NCBI GenBank assembly: GCA_963753435.1
Contig: CAVWCF010000001.1
Span: 992,001-1,056,000, forward strand
Direction: 5' to 3'
From: an uncultured Actinomycetota bacterium
GTDB taxonomy: Bacteria > Actinomycetota > Actinomycetes > CAVWCF01
DNA: 64,000 bases
The notes under the pieces were generated by a model. It did no database searches and was not told where the DNA came from. It worked only from the letters and a program-made list of their open reading frames with translations. Position numbers and translations under genes: made by a program. This document shows positions 1-64,000 of this stretch, piece by piece; position 1 is the first letter of the stretch; each line of letters opens with the position of its first letter.

Positions 1-861
1 GAGGCCGAGTGCCTGCAGATCGCCCGCGACCTGCTGTCGTTCCTGCCGAGCAACAACCTGGAGGAAGCGCCCGCCTTCGGCAGCGAGATGCCGCTGGAGG
101 CGACCGACGAGGACCTGGCGCTGGACACGCTGATCCCCGACTCGGCCAATCAGCCGTACGACATGCACACCGTCATCGAGACGGTGCTCGACGAGGACGA
201 CTTCCTGGAGGTACACGCCCTCTGGGCGCCGAACATGATCTGCGGGTACGGCCGTGTCGAGGGCCGGTCTGTCGGCGTCGTGGCCAACCAGCCGATGCAG
301 TTCGCCGGCACGCTCGACATCGAGGCCAGCGAGAAGGCGGCCCGCTTCGTCCGCACGTGCGACGCGTTCAACATCCCGGTACTCACGTTCGTGGACGTGC
401 CGGGCTTCCTGCCGGGCACCGATCAGGAGTGGAACGGCATCATTCGTCGCGGCGCCAAACTGATCTATGCCTACGCCGAGGCCACGGTGCCGCTGATCAC
501 CGTGATCACCCGCAAGGCTTTCGGCGGCGCCTACGACGTAATGGGTTCCAAGCACCTCGGTGCGGACATCAACCTGGCTTGGCCGACGGCCCAGATCGCA
601 GTCATGGGCGCCCAGGGTGCGGTGAATATCCTGCATCGCAAGGAACTGGCCGCCGCCGATGACGTCGACGCCGAGCGAGCGCGTTTGATCGAGCGGTACG
701 AGGACCACCTGCTCAACCCGTACATCGCCGCCGAGCGCGGATACATCGATGCCGTGATCGAGCCGTCGCAGTCGCGGGTGCAGATCACCCGAGCACTGCG
801 CGCCCTGCACAACAAACGGGCTGACCGTCCCCCGCGCAAGCACGGGAACATCCCGCTGTGA
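1..861 (+). CDS. pccB: Acyl/propionyl-CoA carboxylase beta (carboxyltransferase) subunit, 5'-truncated by window edge
   Basis: Frame is open from base 1; motifs [41 protein letters not shown]-terminal KHGNIPL. Confidence 0.95.
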
Positions 862-1067
862 CGCACCCACGGCCGGACCTACGAATAGTGCGCGGCAACG
901 CCACTGCCGAGGAGATCGCGGCAGTCACGGCCATCCTGGCCGCCCGCACGGCGGCTCCCATGCTGCCCGCGCCCGCCCCCTCGCTCTGGCGAAGGAGCGC
1001 CCGCCGCCTGCAACAGCAACTGCATCCAGGCCCGGGCGCCTGGCGCTCGTCGACGCTGCCGCACTGA
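858..1067 (+). CDS. accE: Acyl-CoA carboxylase epsilon subunit
   Basis: [16 protein letters not shown] motif, ends in PGPGAWR; GTGA overlap with the beta subunit stop. Confidence 0.85.
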
Positions 1068-1075
1068 CCGTCGAA

Positions 1076-1678
1076 GTGACCGCCCGGTTCATCCTCGCGT
1101 CGGCCTCGCCGGCGCGGTTGAAGCTGCTGCAGGCTGCCGGCATCCAGCCGGAAGTCGTCGTCAGCGGTGTGGACGAGGACGACGCGAGCGGCAGCCCGGC
1201 CGAGGTGGCGCTGCTGCTGGCGCAGCGCAAGGCCGAAGCAGTCGCGGCCCGAGTTTCCGCCCCACGCGACGGAAGTGCCCTGGTCCTCGGCTGCGATTCG
1301 GTGCTGGACCTGGACGGGGTCCCCCTGGGCAAGCCCGCAGATGCCGAGGACGCAGTGCGGCGCTGGCATCAGATGGCTGGGCGCAGCGGGGTGCTGCGGA
1401 CCGGACACTGGCTGGTCGACCTGTCCGGGGACCGCGCGGTTGGCGCTGTTGCCGCCACCACGGTCCACTTCGCCCGACCAAGCGATTCGGAGATCGCTGC
1501 GTACGTAGCCACGGGCGAACCGCAACGCGTCGCCGGCGCTTTCACCATCGACGGTCTGGGCGCCTGGTTCGTCGACTCCGTAGACGGGGACCCCGGCACG
1601 GTCGTGGGCTTGTCCTTGCCGCTCCTCCGCGGCCTGCTGGGTCAACTTGGCCACCAAGTCACCGACCTGTGGGTATAG
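1076..1678 (+). CDS. maf: Maf family nucleoside triphosphate pyrophosphatase
   Basis: [33 protein letters not shown] motifs. Confidence 0.95.
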
Positions 1679-1709
1679 CGCCGCGGCGGCGTCCCTAGAC
1701 TCCACGCCC

Positions 1710-3476
1710 GTGCCCCAGATCCGTAAAGTCCTCATCGCCAATCGCGGCGAGATCGCAGTCCGAGTAGCGCGCGCCTGCCGAGACGCGGACATCGGCAGCG
1801 TGGCCGTGTATGCGGATCCGGATGCCGACGCACTGCACGTTCGCGCGGCCGATGAGGCCTACGCCCTGGGTGGGGACACCCCGGGTACGTCGTACTTGGA
1901 CTTCGACAAGGTCCTCGATGCAGCGGCCAAGTCCGGAGCCGATGCGGTTCACCCCGGCTACGGCTTCCTTTCGGAGAACGCCGACTTCGCCCAGGCCGTC
2001 ATCGACGCCGGGCTCACCTGGATCGGCCCGCCGCCGGCAGCGATCCGGGCGCTGGGCGACAAGGTGCAGGCGCGGCACATCGCCCAGGAGGTGGGCGCGC
2101 CGCAGGTCGCCGGAACACCGGATCCGGTGGCCGGCGTCGATGAGGTGGTGGCGTTCGCCGATGCGCACGGCCTGCCCATCGCCATCAAGGCAGCGTTCGG
2201 CGGTGGCGGCCGCGGATTGAAGGTGGCCCGGACTCGCGAGGAGATCCCCGAGCTGTTCGATTCGGCGGTGCGTGAAGCCGTGACCGCGTTCGGGCGCGGC
2301 GAGTGCTTCGTGGAGCGGTACCTGGACCGCCCGCGCCACGTGGAGACCCAGTGCCTGGCCGACAGTCACGGCAATGTGGTCGTCATCTCCACGCGGGACT
2401 GCTCGCTGCAGCGACGACACCAGAAACTCGTCGAGGAGGCACCGGCCCCGTTCCTGTCGGACACGCAGATCGCGGAGTTGTATCGCTCCAGCAAGGCGAT
2501 CCTGGCCAAGGCGGGCTACGTGGGCGCTGGCACCTGCGAGTTCCTGGTCGGCACCGACGGCACCATTTCGTTCCTTGAGGTCAACACCCGACTGCAGGTG
2601 GAGCACCCGGTGTCGGAGGAGGTCACCGGCGTCGACCTGGTCCGCGAGCAACTGCGGATCGCCGCCGGCGAGCCGCTGGGCTACGTCGACCCGCCCATCC
2701 GCGGTCACAGCCTGGAGTTCCGAATCAACGGCGAGGACCCCGGCCGCAATTTCCTGCCTGCACCGGGGCAGGTGACCCAATGGGAGCCACCGAGCGGCCC
2801 GGGGGTGCGCCTGGACTCCGGGGTTGAGGCGGGCTCGGTAATCGGTCAGGCGTTCGACTCCCTCCTGGCCAAGTTGATCGTCACCGGACGCGACCGCGCC
2901 GAGGCGTTGCAGCGGGCCCGGCGGGCCTTGGCCGAGTTCGAGATCGACGGCATGGCCACTGCGCTGACCTTCCACCGGGCCGTCGTCAGCGATGCCGCCT
3001 TCGCCCCGACGGACCCGCACGAGCCGTTCGCGGTGCACACCCGGTGGATCGAGACCGAGTTCGACAACACGATTCCCCCCTACGCCGGCGAGGCCGCGGA
3101 CGGCGGCCACCATGCCGCCGAGCGCGAGCGCCTGGTCGTCGAGGTCAACGGCAAGCGGTTGGAGGTGACCCTGCCGGCCGGGTTCGCGACGGCGAGCGCG
3201 GCACCGACGAAGAAGCCACCCCGTCGGGGTGGGTCCCGCAAGTCCGGGCCCGCCGCGTCCGGCGACTCACTGACCAGCCCGATGCAGGGCACCGTGGTGA
3301 AGATCGCCGTCGAGGAGGGTCAGACAGTCGCCGCGGGTGACCTGGTGGTCGTCCTGGAGGCGATGAAGATGGAACAGCCCTTGACCGCACACAAGGCGGG
3401 GGTGGTAACCGGTCTCGCCTTGGAACTGGGCGCCACCGTGGCCAGCGGCGCGGTGCTCTGCGAGATCAAGGACTGA
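1710..3476 (+). CDS. accA: Acetyl/propionyl-CoA carboxylase alpha subunit (biotin carboxylase plus BCCP)
   Basis: [42 protein letters not shown], biotinyl EAMKME; GTG start 8 nt after TAGACT. Confidence 0.95.
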
Positions 3477-3493
3477 CCCCAAGCCGCCTGTCT

Positions 3494-3537
3494 GCCGACC
3501 AAAGGCCCTGACCGAACGCATCACGTGTCCCTACCGT
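3494..3537 (+). promoter_or_regulatory. DosR/DevR/OsdR-like box (3494-3509) plus -10 element TACCGT (3532-3537)
   Basis: GCCGACCAAAGGCCCT resembles AGGG(A/C)C-N4-GGCCCT; shares GGCCCTGAC and near-identical spacing to the -10 with the hydrogenase promoter. Confidence 0.5.
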
Positions 3538-3554
3538 GCTAGGCGGAGGGCGCA

Positions 3555-5642
3555 ATGTCCGGGACCAGTCGACTGGCTGACGGTGCCGCGCTGGCGGTTG
3601 AGTTGTCGCATTCCGCCGCGCTTGACCCCACCCTGGTCGGCGCCAAAGCGGCCAACTTGGCACAGGCCGCCCGAGCCGGGCTGCCGGTCCTTCCTGGCTT
3701 CACGCTCACGACGACCGCCACTGGCGACCCGAGTGCCCCGCACTGGCCCCCCAACGCCACCGTCGAACCGGCCCTGCGGCAGTTGTGGCAGCAGTTGCAC
3801 GGCGATGAACACGGACTCGTAGTCCGGTCTTCGTCGACGGTCGAGGACATCGGGGCCTCGTCGATGGCGGGGCAATTCAAGTCGGTATCCGGCGTTGTCG
3901 GCTGGCCCAGGTTCGTCGCGGCGGTCGGCACGGTGCTGTCTTCGGCGCATGCCCCTGGACACGGACAGCCGCAACCGATGGCGGTGCTCGTCCAACCTGA
4001 ACTCAAGCCCGCACTCGGCGGGGTCCTGTTCGGAGTGGACCCGGTAACCGGGCAGGAGGATCGCATCGTGATCGAAGCCGTTCGCGGTAGTCCAGAAGCG
4101 TTGGTCTCCGGCACCGCGGCCGCGCAACGAATCGTGTGCGGGCCTCGGGGTCGCGTGCACAGCATCGACGGCCGCGGACCCATGGCCGCTCGCCGCGCCG
4201 GCCGTGCATCCCTCTTGCGACGCCGGCAGATCAGGCGACTCGCGGCCCTGGCGCAGCGAACGGCCGAAGTCTTCGGCGCGGCCCAGGACATCGAATGGGC
4301 GTTGGACGATCAGGGCTCGCTCTGGCTGCTGCAAAGCCGTCCCGTGACCGCGGTCGCCGAACCCGACTCAGCCACCGGCCCGGTCCTTGGCCCCGGCCCG
4401 ATCGCGGAGACCTTCCCGCTGCCGCTACGTCCGCTGGAGCTCGACCTATGGCTGGCGCCGATGCGCGATGGGATCGCCGCAGCGCTGCGGCGCACCCATC
4501 TGAGCACGGCCGCAGAGTTGGACGCTTCGCCAGTGCTCACCACCGTCGGTGGTTGGGCGGCCGCCGACTTGGAACTGCTCGGCTACGTGCCCCCGGGACG
4601 GCGAGCGCTGCATCTGGTCGACCCCCGCCCCGGCGCCCGACGACTAGCTGCCGCCTGGCGCGTCGGGCAGGTTCGCGCCCAGCTCCCGGCTCGCGTGCGC
4701 ACATTGCTGACCGGTACCGACGCCGCTCTCGCCGATGTGCCTGCAGTCACCCAGTTGGACGATGACGACCTGATTCGCGTGGTGGTTCGCGGCCAGGAAC
4801 TGCTCGCGGAACTGCACGAGGCGGAGGTTCTCTCGGCAACACTGAGCGGGCGCGCGCCGGCATCGGTACCCAAGATCGCGCTGGAGCGACTGGCGCACGG
4901 GCGCCGTAACCAGCACCCGGACGACGAGTTGATCGCGCACGACCCAGTGCTCCTCAGCCTGGTGCCGCCACGAATCGCAACGGCACCGGAACTGCCTCAA
5001 GTCGACGACGAGCTGCTCGCCTTGCCCAGCCAGGTAGCCGATCCCGGGCACCGGGACTTGTTGCGGCTGCGAGCCCGCTGGGTGCAGGAACTGCTCAGCC
5101 GGTGCGCCACGGAGGCGGGCACTCGGCTGCAGCAGCGGGGGCTGCTTGCCGATCGACAAGACATTGTTTGGCTTACCTGGCCACAACTTCGGTCGGCCCT
5201 ATCCGGTGACTCGACCCGCCTTGAGTTGCGTCGACAGGAGCCCGGACCTCCCCTTCCGGCCCACTTCCAACTCGACGCGCACGGGCGCGCGGTCAGCGTG
5301 GAGCGGCCCGGTCCTCGTGGCCCAGGTGGCGTGGGCGCCGGAGGTGGGCGCGCCGCCGGCGTGGTGGTCCATGACGCCGCTCGCGTCGGCAGCGGGGATG
5401 TGCTGGTTACCCGGACGCTCGACCCCCGCCTTTCGGTGGTGCTGCCGCGGCTGGCCGCGATCGTGTCGGAATCCGGGAGCACCTTGTCGCACCTGGCGAT
5501 CCTGGCTCGCGAGTACGACGTGCCGGCGGTGGTGGCTGTCCACGACGCCCTGAGCCGGTTCCCACCGGGTTGCCGCGTAGTGGTTGACGGCACCACGGGC
5601 GAGGTCACCGTTGCGCCCGGATCCGAGGAGGTGCCGAAGTGA
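3555..5642 (+). CDS. PEP/pyruvate-binding (ATP-grasp) plus PEP-utilising swivel phospho-His domain protein, RPH/PigC-like architecture
   Basis: VGAKAANL, LPVLPGF, VRSSSTVED..SMAGQF, QDIEWA..LLQSRPVT; C-terminal ESGSTLSHLAILAREY..VVDGTTGEV; GGAGG RBS. Confidence 0.85.
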   Translation: MSGTSRLADGAALAVELSHSAALDPTLVGAKAANLAQAARAGLPVLPGFTLTTTATGDPSAPHWPPNATVEPALRQLWQQLHGDEHGLVVRSSSTVEDIGASSMAGQFKSVSGVVGWPRFVAAVGTVLSSAHAPGHGQPQPMAVLVQPELKPALGGVLFGVDPVTGQEDRIVIEAVRGSPEALVSGTAAAQRIVCGPRGRVHSIDGRGPMAARRAGRASLLRRRQIRRLAALAQRTAEVFGAAQDIEWALDDQGSLWLLQSRPVTAVAEPDSATGPVLGPGPIAETFPLPLRPLELDLWLAPMRDGIAAALRRTHLSTAAELDASPVLTTVGGWAAADLELLGYVPPGRRALHLVDPRPGARRLAAAWRVGQVRAQLPARVRTLLTGTDAALADVPAVTQLDDDDLIRVVVRGQELLAELHEAEVLSATLSGRAPASVPKIALERLAHGRRNQHPDDELIAHDPVLLSLVPPRIATAPELPQVDDELLALPSQVADPGHRDLLRLRARWVQELLSRCATEAGTRLQQRGLLADRQDIVWLTWPQLRSALSGDSTRLELRRQEPGPPLPAHFQLDAHGRAVSVERPGPRGPGGVGAGGGRAAGVVVHDAARVGSGDVLVTRTLDPRLSVVLPRLAAIVSESGSTLSHLAILAREYDVPAVVAVHDALSRFPPGCRVVVDGTTGEVTVAPGSEEVPK

Positions 5643-6427
5643 GTCCCCGTCGGACCCTGTACCAGTTGACGGCACTGGTCCTCGGACTGGTGCTGGCCGG
5701 GTCTGGGATCTACGTGCTGGTCTACCTGGCCCGCTGGGAATGGGTGCGCGCCCAGATCGCGGGGATCTTCTTCCTAGCCGCCTTAGTGGCCCTCGCGACC
5801 GGCCTGATCCTGCGGCGCTTGGATGACCTCCGCTCGACTCCGGGCAGCGCCATCACGCCGGTGGATCCGGTGAGCCCGGCTTCGCCATTCCCCTGGCTGT
5901 ATGAGGCGAAGGGCTCAACGCATGTGTTCCTGCCGGTACTGCTGGGATTCGGCGTACTACTCACCCTGCTCGCAGCCGGGGTAGAGCGGCTTGTGGGCGT
6001 CGCCGCCGGGCCGAGGACCAGGTCACTGGGGACCGAGGAGCCCCCGCCTGCCTGGCCGGTTCGCCTGTTGGTTGCTGTTGTCGCCGTCGTGGTCGCCGGC
6101 GCGGTGGCTTGGGGCGCACTGAACTTGATGACTCGGGAGGAGGAGTCGATCCCCGGGACCCGCATCTACACACTCTCGGTTGCAGAGAACAATGCACTCT
6201 TCGGACCGCAGGCGTCGGCGGAGGAGTTGGCGCTGCTCTGCCGCGACCGCGCGGATCTAGCTGGCCAGGAGTCAAGAGTGCTTGGGGTCGACGGTTCGCT
6301 GGTGAGCCTGCAAGTGACCCCCATCCCGGGCAAGTACGGGACCTTCCGTTTCGATGGCTGCCTACGGGACCTGGTCCTGGACCATCGCTCAGTCAGCATC
6401 GTGGACGTACGCGACACTCCAGAGTGA
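5639..6427 (+). CDS. Hypothetical membrane protein (about 4 TM plus C-terminal soluble domain with two Cys)
   Basis: GTGA overlap with upstream gene, GAGGAGG RBS, four hydrophobic segments. Confidence 0.75.
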   Translation: MSPRRTLYQLTALVLGLVLAGSGIYVLVYLARWEWVRAQIAGIFFLAALVALATGLILRRLDDLRSTPGSAITPVDPVSPASPFPWLYEAKGSTHVFLPVLLGFGVLLTLLAAGVERLVGVAAGPRTRSLGTEEPPPAWPVRLLVAVVAVVVAGAVAWGALNLMTREEESIPGTRIYTLSVAENNALFGPQASAEELALLCRDRADLAGQESRVLGVDGSLVSLQVTPIPGKYGTFRFDGCLRDLVLDHRSVSIVDVRDTPE

Positions 6428-6445
6428 GGCACGCGACGTTGGCTT

Positions 6446-8137
6446 TCAGCCCGGCTCGCTCCAGCTGTAGTCGAGGATCCGCTCGCCGGTCGCGGTGCGG
6501 CCCTCGAAGCGCAGGTCGATCCCATCGCCGCGATCGGTGACCGTGACAAGTCCGAACTGACCGGGGATCAGGGAGACGCCTTCGCTGTATGGCCCGCCCT
6601 TCTCACTCACGTGCTGGTCCACCGGGGCGGCGTGCAGCACGGGGAAGCCGGCACCGCCACGCTGAGCGAAGTCGGAGTTGGTGCCGTCATCTGCGGCCAC
6701 CATGTGCGCATCGCCGGCCAGCATCACCACCCCGTCGATGCCCTCCTCGGCGATGAAGTCGGCCATCTGCTCGCGTTCGCTGGCGTAAGCACCCCAGTCG
6801 TCGCCTGGAGTGGCCGACCGGTCGATCCACGGAACCGAGGAGACCCAGACGATCACCGGGTACTTACCGTTGGCGGCGCGGAATTCGTCCTCCAGCCACG
6901 CCTTCTGCGCGGAACCAAGCATGGACTTGTCCGGTCCGTCGGGCTGGTCCTTCGGATCACGCTGCGAGCGCAGGTCGGCGAGCAGGAACCGAACGCGACC
7001 GATCGTGAAGGCTTGCGCCATCGGCCCGTCGGAGACCTCTGCGAACGGCAGCGGGTAGTGCGGCACGAAGGATCGGTAGGCCGCCAAGGCCGCAGGTCGC
7101 GACGGCGAGTTCCGATCGGCGTCGTTGGGGCCGTAGTCGTGGTCATCCCACATGTAGGCGACCGGTACGCGCCGGAACAGGTCGGCGGCGGCCGGTTGCG
7201 TGATCTGCCGGTCGTAGTCCCGCTTGAACTGGCCGACATCGTCGGCGGCGATGTCGCCGTAGAAGAAGTCCCCGGTGATCAGATGGAACAGCGGATCCGC
7301 CTCGGCGATCGTCGTGTAGGTCTGGGCATTGGAGCCACTGCGCGCACACGAGGCGAACGTGAACTGGAAACTGGCCGCACCCTCCGGCGCGGTCCGCAGC
7401 CGCCCCACCCCTCGGGTCGTATCCAGGGCGCCGCCGACCTCGACCGCATAGGTGTAGTCCGTGTCTGGTGCCAGCCCGTCCAGGTCGAACTCGACGACCG
7501 CTTCCTCAACAGCTGAGGGCACCCCGGTTACCGCCGGGTCGGCAATCGTGGCCGCGGCTCCGGCTGCGTAGTGCAGCCGCACCTCGGCCGTCGGCTCGTC
7601 GGCGAGTGCGGCGACCACGCGGGCACTGTCCGTGGCGATCGCGCCCGACCAGACCCATTCCACCTGGCCCATCGGCAGTGCGACCAAATCCGACTGGGGG
7701 GCTTTGGGTCCATAGAAGTGGTCGAAGATTCCGTCCGCGGTGAGTCCGCCGGCGATCAGCAGGGCCGCCAGGCCGGCGGCGAGCAGGCTGCGAGCGCGCA
7801 ACGAACGGCCGCGCCGCCACGTCCACCAAAGGGCAGCCGCCGGCACGAACAGAGCCGCCATCAGCAGGAAGCCGCGCCACGGCGGGAACTCCACGGTCGC
7901 CAGGGCGCCGATCGCGACCGCGCTTACGGCCAGAATCGTTGCCCCGGTGGCGGTGAACCTGAATGCCAGCCCCCACCCGACGACGTAGACCAACAAGAAG
8001 GCGGCTTGCGCCAGCGTCTCGAAGAACCCGGACTCCCCCGACGTCGGGATCCCGACGACGATCGCGCCGACCGCGAGCGCCGCAGCCGCTGCCGGCGCCC
8101 AGACCAGGGCAAGCAGTCGCAGCGGGTCGCGGTTCAC
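6446..8137 (-). CDS. phoD: PhoD-family alkaline phosphatase with N-terminal multi-pass membrane region
   Basis: FTFASC, GDFFYGD, WDDHDY, MLGSAQKAWL, DDWGAY..ER, LAGDAHM motifs. Confidence 0.85.
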   Translation of the reverse strand: MNRDPLRLLALVWAPAAAAALAVGAIVVGIPTSGESGFFETLAQAAFLLVYVVGWGLAFRFTATGATILAVSAVAIGALATVEFPPWRGFLLMAALFVPAAALWWTWRRGRSLRARSLLAAGLAALLIAGGLTADGIFDHFYGPKAPQSDLVALPMGQVEWVWSGAIATDSARVVAALADEPTAEVRLHYAAGAAATIADPAVTGVPSAVEEAVVEFDLDGLAPDTDYTYAVEVGGALDTTRGVGRLRTAPEGAASFQFTFASCARSGSNAQTYTTIAEADPLFHLITGDFFYGDIAADDVGQFKRDYDRQITQPAAADLFRRVPVAYMWDDHDYGPNDADRNSPSRPAALAAYRSFVPHYPLPFAEVSDGPMAQAFTIGRVRFLLADLRSQRDPKDQPDGPDKSMLGSAQKAWLEDEFRAANGKYPVIVWVSSVPWIDRSATPGDDWGAYASEREQMADFIAEEGIDGVVMLAGDAHMVAADDGTNSDFAQRGGAGFPVLHAAPVDQHVSEKGGPYSEGVSLIPGQFGLVTVTDRGDGIDLRFEGRTATGERILDYSWSEPG

Positions 8138-8139
8138 GG

Positions 8140-9522
8140 CTACCCCCTCGTGTGCAGTTGCCGTGCCGCTTCGGCGATCGAACCGGACAGCGACGGGTAG
8201 ACAGTGAAGGAGTGGGTCAAGTCGTCCACCGTCAGCCGCTCCTCGACCGCCATCGCGATCGGGTAGATCAACTCACTGGCGCTCGGCGCGACGACGACCC
8301 CACCGATGACGATTCCGGTCGACGGCCTGCAGAAGATCTTCACGAATCCGTGCTCAAGCACCTGCATCTTGGCGCGGGCGTTGGTTGCCAGCGGCAAGGT
8401 CAGGGCGCGCCCGTCCACGCGTCCGGAGTCGACGTCCTCCTGCGTGGCCCCCACCGTGGCTATCTCGGGGTCGGTGAAGACCGTCGAGGAGACCAGTCCC
8501 GGATCCAGTGGCGCCACGGCATCACCAAGGGCGTGCCACATCGCGATCCGTCCCTGCATGGCCGCCACCGACGCCAGCATGAGCACGCCGGTGCAGTCCC
8601 CAGCGGCGTAGACACCGCGCGCCGACGTGCGCGAGACCTTGTCCACGCGCACGAATCCCGCTTCGTCGGTGGCCACGCCGCCCACGTCCAGGCCCAGGTC
8701 CGTCGTGTTCGGTATCGAACCAACAGCCAATAGGCAGTGTGTGCCCTCGATCACGGTGCCGTCGGTCAACTGCACGCGCACCGAATCGCCGTCGCGGCGC
8801 ACGCTTTGTGCCCGGGACCGGCCGAGGACCTGCATCCCCCTGGTGGCGAAGACCTCTTCCAGGACAGCGGCCGCGTCCGCATCCTCCCCGGGCAGCACGC
8901 GTTGCCGACTGCTGATCAGCGTGACCTGCGAACCCAGCGCGTGATAGGCGGAGGCGAACTCGGCCCCGGTGACACCGGAGCCGACAACGATGAGGTGTTG
9001 GGGCAGTTCGGTGAGCTCATACAGCTGTTCCCACGTGAGGATGCGTTCGGCGTCGGGAACAGCATCGGCCAGTGTTCGCGGGCTCGCGCCCGTGGCGATC
9101 AAAGCCACGTCAGCGGTGAACTCGGCCCCGGCGTCGGCACCGGTGTGGACCTCGATGCGGTCATTCGTGGCGAGACGGCCGTGCCCGTGGAACAACCGAA
9201 CGCCTTCGGCGCGCAGCCGCTCGGCGATGTCGGCGGACTGCGCCGACGCCAAGTCCTTGACCCGCTTGTTGACCGCAGTCAGATCCACGGCCGCCACGCC
9301 CGGCAGTTCCACGCCCAGCGTTTGTGCCCCGCGCAGCCGGGTCATCAGCTCTGCGGTGGCGATCAGCGTCTTGCTTGGTACGCAGTCGGTGAGCACGCAG
9401 GAACCGCCGAGACCGCCGGAGTCCACGAGGCTGACCTCGGCCCCCAATTGGGCGGCCACCAGGGCCGCCTCGTAACCGCCAGGTCCGCCGCCGATGATCC
9501 CAACTCGCGTCACAAGAACCAT
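8140..9522 (-). CDS. lpdA: NAD(P)H-quinone dehydrogenase (mycobacterial LpdA-type flavoprotein disulfide reductase)
   Basis: IIGGGPGGYEAA, CVLTDCVPSK, VGSGVTGAEFA, C-terminal TVYPSLSGS. Confidence 0.92.
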   Translation of the reverse strand: MVLVTRVGIIGGGPGGYEAALVAAQLGAEVSLVDSGGLGGSCVLTDCVPSKTLIATAELMTRLRGAQTLGVELPGVAAVDLTAVNKRVKDLASAQSADIAERLRAEGVRLFHGHGRLATNDRIEVHTGADAGAEFTADVALIATGASPRTLADAVPDAERILTWEQLYELTELPQHLIVVGSGVTGAEFASAYHALGSQVTLISSRQRVLPGEDADAAAVLEEVFATRGMQVLGRSRAQSVRRDGDSVRVQLTDGTVIEGTHCLLAVGSIPNTTDLGLDVGGVATDEAGFVRVDKVSRTSARGVYAAGDCTGVLMLASVAAMQGRIAMWHALGDAVAPLDPGLVSSTVFTDPEIATVGATQEDVDSGRVDGRALTLPLATNARAKMQVLEHGFVKIFCRPSTGIVIGGVVVAPSASELIYPIAMAVEERLTVDDLTHSFTVYPSLSGSIAEAARQLHTRG

Positions 9523-9574
9523 TGTTCCGTATCCAGCCCCGGTATCCGTCCGGCGATCCGGCTACCGTCGCGGT

Positions 9575-11209
9575 GTGAGCCAAGTTACGTCGAACGAGGA
9601 ACTGATCGCGCAAGCGCGGGCCTGGGCCGCCGATGACCCCGACCCGCAGACCAGGGCCGAACTGCTGGCCCTGATCGACGCGGAGGACGCTGACGAGCTG
9701 GCCGACCGGTTCAGCGGGATGCTGCAGTTCGGCACAGCGGGGCTGCGCGGCGAACTCGGTGCCGGACCGAACCGAATGAACCGAGTGGTCGTAGCCAAAG
9801 CCGCAGCCGGGCTGGCCGCATACGTACTGGACAACGGCGGCCACGCCGTGGTCATCGGCTACGACGCCCGCCGAAACTCCGACGTCTTCGCCCGCGACAC
9901 CGCGCAAGTCCTCACCGGTGCCGGACTGTCCGCGATGGTGTTGCCGGAGCCGCTGCCGACGCCGGTGCTGGCATTCGCCATCCGGCACTTGGGCTGCGCC
10001 GCGGGCGTCATGGTGACCGCATCTCACAACCCGCCCAACGACAACGGGTACAAGGTCTACGTCGGCGACGGCTCACAGATCGTGCCGCCGACGGACGCCG
10101 ACATCGCCGCGCGCATCGCGGCCGTCGGCGACGTCAGCGCCCTGCCCCGCGGCGACGAATGGGTGACCCTGGGTGACGAGGTGCTGGCCGCCTACCGCGA
10201 ACGCGTGCTCTCGCTGGTGAACCCCGCTGAACCCAAAGACCTGTCCATCACGTACACCCCGATGCACGGCGTCGGCGGCGCGCTGCTGGTGGACGTACTG
10301 CAGCGAGCCGGGTTCGCGGCGCCGGCCGTCGCGACGGAGCAGTTCGCGCCGGACCCGGCGTTCCCGACGGTCGCTTTCCCCAACCCGGAGGAACCCGGGG
10401 CCATGGACCAGGCCATTGCCACGGCCGAGGCCAACGACGCTGACATCATCCTGGCCAACGACCCCGACGCCGACCGGTGTGCCGTGGGCATCCGCGGTGA
10501 GGCCGGCTACCGCATGCTGCGTGGCGATGAGGTCGGAGTGCTGCTGGGCGACTACCTCATCAACAGGGGTGCGCGCGGCACGTTCGCCAACTCGATCGTC
10601 TCCAGTTCGATGCTGGGCCGGATCTGCGCCGCGGCCGGGGTCCAGCACACGGAGACGCTGACCGGGTTCAAGTGGATATCCAAGGTTGAAGATCTCGCCT
10701 ACGGGTACGAAGAGGCGCTGGGGTACTGCGTCGACCCGGACGGGGTGAACGACAAGGACGGGGTCAGCGCCGCACTGCTCATCGCGCAACTGGCGGCCGC
10801 GGAGAAGGCGGCTGGGCGGACCCTGGCGGACACGTTGGACGATCTGTATCGACGTCACGGCCTGCACGCCACCGACCAACTCTCGGTCCGGGTGGAGGAC
10901 TTGTCGCTGATATCCGCGGCCATGCAGCGGCTTCGCACCGATCCGCCGACTCGACTGGGTTTCGGCCCGGTGCTGGGCCTGGACGACCTGAGCCGTGGTG
11001 ATGGCGGGCTTCCCCCCACCGACGGACTGCGCTTCCACCTGGATGGGGGTCGGGTGATCGTGCGGCCATCGGGAACCGAGCCGAAGTTGAAGTGCTACCT
11101 GGAAGTCGTGATCGAGGTGACCGACTCGCTGCAGCAGGCACGCAGCTTGGCAGCCGAACGGCTCGCGGCCCTGCGTGCTGACATCGGCGCAGCAACGGGC
11201 CTGGCCTGA
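9575..11209 (+). CDS. Phospho-sugar mutase (PmmB/PGM2-like; possible phosphopentomutase)
   Basis: FGTAGLRG, TASHNP, DPDADR, GYEEALG, RPSGTEPKLK; GTG start after TACCGT. Confidence 0.92.
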   Translation: MSQVTSNEELIAQARAWAADDPDPQTRAELLALIDAEDADELADRFSGMLQFGTAGLRGELGAGPNRMNRVVVAKAAAGLAAYVLDNGGHAVVIGYDARRNSDVFARDTAQVLTGAGLSAMVLPEPLPTPVLAFAIRHLGCAAGVMVTASHNPPNDNGYKVYVGDGSQIVPPTDADIAARIAAVGDVSALPRGDEWVTLGDEVLAAYRERVLSLVNPAEPKDLSITYTPMHGVGGALLVDVLQRAGFAAPAVATEQFAPDPAFPTVAFPNPEEPGAMDQAIATAEANDADIILANDPDADRCAVGIRGEAGYRMLRGDEVGVLLGDYLINRGARGTFANSIVSSSMLGRICAAAGVQHTETLTGFKWISKVEDLAYGYEEALGYCVDPDGVNDKDGVSAALLIAQLAAAEKAAGRTLADTLDDLYRRHGLHATDQLSVRVEDLSLISAAMQRLRTDPPTRLGFGPVLGLDDLSRGDGGLPPTDGLRFHLDGGRVIVRPSGTEPKLKCYLEVVIEVTDSLQQARSLAAERLAALRADIGAATGLA

Positions 11210-11255
11210 GACTGGCCTGGGCCTGGCCGGTACCGGAACCGGCCACGCCGGGTGC

Positions 11256-12233
11256 ATGACGTCGTACGCTGAACCGGTGAGCGTCGCAACGGACTGGTCT
11301 GGGCGCATCGAAGAGATCACCACAGACGACACCACCTTGCGCCGGTTCCTGCACGGGCTGCCCGGCGTGGACCAGGTGGGGGCCGAGGCGCGCGCAGCCG
11401 ACTTGGCGACGCGGTCCATCAAGACCACGGCGAAGTCGTTCGGCATCGACCTGGCGATCCGCATGGTGGACCTGACCACGTTGGAAGGCCAGGACACCCC
11501 CGGCAAGGTGCGCTCGCTGTGCGCCAAGGCGATCCACCCGGACCCGACCGATCCCAGCGTTCCGGCAGTCGCCGCAGTCTGCGTCTACGGCGACCTGGTG
11601 CCGATCGCCAAGCAGGCGCTAGCCGGCAGTGGCGTGCATGTGGCGGCCGTAGCGACCGCGTTCCCATCCGGCCGCGCCTCGCGAGCGGTGCGACTGGCCG
11701 ACACCGCCGAGGCCGTGGCAGCGGGGGCAGACGAGATCGACATGGTGATCGACCGTGGCGCCTTCCTGTCCGGTCGCTACCTGCAGGTCTTCGAGGACAT
11801 CGTCGCCGTCAAGGCCGCGTGTGGCGACGCCCACCTCAAGGTCATCCTTGAGACCGGGGAACTGGCCACGTACGACAACGTCCGTCGCGCCTCCTGGCTG
11901 GCCATGCTTGCTGGCGCCGACTTCATCAAGACCTCGACCGGCAAGGTGGCACCGGCAGCGACCATGCCGGTGACGCTGGTGATGCTCCAGGCGGTCCGGG
12001 ACTTCCGCATCGCCACTGGTCGGCAAGTGGGCGTCAAACCGGCCGGTGGTATCCGCACCAGCAAGGACGCGCTGCGCTACCTGGTGATCGTCAACGAGAC
12101 GGTCGGCGAAGACTGGCTGGACCCGGCGTGGTTCCGTTTCGGCGCATCGAGCCTGCTCAACGACCTCCTCATGCAACGGCAGAAACTCAAGACCGGGCAC
12201 TACTCCGGCCCCGACTACGTCACGTTGGACTGA
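11256..12233 (+). CDS. deoC: Deoxyribose-phosphate aldolase
   Basis: DLTTLEG, GADEIDMV, LKVILETGEL, ADFIKTSTGK, GVKPAGGI, RFGASSLL. Confidence 0.95.
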   Translation: MTSYAEPVSVATDWSGRIEEITTDDTTLRRFLHGLPGVDQVGAEARAADLATRSIKTTAKSFGIDLAIRMVDLTTLEGQDTPGKVRSLCAKAIHPDPTDPSVPAVAAVCVYGDLVPIAKQALAGSGVHVAAVATAFPSGRASRAVRLADTAEAVAAGADEIDMVIDRGAFLSGRYLQVFEDIVAVKAACGDAHLKVILETGELATYDNVRRASWLAMLAGADFIKTSTGKVAPAATMPVTLVMLQAVRDFRIATGRQVGVKPAGGIRTSKDALRYLVIVNETVGEDWLDPAWFRFGASSLLNDLLMQRQKLKTGHYSGPDYVTLD

Positions 12234-12236
12234 TAC

Positions 12237-13679
12237 ATGACCGCTTTCGAGTACGCACCCGCGCCGGAGAACCGCGCCGTCGTGGACATCCAGCCGTCGT
12301 ACGGCCTGTTCATCAACGGCGAATTCGTGGACGGGTCGTCCGGTCGGGCCTTCAAGACTGTGGACCCGGCCACCGAAGAGGTGCTCGCCGAGGTCACCGA
12401 GGCCGGCGCCGACGACGTCGATGCCGCCGTGCGTGCGGCGCGCACGGCCTACGACAAGGTCTGGTCGCGCATGTCGGGCACAGAACGGGGCAAGTACCTG
12501 TTCCGAATCGCCCGGATCCTGCAGGAGCGGGCCCGTGAGTTCGCCGTCCTGGAGACCTTGGACAACGGCAAGCCGATCAAGGAAAGCCGGGACGTGGACG
12601 TGCCCTTGGCCGCCGCGCACTTCTTCTACCACGCTGGTTGGGCCGACAAACTGGCCTACGCCGGCTTCGGGCCTGACCCCAAGCCGTTGGGCGTGGCCGG
12701 ACAGGTGATCCCGTGGAACTTCCCCCTGCTGATGCTGGCCTGGAAGGTGGCCCCGGCACTGGCCGCCGGAAACACCGTCGTGCTGAAGCCGGCCGAAACC
12801 ACACCCCTGACCGCGCTGCTGTTCGCGGAGGTATGCCAGCAGGCCGACCTGCCTCCCGGCGTGGTGAACATCCTGACCGGAGCCGGCGAAACGGGAGCCG
12901 CGGTGGTCGGGCACCCGGACGTCGACAAGGTGGCGTTCACGGGCTCGACCGAAGTAGGCAAGCGGATCGCCAAGGCGATCGCCGGGTCGAAGAAGAAGGC
13001 CACGCTCGAGCTCGGCGGCAAGGCCGCAAACATCGTCTTTGACGACGCGCCCATCGACCAGTCGATCGAAGGAATCGTTCGCGGGGTCTTCTTCAACCAG
13101 GGGCACGTGTGCTGCGCCGGCACCCGACTGCTGGTTCACGAGCCGGTGGTCGATGCGGTCCTGGAATCACTCAAGCGTCGGCTGGGCACCCTGCGTCTGG
13201 GCGACCCGATGGACAAGAACACCGACATCGGTGCCATCAACTCCAGCGTGCAGTTGGAGCGGATCCGGCAGATGAGCGAGATCGGGGAGGCCGAAGGCGC
13301 GCGCCGGTGGTCGGCACCGTGCGAGTTGCCTGACCGCGGCTACTGGTACCCGCCGACGGTCTTCACGAACGTCTCCCAGAGCCATCGCATCGCCCGCGAG
13401 GAGATCTTCGGGCCGGTACTCAGCGTGCTTACCTTCCGCACCCCGGCAGAGGCACTGGAGAAGGCCAACAACACCCCCTACGGCTTGTCGGCCGGGGTCT
13501 GGACGGATAAGGGCAGCCGGATCCTGTGGATGGCCGAACGGCTGCGGGCCGGCGTCGTCTGGGCGAACACGTTCAACCACTTCGACCCGACCTCACCGTT
13601 CGGCGGGTACAAGGAATCCGGGTACGGACGGGAAGGCGGCCGCCACGGGCTGGCCGCCTACCTGCGGACGGAGTACTGA
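12237..13679 (+). CDS. Aldehyde dehydrogenase, catalytic subunit (ALDH16 N-terminal-like)
   Basis: IPWNFP, KPAETTP, FTGSTEVG, LELGGK, catalytic FNQGHVCCAG, EEIFGPV. Confidence 0.93.
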   Translation: MTAFEYAPAPENRAVVDIQPSYGLFINGEFVDGSSGRAFKTVDPATEEVLAEVTEAGADDVDAAVRAARTAYDKVWSRMSGTERGKYLFRIARILQERAREFAVLETLDNGKPIKESRDVDVPLAAAHFFYHAGWADKLAYAGFGPDPKPLGVAGQVIPWNFPLLMLAWKVAPALAAGNTVVLKPAETTPLTALLFAEVCQQADLPPGVVNILTGAGETGAAVVGHPDVDKVAFTGSTEVGKRIAKAIAGSKKKATLELGGKAANIVFDDAPIDQSIEGIVRGVFFNQGHVCCAGTRLLVHEPVVDAVLESLKRRLGTLRLGDPMDKNTDIGAINSSVQLERIRQMSEIGEAEGARRWSAPCELPDRGYWYPPTVFTNVSQSHRIAREEIFGPVLSVLTFRTPAEALEKANNTPYGLSAGVWTDKGSRILWMAERLRAGVVWANTFNHFDPTSPFGGYKESGYGREGGRHGLAAYLRTEY

Positions 13680-14539
13680 TGGCGCGCGAAGAGATCCGCA
13701 AGACGTACAAGCTCTTCATCGGGGGCAAGTTCCCCCGGTCGGAGTCGGGTCGCTCGTACCTGGTGTCAGACGCCAAAGGCCGTTTCGCGGCCAACGCCGC
13801 GCAAGCGTCGCGCAAGGACGCGCGCGACGCGGTCCAGGCCGCCCGGAAGGCCTTTGCCGGATGGTCGGGCGCCACGGCCTACAACCGCGGCCAAGTGCTG
13901 TACCGCGTTGCTGAGGTCATGGAGGGTCGCCGCGCTCAGTTCGTGGAGGAGGTTGGCGCCACTGAGGGGTTGTCTGCGCGCAAAGCCGCAGCAGTGGTGG
14001 ACACCGCCATCGACCGCTGGGTCTGGTACGCCGGCTGGACCGACAAGTTGGCTCAGGTCGACGGATCGGCGAACCCGGTCGCCGGGCCCTTCTTCAACTT
14101 CTCCGTGCCAGAACCAACCGGTGTCGTGGCCGTGATCGCACCGCAGTCGTCGTCCCTGCTGGGGCTGACCTCGGTGCTGGCACCGGTGCTGGTCCCGGGC
14201 AACACCGCGGTTGTCTTGGCCGCGCAGGACCGACCACTGCCGGCGATCACGCTGGCTGAGGTAATGGCGACCGCCGACGTACCGGCCGGCGTCGTCAACC
14301 TGTTGACGGGCACGACCACCGAGGTTGGCCCCTGGCTGGCGTCGCACTCCGACGTCAACGCCATTGACCTGGCCGGGGCCGGTGAGTCTGCGGCGGAGTG
14401 GGAGGCCGCGGCTGCCGACAACGTCAAGCGCGTTCTTCGGCCTTCCGCCACCGAGCCGGATTGGAACGCCGTTCCATCCACGCAGCGGATGCGTGCGTTC
14501 CTGGAGACGAAGACCGTCTGGCACCCAGTAGGCACTTGA
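13679..14539 (+). CDS. Truncated aldehyde dehydrogenase-like protein lacking the catalytic domain (ALDH16 C-terminal-like)
   Basis: KTYKLFIGGKFPRSESGR, EPTGVV, GVVNLLTG; no ELGGK or catalytic Cys; ends ETKTVWHPVG; TGATG overlap. Confidence 0.88.
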   Translation: MAREEIRKTYKLFIGGKFPRSESGRSYLVSDAKGRFAANAAQASRKDARDAVQAARKAFAGWSGATAYNRGQVLYRVAEVMEGRRAQFVEEVGATEGLSARKAAAVVDTAIDRWVWYAGWTDKLAQVDGSANPVAGPFFNFSVPEPTGVVAVIAPQSSSLLGLTSVLAPVLVPGNTAVVLAAQDRPLPAITLAEVMATADVPAGVVNLLTGTTTEVGPWLASHSDVNAIDLAGAGESAAEWEAAAADNVKRVLRPSATEPDWNAVPSTQRMRAFLETKTVWHPVGT

Positions 14540-14600
14540 TCTGGCCCTTCCCGGCTGTCGGCGGCTCAATGAATCCACCGAAACGGCCGATACGGCACAG

Positions 14601-15005
14601 GTGAGCGAACTCGATCGCGTGATCCGCCCTGCAGCCGTGCTGGACCCCCGCACGGCCGCGTTGGTCGTGTCAATGCTCACGCAGCAGGACGTGGGTGCCG
14701 GAGGGCTGTGGAACGCCAGCTCGACGCTGTGGCAGCGCTACGACCAGCCCTGGAACGGACCCGGCGGGACTCGTGGGGACTCCCACCTTGTGGGCTCCAT
14801 CGCGGTCATGTACGACGCTCCGCACCGGCACGAGATCACCATCTACCGGGTCACCGTCACCGAATCCGGGCAAGCGTTCGGCTGGTCGGTGGAATCGCTG
14901 TGCGACGACGCGCTCACCTGGGCCGGCCTAACGCTGGAGTCCTGCCCCCGGGCGGAACTGGCCACCCCACCGCTGCGCGACCCGTTCCACGTCGCCAGGG
15001 CCTAG
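14601..15005 (+). CDS. Hypothetical protein
   Basis: 134-aa ORF with globular-type composition and GC3-biased codons, fills the gap between genes. Confidence 0.7.
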   Translation: MSELDRVIRPAAVLDPRTAALVVSMLTQQDVGAGGLWNASSTLWQRYDQPWNGPGGTRGDSHLVGSIAVMYDAPHRHEITIYRVTVTESGQAFGWSVESLCDDALTWAGLTLESCPRAELATPPLRDPFHVARA

Positions 15006-15018
15006 CCGCTGCGCCCAG

Positions 15019-15377
15019 TCAGTCCTCGCGATTAGCCAGATCCGGCCCGAACGCCGGAACGCAGATAGCCACGTACTCCGTGTCCCCCGCATCGGCCGGC
15101 ACCGAGTAGCGCACGCGCTCGCCGGCTCGGGACAGGACCGCCTCACCCGCTCCGGCGTCGATGACGCCCCCTTCGTGCTCAACCCGTACCGCCCCGCGGA
15201 GTACCAGCGTGAGTTCATCGAATTCCGGCACCTGGGCCGGCTCGGCCCAACCCGCCGGCGCCCGCATGTGCGCCACGCTGGCGGCCGTATCGTCGGTGCG
15301 CACCCGACCGAACCACTCGTGGATGACCTTGCCGCCCGGCACGGGTACGACGCTCGGTTCCCGCAGGTGTTCGACCA

Positions 15378-15378
<1 letters not shown>
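15019..15378 (-). CDS. Cupin domain protein (EutQ-like)
   Basis: SVAHM..GWAEPAQVPEFDE..VLRG, GERVRYS, EYVAICVPAF; coupled to deoA. Confidence 0.8.
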
Positions 15379-16663
<1,285 letters not shown>

Positions 16664-16667
<4 letters not shown>

Positions 16668-17056
16668 CGGTTCTCCAAGTCGGCCCGGCTGAAGGCGTCG
16701 GGCAGCAAGTCACCCAGCCGCTTGGGCGACTCTGCGGCGTACACGAGCATTTCCTCGCCGCCGTGCTCCAGCAGCAGCTGACGGCACCGGCCGCATGGCA
16801 TCAGCGGACTTCCGGAGCCGTCGACGCAAGCCATTGCGACCAAGCGGCCGCCACCGGAGGCGTGCAGTTGCGAAACCAACCCGCATTCAGCACACAGGCC
16901 CAAGCCGTATGACGCGTTCTCCACATTGCAGCCGGTGACGACCCGGCCGTCATCGGTCAGCCCAGCCGCTCCGACCGGGAACTGCGAGTAAGGCGCATAG
17001 GCGCGCTGCATCGCATCGGTCGCAGCCGCAACAAGCGCCGCGAAGTCCACCGCCAA
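16664..17056 (-). CDS. cdd: Cytidine deaminase
   Basis: AYAPYS.FPVGA, GCNVENASYG..CAE, PCGRCRQ. Confidence 0.96.
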
Positions 17057-18316
17057 CTATTCCTCCCCAGGCCTATATCTGACCCCGTCGGCAGCGGGCA
17101 TGCGAAGGCTCTGACTGGCCAGCGCCAAGACCAGCAATGTGGTCAGGTACGGAGCGATGAACGCCAACTCGTTGGGCACCTGCTCGGCGGTCAGGTACAC
17201 ACCGAGCAGAACCGCGCCGACGATGCCGACCGCCATCGCACCAACGGCCCGGCGCCGGGACAGGAACACGAAGGCCAGGACAATCATCACGATCGCCCCG
17301 AACAAGATGATGGCTCGCACCGTCTCCGACTGCCGCAATTGCTGCGCGTCGACGTAACCGAACAGCGCAGCGCCCGACGCCGCGCCGAACGGTCGCCAGT
17401 TTCCGAACAACATGGCCGCCAGACCGATGAAGCCGCGTCCAGCCGTCTGCCCCTCGCGGTAGATACCGGCCAGCACAATCGTGAGGAACGCCCCGCCGAT
17501 GCCGGCGAGGGCACCGGAGATCGTGACCGCTACGTACTTGTAGGCACGAACCCGCACACCGAGAGACTCCGCCGCCCACGGGTTCTCCCCGCAGGAGCGG
17601 ACTCGCAGTCCGAACGCCGTGCGCCAAAGCACATACCAGGTGATCACGAACAGCGAAACAGCGATGATCGTGATGTACGAAAGCCCGGTGGTGATTCCGC
17701 CCAGGATCCCGGCGACGTCGGAGATGATGAACCAGCCCTGGGATTGCAGGTCCGCCATCCAGTCGGAGAAGCCCGGGATTGTCAGCGTTTCCAGCCGCGG
17801 CTGGACCGGCGGGGACTGTGTTGGACCGCCTCCGGGAACACCGTCGAAGGCAACCGCCGAAAGGAACTGGGTGAGCCCGAGGCCAAGGATGTTGATCGCG
17901 GTACCGGAGATGATGTGGTCCACCGCGAACGTCACGGTCGCGACCGCATGCAGCAGGCCGCCGGCCGCGCCGAAGATCATCCCGACGAGCAGCGCTGCCC
18001 AGGGACCCCACTGGTAGCCGGCCCAACCGGCACCCCAGGTCCCGAGGATGAGCATGCCCTCCAGGCCGATGTTGACCACACCGGAACGCTCCGACCACAA
18101 ACCACCAAGGGCCGCCATCCCGATCGGCACGGCCAGTCCGATCGCCGCGCTGATCGTGCCGACACTGGTCATGTCGTCGGCACCGGTGAACAGGCGGACC
18201 GCACTAAGCAGGGCCAACCCACCGAATGCCATCAGGATCAACCGGTACTGCGCGCTCAGAATGTCGCGCCCGCGTGCAGCCACTGGCGTCGGGGGAACCT
18301 GTGTCGGGGCGCTCAC
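17057..18316 (-). CDS. Nucleoside ABC transporter permease
   Basis: SERSGVVNIGLEG, GLRVRSCGENP, GRGFIGLAAMLFGNW; GTGA overlap with upstream permease. Confidence 0.92.
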   Translation of the reverse strand: MSAPTQVPPTPVAARGRDILSAQYRLILMAFGGLALLSAVRLFTGADDMTSVGTISAAIGLAVPIGMAALGGLWSERSGVVNIGLEGMLILGTWGAGWAGYQWGPWAALLVGMIFGAAGGLLHAVATVTFAVDHIISGTAINILGLGLTQFLSAVAFDGVPGGGPTQSPPVQPRLETLTIPGFSDWMADLQSQGWFIISDVAGILGGITTGLSYITIIAVSLFVITWYVLWRTAFGLRVRSCGENPWAAESLGVRVRAYKYVAVTISGALAGIGGAFLTIVLAGIYREGQTAGRGFIGLAAMLFGNWRPFGAASGAALFGYVDAQQLRQSETVRAIILFGAIVMIVLAFVFLSRRRAVGAMAVGIVGAVLLGVYLTAEQVPNELAFIAPYLTTLLVLALASQSLRMPAADGVRYRPGEE

Positions 18317-19419
18317 GCCGGTGCTCCTTCGGCCTGAGCGGCCTCCAGTTCTCGCGCCACCCGCGTCTGGTCCCGGCGGATCTGGTAGCGCCGGACGAGT
18401 TCGTAGGCGATGACCACGGACAGGACGATGACGCCCTGCATGATCGTGATGACCTCTTTGGCCACGCCCGACAGGTCCAGAATGGTGCGCGAGGTGTCGA
18501 GGAAGGCCCAAAGCAGCGCGGCGAACACGATGCCGATGGGTGAGTTGCGACCCAACAAGGCCACGGCAATCCCGGTGAACCCGATGCCCGCTGGGAAGTC
18601 CAGTGCGTAGGTGTACGAGGCACCCAACAACTGCGGCAGCCCGACGAGCCCAGCGATCGCACCGGACATGACCATGGCGATGAAGATCATCCGCTTGTAG
18701 TCGACACCGCTGGCCACCGCCGCTGACTGGCTCAGGCCGGACGCCTTCAGGTCGTAGCCCAGCCGCGTGCGGTTGAGGAGGAACCAGTAAGCCACCCCCA
18801 CCACGACGGCGACCAGGATGAACCCGTACACCTTGGACTCGGTCCCAGGGAACGGCAGCCCGGGCATCTGCCCCGAAGGCGGGATCGGCGGCGTGCCGAT
18901 GTTGTTGCTGCCGGCGATGCCCACCGCGAGCCGGTCGGTGGACAGGAAGTAGGCAACAACCCCAGTCGCGATGAAGTTCAGCATGATCGTGGAGATGACT
19001 TCGCTAACACCCCGCACGGCCCGGAGCAGGCCGGCGATTCCTGCCCACATGGCGCCGACGAACATGGCGGTCAGAATGGTCAGGCCAATGTGCAGCGGCC
19101 CTGGCAACGCCACGTTGCCGGCCACGACGGCAGAGAAGAACGCAGCCATGCGGTACTGCCCGTCGACACCGATGTTGAAGAGGTTCATCTTGAAGCCGAT
19201 GGCAACCGCGACTGCGGACAGGTAGTACGTGGTCGCTTGATTGAGCGTCAGCGCCAGCGACCGCGGCTGGGTGCCGTAGTCGAACATCGACGAGAAGGTT
19301 TCGAACGGGTTCGCCCCGACGGCGATCAGCACGACCGAAGTCACTATGAACGCCATCACGATGGCCAACGCGGCCGGCGCGAGAGCCAGGACTATCCGGC
19401 GACCACGATCCCCGCCCAT
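18313..19419 (-). CDS. Nucleoside ABC transporter permease
   Basis: LFNIGVDGQY, SEVISTIMLN, GFTGIAVALLGRN. Confidence 0.92.
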   Translation of the reverse strand: MGGDRGRRIVLALAPAALAIVMAFIVTSVVLIAVGANPFETFSSMFDYGTQPRSLALTLNQATTYYLSAVAVAIGFKMNLFNIGVDGQYRMAAFFSAVVAGNVALPGPLHIGLTILTAMFVGAMWAGIAGLLRAVRGVSEVISTIMLNFIATGVVAYFLSTDRLAVGIAGSNNIGTPPIPPSGQMPGLPFPGTESKVYGFILVAVVVGVAYWFLLNRTRLGYDLKASGLSQSAAVASGVDYKRMIFIAMVMSGAIAGLVGLPQLLGASYTYALDFPAGIGFTGIAVALLGRNSPIGIVFAALLWAFLDTSRTILDLSGVAKEVITIMQGVIVLSVVIAYELVRRYQIRRDQTRVARELEAAQAEGAPA

Positions 19420-20951
19420 TACGCGGCCGCTCCCGCACCTGTCATGGCCGACCCCAACTCCTCCGGTGTGACCGTTCTCGGGTCGGCTTCGGCTACGAAG
19501 CGACCGCGCAGAATCACCTTGATCGTGTCCGACATGCCGATCAGCTCATCCAGATCGGCCGAGATCATCAACACGGCCAGGCCCTTTGCGCGAGCCTCAC
19601 GCAACTGGTCCCAAATCGCCGACTGCGCGCCCACGTCCACACCGCGAGTGGGGTGCGCGGCGATGAGCAGCACGGGGTCGCCGCTCATCTCTCGGCCGAC
19701 GATGAACTTCTGCTGGTTCCCGCCGGACAGCGAAGACGCAAAGACCCCGACCCCGGGAGTGCGCACGTCGTATTCGGACACGATGCGCTCGGCCTCCTGC
19801 TTGGCCGCCGTCGGGCTGATGAGCAACTCGCCACCCGCCGGGCGCACCGTCTGATGGCCGAGCATCCGGTTCTCCCAGAGGGTTGCCTCCAGCAGCAATC
19901 CCTGTCGGGCCCGGTCCTCAGGGATCAGTGCAACGCCTTTCTCGCGTCGATGCCGGGTGCTCAGCGAGGTGATGTCCTCACCACCGAGGCTTATCCGGCC
20001 TGCGGTGGGCCGCCGGATACCCATCAGGGCGTCCACGAGCTCGCTCTGGCCGTTGCCTTCGACCCCGGCTATCCCCACGACTTCGCCGGAGTGGATGGTC
20101 ACGTTCAAGTCGGACAGCAGCGAGCGTCCCTCGTCGGTCGTCAACGACAGCCCGCTGACGTCGAGGACAACGCGGTCGGTGACGGTGGAGTCGCGCAGTT
20201 CGGGCACGGGCAGTTCGCTGCCCACCATCAGCTCGGCCAATTCCCGACTGGTCACCTCTGCTGGGTCGACGGTGGCCACGGTGGTGCCACGTCGGATCAC
20301 CGTGATCTGGTCGGCGACCTGCAGGACCTCGTCCAACTTGTGGGAGATGAAGAGAATCGTGTTGCCCTCGGCAACCAGGACGCGCAGAGAGGCGAATAGT
20401 TCGTCCACCTCCTGCGGGACCAGGACGGCGGTGGGCTCGTCGAGAATCAGGATCTTGGCCCCGCGGAACAGGACCTTCATGATCTCCACGCGTTGCCGCA
20501 TGCCAACGCCCAGGTCCTCCACCAGTTGGTCCGGATCTAGGTCCAGTCCGTACTGCTCCGAAACTTCCAGGATCCGCTGTCGGGCGGCTTTGCGATCGAG
20601 GCGAATCCCCTTGCGTGGTTCCGACCCGAGGACGACGTTCTCCAGAACGGTCAGGTTGTCGGCGAGCATGAAGTGCTGATGCACCATGCCCACACCGGCG
20701 TCGATGGCATCACCGGGAGTGTGGAAGGTGACCTCGCTGCCGTTGACCTTGATCAGGCCCGAGTCGGCCTGGTGCATGCCGTACAGCGTCTTCATCAGTG
20801 TCGACTTGCCGGCGCCGTTCTCACCGACCAACGCGTGGATCTCACCTACGCGGACGGCCAGGTTGATATCGGAGTTGGCAATGACCCCGGGAAAGGTCTT
20901 CGTGATGTCGATTAGTTCGACGGCGTAACCGTCGGCAGTTGTCTCGCTGAT
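19419..20951 (-). CDS. Nucleoside ABC transporter ATPase (two NBDs); probable non-canonical ATC start
   Basis: GENGAGKST, LDEPT, LSGGNQQK; conserved N-terminus VELIDITKTFPGVIAN lies upstream of the first TTG (20831); GGGAGG RBS 5 nt before ATC at 20951. Confidence 0.88.
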   Translation of the reverse strand: MSETTADGYAVELIDITKTFPGVIANSDINLAVRVGEIHALVGENGAGKSTLMKTLYGMHQADSGLIKVNGSEVTFHTPGDAIDAGVGMVHQHFMLADNLTVLENVVLGSEPRKGIRLDRKAARQRILEVSEQYGLDLDPDQLVEDLGVGMRQRVEIMKVLFRGAKILILDEPTAVLVPQEVDELFASLRVLVAEGNTILFISHKLDEVLQVADQITVIRRGTTVATVDPAEVTSRELAELMVGSELPVPELRDSTVTDRVVLDVSGLSLTTDEGRSLLSDLNVTIHSGEVVGIAGVEGNGQSELVDALMGIRRPTAGRISLGGEDITSLSTRHRREKGVALIPEDRARQGLLLEATLWENRMLGHQTVRPAGGELLISPTAAKQEAERIVSEYDVRTPGVGVFASSLSGGNQQKFIVGREMSGDPVLLIAAHPTRGVDVGAQSAIWDQLREARAKGLAVLMISADLDELIGMSDTIKVILRGRFVAEADPRTVTPEELGSAMTGAGAAA

Positions 20952-20970
20952 GACGTCCTCCCGAATACGA

Positions 20971-21011
20971 CTCGGACCCGGACCGACGCTAGCGCGCCGA
21001 CCGGGTCCGAG
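20971..21011 (-). terminator. Intercistronic stem-loop between the BMP lipoprotein and ATPase genes
   Basis: Perfect 11-bp arms CTCGGACCCGG / CCGGGTCCGAG with further inner pairing; no U-tract, so probably an mRNA stabiliser or attenuator. Confidence 0.65.
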
Positions 21012-21029
21012 CCCGTTGATTCGCTGGTA

Positions 21030-22055
21030 CTACTCGGTCGGAACCGTGATGTCGCCGTTCTTGATTGCTTCGGCTGCCTCATCCGCCTTGGCCGTGTACT
21101 CGTTGACCGCGTCGTTGGACAACGAGTAGCCGACGCCTTCCGCCTCGAGGTCGAAGACCTGGATGCCGGACAGCGGCGAACCATCCACTGCCGCCTTGAT
21201 GGTCTCGTACACAGACACGTCAACCCGCTTGATCATCGACGTGATGATCGTGTCTTTGCCCTCGGTGGCAGTCAGGAACTGGTCGGAGTCGACACCGATG
21301 GACAACGCGTCGGCCGCGGCCGCTGCGGTGAACACACCACTGCCGGACCCGCCAGCGGCGTGGTAGACCACGTCGGCACCGGCGTCATACATGCCGGTAG
21401 CTGCCGTCTGGCCCTTGGCCGGGTCGTTGAAGCCGGAGAAGTCCGGTGCCTGGGTCAGGTACTTGACCTGAACCTCGATGTCCGGGTTCACCGACTCCGC
21501 ACCAGCCCGGTAGCCGGCCTCGAACTTCTTGATCAGCGGAACTTCCACTCCGCCGACAAAGCCGATGTTGCCCGACTCGCTGGCCTGTGCCGCGATGACG
21601 CCGACCAGGTAAGAGCCCTGCTCCTCGGCGAAGGTCAGGCTGGCCACGTTGGGGGCCTCGACCGAGGAGTCGTCAACGATGGCGAAGTCCACGTCCGGGA
21701 ACTCCGTGGCCACGTTGCCCAATGCAGTTGCATAGGCGAAGCCGACCGCGATGACGGGGCTGTAGCCGCCCTCGGCGAGCAATCGCAGGCGCTCCTCCTT
21801 CTGGGCGTCGGTCTCGTTGGCGGCGGCGGAGAGTTCCTTGACCTCGACGCCGAACTCCTCCTTGGCCTGGTCGAGACCGGCTGCGGCGGAGTCGTTGAAC
21901 GACTGGTCGCCACGACCGCCGATGTCGTAGGCAAGGCCCACCTTGATGTCACTCTGGGGGCTCTCGTCGCTGCTGCTGTCGTCGTCAGACGAGCAGGCGG
22001 ACAGGACCAGAGACCCTGCCAGCAGGACGGAGCCGAACGCGAGCACCCTGCGCAA
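21030..22055 (-). CDS. BMP family nucleoside-binding lipoprotein
   Basis: Lipobox LSAC, GGRGDQSFNDSA, FAEEQGSYLVG, YHAAGGSG, IGVDSDQ; AAGGAG RBS before TTG. Confidence 0.93.
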   Translation of the reverse strand: MRRVLAFGSVLLAGSLVLSACSSDDDSSSDESPQSDIKVGLAYDIGGRGDQSFNDSAAAGLDQAKEEFGVEVKELSAAANETDAQKEERLRLLAEGGYSPVIAVGFAYATALGNVATEFPDVDFAIVDDSSVEAPNVASLTFAEEQGSYLVGVIAAQASESGNIGFVGGVEVPLIKKFEAGYRAGAESVNPDIEVQVKYLTQAPDFSGFNDPAKGQTAATGMYDAGADVVYHAAGGSGSGVFTAAAAADALSIGVDSDQFLTATEGKDTIITSMIKRVDVSVYETIKAAVDGSPLSGIQVFDLEAEGVGYSLSNDAVNEYTAKADEAAEAIKNGDITVPTE

Positions 22056-22235
22056 GGGCTTCTCCTTATCGTTCGGGGCGTCGGCCCAGTCGGGCACAAA
22101 CGCCGTTTCACAGCACCCTAGCCCCGTCCAACCACCCAGAACGCCGGGGACCGGCGGCGTGGCCGAACTGTTACCAGGAGGAGACCTAGGAGCCGGACCG
22201 GAACGGACCAATCGGGCACATGGCCAACGGGCCCG

Positions 22236-23432
22236 TCAGTTGACCAACGGGCGGCCGGCCCGCAGCGCCGAGAGGGCCGTCTCGACCATCAACTGCACGC
22301 CGACGTCGATCGCGCGCTCATCGACGTCGAAGATCCCCTGGTGCAGGTCCCGGACATCGCCGTCGTCGGGCCGCCGAACGCCCAGCCGGGCCATCGCACC
22401 CGGGGCATGCTCCAGGTACCAGGCGAAGTCCTCACCACCGAGGCTCTGCTCGACCTCGACCAGATGTTCCGGCCCGACCGTGGCGCGCGCCGCGTCAGCC
22501 ATCAGCCGCACACAGCCGGCCTCGTTGACGACGGGCGGAACCCCACGCGCATAGTCGACTTCGACCTGGACGCCGTACGGGGCGGCCAGTTCGCGGATCA
22601 CCTGCTCGACGGCCACCGGTGCATCGGCCCAGGCGGCGGCATCGAGCGTGCGGACCGTGCCCTCGGCCTCACCGAAGTCGGCGATGGCGTTGGCCGCTCG
22701 ACCGGCCCGCAACTTGCCGAACACGACCGACAACCCAGCCCTCGGGTCCACTCGACGGCTCAACGCGCCGGGCAGGTCCGCCACCACCCGGGCCAACGCG
22801 TGCGTCAGGTCGGCGGTCAGATGCGGTCTGGCCGTGTGCCCACCGGGGCCGTGCATCAGAACCCGGATGCGGTCGGCCGATCCCGTCACCGCGCCCAACC
22901 GCAGGCCCACGGTTCCGCAGTCGGCCCGTGGGTCGCAGTGCAGCGCGAAGATCCGCTCCACACCGGTCATTCCGCCGGCGGCGATGATGTCGTGAGCGCC
23001 GCCGGGATTGCACTCCTCGGCCGGCTGGAAGATCAGTCGTACGGCTCCCGGGACCTCCCCGGCCTCGGCCAACTCCGCCAGGATCAAGCCCGCGCCGAGC
23101 AGCACCGACGTGTGCACGTCATGACCACACGCGTGACAGACACCGTCAACCGTCGACGCGTACGGAACCGACTTCTCGTCATGGATTGGCAACGCGTCCA
23201 GATCGGCGCGGAGGGCGACGATCGGGCCGCCGGGTTCACCGAGGTCGGCCATCAGACCAGCGCCGTTGGGCAGCACGTGCGACTCGATGCCGGCTCGGGC
23301 TAGTCGGGCCGCGACCACGGCCGTCGTGCGGGTTTCGGCACGACCGAGTTCCGGGTGGGCGTGCAGGTCCCGACGGATCGCGATGAGTTCGGCGCTCAAC
23401 TCCGCGGTCAAGCCCTTTGCTGCCACCGTCAC
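22236..23432 (-). CDS. M20 family amidohydrolase
   Basis: [38 protein letters not shown]. Confidence 0.92.
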
Positions 23433-25009
23433 AGTGTGTCCACCGGCACGTAGGTGCCCCACACGCCACGCAGGCAGTCACAGACTTCCCCGACGGTGGC
23501 GCGGGCAGCCAGTGCCGCCTTCATCGGATAGAGGACGTTCGCCGTGCCTTCCGCTGCCTGCCGCAGGTCTGCAAGTGCGGCGGCTACTGCCGCGTTGTCG
23601 CGCTCGCCGCGCAAACGAGCCAGTCGCGCTGCCTGGTCGGCTCCGATCCTCGGATCGACCCGCAACGGCTCGTAGGGTTCCTCCTCCGCTAGCTGGAAGC
23701 GGTTCACGCCGACGACGACGCGATCACCGGAGTCGATGGACTGAGTCGTCGCGTATGCAGCCTTTTCGATCTCGCTCTTCTGGTAGCCCTGCTCGATCGC
23801 CCGGACCGCCCCGCCGCGATCCTCCACCGCGTCGATGAGGCCCTGCGCGGCTGCCTCCAACTCATCGGTCATCGACTCAATGGCGTAGGAACCGGCAAAG
23901 GGGTCGACCGTGGCAGTCAAGTCGGTTTCATAGGCGAGCACCTGCTGGGTACGCAGCGCGAGTCGTGCCGACTTCTCCGTCGGCAGCGCGATCGCTTCGT
24001 CGAAGGAGTTCGTGTGCAGGCTCTGCGTCCCGCCGAGGACCGCGGCCAGCGCCTGCACCGCCACGCGGATCAGGTTGACCTCAGGCTGCTGCGCAGTCAG
24101 CTGCACACCTGCGGTCTGGGTGTGGAAACGCAGCATCAACGACTTCGGGTTCTTCGCGCCGAACTCGTCGCGCATGATGCGCGCCCAGATGCGGCGTGCG
24201 GCGCGGAACTTCGCGACCTCCTCCAGCAGCGTCGTGCGGGACACGAAGAAGAACGCAAGCCGGGGCGCAAACTCATCGACGTCCTGCCCGGACGCAATGG
24301 CCGCGCGCACGTACTCGATGCCGTTGGCCAAAGTGAAGGCCACCTCTTGCGCGGGCGTGGCACCGGCTTCGGCCATGTGGTAGCCGGAGATGGAGATGGT
24401 GTTCCACTTGGGCATCTCCGCGCGGCAGTACGAGAACGTGTCGGTGATCAACCGCAGGCTGGCCGCGGGCGGGTAGATGTAGGTACCGCGGGCGATGTAC
24501 TCCTTGAGGACATCGTTCTGGATCGTCCCGGTGAGGTCGGACGAAGCCACGCCCTGCTCCTCGGCAACGAGTTGATACAGAACTAGGAGCACGGCAGCGG
24601 GTGCGTTGATCGTCATCGACGTGGACACCTCGCCCAGCGGGATGTCGTCGAACAGGACCGCCATGTCCTCGATGGAGTCGATCGCGACGCCGACCTTGCC
24701 TACCTCGCCCTGCGCCACGACAGCGTCGGAGTCGTAACCCATCTGGGTCGGCAAGTCGAAAGCCACCGAGAGCCCGGTCTGGCCCGCGGCCAGCAACTGC
24801 CGATAGCGGGCGTTGGACTCGGCGGCAGTTCCGAAGCCGGCGTACTGACGCATCGTCCACGGCCGGCCCGTGTACATGTTCGGGTACACACCGCGCGTGT
24901 ACGGGAACTCACCCGGGTGACCAAGGGCGGCTTCGGGATCCCAACCGCTCAGGGACTCCGGTCCGTAGACCGTCTCGATCGGGAGTCCGGACTCGGTCGT
25001 CCGATCCAC
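23429..25009 (-). CDS. Methylmalonyl-CoA mutase large (substrate-binding) subunit, no B12 domain
   Basis: [55 protein letters not shown]; GGAGG RBS. Confidence 0.93.
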
Positions 25010-25131
25010 GCGGCCTCCAGAACTTCGGGGTTGAGCCTGCACCCAACGGGGCCGATGGCCAGTGTGGAGCAGTACAGAACAACAAGAGTACGTCCGGGGC
25101 GAAGTCGCCCCGCAGGTACCCTCAAGCGGCC

Positions 25132-26256
25132 ATGAATCGCCGTTCCCCCACGATGCTGCTGGCCCGCGCAGCGCTCGCATTGGTGCTGCCCGTGGCCTTG
25201 CTGACCGCAGCCGCCAGCGCCGCAAGCGCGGATGAAGCGATCGGCGGGGCCGTCCTCGCGACGCCCGGTGTGGTCGTTGCGCCGGGGGCACCGGCTCCGC
25301 CTGCCGTTGCGGCCAAGGCGTTCGTGGTGGCCGATCTCGACTCCGGGGCGATCCTGGCCGCGCAGTCGGCACACCTGCGGCTGCAGCCGGCCAGCACCTT
25401 GAAGTCACTGACCGCGCTCACCCTGCTCCCGCTCCTGGACCCGGCCACGGAGTACACCGCCACCTACGAAGACGCCGCGGCTGAAGGCAGCAAGGTCGGC
25501 ATCGTCGTCGGCGCCCCCTACTTGGTTTCGGACCTCTTCAACGGTCTGATGCTGCCGTCGGGCAACGACGCCGCCCACGCGCTGGGTGAGGTTGCCGGCG
25601 GGCAGGCCGTGGCGTTGGAGTTGATGAACGCCGAAGCGCGGCGACTGCAGGCGCTGGACACCGTCGCCAAGACCACGTCCGGCCTCGACGAGCCGGGGCA
25701 GTCCACGAGCGCCTACGACCTGGCACTGATCGCCCGGGCCGGGCTGCAGCGGGAGGACTTCCGCGCACTGGCTAGTCGCAAGTCGGCCGACTTTCCCGGC
25801 AAGCCCGCCGCCGCCGGGCCACGACCGACTTACAAGATCTACACCCAGAACCGGCTGCTGCTCAACGGCTACGACGGGGCGATCGGCGTGAAGACGGGCT
25901 ACACAACGCAGGCCGGCCGAACATTCGTCGCCGCTGCCGAGCGCGGTGGTCGCAGTTACGTGGTGACGTTGCTGGGCACATCGGGCCGATCCGAGCCGGC
26001 CGCAGCCGCGCTGCTCGATTGGGCATTCGCGAACCCCGAGATGGACGGCGTTGCACAGTTGGTGGACCCAGTTCCCGCGGCGGCACTGAAGGTCGCCGAA
26101 CGTGATGGGACCCAGACCATCGATGCCGAAGCCGCAGCAGCCGAAACCGTCGCCGGGGCCTCAGGCCTCAGCCCGCGTACCGCTGCGGGCGTCGGCATCC
26201 TTGGCCTCGGCGTGCTGGTTACGGTCGCCGGGGTCATCGGTACCCGCTGGCTCTGA
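25132..26256 (+). CDS. D-alanyl-D-alanine carboxypeptidase (peptidase S11)
   Basis: SxxK (ASTLK), SGN, KTG motifs; signal peptide and C-terminal anchor. Confidence 0.92.
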
Positions 26257-27105
26257 GTCCGGCTCGGCCGTGAACGCCCATGCGGCCACGACGAGAACCC
26301 ACCGGGCCAGGAACGTGACATAGATCAGCATCGCCACCGCCAGCGCAGAGGTGCCGTAGATGGGGTTGGTCAACGTCGGACCGACAATCAGCCCGGCGGC
26401 CAGTCGCAGCACCCAGATCCCCGCACCTGCCAACAGCGACGCGACCACCAACTCGTGTCCGGGCAATCGCGTGCCGGACAGGCCGCCGATCAGCAGCAAC
26501 GCGATGAGGAAGTCAATGGCAAGTGAAGCCGCGATTCCGATGAGGGTCACCGTGAAGGTGGACCAGGTGACTGCCACCCCTACGGCATCCAGCATTTCCT
26601 GGGCCAGCCAGGTAGCCAGGCCGGCGATCAACCAGGTGACGAGCAGCCCGCCCACGATCAGAACCAGCACCACCAGGTCACGGACCACCTCGACCAGGAA
26701 AGCGCCGCGCACCAACGGCGGCTGTCGGCCCACCGTCCGTAGGGCCTCACGGAACGCTGAGACAAAGCGCCACCCGGAGTAGGTCGCAAACAGCAGCGCA
26801 CCGAGACCCAGCGTGATGAGGGCGATGTCGCCACCAACAAGTCCCGTGGACAGACCGTCCCGGACACTCAGACCGCTTTCCGCCAGGAACGGCAGGACGG
26901 ACTCCAACCACGCCAGGATCCCGACAATGATCGTTGCGGCCGGGAACAGCGCCAAGAAGCCGTAGTAGCCAATGCTGGCGCCCCACCGGCTGGCCCTGGT
27001 CTCGGAGAAGCGCTGCCCGGCACGCAACACGTGCGCGGCCCAAGGCCGCGACTGCGCGGCGACTTCAAATCTCGTCTGGACACCGCGGACCATGCGACCA
27101 CTCAT
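26161..27105 (-). CDS. YihY/virulence factor BrkB family membrane protein
   Basis: GASIGYYGFLALFP, six hydrophobic segments, NPIYG..AMLIY. Confidence 0.8.
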   Translation of the reverse strand: MSGRMVRGVQTRFEVAAQSRPWAAHVLRAGQRFSETRASRWGASIGYYGFLALFPAATIIVGILAWLESVLPFLAESGLSVRDGLSTGLVGGDIALITLGLGALLFATYSGWRFVSAFREALRTVGRQPPLVRGAFLVEVVRDLVVLVLIVGGLLVTWLIAGLATWLAQEMLDAVGVAVTWSTFTVTLIGIAASLAIDFLIALLLIGGLSGTRLPGHELVVASLLAGAGIWVLRLAAGLIVGPTLTNPIYGTSALAVAMLIYVTFLARWVLVVAAWAFTAEPDSEPAGTDDPGDRNQHAEAKDADARSGTRAEA

Positions 27106-27134
27106 CGGCTCACCCGCCCGAACCCCGCCATCCG

Positions 27135-27653
27135 CTACCCACGTAGCGACAGGTCCCGGTCCGGCACCCAGCGACCGCCGACGTGGCTATAGAGGCGGAA
27201 TGCGTCCACGGTGAACTCTGCGGAGAAGTGCGCGAGGTCGCCGAACGCACGGTCCAGCTCGGAATCGGCCACATCGTGCGCAACGGTTACGTGCGGGTGA
27301 TACGGGAATCCGAGAGGGCGTTCCAGGGGACCGGAACGAATATCACGCTCCAACTGCTCGCACTCGCTGATGCCTTGCGCGACGACAACAAAGACAACTG
27401 GTGAGACCGGCCGGAACGTGCCAGTGCCACGAAGCAGCACCGTGAAGTCGCTGTTCCGGCTCGCAACCTCGGTCAGGTGCTCCAGCACTTCACCCCGGAC
27501 GGCATCGTCGATCGTCGTCGGCGGCAGCAGCGTGATGTGCGGTGGCACCGCCTCCGCTTCGGGGTCGCCGTAACCGAGGCGGGCCGCACGCAGTTGCTCT
27601 GCCCACGGCGATGGGATCTCAATGGCGACGCCAAGTACCTGCCCGGGAGACAA
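27135..27653 (-). CDS. 2H phosphoesterase (2'-5' RNA ligase family)
   Basis: Two HxT motifs (PHITL, PHVTV). Confidence 0.9.
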   Translation of the reverse strand: MSPGQVLGVAIEIPSPWAEQLRAARLGYGDPEAEAVPPHITLLPPTTIDDAVRGEVLEHLTEVASRNSDFTVLLRGTGTFRPVSPVVFVVVAQGISECEQLERDIRSGPLERPLGFPYHPHVTVAHDVADSELDRAFGDLAHFSAEFTVDAFRLYSHVGGRWVPDRDLSLRG

Positions 27654-27659
27654 CGTCGC

Positions 27660-30012
<2,353 letters not shown>

Positions 30013-30058
30013 GTTCGCCGAGGCTAGGGCCTCGAGGCTGATCGGCCCGTAACGGCTC

Positions 30059-31273
30059 TCAGGCCATTGCCTTTTGGAGGTTCTCGTCCAATGCCGCCAG
30101 GAACTCCTGGGTCGTCATCCACGGCTGTTCCGGCGAGATGAGCAGGGCCAAGTCCTTGGTCATCTGGCCACTCTCGACCGTGTCGATGCACACGCGTTCC
30201 AGCGTCTCGGCGAACCGGGTGACCTCCGGGGTGGAGTCCAGCTTGCCGCGGTGCGCCAGACCCCGGGTCCAGGCGAAGATCGACGCGATCGGGTTGGTCG
30301 AAGTCGGCTTGCCGGCCTGGTGCTGGCGGTAGTGCCGGGTCACGGTGCCGTGGGCGGCCTCCGCCTCGACGGTGCGGCCGTCCGGCGTCATCAGGACGCT
30401 GGTCATCAGACCCAGGGAACCGAACCCCTGCGCGACGGTGTCGGACTGGACGTCGCCGTCGTAGTTCTTGCACGCCCAGACGTAGCCGCCTTCCCACTTC
30501 AGCGCCGCCGCGACCATGTCGTCGATGAGCCGGTGCTCGTAGGTGATGCCGGCGGCCTCGAACTCTGTCTTGAACTCGGTCTCGAAGACCTCGGCGAAGA
30601 TGTCCTTGAAGCGGCCGTCGTACGCCTTGAGGATCGTGTTCTTGGTCGACAGGTAGACGGGGTAGTTGCGAGCGAGTCCGTAGCGCATCGATGCGCGAGC
30701 GAAGTCGCGGATGGAGTCGTCCAGGTTGTACATGCCCATGGCGACGCCACCGCCGGGGAAGTCGTAGACGTTGAACTCCATCGGCTCACTGCCGTCAGCG
30801 GGTGTGAACGTCATGGTCAGGGTGCCCGGGCCGGGAACCTTGAAGTCGGTCGCCCGGTACTGATCACCGAACGCGTGACGGCCGACGACGATGGGCTGGG
30901 TCCAACCGGGGACCAGCCGGGGAACGTTGCTCATGATGATCGGCTCGCGGAAGATCACGCCGCCGAGGATGTTGCGAATCGTGCCGTTGGGTGAGCGCCA
31001 CATCTTCTTGAGGCCGAACTCCTCAACGCGGGCCTCGTCCGGCGTGATGGTGGCGCACTTGACGCCCACCCCGTGCCGGTTGATGGCGTTGGCGGCGTCA
31101 ATGGTGACCTGGTCGTCGGTGGCATCGCGGTGCTCGATGCCCAGGTCGTAGTACTCGAGGTTGACGTCGAGGTACGGGAGGATCAACTGGTCCTTGATGA
31201 ACTGCCAGATGATGCGGGTCATCTCGTCGCCGTCGAGTTCGACGACGGTGCCCTCAACCTTGATCTTGCTCAT
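30059..31273 (-). CDS. icd: NADP-dependent isocitrate dehydrogenase
   Basis: [47 protein letters not shown]. Confidence 0.97.
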
Positions 31274-31290
31274 CTTTCGATCCCCTCTGC

Positions 31291-32250
31291 TCACAGGTCC
31301 TGGACGTCGGCCTGCTTGGCGCGAACTGCTTCGGCGGCCTCGGCCAAAGCTGCCTTCTCGGTGTCGGTCAGGTCGGTCTGGACGACCCGGCGCACACCAT
31401 CGCGGCCGATCTCAGCCTCGACGCCGAGGTAGACGCCGGAGATGCCGTACTCGCCGTCAACCCAGGCACACACCGGCATCACTGCGCCGGAGTCCTCCTT
31501 GACCGCCCGCGCCATGCGGGCCGCCGCCGCCGACGGCGCGTAGTAGGCCGAGCCGGTCTTCAGCAGGCCCACGATCTCCGCGCCGCCGTTCTTGGTGCGC
31601 TCAACGAGGGCGGCGATGTCCTCGGCGGACAGCAGGTCCGACAACGGCTTGCCGTCCACGGAGCAGCGGCTGGGAACGGGCACCATCGTGTCGCCGTGGC
31701 TGCCCAGGGTCAGCGTCTGCACCGACCCCACCGGTACGCCGAGCTTGTCGGCGACGAAGAACGAGAACCGGGCGGTGTCGAGCATGCCCGCCTGTCCGAG
31801 GATCCGGCTGCGGTCGAAGCCCGTGGCCAGTTGGGTGAGGGCGGTCATCTCGTCCAGCGGGTTGGAGACCACGATCACGACGGCGTTGGGTGCGTGGGTG
31901 GCGACGTTCTCGGCCACCTGGCGCACGATCGAGGCGTTGACCTCGATTAGGTCCATCCGGCTCATGCCGGGCTTGCGGGGCAGGCCCGCGGTGATCACGA
32001 CGATCTCCGAGCCGGCGATGGCCTCGTAGCCGGCGCCGTCCTTGGTGGTCGTCTGCCCCACGAGCTTGGTCTCGAAGCCTTCGATGGGGCGGGACTGGTT
32101 CATGTCCAGGGCCAGGCCCTCGGCTTTTCCGTCCACGATGTCCGTGAGGACAACCGTGTCGAAGATGTCGTACTCCGCTAGGCGCTGGGCCGTGGTGGAA
32201 CCGTAGAAGCCGGCTCCGACGACCGTCACCTTGCCGCTGCGCTCAGACAT
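31291..32250 (-). CDS. mdh: Malate dehydrogenase (LDH-like type)
   Basis: [37 protein letters not shown]. Confidence 0.95.
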
Positions 32251-32317
32251 GAATCAGTGACCTTCCGCATGGGGATGTCTCGGCATCAAGAGACTGTTGG
32301 ACGAGCCTATCCGGGGC

Positions 32318-32668
32318 TCAAGTCGGCACGACGAGGGCTACCACGACCACGCCCATCCCGGCGGCCAGGTAGAGGCCGACATCGACCTGGCGCGAGCGCA
32401 CCGCCAGCAGACCGACCCGGTCGGTCGGCAGGAACGCCCGCAACCAACCGGCCAGCACGGCCGCGGCCCCGATGATCACCGTGCCCAGCCGGAACCCCTC
32501 GGTCAGCGCCACCAGCAGCAGCCCAAGTCCCAGCGCCGCCAGCACCAGGGCGAGCGGCCACTCGCCGCCCAGCGGCTGGGCTGACGGCGTTGGCTGGGAC
32601 CTCTCGGATGACTCGGGCGGCCCGGCGGTGCCGGGCGGCTCGATCGGGTCAGCGCCGTCGCTGGTCAC
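32318..32668 (-). CDS. DUF3017-like small membrane protein
   Basis: [17 protein letters not shown] motif; position directly downstream of folD. Confidence 0.8.
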
Positions 32669-33525
32669 GAACGTGCGGGCGCCAGCGCTTCGGCGGCTTC
32701 GACCACATTGGACAGCAGCATGGCCCGGGTCATCGGGCCCACGCCACCGGGCATCGGGGCGACCCAACCGGCAACCTCAGTCACGTCCGGATGCACGTCG
32801 CCGACGAGACCCGCGTCCGTCCGGGTGATGCCGACGTCAAGCACGGCCACGCCGGGTTTGATCAGGTCTGGAGTGATCAGGTGCGGCACCCCCGCCGCGG
32901 CCACCACGATGTCCGCGCGCTTCAGGTGAGCTGCGAGGTCGACGGTGCCGGTGTGGCACTGGGTCACAGTGGCGTTCTCGCTGCGCCGGGTCAGCAGCAG
33001 CGCCAAGGGGCGGCCGACGGTGACACCGCGGCCGACGACCACGACCTCCGCACCGGCGATCGGCACGTCATAGCGGCGCAGCAGTTCCACGATTCCCCGA
33101 GGCGTGCACGGAAGCGGAGCAGCAACCCCCAGCACCAACCGGCCGAGGTTGACCGGGTGCAGGCCATCCGCGTCCTTGTCGGGGTCCACCAACTCCAGCG
33201 CCGCAGCTGAGTCGAGCCCGCCGGGCAACGGCAGCTGGACGATGAATCCCGTGCACTCGGGGTCCGCGTTGAGTTCGGCGATGGCCTTCTCGACGTCTGA
33301 CTGAGTGGCCGAGGCGGGTAGGTCGCGGCGCAGGCTGGCGATGCCCACCTCGGCGCAGTCGCGGTGCTTGCCGGCCACGTAGGCGTGACTGCCCGGGTCG
33401 TCGCCGACCAGGACCGTCCCCAGGCCCGGAACCACGCCACGAGCAGCCAGCGCTGCCACCCGCTGCTTGAGCTCCGCCTTGATTTCGGCCGCCGTCGCCT
33501 TGCCGTCGAGAATCGTTGCCGTCAC
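32665..33525 (-). CDS. folD: Methylenetetrahydrofolate dehydrogenase/cyclohydrolase
   Basis: [45 protein letters not shown]. Confidence 0.97.
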
Positions 33526-34619
33526 GAGTCGGGATCCTCCCAGGTCGCCACGGCGGGCGTCTCCTCGGAGCCCGCCTGGGCGGCCGATCCCGGCGGGGTT
33601 GTCGATCCCGGCGGGGTCGTCGATCCCGCGGGGGTAGCCGGGGTGGTCGATCCAGCGCGGGTGGACGACCCGACCCGGGCGGCTGCCGCTAGGGCCCAGC
33701 GTCCGGGCATTGAGGCGATGCTTACCGCGATCATGAGCAACACGGCGCCGACCAGACCCCAAACCGTCACCTCGCGGCCGGCTACCGGCGCCAGCCAGTC
33801 CAGGGTCACCGACCCGAGCAACTGACCGGCGACCAGGGACAGCGTCACGATCAAGACGCCGGCGATCGGAACGGCGATGACGATGGTGCCAACTACGACG
33901 AGCCCCATCGGTCCGCCCAGCCACACCCAGCCGAAGGCGGGCAACTGCCACTCGGCGCCGGCGGCGCTGCTGACGCCCAGAATCGCCGCGAGGATCAACG
34001 AAGCCCCTGCGAAGTTGACCCAGATGGCCGCCAACGGCTGGCCCGTGGCCACCCCCAACCGACCGAGCATCGCCGACTGGGTCGCCGCACCAATACCGGC
34101 CAGAACTGCGACAACCGCAGCGCTGACGACGAGGGCGCCCTGGGATAGGTCGGGAGCGGCAGCAATCCCAACCGCCACGACCGCCAGAACCGCCCCACTG
34201 ACCCGGGCCGTGGTGATCGGCTGCTTGCCTGCCGGACCCAGGCCGAAGGCGTCCACGCCGAGCCCGCCCCCGGTCTGCGCCGCGACGATCAGGACTGAAT
34301 ACAGGGCCACGCCCAGGGCGGGCACCGAGTAGGTCTGGCTGAAAACGAGGAAGCCGCCGAGGCCACCGGCTAGCAAGGCCCATCGGGGCAAGGAGCCGGA
34401 ACGGATTGCCGCCGGTACCGCGATCACCGCGGTACGCAGCGGGGCGATCGCCAACACAATCGGGGTGAGGACAACCAGTCCAGTGACGACGGACAGGGTG
34501 GCCGCCGCCGTCGCGCTGCCCGCTACCTCGCCGAATTCACCGTTGATCCGGGCCTGGGTAGCGACGACCAGGCCGCCTCCGAAGGCGAGAAGGACCGCTA
34601 ACAGGCGGCGACGGCGCAT
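33522..34619 (-). CDS. DMT/YdcZ-like transporter (two repeats) with low-complexity tail
   Basis: ATQARINGE and ATQSAMLGR repeats, W.LLAGGLG / [17 protein letters not shown]. Confidence 0.85.
33585..33672. repeat. Degenerate 18-bp tandem repeat encoding GSTTPP units
   Basis: CGATCCCGGCGGGGTTGT / CGATCCCGGCGGGGTCGT / CGATCCCGCGGGGGT followed by more degenerate copies. Confidence 0.8.
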
Positions 34620-36012
34620 CCAGCAAGGCTAGGGCCAGCGAAGGGCGTTGCTGGCACGCCCGCAGAGCGGCTCACCTGCTGGGACTGCGACTCGTCACCG
34701 ACCCCTGGCGCCGTGGTTGCGTACTGGCGCGCGGCCGGGCTGGTCCAGACAAGTCGGTTCGGCTCGCCATCCACTCGCACATCCCAGTCGCTTTCGTGCT
34801 TGAGCCGGTGGTGAGCACGACAAAGCGCGTGCAGGTTCGCCGCCGACGTTTCTCCGGCGGGGAAGGGGACGGTGTGGTCAAGGTCGCAAGCGCTGGCCCG
34901 ACGGCGGCAACCGGGAAACCGGCAAGTGCCATCGCGCGTGCGCACGAAGTCATCCAGACCAGTTGGCGGTTCGTACCGAGTCCGGCCCACGTCGAGGACG
35001 GTTCCGGAGACGGGGTCGGTGAGGATGCGCCGCCAGATCCCATCCGCGGCGAGACGGCGGGCAAGAACATCTGGGATGGGGCCGTAGCCGGCGAGGTAAG
35101 CCGGCTCGTCGCCGAGGCCGAGCAAAGTGCCGAGTGGCACCGTGATGGCGACCTCCGGCCGACGGCGCTTGACCCCACCACTAGGACCAACACCGCTGGG
35201 ACCAACACCGCTGGGACCAAGGCCGCTGGCGGCAGTCCCGCGCAAGGACGACCCAGCCGCAACCAAGTCGACGAGGGCGTCGGCGCGCCGCTGATCCGCA
35301 CTGACCCCATCCGCCGATGCTGCGCGGTTCGCAGCGGCGTTCAGATTCGCCTCAAGCTCGACGGCTGCGTCGGCCGACAACAGAGCCCACAACTCGGTCA
35401 TGCCGTCGGGCAGTGGAGTGAAGACAACGCGCCGATCTTCGAGAGCGGATCGATGCCGTTCATCGGCGCTGCGGGCATCGTGGCGGGCCACCTCGCGGCG
35501 GAGGAAGGAGCGCAACTGCGCGGGCGTCTGCTGGGGAGCGCGCTGCAATGCTTGCGACTCGACCAATGCCGCGGCGTCCGCTTGAGTGGCGCCAGGGCCT
35601 CAAGAATGGCCCGCATGCGCGGCCAATCGATTCGCCCATCGCGCAACGCCGCCAGCGTCGCGATTCGATCCGTGACCAGGTCGACGGCCTCATGCGCTCT
35701 GGTGCGCGCGGTTGCGGCAGACCAGTTCAAGGCGACCCCGACTTCCAGAACGGCCGGCTCCACCGGGGACAGCCCCGCGGGGGCTTGAATCGGCGGTTCG
35801 CGGCGAACGACCTCGGCGATGAGTTCGACCTGACGAGCCTGTGCCCAAGAGATCAGCCGGGCGCTGGCCTGCAGCGCGTCGATCAACTCGTCCGCCCCAG
35901 CCCGTCGCTCATCGAATGCGCTCAGGTCAGCGGCTACCCGCGGGTCCGACACAAGGTCCGCGGCGCCCGGGGGACGGTCAGCCTCGGTGGCGAGTGGGGC
36001 GTGCTCGAACAT
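34598..36012 (-). pseudogene. DUF222 plus HNH endonuclease (13E12-repeat family), frameshifted near 35582
   Basis: N-part MFE..SWAQARQ..LAALRDGRID (ORF 35398-36012) continues in another frame as ADAAALVESQ..QRRADALV..RDGTCRFPGC..CDLDH..NLHALCRAHHRLKH; one base appears missing (could be an assembly error). Confidence 0.85.
35176..35229. repeat. 15-bp tandem repeat (about 3.5 copies) encoding GPSGV in the DUF222 linker
   Basis: ggaccaacaccgctg ggaccaacaccgctg ggaccaaggccgctg. Confidence 0.85.
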
Positions 36013-36020
36013 GTGTTCGA
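36005..36020. promoter_or_regulatory. LexA (SOS) box overlapping the DUF222-HNH start codon
   Basis: TCGAACATGTGTTCGA matches the actinobacterial consensus TCGAAC-N4-GTTCGA exactly. Confidence 0.9.
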
Positions 36021-36063
36021 TTATGTTGATTCGGCAAGGACGTGGCTAGACCGGCCCTTCCCC

Positions 36064-36072
36064 TGTGGACAA
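36064..36072 (-). promoter_or_regulatory. DnaA box-like 9-mer
   Basis: TTGTCCACA on the minus strand equals the actinobacterial DnaA box consensus; single copy. Confidence 0.45.
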
Positions 36073-36102
36073 CAGTGAGATGGGATCGGGCCCATCCCCC
36101 GG

Positions 36103-37596
36103 TTAGGCGCTCGTAATGCCCGCCTGCAACTTGGCCATCACCTGATCCAAGGAGAAGCTCGCTGGCTCCTGCGACGGCGGGAACTCGACCAGCGTCTGCA
36201 ACATCTGCGCGACGAACGCCTGCGCCGGCATCAGGATCCAAGCGCGGTCCAGCATCCAGTCGTAGTAGGTGTTCGAAGTGATGTCGGCGCGCTCGTATGG
36301 GTCCGTACGCAGGTTGAAGATCTTGGGTACGCGCAGTTCCGTGTAGGGCTCGGCCCACACTCGCAGCGTCCCGGTCGCCCGCTGCTCCAGGAAGACGACC
36401 TTCCAGTTGTCGTAGCGAAGAGCGGTGAGGTCGCCGTCGTCGGAGACGTAGAAGAAGTAGTTGCGGGCACTGGTGTCCGATTCCCCAGTCAGGTAGGGCA
36501 ACTGGTTCTTACCGTCCAGGTACACCTTGTAGTGCTTTCCGTTCAATTCGTGGCCGGCCCGGAGTTTCTCGGCGATGTCCGGAACACCGGCCGCCGCGAG
36601 CAGAGTCACGAACCAGTCGTTGTGGGCGACGATCCCGTTGAGCACCGTCCCAGCCGGAATGTGTCCGGGCCAGCGCACCATCGCCGGGGCGCGATAAGCG
36701 CCTTCCCAGTTGCTGTTCTTCTCGTTGCGGAACGGAGTCATTCCCGAGTCGGGCCAGGTGTTCATGTGCGGGCCGTTGTCGGTGCTGTACATGACGATCG
36801 TGTCCTCGGCGAGGCCCATCTCGTCAATCGCATCCAGCAAGGCCCCGACCACCTTGTCGTGGTCGACCATCGTGTCGTGGTACTCCGACTGCCACCGACC
36901 GGCCTGGCCCTTGCTCCCGGGCTTGACGTGCGTGCGGAAGTGCATGTGGGTGGTGTTGAACCAGACAAAGAAGGGTGTGTTCGACTCCTTTGCATCGCCG
37001 ATGAAGCGCAGGCTCTCGGCCAGCACCTCGTCGTCGATCGTCTCCATGCGCTTGCGCGTCAGCGGGCCGGTGTCCTCGATCCGGCCGTCGGCCCAGGTAT
37101 GTAGGACACCGCGGGGGCCGAACCTGGCGCGGAAGTTCGGGAACTCCTCCTCTGACGGGTAGTCCTCGTGCTCCGGCTCCTCCTCGGCGTTGAGGTGGTA
37201 CAGGTTGCCGAAGAACTCGTCGAACCCATGATTCGTCGGCAGGAACTCGTCGCGGTCACCTAGGTGGTTCTTGCCAAACTGCCCAGTGGCGTAGCCGAGG
37301 TCCTTCAGCGCCGTCGCGATCGTCGGGTCCTTGTCCTGAATCCCGAGGTTGGCGCCGGGCATCCCCACCTTCGTCAGACCAGTCCGGTACGGGTTCTGGC
37401 CGCAGATGAACGCGGCCCGGCCGGCGGTACAACTCTGCTCTGCGTAGTAGTCGGTGAAGCGCACGCCTTCGGCTGCCAGCCGATCGATGTTGGGCGTTCG
37501 GTACCCCATCAACCCGTCGCTGTAGCAACTCAGGTTGGAGATCCCGATGTCGTCACCCCAGATGATCAGGATGTTCGGCTTCGACTCAGCTGACAT
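36103..37596 (-). CDS. Arylsulfatase (formylglycine-dependent, Cys-type)
   Basis: PNILIIWGDDIG, SCTAGRAA, GKNHLG, STDNG; AGGAG RBS. Confidence 0.93.
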   Translation of the reverse strand: MSAESKPNILIIWGDDIGISNLSCYSDGLMGYRTPNIDRLAAEGVRFTDYYAEQSCTAGRAAFICGQNPYRTGLTKVGMPGANLGIQDKDPTIATALKDLGYATGQFGKNHLGDRDEFLPTNHGFDEFFGNLYHLNAEEEPEHEDYPSEEEFPNFRARFGPRGVLHTWADGRIEDTGPLTRKRMETIDDEVLAESLRFIGDAKESNTPFFVWFNTTHMHFRTHVKPGSKGQAGRWQSEYHDTMVDHDKVVGALLDAIDEMGLAEDTIVMYSTDNGPHMNTWPDSGMTPFRNEKNSNWEGAYRAPAMVRWPGHIPAGTVLNGIVAHNDWFVTLLAAAGVPDIAEKLRAGHELNGKHYKVYLDGKNQLPYLTGESDTSARNYFFYVSDDGDLTALRYDNWKVVFLEQRATGTLRVWAEPYTELRVPKIFNLRTDPYERADITSNTYYDWMLDRAWILMPAQAFVAQMLQTLVEFPPSQEPASFSLDQVMAKLQAGITSA

Positions 37597-37698
37597 GGCA
37601 ACTCCTAGGTGAGGACCGGTCCTGCTCGGAAAACCTATGGGAATCGCGCCACTCGGCAGCTGCAGGAGTCGACCACCGCGCCTCGCCCCTCGCCCTGG

Positions 37699-38118
37699 CT
37701 AGGACGCCGGGCAATCCAGGTCTCTGGTCGCCGTCGACACGATCTGATTCAGCTGCTGTTCCGCGGAATCCAGAGTCGAGCCGAGTTCCTCAAGGCTTGT
37801 CGCATCGGTGACCGATCCGACGGTGGTCCGCAGTTCATCCACCAGAGGTGCGAGTTCTTCTCGGGTTTCGGATGCCAGCTCAGCTACCGCAGCCTGCAGC
37901 TGCGCTGCATCGTCCTGAACGGTCTGCCAGTTGTCCCGCGCCTGTCCGAGGTTGACGGCCTTCACGTCTTCGACCACCTGGTCAACGGAGGCAGACAACG
38001 CTGCCTCGGCAGTGCAGACCTGCTCCTCCGCCGTGGGGCTGCCCGACTCCGAATCGCCACATGCGGCAAGCAGAGTGAGTAGGACCACAGCCAGGGCCCC
38101 GGCGCGCATGAGATTCAC
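37699..38118 (-). CDS. Hypothetical helical lipoprotein
   Basis: Lipobox LLAAC, two further Cys, GGAGG RBS. Confidence 0.75.
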   Translation of the reverse strand: MNLMRAGALAVVLLTLLAACGDSESGSPTAEEQVCTAEAALSASVDQVVEDVKAVNLGQARDNWQTVQDDAAQLQAAVAELASETREELAPLVDELRTTVGSVTDATSLEELGSTLDSAEQQLNQIVSTATRDLDCPAS

Positions 38119-38277
38119 AAGTCCTCCGTTGGTAGGTCACTCGCTCGGTTGCGCGAGATAGACGACAAGTATGGGCCCAGCCGCCTTCCACGGGACAGCG
38201 TGCCGATCGACTCGCGGCGCCGTCACGCCAATCTCTACGTTTGCGCTGTGCGCACTCCTGGACCGTCCGCAAAGGGC

Positions 38278-38853
38278 ATGAGCGAACGCAGGGCTTTGGG
38301 AATCGCGCTTGCGCTCAATGCGTCGCTGTTCGTGCTCGAGTTCACCACCGGCCTGCTGGCCCAGTCCCTGGGCCTCATTGCCGACTCCCTGGACATGTTC
38401 GCCGACGCCGCGGTCTACGCACTGAGTCTTGCCGCCGTCGGAACGATCGCAGCCAGACAGCAGCGGCTGGCCCGCGCCAGCGGGGTACTCCAGATCGGGC
38501 TGGCCGCGTTCGGTCTGTTCGAGGTCCTACGCCGTGCGTTCAGCGAAAGTCCGCTACCCGATCCACGGACAATGGTGGCCATCTCCCTTGTCGCGCTGGC
38601 CGCAAACCTGGCCACCCTCGCCGTTCTGAGGAAGCAACGGGGCGGCGGGCTGCACCTCCAGGCGAGTTGGATCTTCACCGCCAACGACACCCGCGCGAAT
38701 CTGCTCGTCATCGCAGCCGCTGTTCTGGTGGCCGCGACCGACAGCAGATGGCCGGACCTGCTGGTCGGCGCCCTGATCTTCGGCGTAGTCGCTCGCGGGG
38801 GCCTCAAGATCCTGCGCCTGACAAGCACTAGCGCCGAGGAGTCATCCGGCTAG
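38278..38853 (+). CDS. Cation diffusion facilitator lacking the C-terminal cytoplasmic domain
   Basis: SLGLIADSLDMFADAAVY, QASWIFTAND, WPDL. Confidence 0.85.
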   Translation: MSERRALGIALALNASLFVLEFTTGLLAQSLGLIADSLDMFADAAVYALSLAAVGTIAARQQRLARASGVLQIGLAAFGLFEVLRRAFSESPLPDPRTMVAISLVALAANLATLAVLRKQRGGGLHLQASWIFTANDTRANLLVIAAAVLVAATDSRWPDLLVGALIFGVVARGGLKILRLTSTSAEESSG

Positions 38854-38863
38854 GTTCGCGGTC

Positions 38864-39085
38864 GTGGCTGTGCTGCTGAGTACCGAGCGGATGGCCCTTC
38901 GTGACTTCACGCTCGCCGACGAGGCGCTCTTGGTGGAACTCGACTCCGACCCCAGTCGCCGGGTCATGGAGAAGTGCGGGATGCGGCTGGTGCGAAGTTT
39001 CCGGGCGGATTGGCCCTTTCGGATCCCTGGCGACGAAGCCGGAGATGTCGAGTACGCGATCGAACGCGCCGACTGGCTGCGAGGG
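38864..39085 (+). pseudogene. RimJ/RimL-type GNAT acetyltransferase remnant with internal in-frame deletion
   Basis: N-terminal LSTERMALRDFT..LDSDP fused directly to C-terminal SRRVMEKCGM..GDVEYAI; the central core is absent. Confidence 0.75.
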
Positions 39086-39132
39086 GCCACCGAACGCCCT
39101 AGCCAGCTCAGTCAGCGAGTCAGCGCCCCCGC

Positions 39133-39642
39133 TCAGTCACGCTCGACCCACCTATCCACTGCCCACAGCACCGCCAACGCCAGTCCCGGATCCACGTCCT
39201 CGGCGACATCGAGCACGTACGCGTCGCGAATCGTCACCCACTTCTGGGTGATCTGGACGATCGGGCGACCGCCACTGCTGACCGCGTAGTTCTTCTCGAT
39301 CAGCGAACCCACCAACTCCCACGGCTCGCCCGCTGCCACCTCCAAGGTCATCTTGTCCTTGACCACGCGGAACGCCTTCGCCCGCAGCGACGCCACCTCA
39401 CCGCCGTCGGCGTCGTAGATGGTCATGTGCTTGGGGATGCCCAGCAGCGTGCCCCGAACGGTGTAGACCGTCGCCTCGGCAGCGTCGGTGATGTCCGCCT
39501 TCGGCCGAGTTCCCATCTTTCCGTCGACGAAGTACCGCTGCTCCTCCGTCTCCGGGTCCAGAACCGCGAAGTCCCGACCGGCACCGAACTTGCTCTTCAC
39601 CAGGAACCGCGTCCAACCCTCTGGGGCTGCTGGTATCGCCAC
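39133..39642 (-). CDS. LURP-one/Tubby C-terminal-like protein
   Basis: YFVDGK, QITQKWVTIRDAYVLDV, LAVLWAVD; GAGGAGG RBS. Confidence 0.8.
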   Translation of the reverse strand: MAIPAAPEGWTRFLVKSKFGAGRDFAVLDPETEEQRYFVDGKMGTRPKADITDAAEATVYTVRGTLLGIPKHMTIYDADGGEVASLRAKAFRVVKDKMTLEVAAGEPWELVGSLIEKNYAVSSGGRPIVQITQKWVTIRDAYVLDVAEDVDPGLALAVLWAVDRWVERD

Positions 39643-39948
39643 TACTGCCTCCTCGACGGAGTCGCCGGCCGTCCCGGCAACGCAAGATTACGGAGGGCGG
39701 CGCCGTAGGTCACGGCGGCGGCGCAACCCGAACCCGCACCGGATACCGCAGGCAGAGTCTGTTTACGGATTCCCAGGGGTCGTGCGATCAGAGGTGGCTA
39801 ATCCCGCTGTTGGTGAAGAGCTCGACTCGGCCGCAGTTTCTTGAGGAATGCAGCGGTGAAACCATCCGGCGAAGAGACACTTCCGTAGTTCGCAACAGGT
39901 AGGGGATCAGCCGATAACGTCAACCCAACGACGGCCGCCCGCGCAGTG

Positions 39949-40244
39949 ATCGGGCCGGAGAGGACTTGCGCATGTGCTGCATTGCCCTAACCGCCGGGTT
40001 CGCCGGACCGCGGATCGCATTCGTGCTCGTCTGGATCTTCACCGACCTGGTCACTCGTGCGTTCGACACTTTCTGGTGGCCGCTTCTCGGAGTCATCGTC
40101 CTGCCGTGGACGACCCTGCTGTTCGTGCTGGCCTACAGCCCGATAGATGGGGTCAGCGGGTTCGGGATCTTCGTCGTCCTGCTCGGCGTTCTCGCCGACA
40201 TCGCGACCTACGCCAGTGGGGCGCGGGGGCGTTCGTACTCCTGA
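39949..40244 (+). repeat. Direct repeat copy 1 (296 bp; partner at 41921-42216)
   Basis: Only 3 mismatches found by eye against copy 2; offset 1972 bp. Confidence 0.95.
39972..40244 (+). CDS. Small membrane protein (90 aa), copy 1
   Basis: MCCIAL..GPR..WPLLGVIVLPWTTL; GGAGAGG RBS. Confidence 0.8.
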   Translation: MCCIALTAGFAGPRIAFVLVWIFTDLVTRAFDTFWWPLLGVIVLPWTTLLFVLAYSPIDGVSGFGIFVVLLGVLADIATYASGARGRSYS

Positions 40245-40265
40245 AGTCCACCTACTTGTGTCGCC

Positions 40266-40664
40266 TTACCGGACAAGACCCTGAGCGGTCCAGACCGCGC
40301 CCTTGTTTCGGCATAGGCAGAACGGGTGGCCAATGGGGTCGGTGTACACGCGCCAGCCGTAGCCGTCAGAGCTGATCGAATCCCGCTGCAGGGTCGCGCC
40401 GAGAGCCAAGATGCGGGTCTGCTCGGCCTCGACATCATCGACTTCGAAGTCGAGATGGAACTGCTTTGGGTGCTCACTGTCGGGCCACTGGGGGGCGCGG
40501 TAATCCTCCACGCGGACAAAGGCCAACTCGATCTCCCCGAACTCGATGCTGGCCCAGTCCTGGTGGCTGCCCGCCTTCACGGGGCGCCCCGTCATCTCGG
40601 AATAGAAGGTCGCCAGCTCCATCGTGTCCGGGCAGTCGATGATGAAATCAGTGAGCTGCAGCAT
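40266..40664 (-). CDS. VOC/glyoxalase family protein
   Basis: IDCPD..LATFY, PQWPD..PKQFHLDF, WRVYTDPIGHPFCL. Confidence 0.9.
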   Translation of the reverse strand: MLQLTDFIIDCPDTMELATFYSEMTGRPVKAGSHQDWASIEFGEIELAFVRVEDYRAPQWPDSEHPKQFHLDFEVDDVEAEQTRILALGATLQRDSISSDGYGWRVYTDPIGHPFCLCRNKGAVWTAQGLVR

Positions 40665-40702
40665 CTCCCGACCCTGCCACACACGCCGACGTTCACGACT
40701 GC

Positions 40703-40736
40703 CCTATTGACAATAGGAAGGTATATGCCTATAAAT
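40703..40736 (+). promoter_or_regulatory. Housekeeping-type promoter of padR with overlapping palindromic operator
   Basis: TTGACA(40707-12)-N17-TATAAA(40730-35), ATG 6 nt later; palindrome CCTATTG-A-CAATAGG (40703-17) and ATAGG-N10-CCTAT. Confidence 0.7.
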
Positions 40737-40741
40737 GCGCC

Positions 40742-41119
40742 ATGGCACGTCGCCGAGCCGATGAGTTGATCCCGATTGAGGAGCAGATCCTCGAAGCGGG
40801 ACTCGAGTTCCAGCGCCGCGACGGTGCCTTCCACGGCTTCGCATTGGCCAAGGCGATGGCCCACCGATCGGACAGCAAGTCCCTCATCGGGCACGGCACC
40901 CTCTACAAGGCACTTGCGCGACTAGCCGATCGTGGACTGCTGACCGATGAGTGGGAAGACCCGGACGTAGCCGCAGCCGACGGGGGCCGTCCAAGGCGCC
41001 GGCTGTATCGGGTGACCGGGGCCGGCGAGGTCGCCCTCACCCGCGCCCGAGCAGTGCCGGCCAGGCGCGCGCGACTCGGTGGACCGATAGCCCACTCGTT
41101 CGGAACGAGCTCCTTGTGA
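40742..41119 (+). CDS. PadR family transcriptional regulator
   Basis: HGFALAK, GTLYKALARL..GLL..WE, RPRRRLYRVTGAG. Confidence 0.9.
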   Translation: MARRRADELIPIEEQILEAGLEFQRRDGAFHGFALAKAMAHRSDSKSLIGHGTLYKALARLADRGLLTDEWEDPDVAAADGGRPRRRLYRVTGAGEVALTRARAVPARRARLGGPIAHSFGTSSL

Positions 41120-41748
41120 CCCGGCAGCGAACCGATGAGCGTGCTACCGACATGGTCGGTTCGTGGTGCCGCTGGTACACCCGCGGGCTGCCCGAACACG
41201 TGGCCCAAGCTCGGCGCGAAGAGCTGAACTCCGACCTCTTCGACCAACGCACCGACGCAACCACATTCGGGGCAACCCCAGCGCAGGCGGCGCGAGCGAT
41301 AGTCGCCCGCGCCGCTCGCGGCGTGCCCGCAGACCTCTCCTGGCGAACCCACCAGTTGCGGGCCTCACGGTCCGCTCGAGCCAGGGAGACGAGCATGACC
41401 AGTACGACGCAAAGCAGCCGGCTGACGCTTACGGCACGAGTTCTCGCCGCCATCGTTGCCGCATGGGCGGTGTTCGCCACAATTGCCCTCGGCGTCACTT
41501 CTGATGGCACCTCGTGGGCCATCGGCTTCACGGTCGTGTTCACCGGCGGCGCGGCGCTAGCCCTCTACGGCGTTTGGGTCATCGGCCGTCGGCCGGTCGC
41601 CGGTGCCACTTCGGCGGCGGTTGCGGCATTGCTCACAACCCTGCCGCTGGTTTGGTTCCTGGTCTTCCCCGTTCTTGGCGTCGCTATCGCAGCTGGCCTA
41701 ATCGTGTGCGCCGTCCTAGCCCATCGAACCGGATTGGGGACCGTGTAG
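41116..41748 (+). CDS. PadR-associated membrane protein
   Basis: W.RWYTRGLP..RREELNSDL..RGVPADLSWR N-terminal domain plus 3-4 TM; GTGA overlap with padR. Confidence 0.78.
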   Translation: MTRQRTDERATDMVGSWCRWYTRGLPEHVAQARREELNSDLFDQRTDATTFGATPAQAARAIVARAARGVPADLSWRTHQLRASRSARARETSMTSTTQSSRLTLTARVLAAIVAAWAVFATIALGVTSDGTSWAIGFTVVFTGGAALALYGVWVIGRRPVAGATSAAVAALLTTLPLVWFLVFPVLGVAIAAGLIVCAVLAHRTGLGTV

Positions 41749-41765
41749 GCCCCGAGCCACCGCTT

Positions 41766-41807
41766 AGGTGGGGGTCGGGATCCCGCCAGGAGAGCCGACC
41801 CCCACCT
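41766..41807 (+). terminator. Stem-loop downstream of the padR operon
   Basis: Perfect 13-bp arms AGGTGGGGGTCGG / CCGACCCCCACCT. Confidence 0.65.
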
Positions 41808-41920
41808 GGACCCAGTGCTCATGGGGCAACAACCCGCCCGGCGCAGAGATACGCACTTCGTTCGCAACAGGTAGGCAATCAGCCGCTAACGTCAGTCAAG
41901 CGAGAGCCACCCACAAGGGA

Positions 41921-42216
41921 ATCGGGCCGGAGAGGACTTGCGCATGTGCTGCATTGCCCTAACCGCTGGGTTCGCCGGACCGCGGATCGCATTCGTGCTC
42001 GTCTGGATCTTCACCGACCTGGTTACTCGTGCGTTCGACACTTTCTGGTGGCCGCTTCTCGGAGTCATCGTCCTGCCGTGGACGACCCTGCTGTTCGTGC
42101 TGGCCTACAGCCCGATAAATGGGGTCAGCGGGTTCGGGATCTTCGTCGTCCTGCTCGGCGTTCTCGCCGACATCGCGACCTACGCCAGTGGGGCGCGGGG
42201 GCGTTCGTACTCCTGA
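41921..42216 (+). repeat. Direct repeat copy 2
   Basis: Near-identical to 39949-40244. Confidence 0.95.
41944..42216 (+). CDS. Small membrane protein (90 aa), copy 2
   Basis: Differs from copy 1 by one residue (PID versus PIN). Confidence 0.8.
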   Translation: MCCIALTAGFAGPRIAFVLVWIFTDLVTRAFDTFWWPLLGVIVLPWTTLLFVLAYSPINGVSGFGIFVVLLGVLADIATYASGARGRSYS

Positions 42217-42289
42217 GGTCCAGGCCGCGAACCGGACAAGTCGACTGCAGTTCGCCGCGGCGTGCGCATCCAGACCGCTGTACTGGGGC

Positions 42290-43423
42290 TCAGCCCTGGG
42301 CTAGATCTGGTGAACGACTCGTCTCACGTCGGATGCGCCATCGCCACGCAAGGAAAGCAGCACCGCCTACCGGCATCGGCAGGAGCCAGGTGAATACGCG
42401 ATAGAGGAAGAGCGCCGCCGTGAATGCTGCGGTCTCCTGAGAGGTCGAAAACGAGGCAATAGCTAGCAAGCCAGCCTCGGTAACTCCAAAACCACCCGGG
42501 ATCGGTATCGAGTTCAGAGCCATCGCCGCTCCCGCAAGAAGCACGGTCTCGGTAGCGGTCAAGGTTGCGGGATCGAGCCCGCAGAAGCGCACTGCCAGCA
42601 GCAACACCAGGGCATTCGCCAAGCCCCAAGACAGGTTGGCGGCCACGATGCTGCGGGAGTTGTCTGCCAGAGTCCCACGAACCCGATGTGAGAAGTCGAG
42701 GACGCTGTCCTCAAGATCGGTGGGCGGCGTGCGACGGAAGAGATGAATGATCCGGGTGGCCCAGCGCTGGAGCACCCGCCCCACCGCGTGGGCCGCACGG
42801 TCGCTGTGGACCACCCTAAGCAGCAGCGTAAGCAGGAAGAAGAAGACCGCGCTGAGTCCGATCAGCCACCACAGGTAGCTGGCTGATCCGTTCCCGCTTA
42901 CTAGAACGAGAACCAGACCGATGATCGGCATGAAGAACACCGCGGCATACCGCGCGATCATCGCGATCAGCACCGCAGCAGCGGACTGCTCGTCCGTGAA
43001 GTTGTACGTGCGGTACATCGCGAACCTGACGACCATGTCGCCAGGTGGTGGGACGACAAAGGCGGTCACCTGGCTCGTCGCCGACGACTCGGTGCCCTGA
43101 TAGATCGTCAGCCCAGGAAGCGAAGCCTTCGAACCCCATCCCAGGCAGAGCATGACCAGCAATCCCGCTGCCGTGAGAAGCAACAAGTCGATGACCGACA
43201 AGTCACCAAGAGAGCTGCGGACCTCGGCGGTGTCGACCTGGCTGGGGAGGACAACGAACAACGAGTACCCGATGATCGACAGGATGACCAGGGCGCCGAC
43301 CGCACGTACGACACGCCGTCTGAGTCTGGCGGGCTGGGGCAGTTCGCCCGGCGAGGGCGCATCACTGGCATCCCGGTCGCTCACGGGTCCGTCCCTATCC
43401 GTTGGGAGCGCCGCACCGACCAA
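42290..43423 (-). CDS. Lysylphosphatidylglycerol synthase TM / flippase-like (YbhN/UPF0104) membrane protein
   Basis: IPIPGGFGVTEAGL and LFLYRVFTWLLP motifs, multiple TMs; start uncertain. Confidence 0.82.
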   Translation of the reverse strand: MVGAALPTDRDGPVSDRDASDAPSPGELPQPARLRRRVVRAVGALVILSIIGYSLFVVLPSQVDTAEVRSSLGDLSVIDLLLLTAAGLLVMLCLGWGSKASLPGLTIYQGTESSATSQVTAFVVPPPGDMVVRFAMYRTYNFTDEQSAAAVLIAMIARYAAVFFMPIIGLVLVLVSGNGSASYLWWLIGLSAVFFFLLTLLLRVVHSDRAAHAVGRVLQRWATRIIHLFRRTPPTDLEDSVLDFSHRVRGTLADNSRSIVAANLSWGLANALVLLLAVRFCGLDPATLTATETVLLAGAAMALNSIPIPGGFGVTEAGLLAIASFSTSQETAAFTAALFLYRVFTWLLPMPVGGAAFLAWRWRIRRETSRSPDLAQG

Positions 43424-43728
43424 CTGGGCGAAGCGCTGACGTGATGATGCCGCAATTTAGGTGTCGGATGTACCCGCTTCGCCACCTTGTGAACCCCAGA
43501 TGCCCGCTGGGGGCTTCCCCGCGTGGGCAGGGACGCGATAGCAGTGATTTGTAGGCGTGATTGTGCCTATGTGGGTCATGTTTCACATCACACCGGGAGT
43601 TCTGAAGCCAAGGTTGGCAACCCCATTATGCGTTCGGCCGTTCACTGAATCCTGCTGGCGCGGGCTGGTGCGACCGGCGCAGCCGGCTCCGTGGTCTGGC
43701 ACTATCCCGGCCATGGGGCCGCACGCGG

Positions 43729-45021
43729 ATGCCTAATGGCAAGGGCGCTGAACTGGTACGAGCATTGGGCATCGCCAGTGTCGTGGCCATACCGATCTCC
43801 TTGGTGGCGTTGGCGTTCCTGGCGATCGTCGAGTCGCTGACCGACTGGCTGTGGAGCGACGTCCCAACTGCGGTTGGCTTTGCGGCTGATTCGTGGTGGT
43901 GGGTGCTGCTGATACCAACGATCGGCGGGGGGCTAGCCGGCCTTGCCGTCAGGCACTTGCCAGGAAGCGGTGGGCATGACCCCATCAACGGCTTTTCGGC
44001 GAAGCCCGTTTCGCCCAATGCCATTCCTGGGGTCGCGCTCGCCGCGCTGGCTTCACTCGCTTTCGGTGCGGTCGTGGGACCGGAGGCACCACTGGTGGCG
44101 TTGGGCAGTGCACTCGGGCTGTGGGGGGCGCACCTGTTTCGCCAGTCGGGGAACGTCGCCGCTCTGGCCGCGTCGGCGGGCATCTTTGCGGCGATTTCAG
44201 CTCTCTTCGGCAACCCACTCCTTGCCGCTTTCCTCGTCCTCGAAGCGGTCGGTGCGACGGCGCTTGCTACTCCCCTAGCAGTGGTGGTCCTACCCGGGCT
44301 GCTGGCGGCGGGACTCGGCTATCTCGTGTTCACCGGGGTGGGCGAGTGGGCCGGCATCGCGCCGACGTCATTGGCCATCGACGGCTTGCGTGCCTACCCC
44401 ACCGTGCGTCTGGGCGACGTGCTGTGGGCGGCGGTCATCGGTGTGGCAATGGCCCTTGTGGGGTTCGTAGTGCGCGAAATCGCCGCTCGCTCCCATGCGC
44501 TCGCAGCGCCTCGCCCGGCTGTCGCCGGACCCATTGGTGGCCTGGCCATCGGCGGCGTGGCCCTGGCGTTCGGCGTCTCTGGTGAGAGTCCCCTCAACGT
44601 CTTGTTCTCCGGGCAGTCGGACCTCAGCACGATCGTGGCCCAAGGTCCGGCTTGGGGGGCCGGGATCGTGGCGCTACTCATCCTCACCAAGGCCGTCGGC
44701 TACGGGGTGTCCCTTGGTAGCGGGTTCCGCGGGGGCCCGGTCTTCCCAGCGCTCTTCCTAGGTGCAGCGGTGGGCACCTTTGCCTCGCTGGTCGTGCCTG
44801 GCCTCGACCTGACACCGGCCGTGGTCGCTGGGATGGCCGCCGGTTCGGCAGCGATGCTCAAGTTGCCGGTTTCGTCGGTCATGCTGGCCGTCGTGATCGC
44901 GGGCAGCGCCGGGTTGCAGGCCTCGACTCTGGCGATCGTCGGTTCCGTAGTGGCTCTCCTCGTGACACTGGCGGAGACTTCCCTGCAGTCGCCGCAGACG
45001 CAATCGGCAGACGACGGCTGA
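43729..45021 (+). CDS. ClC-family chloride channel protein (YfeO-like)
   Basis: GSGGHDP, GAVVGPEAP, ALFGNP, GFRGGPVFPALFLG. Confidence 0.88.
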   Translation: MPNGKGAELVRALGIASVVAIPISLVALAFLAIVESLTDWLWSDVPTAVGFAADSWWWVLLIPTIGGGLAGLAVRHLPGSGGHDPINGFSAKPVSPNAIPGVALAALASLAFGAVVGPEAPLVALGSALGLWGAHLFRQSGNVAALAASAGIFAAISALFGNPLLAAFLVLEAVGATALATPLAVVVLPGLLAAGLGYLVFTGVGEWAGIAPTSLAIDGLRAYPTVRLGDVLWAAVIGVAMALVGFVVREIAARSHALAAPRPAVAGPIGGLAIGGVALAFGVSGESPLNVLFSGQSDLSTIVAQGPAWGAGIVALLILTKAVGYGVSLGSGFRGGPVFPALFLGAAVGTFASLVVPGLDLTPAVVAGMAAGSAAMLKLPVSSVMLAVVIAGSAGLQASTLAIVGSVVALLVTLAETSLQSPQTQSADDG

Positions 45022-45042
45022 CCTGTCCCCGCGGTGACCAGT

Positions 45043-45819
45043 TCAAGACCGGCGGCCTTCGCCCATCGTTAGCACCGAAGCGATCAGGAAGAACACCGCG
45101 CCTACGAACGTGCCGCCGTTGGACCAAGTGGCGTTGGTCAGATCGCCAGACGGCTGGACGTAGGCGCCCACGGCGGAGAAACCGAAGAATACCGAGCCCC
45201 ACATGTTGAGTGCGGTGATGTGCCAGTCGCGCTCACCCGGTCGCCACGACCACCACCGGTGCCCGGCCTCGGCGAACGCCAGGGCGGAAGCGACAAGGAA
45301 GCATGCCGAACCGATGGCGTCGGGACGCCAGATGACCCGATCCACCATGTCGGGAGGGACGTCCAGCAGCGCCGCGAACGTGGTGACGTTGAAGTACAAC
45401 GTGCCCACCAGCTGGACAAGACAGGCCCAGTAGCCGATCTCGCCCGGCTCCCACGCGAACCACCGGTGGCTGGCCTGACGGATCACTTGCATGAACGCCA
45501 GATACGAAGCAACGGTGAAGAACAGCGAGCCGACGAAGAAGGTCACCGCCGTGGCCCGGGCGCCCACGGCGGTGGAGTACGCCGGCACCGGGCCGAGGAC
45601 GAAGCAGGTGGAACCGACGATGAAAAGCGCCCCGATCCACCAGGTCAGTCCGCGCCGTTGGCCAACCTTGGCAGCCCGTCGCTCCGCCCGGGCGCCCCAG
45701 TGGTGGCGGCTCCCGTCCGGAAGGTCGTAACTGACTTGGGTGACGAATGGGCGTGGTCCGCTAGCCCGAACATTGGCCGACGCAGGAGGAACCCTGGCTA
45801 CGGCTTTCGCGGCCGTCAA
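45043..45819 (-). CDS. YrhK-like membrane protein
   Basis: Repeated LFIVGSTCF / FFVGSLFFT / TFVGAVFFL helices; TTGA overlap with gadB stop. Confidence 0.75.
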   Translation of the reverse strand: MTAAKAVARVPPASANVRASGPRPFVTQVSYDLPDGSRHHWGARAERRAAKVGQRRGLTWWIGALFIVGSTCFVLGPVPAYSTAVGARATAVTFFVGSLFFTVASYLAFMQVIRQASHRWFAWEPGEIGYWACLVQLVGTLYFNVTTFAALLDVPPDMVDRVIWRPDAIGSACFLVASALAFAEAGHRWWSWRPGERDWHITALNMWGSVFFGFSAVGAYVQPSGDLTNATWSNGGTFVGAVFFLIASVLTMGEGRRS

Positions 45820-47210
45820 TGGCTGAAGGATGCGGTGTTGTTCGGGTCTGGCGGCAGTCGCGCAGGCAGATTCTCCAAGTACGCGGTGGCCGCCCGAAGA
45901 TCATCGAGGAACAGGTCGGCCAGGTCCCGCCCGAATCCGTTGCGAATGACGACGCGCAGCCCGGAGACGTCGGTCAGCGCTTCGGGCAACGAATAGGCCG
46001 GCACCAGCCAACCGCGTTCCCGCATTTTGGCCGACACGTCGTACACGGTGTAGTTGGAGACGCCTGACTTGAGCCGGAACAGGAACACCGGTAGTTGCGA
46101 GCCGTCCGACAGGAGCTCGTACGGACCAATCTCGGCTATTTGCTGGGCGGTGTACATAGCCGCATCGCGGCAAGCCTGCTGGATCTCGCGGTACCCCTCG
46201 AAGCCCAGCCTGATGAAGTTGTAGTACTGCGCAACCACCTGAGCACCTGGGCGGGAGAAGTTCAACGCGAACGTAGGCATGTCGCCGCCGAGGTAATTGA
46301 CGTGGAAGACCAGGTCCTCAGGAAGGTCTTCAGGGGTGCGCCAGATCACCCAGCCAACACCGGGGTAGACGAGGCCGTACTTGTGTCCCGACGCGTTGAT
46401 GGAGCGCACTCTGGGTACGCGGAAGTCCCACTCCAGGTCTGGGTCCAGAAACGGAGCGACGAATCCCCCCGATGCGCCGTCCACATGGATGGGGATGTCA
46501 GGCCCCGCCGAGTTAGCCAGATCGTCAAGCGCGTCAGCGATCTCCTTTACGGGTTCGTACGAGCCGTCAAAGGTGGAGCCCAGGATGGCGACCACACCGA
46601 TGGTGTTCTCATCGCACAACTTCAGCGCCTGTTCGGCGTTCAGTTGCAGCCGACCCTCCTCGATCGGCGCGTAACGAGGTTCGACATCCCAGTAGCGGCA
46701 GAACTTCTCCCACACCACCTGGACGTTGATGCCCATAACGAGGTTGGGTCGGTCACTCGCCAGACCGGCAGCTGTACGGCGTTGCCGCCACCGCCACTTC
46801 AGGGCAAGGCCTCCCAGCATGACGGCTTCGCTCGACCCCGTAGTTGACGTCCCCGTCGCGTTCTCGTGAGCTGGCGAGTGCCACAGGTCGGAGAGAATGC
46901 TCACGCAACGCCCCTCGATCGCAGCCGTCTGCGGGTACTCGTCCTTATCGATCATGTTCTTGTCGGAGGACTCAGCAAAGAGCCGGTCTGCTTCTTCCTC
47001 CATGTACGTGGTCACGAACGTCGCCAAGTTCTGCCGCGCGTTTCCGTCCAGCATCAGCTCGTCATGCAGCAGCCGGTAGGCCACCCGCGGGTCCATTCCT
47101 TCTGCAGGCAGCACGTTCTTTGGTATGCCCTGCCGCATCCCCGGTCGCGCGTATGCGGGCGCGATTGCGAGCCGCTCAAGGTCCAGGATCTCCGATGAAT
47201 GCAGCGCCAT
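45816..47210 (-). CDS. gadB: Glutamate decarboxylase
   Basis: QNLATFVTT, KNMIDKDEYPQT, HVDGASGGF, PLP lysine SGHKYGL, LNFSRP. Confidence 0.95.
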   Translation of the reverse strand: MALHSSEILDLERLAIAPAYARPGMRQGIPKNVLPAEGMDPRVAYRLLHDELMLDGNARQNLATFVTTYMEEEADRLFAESSDKNMIDKDEYPQTAAIEGRCVSILSDLWHSPAHENATGTSTTGSSEAVMLGGLALKWRWRQRRTAAGLASDRPNLVMGINVQVVWEKFCRYWDVEPRYAPIEEGRLQLNAEQALKLCDENTIGVVAILGSTFDGSYEPVKEIADALDDLANSAGPDIPIHVDGASGGFVAPFLDPDLEWDFRVPRVRSINASGHKYGLVYPGVGWVIWRTPEDLPEDLVFHVNYLGGDMPTFALNFSRPGAQVVAQYYNFIRLGFEGYREIQQACRDAAMYTAQQIAEIGPYELLSDGSQLPVFLFRLKSGVSNYTVYDVSAKMRERGWLVPAYSLPEALTDVSGLRVVIRNGFGRDLADLFLDDLRAATAYLENLPARLPPDPNNTASFSH

Positions 47211-47363
47211 ACGGATGAGACTAGGGCCAGACCAGGCCCCGTATCGGGCGAAGTGGAATTCGTTCAGGCGGTGCGAGGAGGCGTGGCACAGAGTCCGGGC
47301 TTCGTCAATACCTCTACTCGGCGGTTGGCGACGCTTGGTCGGCTAATTGCGTACGGCTAGCGT

Positions 47364-47780
47364 TTGTTCATGCCCTCCACGGGTCGACGTGTACTCGTCG
47401 CGATGGTGGTGCTGTTCGTCTGCGATGCCGTCGGTGGTTTCATCGGCGTTGCCACAGGCGCGGAAACTTGGGGCACGGCATGGGGCTTCGATACCCATTC
47501 GACGGTTCCTCTGCCGATGGGAGCCATTCAACTGTTGCTGGCGTGGGTGGCCTCGCGAGACCTGCGCCCGCGCGCTGCTCGCATCGCTGCAGTTGTTCTC
47601 GGCGTGACTTGCCTATTGAGCGTCTTGTTTGGGGCGTTCGACGGCGACCTAGTTGGCACCGTCGCGTCGGACGGCTTCGTCTCGTGGGGGTTCGCCTGGG
47701 GGGTAGTTCTGTTGTGCGTCACCGCAGTGGTCGGTGTACTCGCCTTCATCCGCGCGAGGGAACTCAAACAGCTGCGCTGA
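47364..47780 (+). CDS. Hypothetical membrane protein (about 4 TM)
   Basis: Four hydrophobic segments; ATG at 47370 is an alternative start. Confidence 0.65.
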   Translation: MFMPSTGRRVLVAMVVLFVCDAVGGFIGVATGAETWGTAWGFDTHSTVPLPMGAIQLLLAWVASRDLRPRAARIAAVVLGVTCLLSVLFGAFDGDLVGTVASDGFVSWGFAWGVVLLCVTAVVGVLAFIRARELKQLR

Positions 47781-48027
47781 CCACGCACACTGGCCCGTCC
47801 TCAACAGCGAGGAGGGTGAGCACGCACAAGCACGCTGACTAGCCCCTGCGCCGACTCTTGGGAATCTATTCACCCTCATTGCGGAGCGCTAGGGCTCCAA
47901 CAGGCTCTGCCAACCCCTCTGTGCGTTAAGACATCCACTGAGACGAGGGTGGGTGGGCCCGTGCGCTGAGTAGCCCACATGCTTGGGCCCAACCCATCTG
48001 ACGGGAAGGCGCCCCTAGGGTCGAAAC

Positions 48028-48657
48028 GTGAAGCCACTGACTCGAAGGCTGTGGGACGAGCAGGCTGGCCGGCATCCGGGTGACCGGTCGGCCCTGTTCG
48101 GAGCAGTTGCGTCTTTCGCCCGGCCAGGGAGCGCTCTCTACCCCGGATCGTTCGTTGACGTGGTCCCCTCGTTCCTTATTGACACGGTGACCTACGTGGA
48201 CATGGACCACAGAGCTAGGCAGTTCTTCGAGGACCGACCCGGGGTCGACTCCATCATTGCCTCCAGCGGTCGAGGACCGGGATGGTGGTGGCGGTTCATT
48301 GCCCAGGACTACCGACAACCGCTGCCGGATGATTGCGCACCGGTCGATCTGCTCGTGTCCCTCTTCGCGGGTCCGGTGTCGGCGTACTGCTCAGACCTGC
48401 TCGCACCAGGGGGCTGGCTGCTGGCCAACACCAGCCACGGAGATGTGGCCCTGGCAGCGACCGACCCGCGGTACGAGTTGAGGGCCGTACTGAACCGCAA
48501 CCCTGACGGTCACTACCGAATCAAAGACCAGGAGTTGTCCGGCTACCTCGTTCCCCGCGCCGGCGAACCACCCTCCCGTGCCCAGATCATCGAAACCAAC
48601 CGTGGCATCGCCTACGAGCGCAGAGCGAACTACTACCTGTTTCAGCGCAACCACTGA
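48028..48657 (+). CDS. Hypothetical protein, possibly class I SAM-dependent methyltransferase fold
   Basis: ALYPGSFVD, VTYVDMD, DLLVSLFAG, LLAPGGWLL resemble Rossmann methyltransferase motifs. Confidence 0.65.
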   Translation: MKPLTRRLWDEQAGRHPGDRSALFGAVASFARPGSALYPGSFVDVVPSFLIDTVTYVDMDHRARQFFEDRPGVDSIIASSGRGPGWWWRFIAQDYRQPLPDDCAPVDLLVSLFAGPVSAYCSDLLAPGGWLLANTSHGDVALAATDPRYELRAVLNRNPDGHYRIKDQELSGYLVPRAGEPPSRAQIIETNRGIAYERRANYYLFQRNH

Positions 48658-48733
48658 CGGCCAGTGGGCACCAAGGTGGCTAACGCAGCCTGTGTCCCGC
48701 TATGGGCGGAGCCGGTTGACGAGGTGGAGGCGG

Positions 48734-50293
48734 TCAGTGGAAGAAGTGGCGCACGCCCGTCAAGTACATCGTCATGCCCGCGGCATCGGCTGCCGCTACG
48801 ACCTCTGCATCGCGCACTGAACCGCCCGGCTGTACGACTGCCCGCACCCCGGCGTCGGCGAGGACCTGCAGGCCGTCGGGGAATGGGAAGAACGCGTCCG
48901 ATGCGGCCACGCTGAGTGCGGCTCGCTCCGCACCGGCCCGCGCTACAGCCAGTCGCGCGGAATCGACTCGGTTCACCTGACCCATGCCGATGCCGGTAGT
49001 CGCCTGATCGGCTGCCAACAGAATGGCGTTGGACTTGACGGCGCGGACAGCCCGCCAGGCGAAGTGCAGGTCTGCGCGCACCTGATCCGACGCCGCCGGA
49101 CCGCAGGCCAGGGTCCAGCCGTCCGGGTCGTCACCAGTCGCGGAAATGTCGTCGACGCTTTGCATCAGCAGGCCCCCGCTGACCGCCCGGAACTCAGCCG
49201 AGGATGGCGCGGGACGAACGCGCAGGAGGCGCAGGTTCTTCTTCGCGGCAAGCAGCGGCAGCGCGTCCTCGTCGAACTCCGGTGCGATGAGGACCTCGGT
49301 GAAGATGTCGGCCAACTGCTCGGCCATCTGCCTGGTCACCGGCCGGTTGACCGCGATCACTCCTCCGAAGGCGCTGACCGGGTCACATGCATGCGCCTTG
49401 CGATGGGCCTCGGCCACGTCCACGCCAACCGCGATCCCGCACGGGTTCGCGTGCTTGATGATCGCGACCGCAGGCGCCTCGTGGTCGTACGCGGCCCGCA
49501 ACGCTGCGTCTCCGTCGACGTAGTTGTTGTACGACATCTCCTTGCCGCCGAGCTGCTCGGCTCGTGCCAACCCACCCGTGCCGTGCTCGTTGACGTAGAG
49601 CGCGGCTTCCTGATGCGGGTTCTCGCCATAACGAAGCACGTTCGCTCGCTGCCAGGTGGCCCCGGTCCAGCCAGGGAACCGCTGCCCCGCTTCGGGCGCC
49701 ACCACGCTGCTCATCCAAGACGCAACGGCGACGTCGTACGAGGCGGTGTGCTGAAAGGCCTGCGCCGCCAGCTGCTGCCGCTGGGCCAGCGTGAAGCCGC
49801 CCGAATCCAAGGCAGCAACGATGTCCGAGTACGCGTCCGGAGAAGTCACGACGGCGACAGAAGGGTGGTTCTTGGCCGCCGCGCGAACCATGCTCGGCCC
49901 GCCGATGTCTATTTGCTCAACGCATTCGTCGACCGTGGCACCGGAGGCCACGGTCTCTGCGAACGGGTAGAGGTTGACCACCACGAGATCGAAAGGTTCG
50001 ACATCCAACTCGCGAAGTTGCGACGCGTGCTCGGGAAGTCGCAGGTCGGCGAGAATGCCGGCGTGCACCCGTGGGTGCAGTGTCTTGACGCGACCGTCCA
50101 GACACTCGGGGAAGCCGGTCAGGTCCTCAACCGGGGTGACCGCCACGCCGGCGCCGGCGATACGAGCGGCAGTGGAACCGGTCGACACGATGGAGACGCC
50201 AGCAGCGTCCAGCGCCTGCGCCAGCTCCGGCAGCCCAGACTTGTCGTAGACACTGATCAACGCGCGCTTGATCTGGCGACGGCCTTCACTCAC
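48734..50293 (-). CDS. purH: AICAR transformylase/IMP cyclohydrolase
   Basis: [50 protein letters not shown]. Confidence 0.97.
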
Positions 50294-50891
50294 GTCCGAA
50301 CCTCGTCTTCCTGCCGTCGAGAGTCCATCCCTCGCTGACCAGCCTGGTGACAACCTCCACGAGCAAGAGGCGCTCGACTGACTTGATGCGCTCGTGCAGT
50401 TCCTGCTCGGTGTCGTCCGACTTCACCGCGACCGGCGCCTGCGCGATGATCGGGCCGGTGTCGACGCCGTCATCGACCCAATGCACGGTGCACCCGGTGA
50501 CAGTCACCCCGTAGGCAAGCGCGTCCGCGACCGCATGCGTTCCGGGAAAAGCCGGAAGCAGCGCTGGGTGGGTGTTGACGACCGGGAACGCGCCCAGCAC
50601 TCCGGGACCCAGCAGGCGCATGAACCCGGCCGATACGACCAGGTCGGGCCTAGCTGCTGCGAGCAGTTCAGCCAGGGCCACGTCCCAGGCGCCGCGGTCG
50701 TCGTAGTCACCCGGGGCGACCACGTGCGTCGGGATCCCCGCGGCTTCGGCCCGATCCAGGGCCAGCACGCCCGGGCGGTCGGAGACGACGCCCACGACCT
50801 CAGCTTCCAGTTGTCCGCTGCCTACGGCGTCGATGAGAGCGGCCAGATTGCTGCCAGTGCCCGAAACGAGTACGACGATGCGGGCGGCCAC
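50286..50891 (-). CDS. purN: Phosphoribosylglycinamide formyltransferase
   Basis: [38 protein letters not shown]. Confidence 0.97.
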
Positions 50892-50913
50892 GGCGAGGAC
50901 CGTAGCCCGAGCC

Positions 50914-52305
50914 CTAGCGGCGCAATCGCCCGGTCACACCACGAGCCCGAGACCCGACGGCACGGCCCTGCCGGCCTAGCCACGCGGGCGCGGCCGCCGC
51001 CAAGGCCAGGGGGCGGGCCGCGAGACCGTCGGGCAACTGCGGAACCCGGACACGACCCGCCTCGACCGCCACGATCGCGGCCACACCGCCGACGATCACC
51101 GTCACCGAGAGAGCCACCGGCAAGACCGCCGGGCCCAGCCCGACCAGCCGCTGCGCCCCCATGGACACCTGACTGAGGGCCACGAGGATCCCAACACCGA
51201 GCCCGGCGAACAGACCGCTGAGGAAACCGGCGGTCAGCAGACCGCCCTCCTGGTTGGTGGTCGCGATGCGGCGCGCCACCAGTCCGGCGATCACCCCGGC
51301 GGCCACCGGAAGCAACAGCAACAGCAGGGACCCGGACGGCGCTTCGCCTGGCTGCGGCAACAGGCCGAAGAGCGGGAACGCCGGCAACTCAGCCGACCCG
51401 ACGCCGGTGGCACTCACCTGCACGCCCTCGCCGAGCAGGAACCCGGGCCCGGTAGCGAACGCGACGACCCAAACCGCGGCGCTGGGAATGGCCAGGACGC
51501 ACAAGACGGCGAGGCTCACCGTGCCCCACACGGTTGCGCCTACGTCCGAAACAGCCGAAGTCACCTCGCCGAAGGAGAACAGGACGGCGAGCAGCACAAC
51601 CGCCATGCCACCGGCAATCAGCACCGCAATGGCGGCCGTGGCACCGGCAAGGCCGGCCCGCAAGCGCTCGGGGAAGAGCGAAAGCAGATTCGTGCGACAC
51701 CCCCGGGCGGCACCCGGGATCGAGCCGGCCAGGGCTACACCGGCCACGACCAAGACGTCGGCCAGACCAAAGGTGGCCTCGGCCGGACCTGACAACATGA
51801 GCGGAACCGCGACCAGCAGGTAGCCGAATGTGACGGAGCCGGCGATCGCCCACGCGTCAGCGCTGCCCCGGCCCAGCGCCGAGACGGCGGCCCGCCGGGC
51901 GCTGACCGCACACACCAGCGCAAGCAGAAGGACGGCACCCAGCGGCGCCGCCTGAACCGTGCCGATGATCGGCTCGGGCACCCCCGGCCCGAGGACCACC
52001 GCAGCCGACGTCCCGTGAGCCAGCACCCAGGCCAGCACCCCAGCGCCAACCGGAATCGAAGCGTCCCCGGAGTGCGGGGCCAAAGCCCAGGTGCCGATTA
52101 CGAGGCCGATCATCACCGCGGCGGTACCCAAGGCAGCCAGTGCGCCACCGAGGACCCCGGTGGCCAAAGGTGACCAGGTCCGGACCGCGGGGCGATCCCC
52201 TGGTGAAGTTGCCGCACCCGACCCGCGCGCGCGCAGCTCACGGGCCTGATCGAGGGTCACCCCATGATCGTCTACGAGTCGTCGTGGCGCTTTGGACAGC
52301 GACAC
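50914..52305 (-). CDS. PerM/DUF6350-like integral membrane protein
   Basis: WVLAHG, PLG, GPGFLLG, LPAFPLFGLLP motifs; position between sucD and purN. Confidence 0.8.
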   Translation of the reverse strand: MSLSKAPRRLVDDHGVTLDQARELRARGSGAATSPGDRPAVRTWSPLATGVLGGALAALGTAAVMIGLVIGTWALAPHSGDASIPVGAGVLAWVLAHGTSAAVVLGPGVPEPIIGTVQAAPLGAVLLLALVCAVSARRAAVSALGRGSADAWAIAGSVTFGYLLVAVPLMLSGPAEATFGLADVLVVAGVALAGSIPGAARGCRTNLLSLFPERLRAGLAGATAAIAVLIAGGMAVVLLAVLFSFGEVTSAVSDVGATVWGTVSLAVLCVLAIPSAAVWVVAFATGPGFLLGEGVQVSATGVGSAELPAFPLFGLLPQPGEAPSGSLLLLLLPVAAGVIAGLVARRIATTNQEGGLLTAGFLSGLFAGLGVGILVALSQVSMGAQRLVGLGPAVLPVALSVTVIVGGVAAIVAVEAGRVRVPQLPDGLAARPLALAAAAPAWLGRQGRAVGSRARGVTGRLRR

Positions 52306-52315
52306 GCAACGGCAC

Positions 52316-53197
52316 TCAGCCGGTGACGATCTCCCGCATGAGTCGCGCGGTCTCGCTCGGGGTCTTGCCGACGCGAACGCCGACCGCTTCGAGGGCTTCC
52401 TGCTTGGCCTGCGCGGTGCCGGAGGAGCCCGACACGATGGCGCCGGCGTGCCCCATCGTCTTGCCTTCTGGCGCGGTGAAGCCGGCGACGTACCCGACGA
52501 CCGGCTTGGTCACGTTCGCAGCGATGAAGTCGGCGGCCCGCTCCTCGGCGTCGCCGCCGATCTCGCCGATCATGACGATGGCGTCGGTGTCCGGGTCGTC
52601 CTGGAAAGCGGCGAGGCAGTCGATGTGGGTGGTCCCGATGACCGGGTCACCACCGATCCCCACGCAGGTGCTGAAGCCGATGTCCCGCAACTCGTACATC
52701 ATCTGGTAGGTCAACGTTCCGGACTTGCTCACCAGCCCGATGCGCCCGGGCTTGGTGATGTCCCCCGGGATGATGCCCGCGTTGGACTGCCCCGGGCTGA
52801 TCAGACCGGGACAGTTCGGTCCCACGATGCGGGTGCCACCGGAGTTGGTCGCGTACTGGAAGAACTCCGCGGTGTCCCTGACGGGGATGCCCTCGGTGAT
52901 CACGACGCAAAGCGGGACCCCGGCGTCAACCGTCTCGATGACAGCGCCCTTGGCGAAGCGCGGCGGCACGAAGACGACGGAGACGTCGGCGCCCGTTGCC
53001 GCAACCGCGTCCGGCACCGAGTTGAACACCGGGATGTCGCCACTGCCGCCGTCGACGGCCTGGCCGCCCTTGCCCGGCGTCACCCCGGCCACGACGTTGC
53101 TGCCGGAGGCGACCATGCGCCTGGTGTGCTTGGTGCCCTCGGAACCGGTGATCCCCTGCACCAGGATCCGCGATTCGGAGTTCAGATAGATCGCCAC
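52316..53197 (-). CDS. sucD: Succinyl-CoA ligase alpha subunit
   Basis: VQGITG, GPNCPG, GIGGDP, GEIGG, MGHAGA. Confidence 0.97.
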
Positions 53198-53208
53198 GTC
53201 AACCCGCC

Positions 53209-54384
53209 TCAGGCCTGTGCGGCCAGTTCGGCCACCCGGCGGGCGGCACCGTCCATCGTGTCCACCATCTCGACGATGTCGTGCTCGGCTTCGTCGAGGA
53301 TGCGCCGCCCTTCGGCGGCGTTATTGCCGTCCAGTCGCACCACCAGCGGCTTGGTGATGGCCTGTCCGTGGCTCTTGAGCAGTTCCAGCGCCTGCACGAT
53401 CCCGTTGGCAACCGCGTCGCAGGCGGTGATCCCGCCGAAGACGTTCACCAGGACCGCCTTGACCTCGGGGTCGGAAAGGATGATCTCCAGGCCGTCGGCC
53501 ATCACCTCCGCGCTGGCCCCGCCACCGATGTCCAGGAAGTTGGCCGGCTTGACCCCGCCGAACTCCGCACCGGCATAGGCGACGACGTCCAGGGTGCTCA
53601 TCACCAGTCCGGCGCCGTTGCCGATGATCCCCACCTCGCCGCTCAACTTCACGTAGTTGAGGTCCTTCTCCTGCGCCCGCTGCTCCAGCGGGTCCGTGGC
53701 GGCGTGGTCGACCAGGTCGGCGTGGTGCGGATGCCGGAAGCCAGCGTTGTCGTCGATGGTGACCTTGCCGTCCAGCGCCACGACGCGACCGTCCGGGGTC
53801 TTCACCAGGGGGTTCACCTCAACCAGGGAGGCGTCCTCCTCGACGAACACCGTCCATAGGTGCATCAGCACATCCACGACCTGATCGAAGACGTCCGGGC
53901 CGAAGCCCGCCACCGTCGCGATCTCACGAGCTTTGGCCTCGTCGACACCGGTGAGTGCGTCCACGGCGACCTTGGCCAGCGCCTCGGGCCGTTCCTCGGC
54001 CAACTGCTCGATCTCCATGCCGCCCTCGACCGAGGCCATGGCCAGGTACGTGCGGTTGGCGCGATCAAGCAGGAAAGAGACGTAGTACTCCGTCTCGATG
54101 TCCTCCGCCGGGGTGACCAGGACCTTCTTGACGATGTGGCCCTTGATGTCCAGGCCCAGGATCGCCTCGGCCTTTTCCGCGGCCTCGTCGGGGTTCTGCG
54201 CCAGCTTGACGCCGCCCGCCTTGCCGCGACCACCGGTCTTGACCTGGGCCTTGACCACCACCAGACCGCCGTGCTCGGCGGCAGCGGCGCGAGCCGCCTC
54301 CGGTTCGGTGACCACGGTCCCGGATTGCGTTGGCACGCCGTGCTTGGCGAACAATTCCTTCGCCTGGTACTCGTACAGATCCAC
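53209..54384 (-). CDS. sucC: Succinyl-CoA ligase beta subunit
   Basis: [34 protein letters not shown]. Confidence 0.97.
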
Positions 54385-54428
54385 GCCTGGTGTCCTCTTT
54401 CGCGGGGGTGGGCGGCCTCGAACCCTAG

Positions 54429-54881
54429 TCAGGCGCCCACATTGGTAGTGACCCAGTCCACGATCTCCCGGGTCGGGGTTCCAGGGGTGAACACGTGAGC
54501 CACCCCGGCTTGCAGCAGTTCCGGGATGTCCGCCTGCGGGATGATCCCGCCGCCGAAGACCACGATGTCGGTGGCGTCCTTCTCCGCAAGCAGTCGCACC
54601 ACAGCGGGGAACAGCGTCAGATGCGCGCCGGACAGGATGGACAGTCCGATGGCATCCGCGTCCTCTTGGATCGCGGTTTCGACGATCTGATCCGGCGTCT
54701 GGTGCAGCCCGGTGTAGACGACCTCGATGCCGGCGTCGCGCAGCGCCCGGGCCACGACCTTGGCCCCACGGTCATGACCGTCCAGACCGGGCTTGGCCAC
54801 CACCACGCGCAACGGTGCCGCTTGCGCTTCCGGGCCCTTGCCGGGCGCAGAAGCTGCCGAACCTGATGGGGAGGCGGACAC
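54429..54881 (-). CDS. Cobalamin-binding small subunit of an acyl-CoA mutase
   Basis: [12 protein letters not shown] (DxHxxG), SILSGAH, GGIIP, FTPG; GTG start 6 nt after TACGCT. Confidence 0.92.
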
Positions 54882-54971
54882 GGTGCGAGCGTAGTCGCGA
54901 CGAATCTGCGACGAACATTCGGGCACTTGCCCCTTTGAACAAGGCCGGCGCTGACCTAACGTCGCCTCGCT

Positions 54972-55937
54972 ATGCACGACATGGGCGCAGTGGGCGCACG
55001 GCTGGGACAGGTCGCCGACGACGTAGTGGGCGTGGCGCGCACGCTCATGACGCCGCGAGGGGTGATCGGGGCCGCCACCGAGTTCGCCTGGCAGGCGACG
55101 CACTTGGCCATCTACCCGTGGGGGCTGCTGCGGGACCGCCTGATCATTGACGAGGCCCGCCTGCGGTTGGACGACCTGCCGCCGATCCGGCGCAGCTTGG
55201 CCGTTGGTGATGTGGAGGCGGCGTCCACGCCGATCGTCCTGCTGCACGGTGTCGGGGACAACCGCTCCATCTTCGCCCTGCTGCGGCGCGGACTCCGCCG
55301 CCGCGGGTTCGACCGCGTGCTCGGCTACAACTACAGCCCGTTCTCCTCCGACATCAGGGACGTCGCGGCCGAGTTGGCCGATGTCATCGAGAAGTTGTGC
55401 GAGGAGACCGGGTTCGAGCGCATCCACGTGATCGGCCACTCCATGGGCGGCCTGGTTGCGCGGTACTACGTGCAGCGCCTCGGTGGCGACGCCCGAGTGC
55501 ACACGCTGGTCACCTTGGGAACGCCACACTCGGGCACCCAGGTGGCGCGGTTGGTCCCGCACTCACTGGCGCGGCAGTTGCGGCCCGACAGCGACCTGAT
55601 GTCCGAACTGACCGAACCGGCCGAGTGCCGGACTCGGTTCCTGGCGGTTTGGAGCGACCTGGACCAGGTCGTCATCCCGCAGCGGTCAGCGCGGGTGGAT
55701 CACCCGGACCTGGGCGCCCGCAACGTCCTCGTGCGCGGCGTCGGACACCAGTCGCTGCCGGTGCATGGCCGGGTAATCCACGAGATATGCACCGCGCTGG
55801 CCCATCTTGATCATGAAGGCACCCAGACCGCCGCGGGTGTGACATCCCTCACGGCGGAGCGCGGTCGGCGGCCCGGCCGCAGCGGCGCCGCCAAGAACAC
55901 CACGGCGGCGCCAGCGCGACGGGCCCGCCGCAACTGA
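54972..55937 (+). CDS. Alpha/beta hydrolase (lipase/esterase)
   Basis: LLHG, GHSMGG nucleophile elbow, [13 protein letters not shown]. Confidence 0.9.
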
Positions 55938-55958
55938 CCTGCACGGACGTCCGCAGAG

Positions 55959-55974
55959 TGTGATCTGGGTCACC
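55959..55974. promoter_or_regulatory. CRP/GlxR-like site upstream of the M23 peptidase
   Basis: TGTGA-TCTGGG-TCACC versus consensus TGTGA-N6-TCACA (9/10). Confidence 0.55.
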
Positions 55975-56128
55975 GCCGATCACGGTCGCCGCGGCTCACT
56001 TGGCTGCTGAGCCAGGGCGTGTTGCGCTCTTCGGCCCTTCTGGCTAGCCGTTTGGCCCTGCCTACTCGTGGGTAACCCCGCCATGTCCCAAGGCCCCCGG
56101 CCGGTTCCCCTCCGAAAGGCCCGCCCCG

Positions 56129-56914
56129 ATGACCCCGCACCCCCGACACGCTCGCTCCGTCCACCACGTCCGGCAGCTGCGGTCCAACCGCGCCGTGCGC
56201 GTTGGTGGCGCCGGGATCGGCGCCCTGGCGCTAATTGGCGCGATCATCGGCAGCGGTAGTGCCGGCGCACAGGTCTCGTCCTACTCCCCGCTGGCTTCGG
56301 AACAGACCCAGGGCCCGGAGCGGCCTGTTGAAGGATCAGACGCGTGGGCGGAGATGAAGGCGGCCGCGGAACTGGCTGAGCGCCGGGCCGCGGAAGCCGA
56401 AGCAGCTCGACAGGCAGCAGCAGCCGCGGCAGCGAAGGCCGCCGCGGAAAAGAAGGCAGCCGAGGTCGCCGCAGCACGCAAGGCTGCTGCCGCGAAGGCT
56501 GCTCGTGCCGCCGCACGCGCCGCGTGGGTGGCGCCGCTCACCAACTACCGAATTTCTGCCGGTTTCGGCGCCGGTGGCTCACTGTGGTCTTCAGGCCAGC
56601 ACACCGGCCAGGACTTCTCCGCGCCCCGAGGCACCCCAGTCCGCGCAGTAGCCGCGGGCACGGTCATCAGCGCCGGCTCGGCCGGCCGCTACGGCAAGCA
56701 GATCGCGATCCGCCACAGCGACGGGACCGTAACGACGTATTCGCACCTGTCGTCCATCTCCGTGGGCTCCGGCACCGTCAAGACCGGCCAGAAGATCGGC
56801 GCCGTCGGCAGCACCGGCAACGCCACCGGTTCGCACCTGCACTTCGAGGTGCTCCGTGGCGGCGCCCAGGTCAACCCGCTGAAGTACCTGCGGGCAAAGG
56901 GCGCTCGCGTCTGA
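56129..56914 (+). CDS. M23 family metallopeptidase with Ala-rich coiled coil
   Basis: HTGQDF, YSHLS, GSTGNATGSHLHFEV; N-terminal hydrophobic segment. Confidence 0.92.
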   Translation: MTPHPRHARSVHHVRQLRSNRAVRVGGAGIGALALIGAIIGSGSAGAQVSSYSPLASEQTQGPERPVEGSDAWAEMKAAAELAERRAAEAEAARQAAAAAAAKAAAEKKAAEVAAARKAAAAKAARAAARAAWVAPLTNYRISAGFGAGGSLWSSGQHTGQDFSAPRGTPVRAVAAGTVISAGSAGRYGKQIAIRHSDGTVTTYSHLSSISVGSGTVKTGQKIGAVGSTGNATGSHLHFEVLRGGAQVNPLKYLRAKGARV

Positions 56915-56929
56915 GCGGACGAGTTCGGC

Positions 56930-56972
56930 TTCGGCCTGCGGCGTGAGGGCACGTCGCAGGCTGAACGCTTTT
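56930..56972 (+). terminator. Intrinsic terminator after the M23 gene (between convergent genes)
   Basis: 16-bp stem TTCGGCCTGCGGCGTG / CACGTCGCAGGCTGAA (2 G-U pairs) followed by CGCTTTT. Confidence 0.75.
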
Positions 56973-56986
56973 CCGGCCGGTTCCCG

Positions 56987-59251
56987 CTACAGCCGCTCGA
57001 CGGGTGCGTAGCGCAGCAACAGCCGTTTGGTGCCGAGCTCACCGAAATCGATGGTCGCCTCGGAGTTCGCCCCGCCGCCGGCGGTGGCCACAACGGTGCC
57101 GAGACCGAAGGTGTCGTGGGAAACCCGGTCCCCCGGGGTCAGGCTGATGACCTCACGGTTGCCGGGACTAGCCGTACCGCGGCGGCTGGCCGCGGCGGCC
57201 AAACTGGGAGCGGTCCTGCCGGTGGCAACCGTTGCCGGGCGCTCCCACTCGATTAGTTCGGCGGGGATCTCCTCCAGGAACCGACTGGCCGGCCACGCCT
57301 GCGGCTGCCCCCACGCGGATCGGCTGAGTGCTCGGGAGACGTGCAGTCGCTGCCGGGCCCGGGTTATCCCCACGTACGCCAGCCGGCGTTCCTCGGCCAA
57401 CTCTGCGGCCTCCCCCAGGGATCGGCTGTGCGGGAAGACGCCGTCCTCCATGCCGGTCAGGAACACCACCGGGAACTCCAAGCCCTTGGCGGTGTGCAGC
57501 GTCATCAACGTCACGACCTTGTCGACGGCGTCGGGGATCTCGTCGGCATCAGCAACCAGGGCCACCCGTTCGAGGAAGTCCGCCAGCGTCCCGTCGGGGC
57601 GGGCCTGGATGAACTCCGAGGCGACCGCCTCCAGCTCGCGCAGGTTCTCCACGCGCGTTTCGTCCTGCGGGTCCGCGCTGCGCTCCAGTTCAGCCAGGTA
57701 CCCGGACTTCACGAGGATGTGCTGAATCAGGTCAGCGGGCGGAGCGCCGTCGGCGGTTATCTCCAGCAGTTCGTCCCACATCTTCACGAAGGCCTGGATG
57801 GCGGCCAGCGACCGCGACGCGAGGTGCTCTGACTCCTCGGCGCGACGCAGCGCCTGGCCGAAGCCGATCCCGTAGGTCGCGGCCAGCGCGTCAACTGCGG
57901 CCTCAGCCCGCTCACCGATGCCCCGGCGGGGGGTGTTCAGGATGCGCCGCAGGCTCACCTCGTCGTCCGGGTTGGCCAGGATCCGCAGGTAGGCCAGCGC
58001 GTCGCGAATCTCCTTGCGCTCGTAGAAGCGCACCGCGCCGACGACGCGGTAGGGCATGCCCGTGCGGATGAACACTTCCTCAAACACCCGGGACTGCGCG
58101 TTGGTGCGATAGAAGACAGCTACATCGCCGGGGACCGCCTGGCCCGCGTCGGAGAGCGCGTCGATGCGGGAGGCGACCCAAGCCGCCTCGTCGTGTTCGT
58201 TGTCGGCGACGTACCCGACGATCCGGTCGCCGGCACCGGCGTCGGTCCACAGGCGCTTCTCCGGACGGTCCGGGTTACGCGCAATCACCGCGTTCGCTGC
58301 GGACAGCACGGTCTGGGTGGATCGGTAGTTCTGCTCCAACAGGATGGTGCGCGCGGCCGGGTAATCCGCCTCGAACTGCAGGATGTTTCGGATCGTCGCA
58401 CCGCGGAACGCGTAGATGGCCTGGTCGGAGTCCCCGACGACCAGCAACTCCGCGGGCGGCAGTTTGGGGTTCGCAGTCCCGACCAACTCCCGGATCAGCG
58501 CGTACTGCGCATGGTTGGTGTCCTGGTACTCGTCTACCAGGATGTGCCGGAAGCGGCGGCGGTAGTGCTCGGCCACATCCGGGTGCGTCCGCAGCAGGTG
58601 CACTGTTCTGGCGATCAGGTCGTCGAAGTCGGCCGCGTTGGCTGCGGCCAACCGCCGCTCGTACTCGGTGAAGACGTCAACAGCGGTCCGTTGCAGGTGG
58701 TCGGCGGCGACGCTGGCCGCGGCCGATGCATCCAGGAGGTCGTTCTTCCACGACGAGATGCGGTTGGCGATGGCGCGCGGCGGGTAGCGGCGGGGGTCCA
58801 GGTCGCGATCGCGGCAGATGGCGGTGATGAGCCGCAACGAGTCGGTGGCGTCGTAGATGGAGAAGGACGAGGACATCCCCAGGTGGGCCGCCTCGCGGCG
58901 CAGGATCCGCACGCACGCGGAGTGGAAGGTAGACACCCACATGGACCGGGCGCGCGGCCCGACCAGGTCCACAACCCGCTCGCGCATCTCGGCCGCGGCC
59001 TTGTTCGTGAACGTGATGGCGAGGATCTCGCCAGGTTGGGCGTCACCGGAGGCCAGCAGATGCGCGATGCGGCGGGTGAGCACGCGAGTCTTGCCCGAAC
59101 CCGCGCCGGCGACGACCAGAACCGGCCCGCCGCGATGGGCGACAGCTTCGGCCTGCTGTGGGTTGAGTCCCTCCAGCAGCGCGGCCGGGTCCGCGACCGC
59201 GGGGCGGCCGACTGGAACCGGCAGGTCGAGGTCGTCGAATAGCGTGCTCAT
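56987..59251 (-). CDS. pcrA: ATP-dependent DNA helicase PcrA/UvrD1
   Basis: AGAGSGKT, TFTNKAA, VDEYQDTN, LEQNYRST, HTAKGLEF, EERRLAYVGITRA. Confidence 0.96.
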   Translation of the reverse strand: MSTLFDDLDLPVPVGRPAVADPAALLEGLNPQQAEAVAHRGGPVLVVAGAGSGKTRVLTRRIAHLLASGDAQPGEILAITFTNKAAAEMRERVVDLVGPRARSMWVSTFHSACVRILRREAAHLGMSSSFSIYDATDSLRLITAICRDRDLDPRRYPPRAIANRISSWKNDLLDASAAASVAADHLQRTAVDVFTEYERRLAAANAADFDDLIARTVHLLRTHPDVAEHYRRRFRHILVDEYQDTNHAQYALIRELVGTANPKLPPAELLVVGDSDQAIYAFRGATIRNILQFEADYPAARTILLEQNYRSTQTVLSAANAVIARNPDRPEKRLWTDAGAGDRIVGYVADNEHDEAAWVASRIDALSDAGQAVPGDVAVFYRTNAQSRVFEEVFIRTGMPYRVVGAVRFYERKEIRDALAYLRILANPDDEVSLRRILNTPRRGIGERAEAAVDALAATYGIGFGQALRRAEESEHLASRSLAAIQAFVKMWDELLEITADGAPPADLIQHILVKSGYLAELERSADPQDETRVENLRELEAVASEFIQARPDGTLADFLERVALVADADEIPDAVDKVVTLMTLHTAKGLEFPVVFLTGMEDGVFPHSRSLGEAAELAEERRLAYVGITRARQRLHVSRALSRSAWGQPQAWPASRFLEEIPAELIEWERPATVATGRTAPSLAAAASRRGTASPGNREVISLTPGDRVSHDTFGLGTVVATAGGGANSEATIDFGELGTKRLLLRYAPVERL

Positions 59252-59373
59252 CGCACCGCCACTTTAGGTGGCGGCGCCGACGCGGTGCCGGGCCATGCCG
59301 CGCCGGGCGCGCGGTCGCGGACAGTGACCGTGCCAGGATGAGCGAGCCGCAGCAGCTACGGAGGGGAGCGATC

Positions 59374-60093
59374 GTGCTTAGCGACGCCGAGGTGGAGCGG
59401 GCACTGGTGGTCACGGCTCATCCGGACGACGTGGACTTTGGCGCTTCCGGGACCATCGCCACTTGGTCGGACGCAGGCATCGCAGTTACGTACTGCGTCT
59501 GCACGGACGGGCAGGCCGGCGGGTTCGACCCGGAGTTGCCGCGCGAGCGCATCCCGGAGATCCGGCGAGCCGAACAGATCGCCGCGGCGCGGGTCGCCGG
59601 GGTGACCGATGTTCGCTTCCTGGGGTACGTGGATGGCGAGTTGGAGGTGACCCGCGATCTGGTGCGCGACATCGTCCGGGTCATCCGCCAGGTTCGGCCG
59701 CAGCGCGTGATGCTCATGAACCCCGAACGTTGGTGGGATCGCATCGGCGCCTCCCATGCCGACCACATGGCGTCCGGTGAGGCCACGATCCGCGCCGTCT
59801 ACCCCGAGTCGCGCAACCCCTTCGCCTTCCCGGCGCTGCTGGCCGAGGAGGGGCTGGAGGCATGGACGGTGCCGGAGGTTTGGGTGATGGCCGTACCCGA
59901 CCCCAACCACTTCGTCGACGTGACCGAGCAGTTCGACCGCAAGATCGAAGCCATCATGGCGCATGAGTCTCAGCACCCGGACCGCGACAAGGTTCCCGAG
60001 ATGGTGCGCACATGGATGGTCGGAAACGCCGAACGCGCCCCGCTACCGGAGGGCCGGCTGGCCGAGGCGTTTCGCGTTCACAGCACCGGCTAG
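59374..60093 (+). CDS. PIG-L family deacetylase
   Basis: AHPDDVDFG, RRAEQ, HADH, HESQ. Confidence 0.92.
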   Translation: MLSDAEVERALVVTAHPDDVDFGASGTIATWSDAGIAVTYCVCTDGQAGGFDPELPRERIPEIRRAEQIAAARVAGVTDVRFLGYVDGELEVTRDLVRDIVRVIRQVRPQRVMLMNPERWWDRIGASHADHMASGEATIRAVYPESRNPFAFPALLAEEGLEAWTVPEVWVMAVPDPNHFVDVTEQFDRKIEAIMAHESQHPDRDKVPEMVRTWMVGNAERAPLPEGRLAEAFRVHSTG

Positions 60094-60128
60094 ACCGCGC
60101 CGGCCAGCCCCGCCGGCCCAGGCCGGGA

Positions 60129-60470
60129 CTACCAGAGAACCGCGATTGCGATGTTCGCGACGGTGAGCAGCCCGATGGCCCACCACACCCCGGCGCTGAT
60201 GGAGTCCCGCTTGCGGTTGATCCATGCCAGCGCAGTGATGACCAGAATGATCACGGTCTTCACCGTGATCTTGGCGTTGTCCGGTTCGCCGTCGTCGGCG
60301 TAGATCAAGCCGACCAGCAAGATGCCGGTGACCAGCTGAGTGAGCGCGCCGTGCAGCATCGCGGAGTTCACGACCTTCGTGGGTGTCCGCAACTGGACGA
60401 AGAAGCCGCCGAACAGGGCAGACATGCCGATGAAATGCAGGATCAGGACCAGGTCACGAACGAAATCCAT
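60129..60470 (-). CDS. Small 4-TM hypothetical protein
   Basis: LHFIG..LFGG, MLHGALTQLVTG, KITVK, NIAIAVLW. Confidence 0.8.
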   Translation of the reverse strand: MDFVRDLVLILHFIGMSALFGGFFVQLRTPTKVVNSAMLHGALTQLVTGILLVGLIYADDGEPDNAKITVKTVIILVITALAWINRKRDSISAGVWWAIGLLTVANIAIAVLW

Positions 60471-60543
60471 GGGCGCACCGTAGCCGCGAACGCACCCCGC
60501 TCGACCAAAGGGGACCCGATCGCCGGATAGGTGCCGTGAGACC

Positions 60544-60586
60544 GGGGTCCTCGGGCCCTGACAGCGACGCCAATGGTTCCTAGGCT
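60544..60586 (+). promoter_or_regulatory. DosR/DevR/OsdR-like box (60544-60559) plus -10 TAGGCT (60581-60586)
   Basis: GGGGTCCTCGGGCCCT resembles AGGG(A/C)C-N4-GGCCCT; GTG start 6 nt after the -10. Confidence 0.6.
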
Positions 60587-60592
60587 GGATGT

Positions 60593-61726
60593 GTGACCAC
60601 CGCCGAGCCCCGGGTTCTGGACTTGGCAGGCGTGCAGGCACTGCTTGACGCCCTGCGCGCGCAGGGCCGCACCGTCATCGGCCCGCGGGCGCGCGATGGC
60701 GCGATCGTGCTCGGCGAAGTCGCGGAAGTGGCTGACCTGCCGGTCGGCTACCGGGACGAGCAGTCCCCAGGTCACTACCGGGCGGGCCCAGCCGCTTCGA
60801 GTACTGCGCTTTTCGCCTACGCGGCGCCGGCGCAGTCCTGGCGACGGTTCCTGCAGCCGGCCCGGGAGTTGTTGTGGGAAGCCAACCGGGCCGAGGACGG
60901 CTTCACCGTCAACCAGCCAGCCCCGCACGCGCAGCCAGTGGCGTTCATCGGCATTCGTTCCTGCGACTTGGCAGCACTGGGGATCACCGACCGGGTGCTG
61001 GGTGCTGGGCGTGACCGCGGGTACACAGCCAGGCGCGGCGACGTCTTCATCGTGACCACTTCCTGCACACACCCCAGTGAGGTCTGCTTCTGCACCTCCA
61101 TGGGGACCGGACCCGCAGCGGACAGCGGCTACGACCTGCGCGTGGTGGAGGTGTGCGACACCGACAGACACGAGTTCCTGGTGGACGCCGGCTCCACTGC
61201 CGGCGCGCAGATGTTGGACCAACTCCCGAACACGGCTGCGGAGCCTGGTCTCGTGCAAGCAGCCGCAGACGCCGTACAGCACGCCGCGGAGTCGATGGTT
61301 CGCGCCATGGACCCGGCCGCACCCAGGCTGGCGGCGCAGTACCCCGATCACCCGCACTGGGACGACGTCGCCTCCAGATGCCTGGCCTGCGCCAACTGCA
61401 CCTTGGTCTGCCCGACCTGCTTCTGCGGCGGGTTTGAGGACCGCACGGACCTGACCGGGCAGACGGCCGAGCGCTGGCGCAACTGGGACTCCTGCTTCAA
61501 CGAAGGCTTCTCGTTCCTGCACGGCGGCCCGGTGCGCGCCGACACCAAGTCCCGCTACCGCCAGTGGCTGATGCACAAACTCGTCACCTGGGAGGACCAG
61601 TTCGGCACGTCCGGATGTGTCGGCTGCGGCCGCTGCATCACTTGGTGTCCACCCGGAATCGATCTGACCGTAGAGATCGCCGCCCTGGCCGAAGCACCGG
61701 GAGGTGCCCATGAGAACCATTCGTGA
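60593..61726 (+). CDS. Group 3b [NiFe]-hydrogenase beta (4Fe-4S) subunit
   Basis: GIRSCDL, CFCTSMG, CLACANCTLVCPTCFC, CVGCGRCITWCP. Confidence 0.9.
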   Translation: MTTAEPRVLDLAGVQALLDALRAQGRTVIGPRARDGAIVLGEVAEVADLPVGYRDEQSPGHYRAGPAASSTALFAYAAPAQSWRRFLQPARELLWEANRAEDGFTVNQPAPHAQPVAFIGIRSCDLAALGITDRVLGAGRDRGYTARRGDVFIVTTSCTHPSEVCFCTSMGTGPAADSGYDLRVVEVCDTDRHEFLVDAGSTAGAQMLDQLPNTAAEPGLVQAAADAVQHAAESMVRAMDPAAPRLAAQYPDHPHWDDVASRCLACANCTLVCPTCFCGGFEDRTDLTGQTAERWRNWDSCFNEGFSFLHGGPVRADTKSRYRQWLMHKLVTWEDQFGTSGCVGCGRCITWCPPGIDLTVEIAALAEAPGGAHENHS

Positions 61727-62174
61727 CCTGCTGGCCGAGCAGCCCTTGTTCGCCGATCTGCCCGCGGCAGATCTGGACTTCCTGGCCGGATGCGGACGCA
61801 ACGTGCACTTCGACGCCGGTCAGCATGTGCTGCACTCCGGCGCCGCAGCGGACTACTTCTACTTGCTGCGCAAGGGTGCGGTTCGGCTGGAGATCGACCA
61901 ACCCGGACGCGGATCCCTGGCGGCGGAGACGCTGCGACCCGGTGACATCGTCGGGATCTCCTGGCTCTTCCCGCCCTATCGCTACGCCTTTGACGGCCTC
62001 GCCGTGGAGCCGTGCGACCTGATCGCCCTGGATGCCAAGTGCATGCGAACCAAGTGCGACGAGGACCCGCGGCTCGGCTACCTGTTGATGAAGCGCTTCG
62101 CGGCGCTGCTGACCACGCGGCTGCACCATCTGCAGTTGCGCGCCCTGGACCTGTACGCCAATGACGTTCGCTGA
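61710..62174 (+). CDS. Stand-alone cyclic nucleotide-binding domain protein
   Basis: ADYFYLLRKGAV, PGDIVGISWLFPPY; no HTH. Confidence 0.88.
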   Translation: MRTIRDLLAEQPLFADLPAADLDFLAGCGRNVHFDAGQHVLHSGAAADYFYLLRKGAVRLEIDQPGRGSLAAETLRPGDIVGISWLFPPYRYAFDGLAVEPCDLIALDAKCMRTKCDEDPRLGYLLMKRFAALLTTRLHHLQLRALDLYANDVR

Positions 62175-63003
62175 CACGGTGTCCGCCACCCCCGCCGCCG
62201 ACGCGCTTGGCGTGGCGCCGGCTCGGTACCGGGTCGCGTGGCGACGGCCGGACACCGCCGACACGGTGACGCTGGCGTTGGACCCCGTGGACGAACCGAT
62301 CGCACCCGGGCAGCCCGGCCAGTTCCACATGGTCTACGCGTTCGGTGTCGGCGAGGTTCCGTTGTCCATCAGCGGCACCGCGGACGCGTCCGGTCGGGTG
62401 GAGCACACCGTTCGCATCGTCGGAGCGGTCACTGCGGCGATCGCCGCCGCCGAGCCGGGAACCATGCTCGGCGTGCGTGGTCCGTTGGGCGTCGGGTTCG
62501 ACCCGGCACCAGGACCGCTGATCATCTTGGCCGGCGGGCTGGGGCTGGCCCCGCTACGACCCGTCATCCGCGCCGCGGCCGCACGAGCCGAGCCGGCCCG
62601 TCTGCTCATCGGCGCGCGCACGCCCGACCAACTGCTCTATACCGACGAGTACGAACAGTGGCGCTCGGCCGGCCTCGACGTACGGGTAACCGTGGATGCC
62701 GCCCCCGTCGGCTGGGACGGCAACGTGGGTGTGATCACCACGCTGCTGCCGGGCCTGAACCTGGACTTCGCCACCGCAGCGGCCGTCCTCTGCGGGCCGG
62801 AGCCGATGATGCGCTTCGCTGGCCGCGACCTCGTGGACCGCGGCACGCGGCCAGATCGAATCCAGGTCAGCCTGGAACGAAACATGCACTGCGGGGTGGG
62901 CACCTGCGGTCGCTGCCAGCTGGGGCCGTGGCTGTTGTGCACGCACGGCCCAGTTCTCAGTTACCACCAGGTTGATGACCTCTGGTCGGTTCGGGAGCGG
63001 TGA
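62161..63003 (+). CDS. Group 3b hydrogenase gamma (FAD/NAD(P), 2Fe-2S) subunit
   Basis: [42 protein letters not shown]. Confidence 0.9.
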
Positions 63004-63782
63004 TGAGCGCGAAACCCACCCTGGCCGTCTGGAAGTTCGCCAGTTGCGACGGTTGCCAACTCTCCGTGCTCGACTGCGAACGCGACCTGATCGCCCTGTC
63101 CGAGCAAGTCGAGATCGCGCACTTCCTGGAGGCCTCCAGCGCCATCAGCGACGGACCGTACGACGTGTCCCTGGTGGAGGGCTCGATCACAACTGCCGCG
63201 GACGCCGAACGCATCCAGCGCGTGCGGGAGCAGTCCCGAACGCTCATCACGATCGGGGCATGCGCCACGGCTGGCGGGATTCAGGCACTGCGGAACTTCG
63301 GCGACACCGACGCCTGGGCCGCGCAGGTCTATCCGAGCCCGGAGTACCTCGACGTTCTGGGCACATCGACACCTATCGCCGAACACGTCCGCGTGGACTT
63401 CGAGTTGCGTGGCTGCCCGATCGACAAGGACCAGTTGCTGGAAGTGGTTGGCGCCCTGCTCGCAGGCCGCCGCCCCCGGACGCCGTCTTGGAGCGTGTGC
63501 ACCGAGTGCAAGCGGGCGGGTCAGGTATGCGTGACCGTTGCGCACGGCACGCCCTGCCTGGGACCGGTCACCCACGGCGGGTGCGGGGCGCTGTGCCCTG
63601 GCTACGACCGCGGCTGCTTCGGCTGCTTCGGTCCCAAGGAGCGCGCGAACACATCGTCGATGGCGGCGGTGCTGACCGCGGCCGAGGTGTCCGGCCCGAC
63701 GCGGTTGCGGCTCTTCCGCACGTTCAACGCCGGCGCTCCCGCGTTCGCGGAAGCCGCCGAGCGCGAGAAGGGACAGCCATGA
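63003..63782 (+). CDS. Group 3b hydrogenase delta (small) subunit
   Basis: [41 protein letters not shown]. Confidence 0.92.
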
Positions 63783-64000
63783 CACATCGGGAGATCCGAG
63801 TGGAGGCGTTACCTCGCGTCGAAGGCGAGGGCGCGATGCATGTCGACATCGCCGACGGCGTGCTGCAGAACGTGCAGCTGTCCATCTACGAACCACCGCG
63901 GTTCTTCGAGGCGCTCCTGGTTGGCCGGGAGTTCACCGAACCACCCGACATCACCGCGCGTATCTGCGGCATCTGCCCGGTCGCCTATCAGATGAGCGCT
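63779..64000 (+). CDS. Group 3b [NiFe]-hydrogenase alpha (large) subunit, 3'-truncated by window edge
   Basis: Translates as [37 protein letters not shown] (L1 motif); ATGA overlap. Confidence 0.92.

Follow-up and report, generated by a model that had tools for sequence, protein, structure and literature searches.

A clade of rifampin-phosphotransferase-type kinases coupled to a membrane protein and usually accompanied by a membrane-bound phosphatase

Results

Organization of the locus

On a contig of an uncultured Actinomycetota bacterium (GCA_963753435.1, CAVWCF010000001.1), the gene of an enzyme with dikinase architecture overlaps that of a membrane protein. This raises the question of what reaction the enzyme catalyses and whether its membrane neighbour belongs to it. 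We analysed a stretch of 64,000 nucleotides (positions 992,001 to 1,056,000 of the contig, hereafter the window), which contains the following features, in window coordinates:

3555..5642, + strand: phosphohistidine kinase of dikinase type with the architecture of rifampin phosphotransferase (RPH), 695 aa (ORF, Pfam/NCBIfam, AlphaFold2 model, structure matches)
3582..4364, + strand: ATP-grasp domain, about residues 10-270 (Pfam, homologue alignment, structure match)
4365..5309, + strand: central, putative substrate-binding domain, about residues 271-585 (model, profile alignment, structure match)
4587..4679, + strand: basic and aromatic segment, residues 345-375, a candidate membrane- or anion-binding surface (family charge profile)
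5052..5066, + strand: R500-D501-x-x-R504 motif (ungapped register to RPH R666-E667-x-x-K670)
5319..5618, + strand: swivel phosphohistidine domain, with the H646 codon at 5490-5492 (Pfam, alignment, structure match)
5639..5642, + strand: GTGA stop/start overlap of the enzyme and partner genes (sequence)
5639..6427, + strand: membrane partner, 262 aa; residues 1-123 form a three-helix N-terminal module, followed by an anchor helix and a ferredoxin-like domain (ORF, AlphaFold-type model, conservation)
6446..8137, - strand: PhoD-family phosphatase, 563 aa, with N-terminal membrane helices, the third component in the source genome (Pfam PF09423)

The GTGA overlap between the 695-aa reading frame and the membrane gene is as originally predicted. 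The slot is bounded by a biotin-carboxylase gene (1710-3476) and a flavoprotein reductase gene (8140-9522). The pair had been described as an insertion between accA and lpdA; the slot stands, but it holds three genes rather than the pair alone, since the PhoD gene lies tail-to-tail with the partner gene, 18 nt past its stop codon. In G002, a genome of the same family as the source genome, the interval between the equivalent flanks measures about 1.06 kb and carries a different, unrelated gene, and the slot is therefore variable. No full-length orthologue was found in 30 close relatives with the query used. GC content was inconspicuous, an Rfam scan of window positions 1-14000 gave no matches, promoter and terminator scans stayed at chance level, and none of four proteins matched the PADLOC anti-phage defence models. 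Three estuary RNA runs, listed as two samples, yielded contigs that match each of the three genes over short stretches and with low depth; such contigs cannot show transcription or co-transcription.

The enzyme has the architecture of rifampin phosphotransferase

Pfam places PPDK_N at residues 70-269 (E 1.9e-31) and PEP-utilizers at residues 613-682 (E 2.7e-19), and the phospho-His motif SHLAILARE contains H646, which is kept in 93/93 homologues. The pyruvate-binding barrel is absent both by Pfam and from the model, the protein stopping at residue 695. The ATP-grasp domain at the N-terminus, the C-terminal swivel domain with its phospho-His and the missing barrel of the original prediction are all borne out, as is the RPH/PigC domain order, which agrees with the Pfam order and with the structural model. 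Built from 93 homologues (mean pLDDT 88.6), the AlphaFold2 model has RPH (5hv1) as its top structure match (VIA-align Z 26.1, 612 residues aligned, rmsd 10.8, 21% identity), and the best Foldseek matches are likewise RPH structures (E 6e-26, 18% identity). The modelled enzyme thus has the RPH fold across all three domains. Because the 612 aligned residues far exceed the two end domains, the central domain, which the original prediction could not name, can be named from the model: it is homologous to the substrate-binding domain of RPH, in shortened form. It spans about 315 residues against about 428 in the rifampin-binding domain of RPH, hence some 110 fewer (RPH boundaries from PMC4844700), and most of the shortening falls in the arm-2 region in a low-confidence profile alignment. 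When used as the sole query, the central domain matched 204 proteins, of which those named are actinobacterial; genes of this kind carry the database labels 'pyruvate, water dikinase' or 'rifampicin phosphotransferase'. Thermomonospora umbrina and Geodermatophilus are among the named carriers.

Conservation extends to the putative active sites. K31, R91, Q147, E247, Q260 and R262 are invariant in 93/93 homologues, position 110 is S or T in all of them, and the RPH ATP-site residues K22, R117, T136 and E297 correspond to K31, R91, S/T110 and E247. R500 and R504 are also found in 93/93 homologues, position 501 being E in 79 and D in 14. This R500-D/E501-x-x-R504 motif aligns with R666-E667-x-x-K670 of RPH, with Lys replaced by Arg, by ungapped register from an aligned helix end, a placement that the low-confidence global HHalign did not itself make. 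R508, E512 and D338 are further invariant residues and H421 is near-invariant (92/93). Across the family, positive charge peaks at residues 345-375, where the net charge averages +5.6 per 18 residues; this stretch includes a conserved Trp and has an only moderate hydrophobic moment of 0.36.

The enzyme is not a known member of the superfamily

The domain order of ATP-grasp, substrate domain and C-terminal His swivel places the enzyme within the RPH/PigC-architecture superfamily. Family scores set it apart from every named family compared: 124 bits against a cut-off of 999 for RPH (NF041857), 112 against 1300 for PigC, 111 against 740 for PEP synthase, and 144 against 1350 for RedH, the top NCBIfam match (E 5e-42), which covers the end domains only. 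Judged by these scores, the enzyme is not RPH, PigC, RedH or PEP synthase, which speaks against an ordinary PEP synthase or rifampin kinase. Clade A of RPH is delimited by more than 42% identity, and the structural identity of the enzyme to RPH is 18-21%; the full three-subdomain rifampin-binding domain of clades A-C is not present, nor did the enzyme show the combination of score and pig/red cluster location that marks PigC and RedH. A rifamycin-associated element upstream is an expected feature of RPH genes. A k-mer scan for words shared among 34 upstream regions, made without reference to the motif of that element, gave none present in more than 8 regions and no motif common to more than close kin.

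Comparison with characterized systems delimits the clade further. The enzyme and RPH-Lm (PDB 5HV1, 5FBS; PMC4844700) have in common the domain order, the fold, the ATP-grasp residues, the catalytic His and the Arg-acid-x-x-basic motif, of which R666 and E667 are needed in RPH for the second phosphotransfer. What sets the enzyme apart is its membrane partner, in most cases joined by a phosphatase; 77 loci around longer RPH-like enzymes lack these. According to PMC4844700, most clades of the RPH kinase superfamily have unknown substrates, and distant RPH clades lose rifampin specificity, one tested member having conferred no resistance. The prodiginine ligases PigC, RedH and HapC (PMC13534948) share the domain order and His-mediated phosphotransfer, but they are about 880-910 aa long, lie in pigment clusters and condense two substrates. 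The aromatic dikinases HpeHI and AcvAB (PDB 9GOJ; PMC12624787) are AMP-forming kinases of the superfamily that work in a pathway with a phosphatase (HpeD/AcvF), and the ATP-grasp domain of our enzyme matches 9GOJ with Z 20.2. Those kinases consist of two subunits and have a carboxylase in the cluster. Here the kinase is a single chain, a membrane protein is its partner, the phosphatase is anchored in the membrane, and no carboxylase recurs. The C-terminal part of Rv2047c (PRK05865) matches enzyme residues 493-687 (E 7e-14). Rv2047c is an actinobacterial swivel-domain protein for which lipid-chain phosphorylation has been proposed in print but is no more than a proposal (PMC2443190); in contrast to the enzyme, it carries an N-terminal reductase-like domain in place of the ATP-grasp domain and lies in an operon with pks12 (PMC2443190 and PMC7058343). 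Finally, PEP synthase and pyruvate phosphate dikinase share the ATP-grasp and swivel domains, but the enzyme lacks their pyruvate-binding barrel. Within the RPH-type kinase superfamily the enzyme stands for a new clade, real and conserved, members of which may figure in the phylogeny of PMC4844700. The literature searched, mostly outside subscription papers, contained no description of this pair, and the accessible part of PMC12419801 makes no mention of a dikinase.

The enzyme is strictly coupled to a membrane gene

The case for a functional pair would have been weakened had the two genes rarely been neighbours elsewhere. A single sample of 400 further genomes from the phylum gave the partner in 14 and the central domain in 12, all 12 within the 14; the two genes are adjacent in 11 of these 12, and in the other a contig break separates them. 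The remaining two of the 14 hold decaying copies: in G247 only the C-terminal part of the enzyme is left and the partner next to it contains a stop codon, while in G403 the enzyme is lost and the partner broken. We then assembled 47 partner loci, mostly partner-selected and with many kin among them, comprising the window, L001, L002, L091 and every strong hit of the partner searches. Enzyme sequence lies directly upstream of the partner in 46/47, and the genes overlap by 4 nt in 43 of the 46 loci having both. L003, which is cut off within the enzyme by the end of its contig, L092 and L093, which lie on contigs below 1.4 kb, and five weak partner hits with E >1e-6 (G544, G566, G581, G656, G710) were excluded from the counts. 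Four loci (L124, L143, L144, L145) come from unpublished genomes; without them, coupling is seen in 42/43 loci and a phosphatase in 25/43. The partner is present in 0/77 loci around distant RPH-like enzymes. Its distribution is patchy: in genus g32, a search of 101 genomes gave 9 strong hits. The enzyme is thus strictly coupled to the membrane gene, and the expected adjacency is amply confirmed.

The partner family comprises 654 clusters at 50% identity (E 1e-10 or better), and none of Pfam or NCBIfam assigned it to a family. The predicted four hydrophobic helices and two Cys in the C-terminal domain are found in sequence and model alike (C201 and C241). In the model (pLDDT 82.9), three hydrophobic helices at the N-terminus are followed by a linker, after which come an anchor helix and a ferredoxin-like domain. 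Motifs of the N-terminal module are YxxxYLxRWEWxRA, FxW and VFxP, and Y25, Y29, RWEWxRA, F84/W86, VFxP, G103/G105, E116, C201, R237, C241 and D244 are conserved in 141 diverse partners. Since none of the columns holds a His in at least 70% of these 141 sequences, the partner is, by its sequence, not a PTS-like His phosphorelay acceptor. Across 84 sequences, the anchor helix is preceded by 2.7 K/R and 0.4 D/E and followed by 1.8 and 1.8, a bias that predicts an outside location for the Cys-containing ferredoxin-like domain. The N-terminus is also basic, and an inside N-terminus with an outside C-terminus demands an odd number of spans against the four hydrophobic helices seen, so that one of the four may be re-entrant.

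The resemblance of the ferredoxin-like domain to ACT-like and SecDF periplasmic ferredoxin folds, with Z of about 8 (best Z 8.9), is generic. Foldseek gave no match for the partner at E 0.001 or better, 84 family members gave only weak, generic model hits (best E 4.5e-4), Atlas neighbours are unnamed, and no match to the partner was found in plasmids. Pfam matches to holin-X and Wzy_C were rejected as generic hydrophobic matches, and the apparent long forms P0077, P0325 and P0200 were read as mis-called extensions rather than fusions. The partner occupies two or more reading frames in 22/47 loci, of which 3 look broken and 19 truly split, the second gene of the split partners having its own anchor.

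A membrane-bound phosphatase usually completes the module

In 29/47 loci the pair has a membrane-anchored or membrane-embedded phosphatase as its neighbour. It belongs to one of four unrelated families: a Cys-dependent DSP (PF22741; 22 loci), a calcineurin-like phosphatase (PF00149; 4), PhoD (2, the window and L147) or PAP2 (1). All but one of the 22 DSP genes are tail-to-tail with the pair, the other lying two genes upstream. Where the arrangement is tail-to-tail (23 cases), the median gap is 9 nt. As the phosphatase is on the strand opposite to the pair in 27/29 loci, it is not on the same transcript. In the window, PhoD scores 86.4 bits against a cut-off of 27 (PF09423) and contains the motifs C, GD..D, DDHD and GDAH, which we take to be metal-ligand motifs. 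Its family also occurs in 3/250 other genomes without this enzyme subfamily. In an enzyme tree of 41 sequences built with FastTree, whose deep nodes are weakly supported, both PhoD loci fall in a single branch and may reflect one event.

The DSP subfamily (E <1e-80) is found in 7/401 genomes, all pair-positive and one of them with the gene on another contig, although six of the seven belong to one family and five supplied the profile. Two weak DSP hits fall in pair-negative genomes. In 21 DSP proteins the anchor is preceded by 3.5 K/R and 0.1 D/E and followed by 1.2 and 0.8, which predicts that the catalytic domain is outside. In the 77 control loci the DSP reference gave three hits, all weak (E 1e-4 to 6e-4), and the other two references gave none. 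Among the 18/47 loci without an adjacent phosphatase are one at a contig edge, two broken loci, one with a DSP elsewhere, all nine loci of g32 and five others; the DSP subfamily is absent elsewhere too from the 10 genomes of this kind that were searched. Pairwise identities of enzyme and DSP correlate (Spearman 0.68, 20 loci, kinship uncontrolled), but nearest neighbours agree in just 5/20, and we set co-evolution aside as support.

The unit is hence usually a three-part module. The earlier proposal of a pair that phosphorylates or activates a substrate has to be amended in its two-gene scope and for a partner that is often split; its phosphorylation half gains, since a phosphatase in the module favours reversible phosphorylation over a ligase of PigC type.

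Discussion

Next to the observed fold, conserved catalytic residues, gene coupling and phosphatase neighbours, analogy predicts that the enzyme is an ATP-to-AMP phosphohistidine kinase. By the established chemistry of RPH, ATP would yield phospho-His646, AMP and Pi, and the swivel domain would carry the phosphate to the R500/D501/R504 site. Flanks shared by kin aside, the module has no recurrent neighbour among carboxylases, ligase substrate pathways or response regulators, which makes a general cell component more likely as the substrate. A basic and aromatic segment, a coupled membrane protein, the lack of recurring pathway genes and the membrane-bound nature of all the phosphatases point together to a membrane-resident acceptor and a reversible mark. 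Our main reading, to which we give a probability of roughly 45%, is that the partner docks the kinase on the membrane, where a lipid-like hydroxyl is phosphorylated, and that an outward-facing phosphatase reverses the reaction. The kinase would dock on the inner membrane face via residues 345-375 and the FxW loop of the partner and phosphorylate the hydroxyl of a membrane-resident, lipid-like acceptor; the product could then be moved to, or exposed on, the outer face through the partner, where the separately encoded, predicted outward-facing phosphatase would remove the phosphate. A lipid phosphate of the cell envelope would then be written and erased in a self-contained cycle. Weighing against this reading are the loci with no adjacent phosphatase, the presence of the PhoD family in genomes without the enzyme subfamily, the even number of hydrophobic helices in the partner and the moderate hydrophobic moment of the basic segment; moreover, phosphatases of the PhoD, purple-acid-like, PAP2 and phytase-like kinds often scavenge phosphate with broad specificity. 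In its complete form, as a trans-membrane cycle with a dikinase-type lipid kinase at the inner leaflet, a partner that both presents the lipid phosphate and moves it, and exchangeable phosphatases that erase the mark outside, the scheme is tentative and somewhat unlikely.

The same layout could serve salvage, the outer phosphatase freeing an alcohol from an environmental phosphate ester, the alcohol entering via the partner or another carrier, and the kinase phosphorylating it again and so trapping it inside. Known salvage routes, such as nicotinamide riboside uptake, also combine an outside phosphatase, a membrane protein and an inside kinase. The interchangeability of four families suggests low specificity, and conserved polar residues lie in or beside the partner helices (Y25, Y29, R32, E34, R37, E49, S109, E116). 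Yet no transporter or catabolic gene recurs beside the module, the phosphatase is off the transcript of the pair, and a three-helix module is small for a transporter; we find salvage unlikely. Signalling, in which the outer ferredoxin-like domain would sense a ligand and switch the kinase on a protein or small messenger, with the phosphatase destroying the ligand or resetting the system, would account for the ACT-like and SecDF-like matches, and facing kinase and phosphatase genes would permit opposite regulation. This reading is distinctly unlikely given that the partner lacks a conserved His, nearby genes include no recurrent regulator, the central domain has a fold of the kind that binds small molecules and a Z of about 8 may reflect a common arrangement only.

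The closest structure is that of a resistance kinase, and the patchy distribution (14/400 genomes; 9 strong hits among 101 g32 genomes) and variable insertion site would suit detoxification, with an RPH-like kinase inactivating a membrane-partitioning antibiotic or lipophilic compound presented by the partner and the phosphatase being incidental. Against this stand the score of 124 bits for a cut-off of 999, the loss of rifampin specificity in distant RPH clades (PMC4844700) and an adjacent phosphatase that would reverse the inactivation, and we rate it improbable. Even less credence goes to a ligase of PigC/RedH type, in which phosphate merely activates a carbonyl for a two-substrate condensation at the membrane: the domain order is the same and RedH is the top NCBIfam match, but that match is limited to the end domains, no biosynthetic genes recur nearby and a ligase does not need a phosphatase.

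The context of the clade is unusually strong, with a coupled membrane protein and a phosphatase slot filled by four families, and its chemistry is directly testable. If the reading of a reversible lipid phosphorylation is true, the enzyme would be the first lipid kinase of RPH fold and the partner would found a new flippase or presenter family. The module could reveal a new envelope lipid phosphate, a new family for membrane transport or sensing, and a function for genes that now carry the database label of a pyruvate, water dikinase or a rifampicin phosphotransferase.

Genes flanking the module

Outside the kinase, its membrane partner and the phosphatases, the following genes were found beside the module in loci from other genomes, or in its place in the slot flanked by the genes for biotin carboxylase and flavoprotein reductase:

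L001: 1409-4723 and L003: 1-4693, upstream block common to both loci, preceding the module
L146: 3664-5181, sulfatase flanking the module at this single locus
L152: 7231-8253, secreted nucleoside-hydrolase-like protein flanking the module at this single locus
L165: 8470-9533, different gene occupying the same slot in genome G002

The upstream block, which comprises an unnamed 247-aa protein, an unnamed 212-aa protein and an NAD-dependent epimerase, was seen only in two genomes, and these are related to each other. The G002 slot protein has a single anchor and a Gly/Asp-rich tail, and the assembly is frameshifted there. Frameshifts also break the enzyme or the partner at three loci (L135, L156 and L164), through either assembly error or decay.

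RPH-architecture enzymes without this partner

Many further enzymes of this architecture (L004-L080), of about 750-950 aa, lack this membrane partner. The search returned 10 matches apiece in genomes G005 and G014, which suggests that each holds several paralogues.

The associated phosphatases

The PhoD protein of the window carries one further feature:

PhoD residues 108-117 (gene at 6446-8137, minus strand), Arg-rich stretch with an RR pair, before the last membrane helix

This stretch may be an internal Tat motif, as in actinobacterial proteins co-inserted by Sec and Tat.

Within the DSP subfamily, Asn replaces the His preceding the catalytic Cys in two members (L141: 5547-6164 and L144: 1376-2134, the latter from an unpublished genome), both of which retain the catalytic Cys and Arg. 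Alignment of the subfamily (A4) revealed that an Asn in the membrane helix is invariant and that a basic helix at the C-terminus (SRxLDxPRR) is conserved, possibly to contact the partner or lipid.
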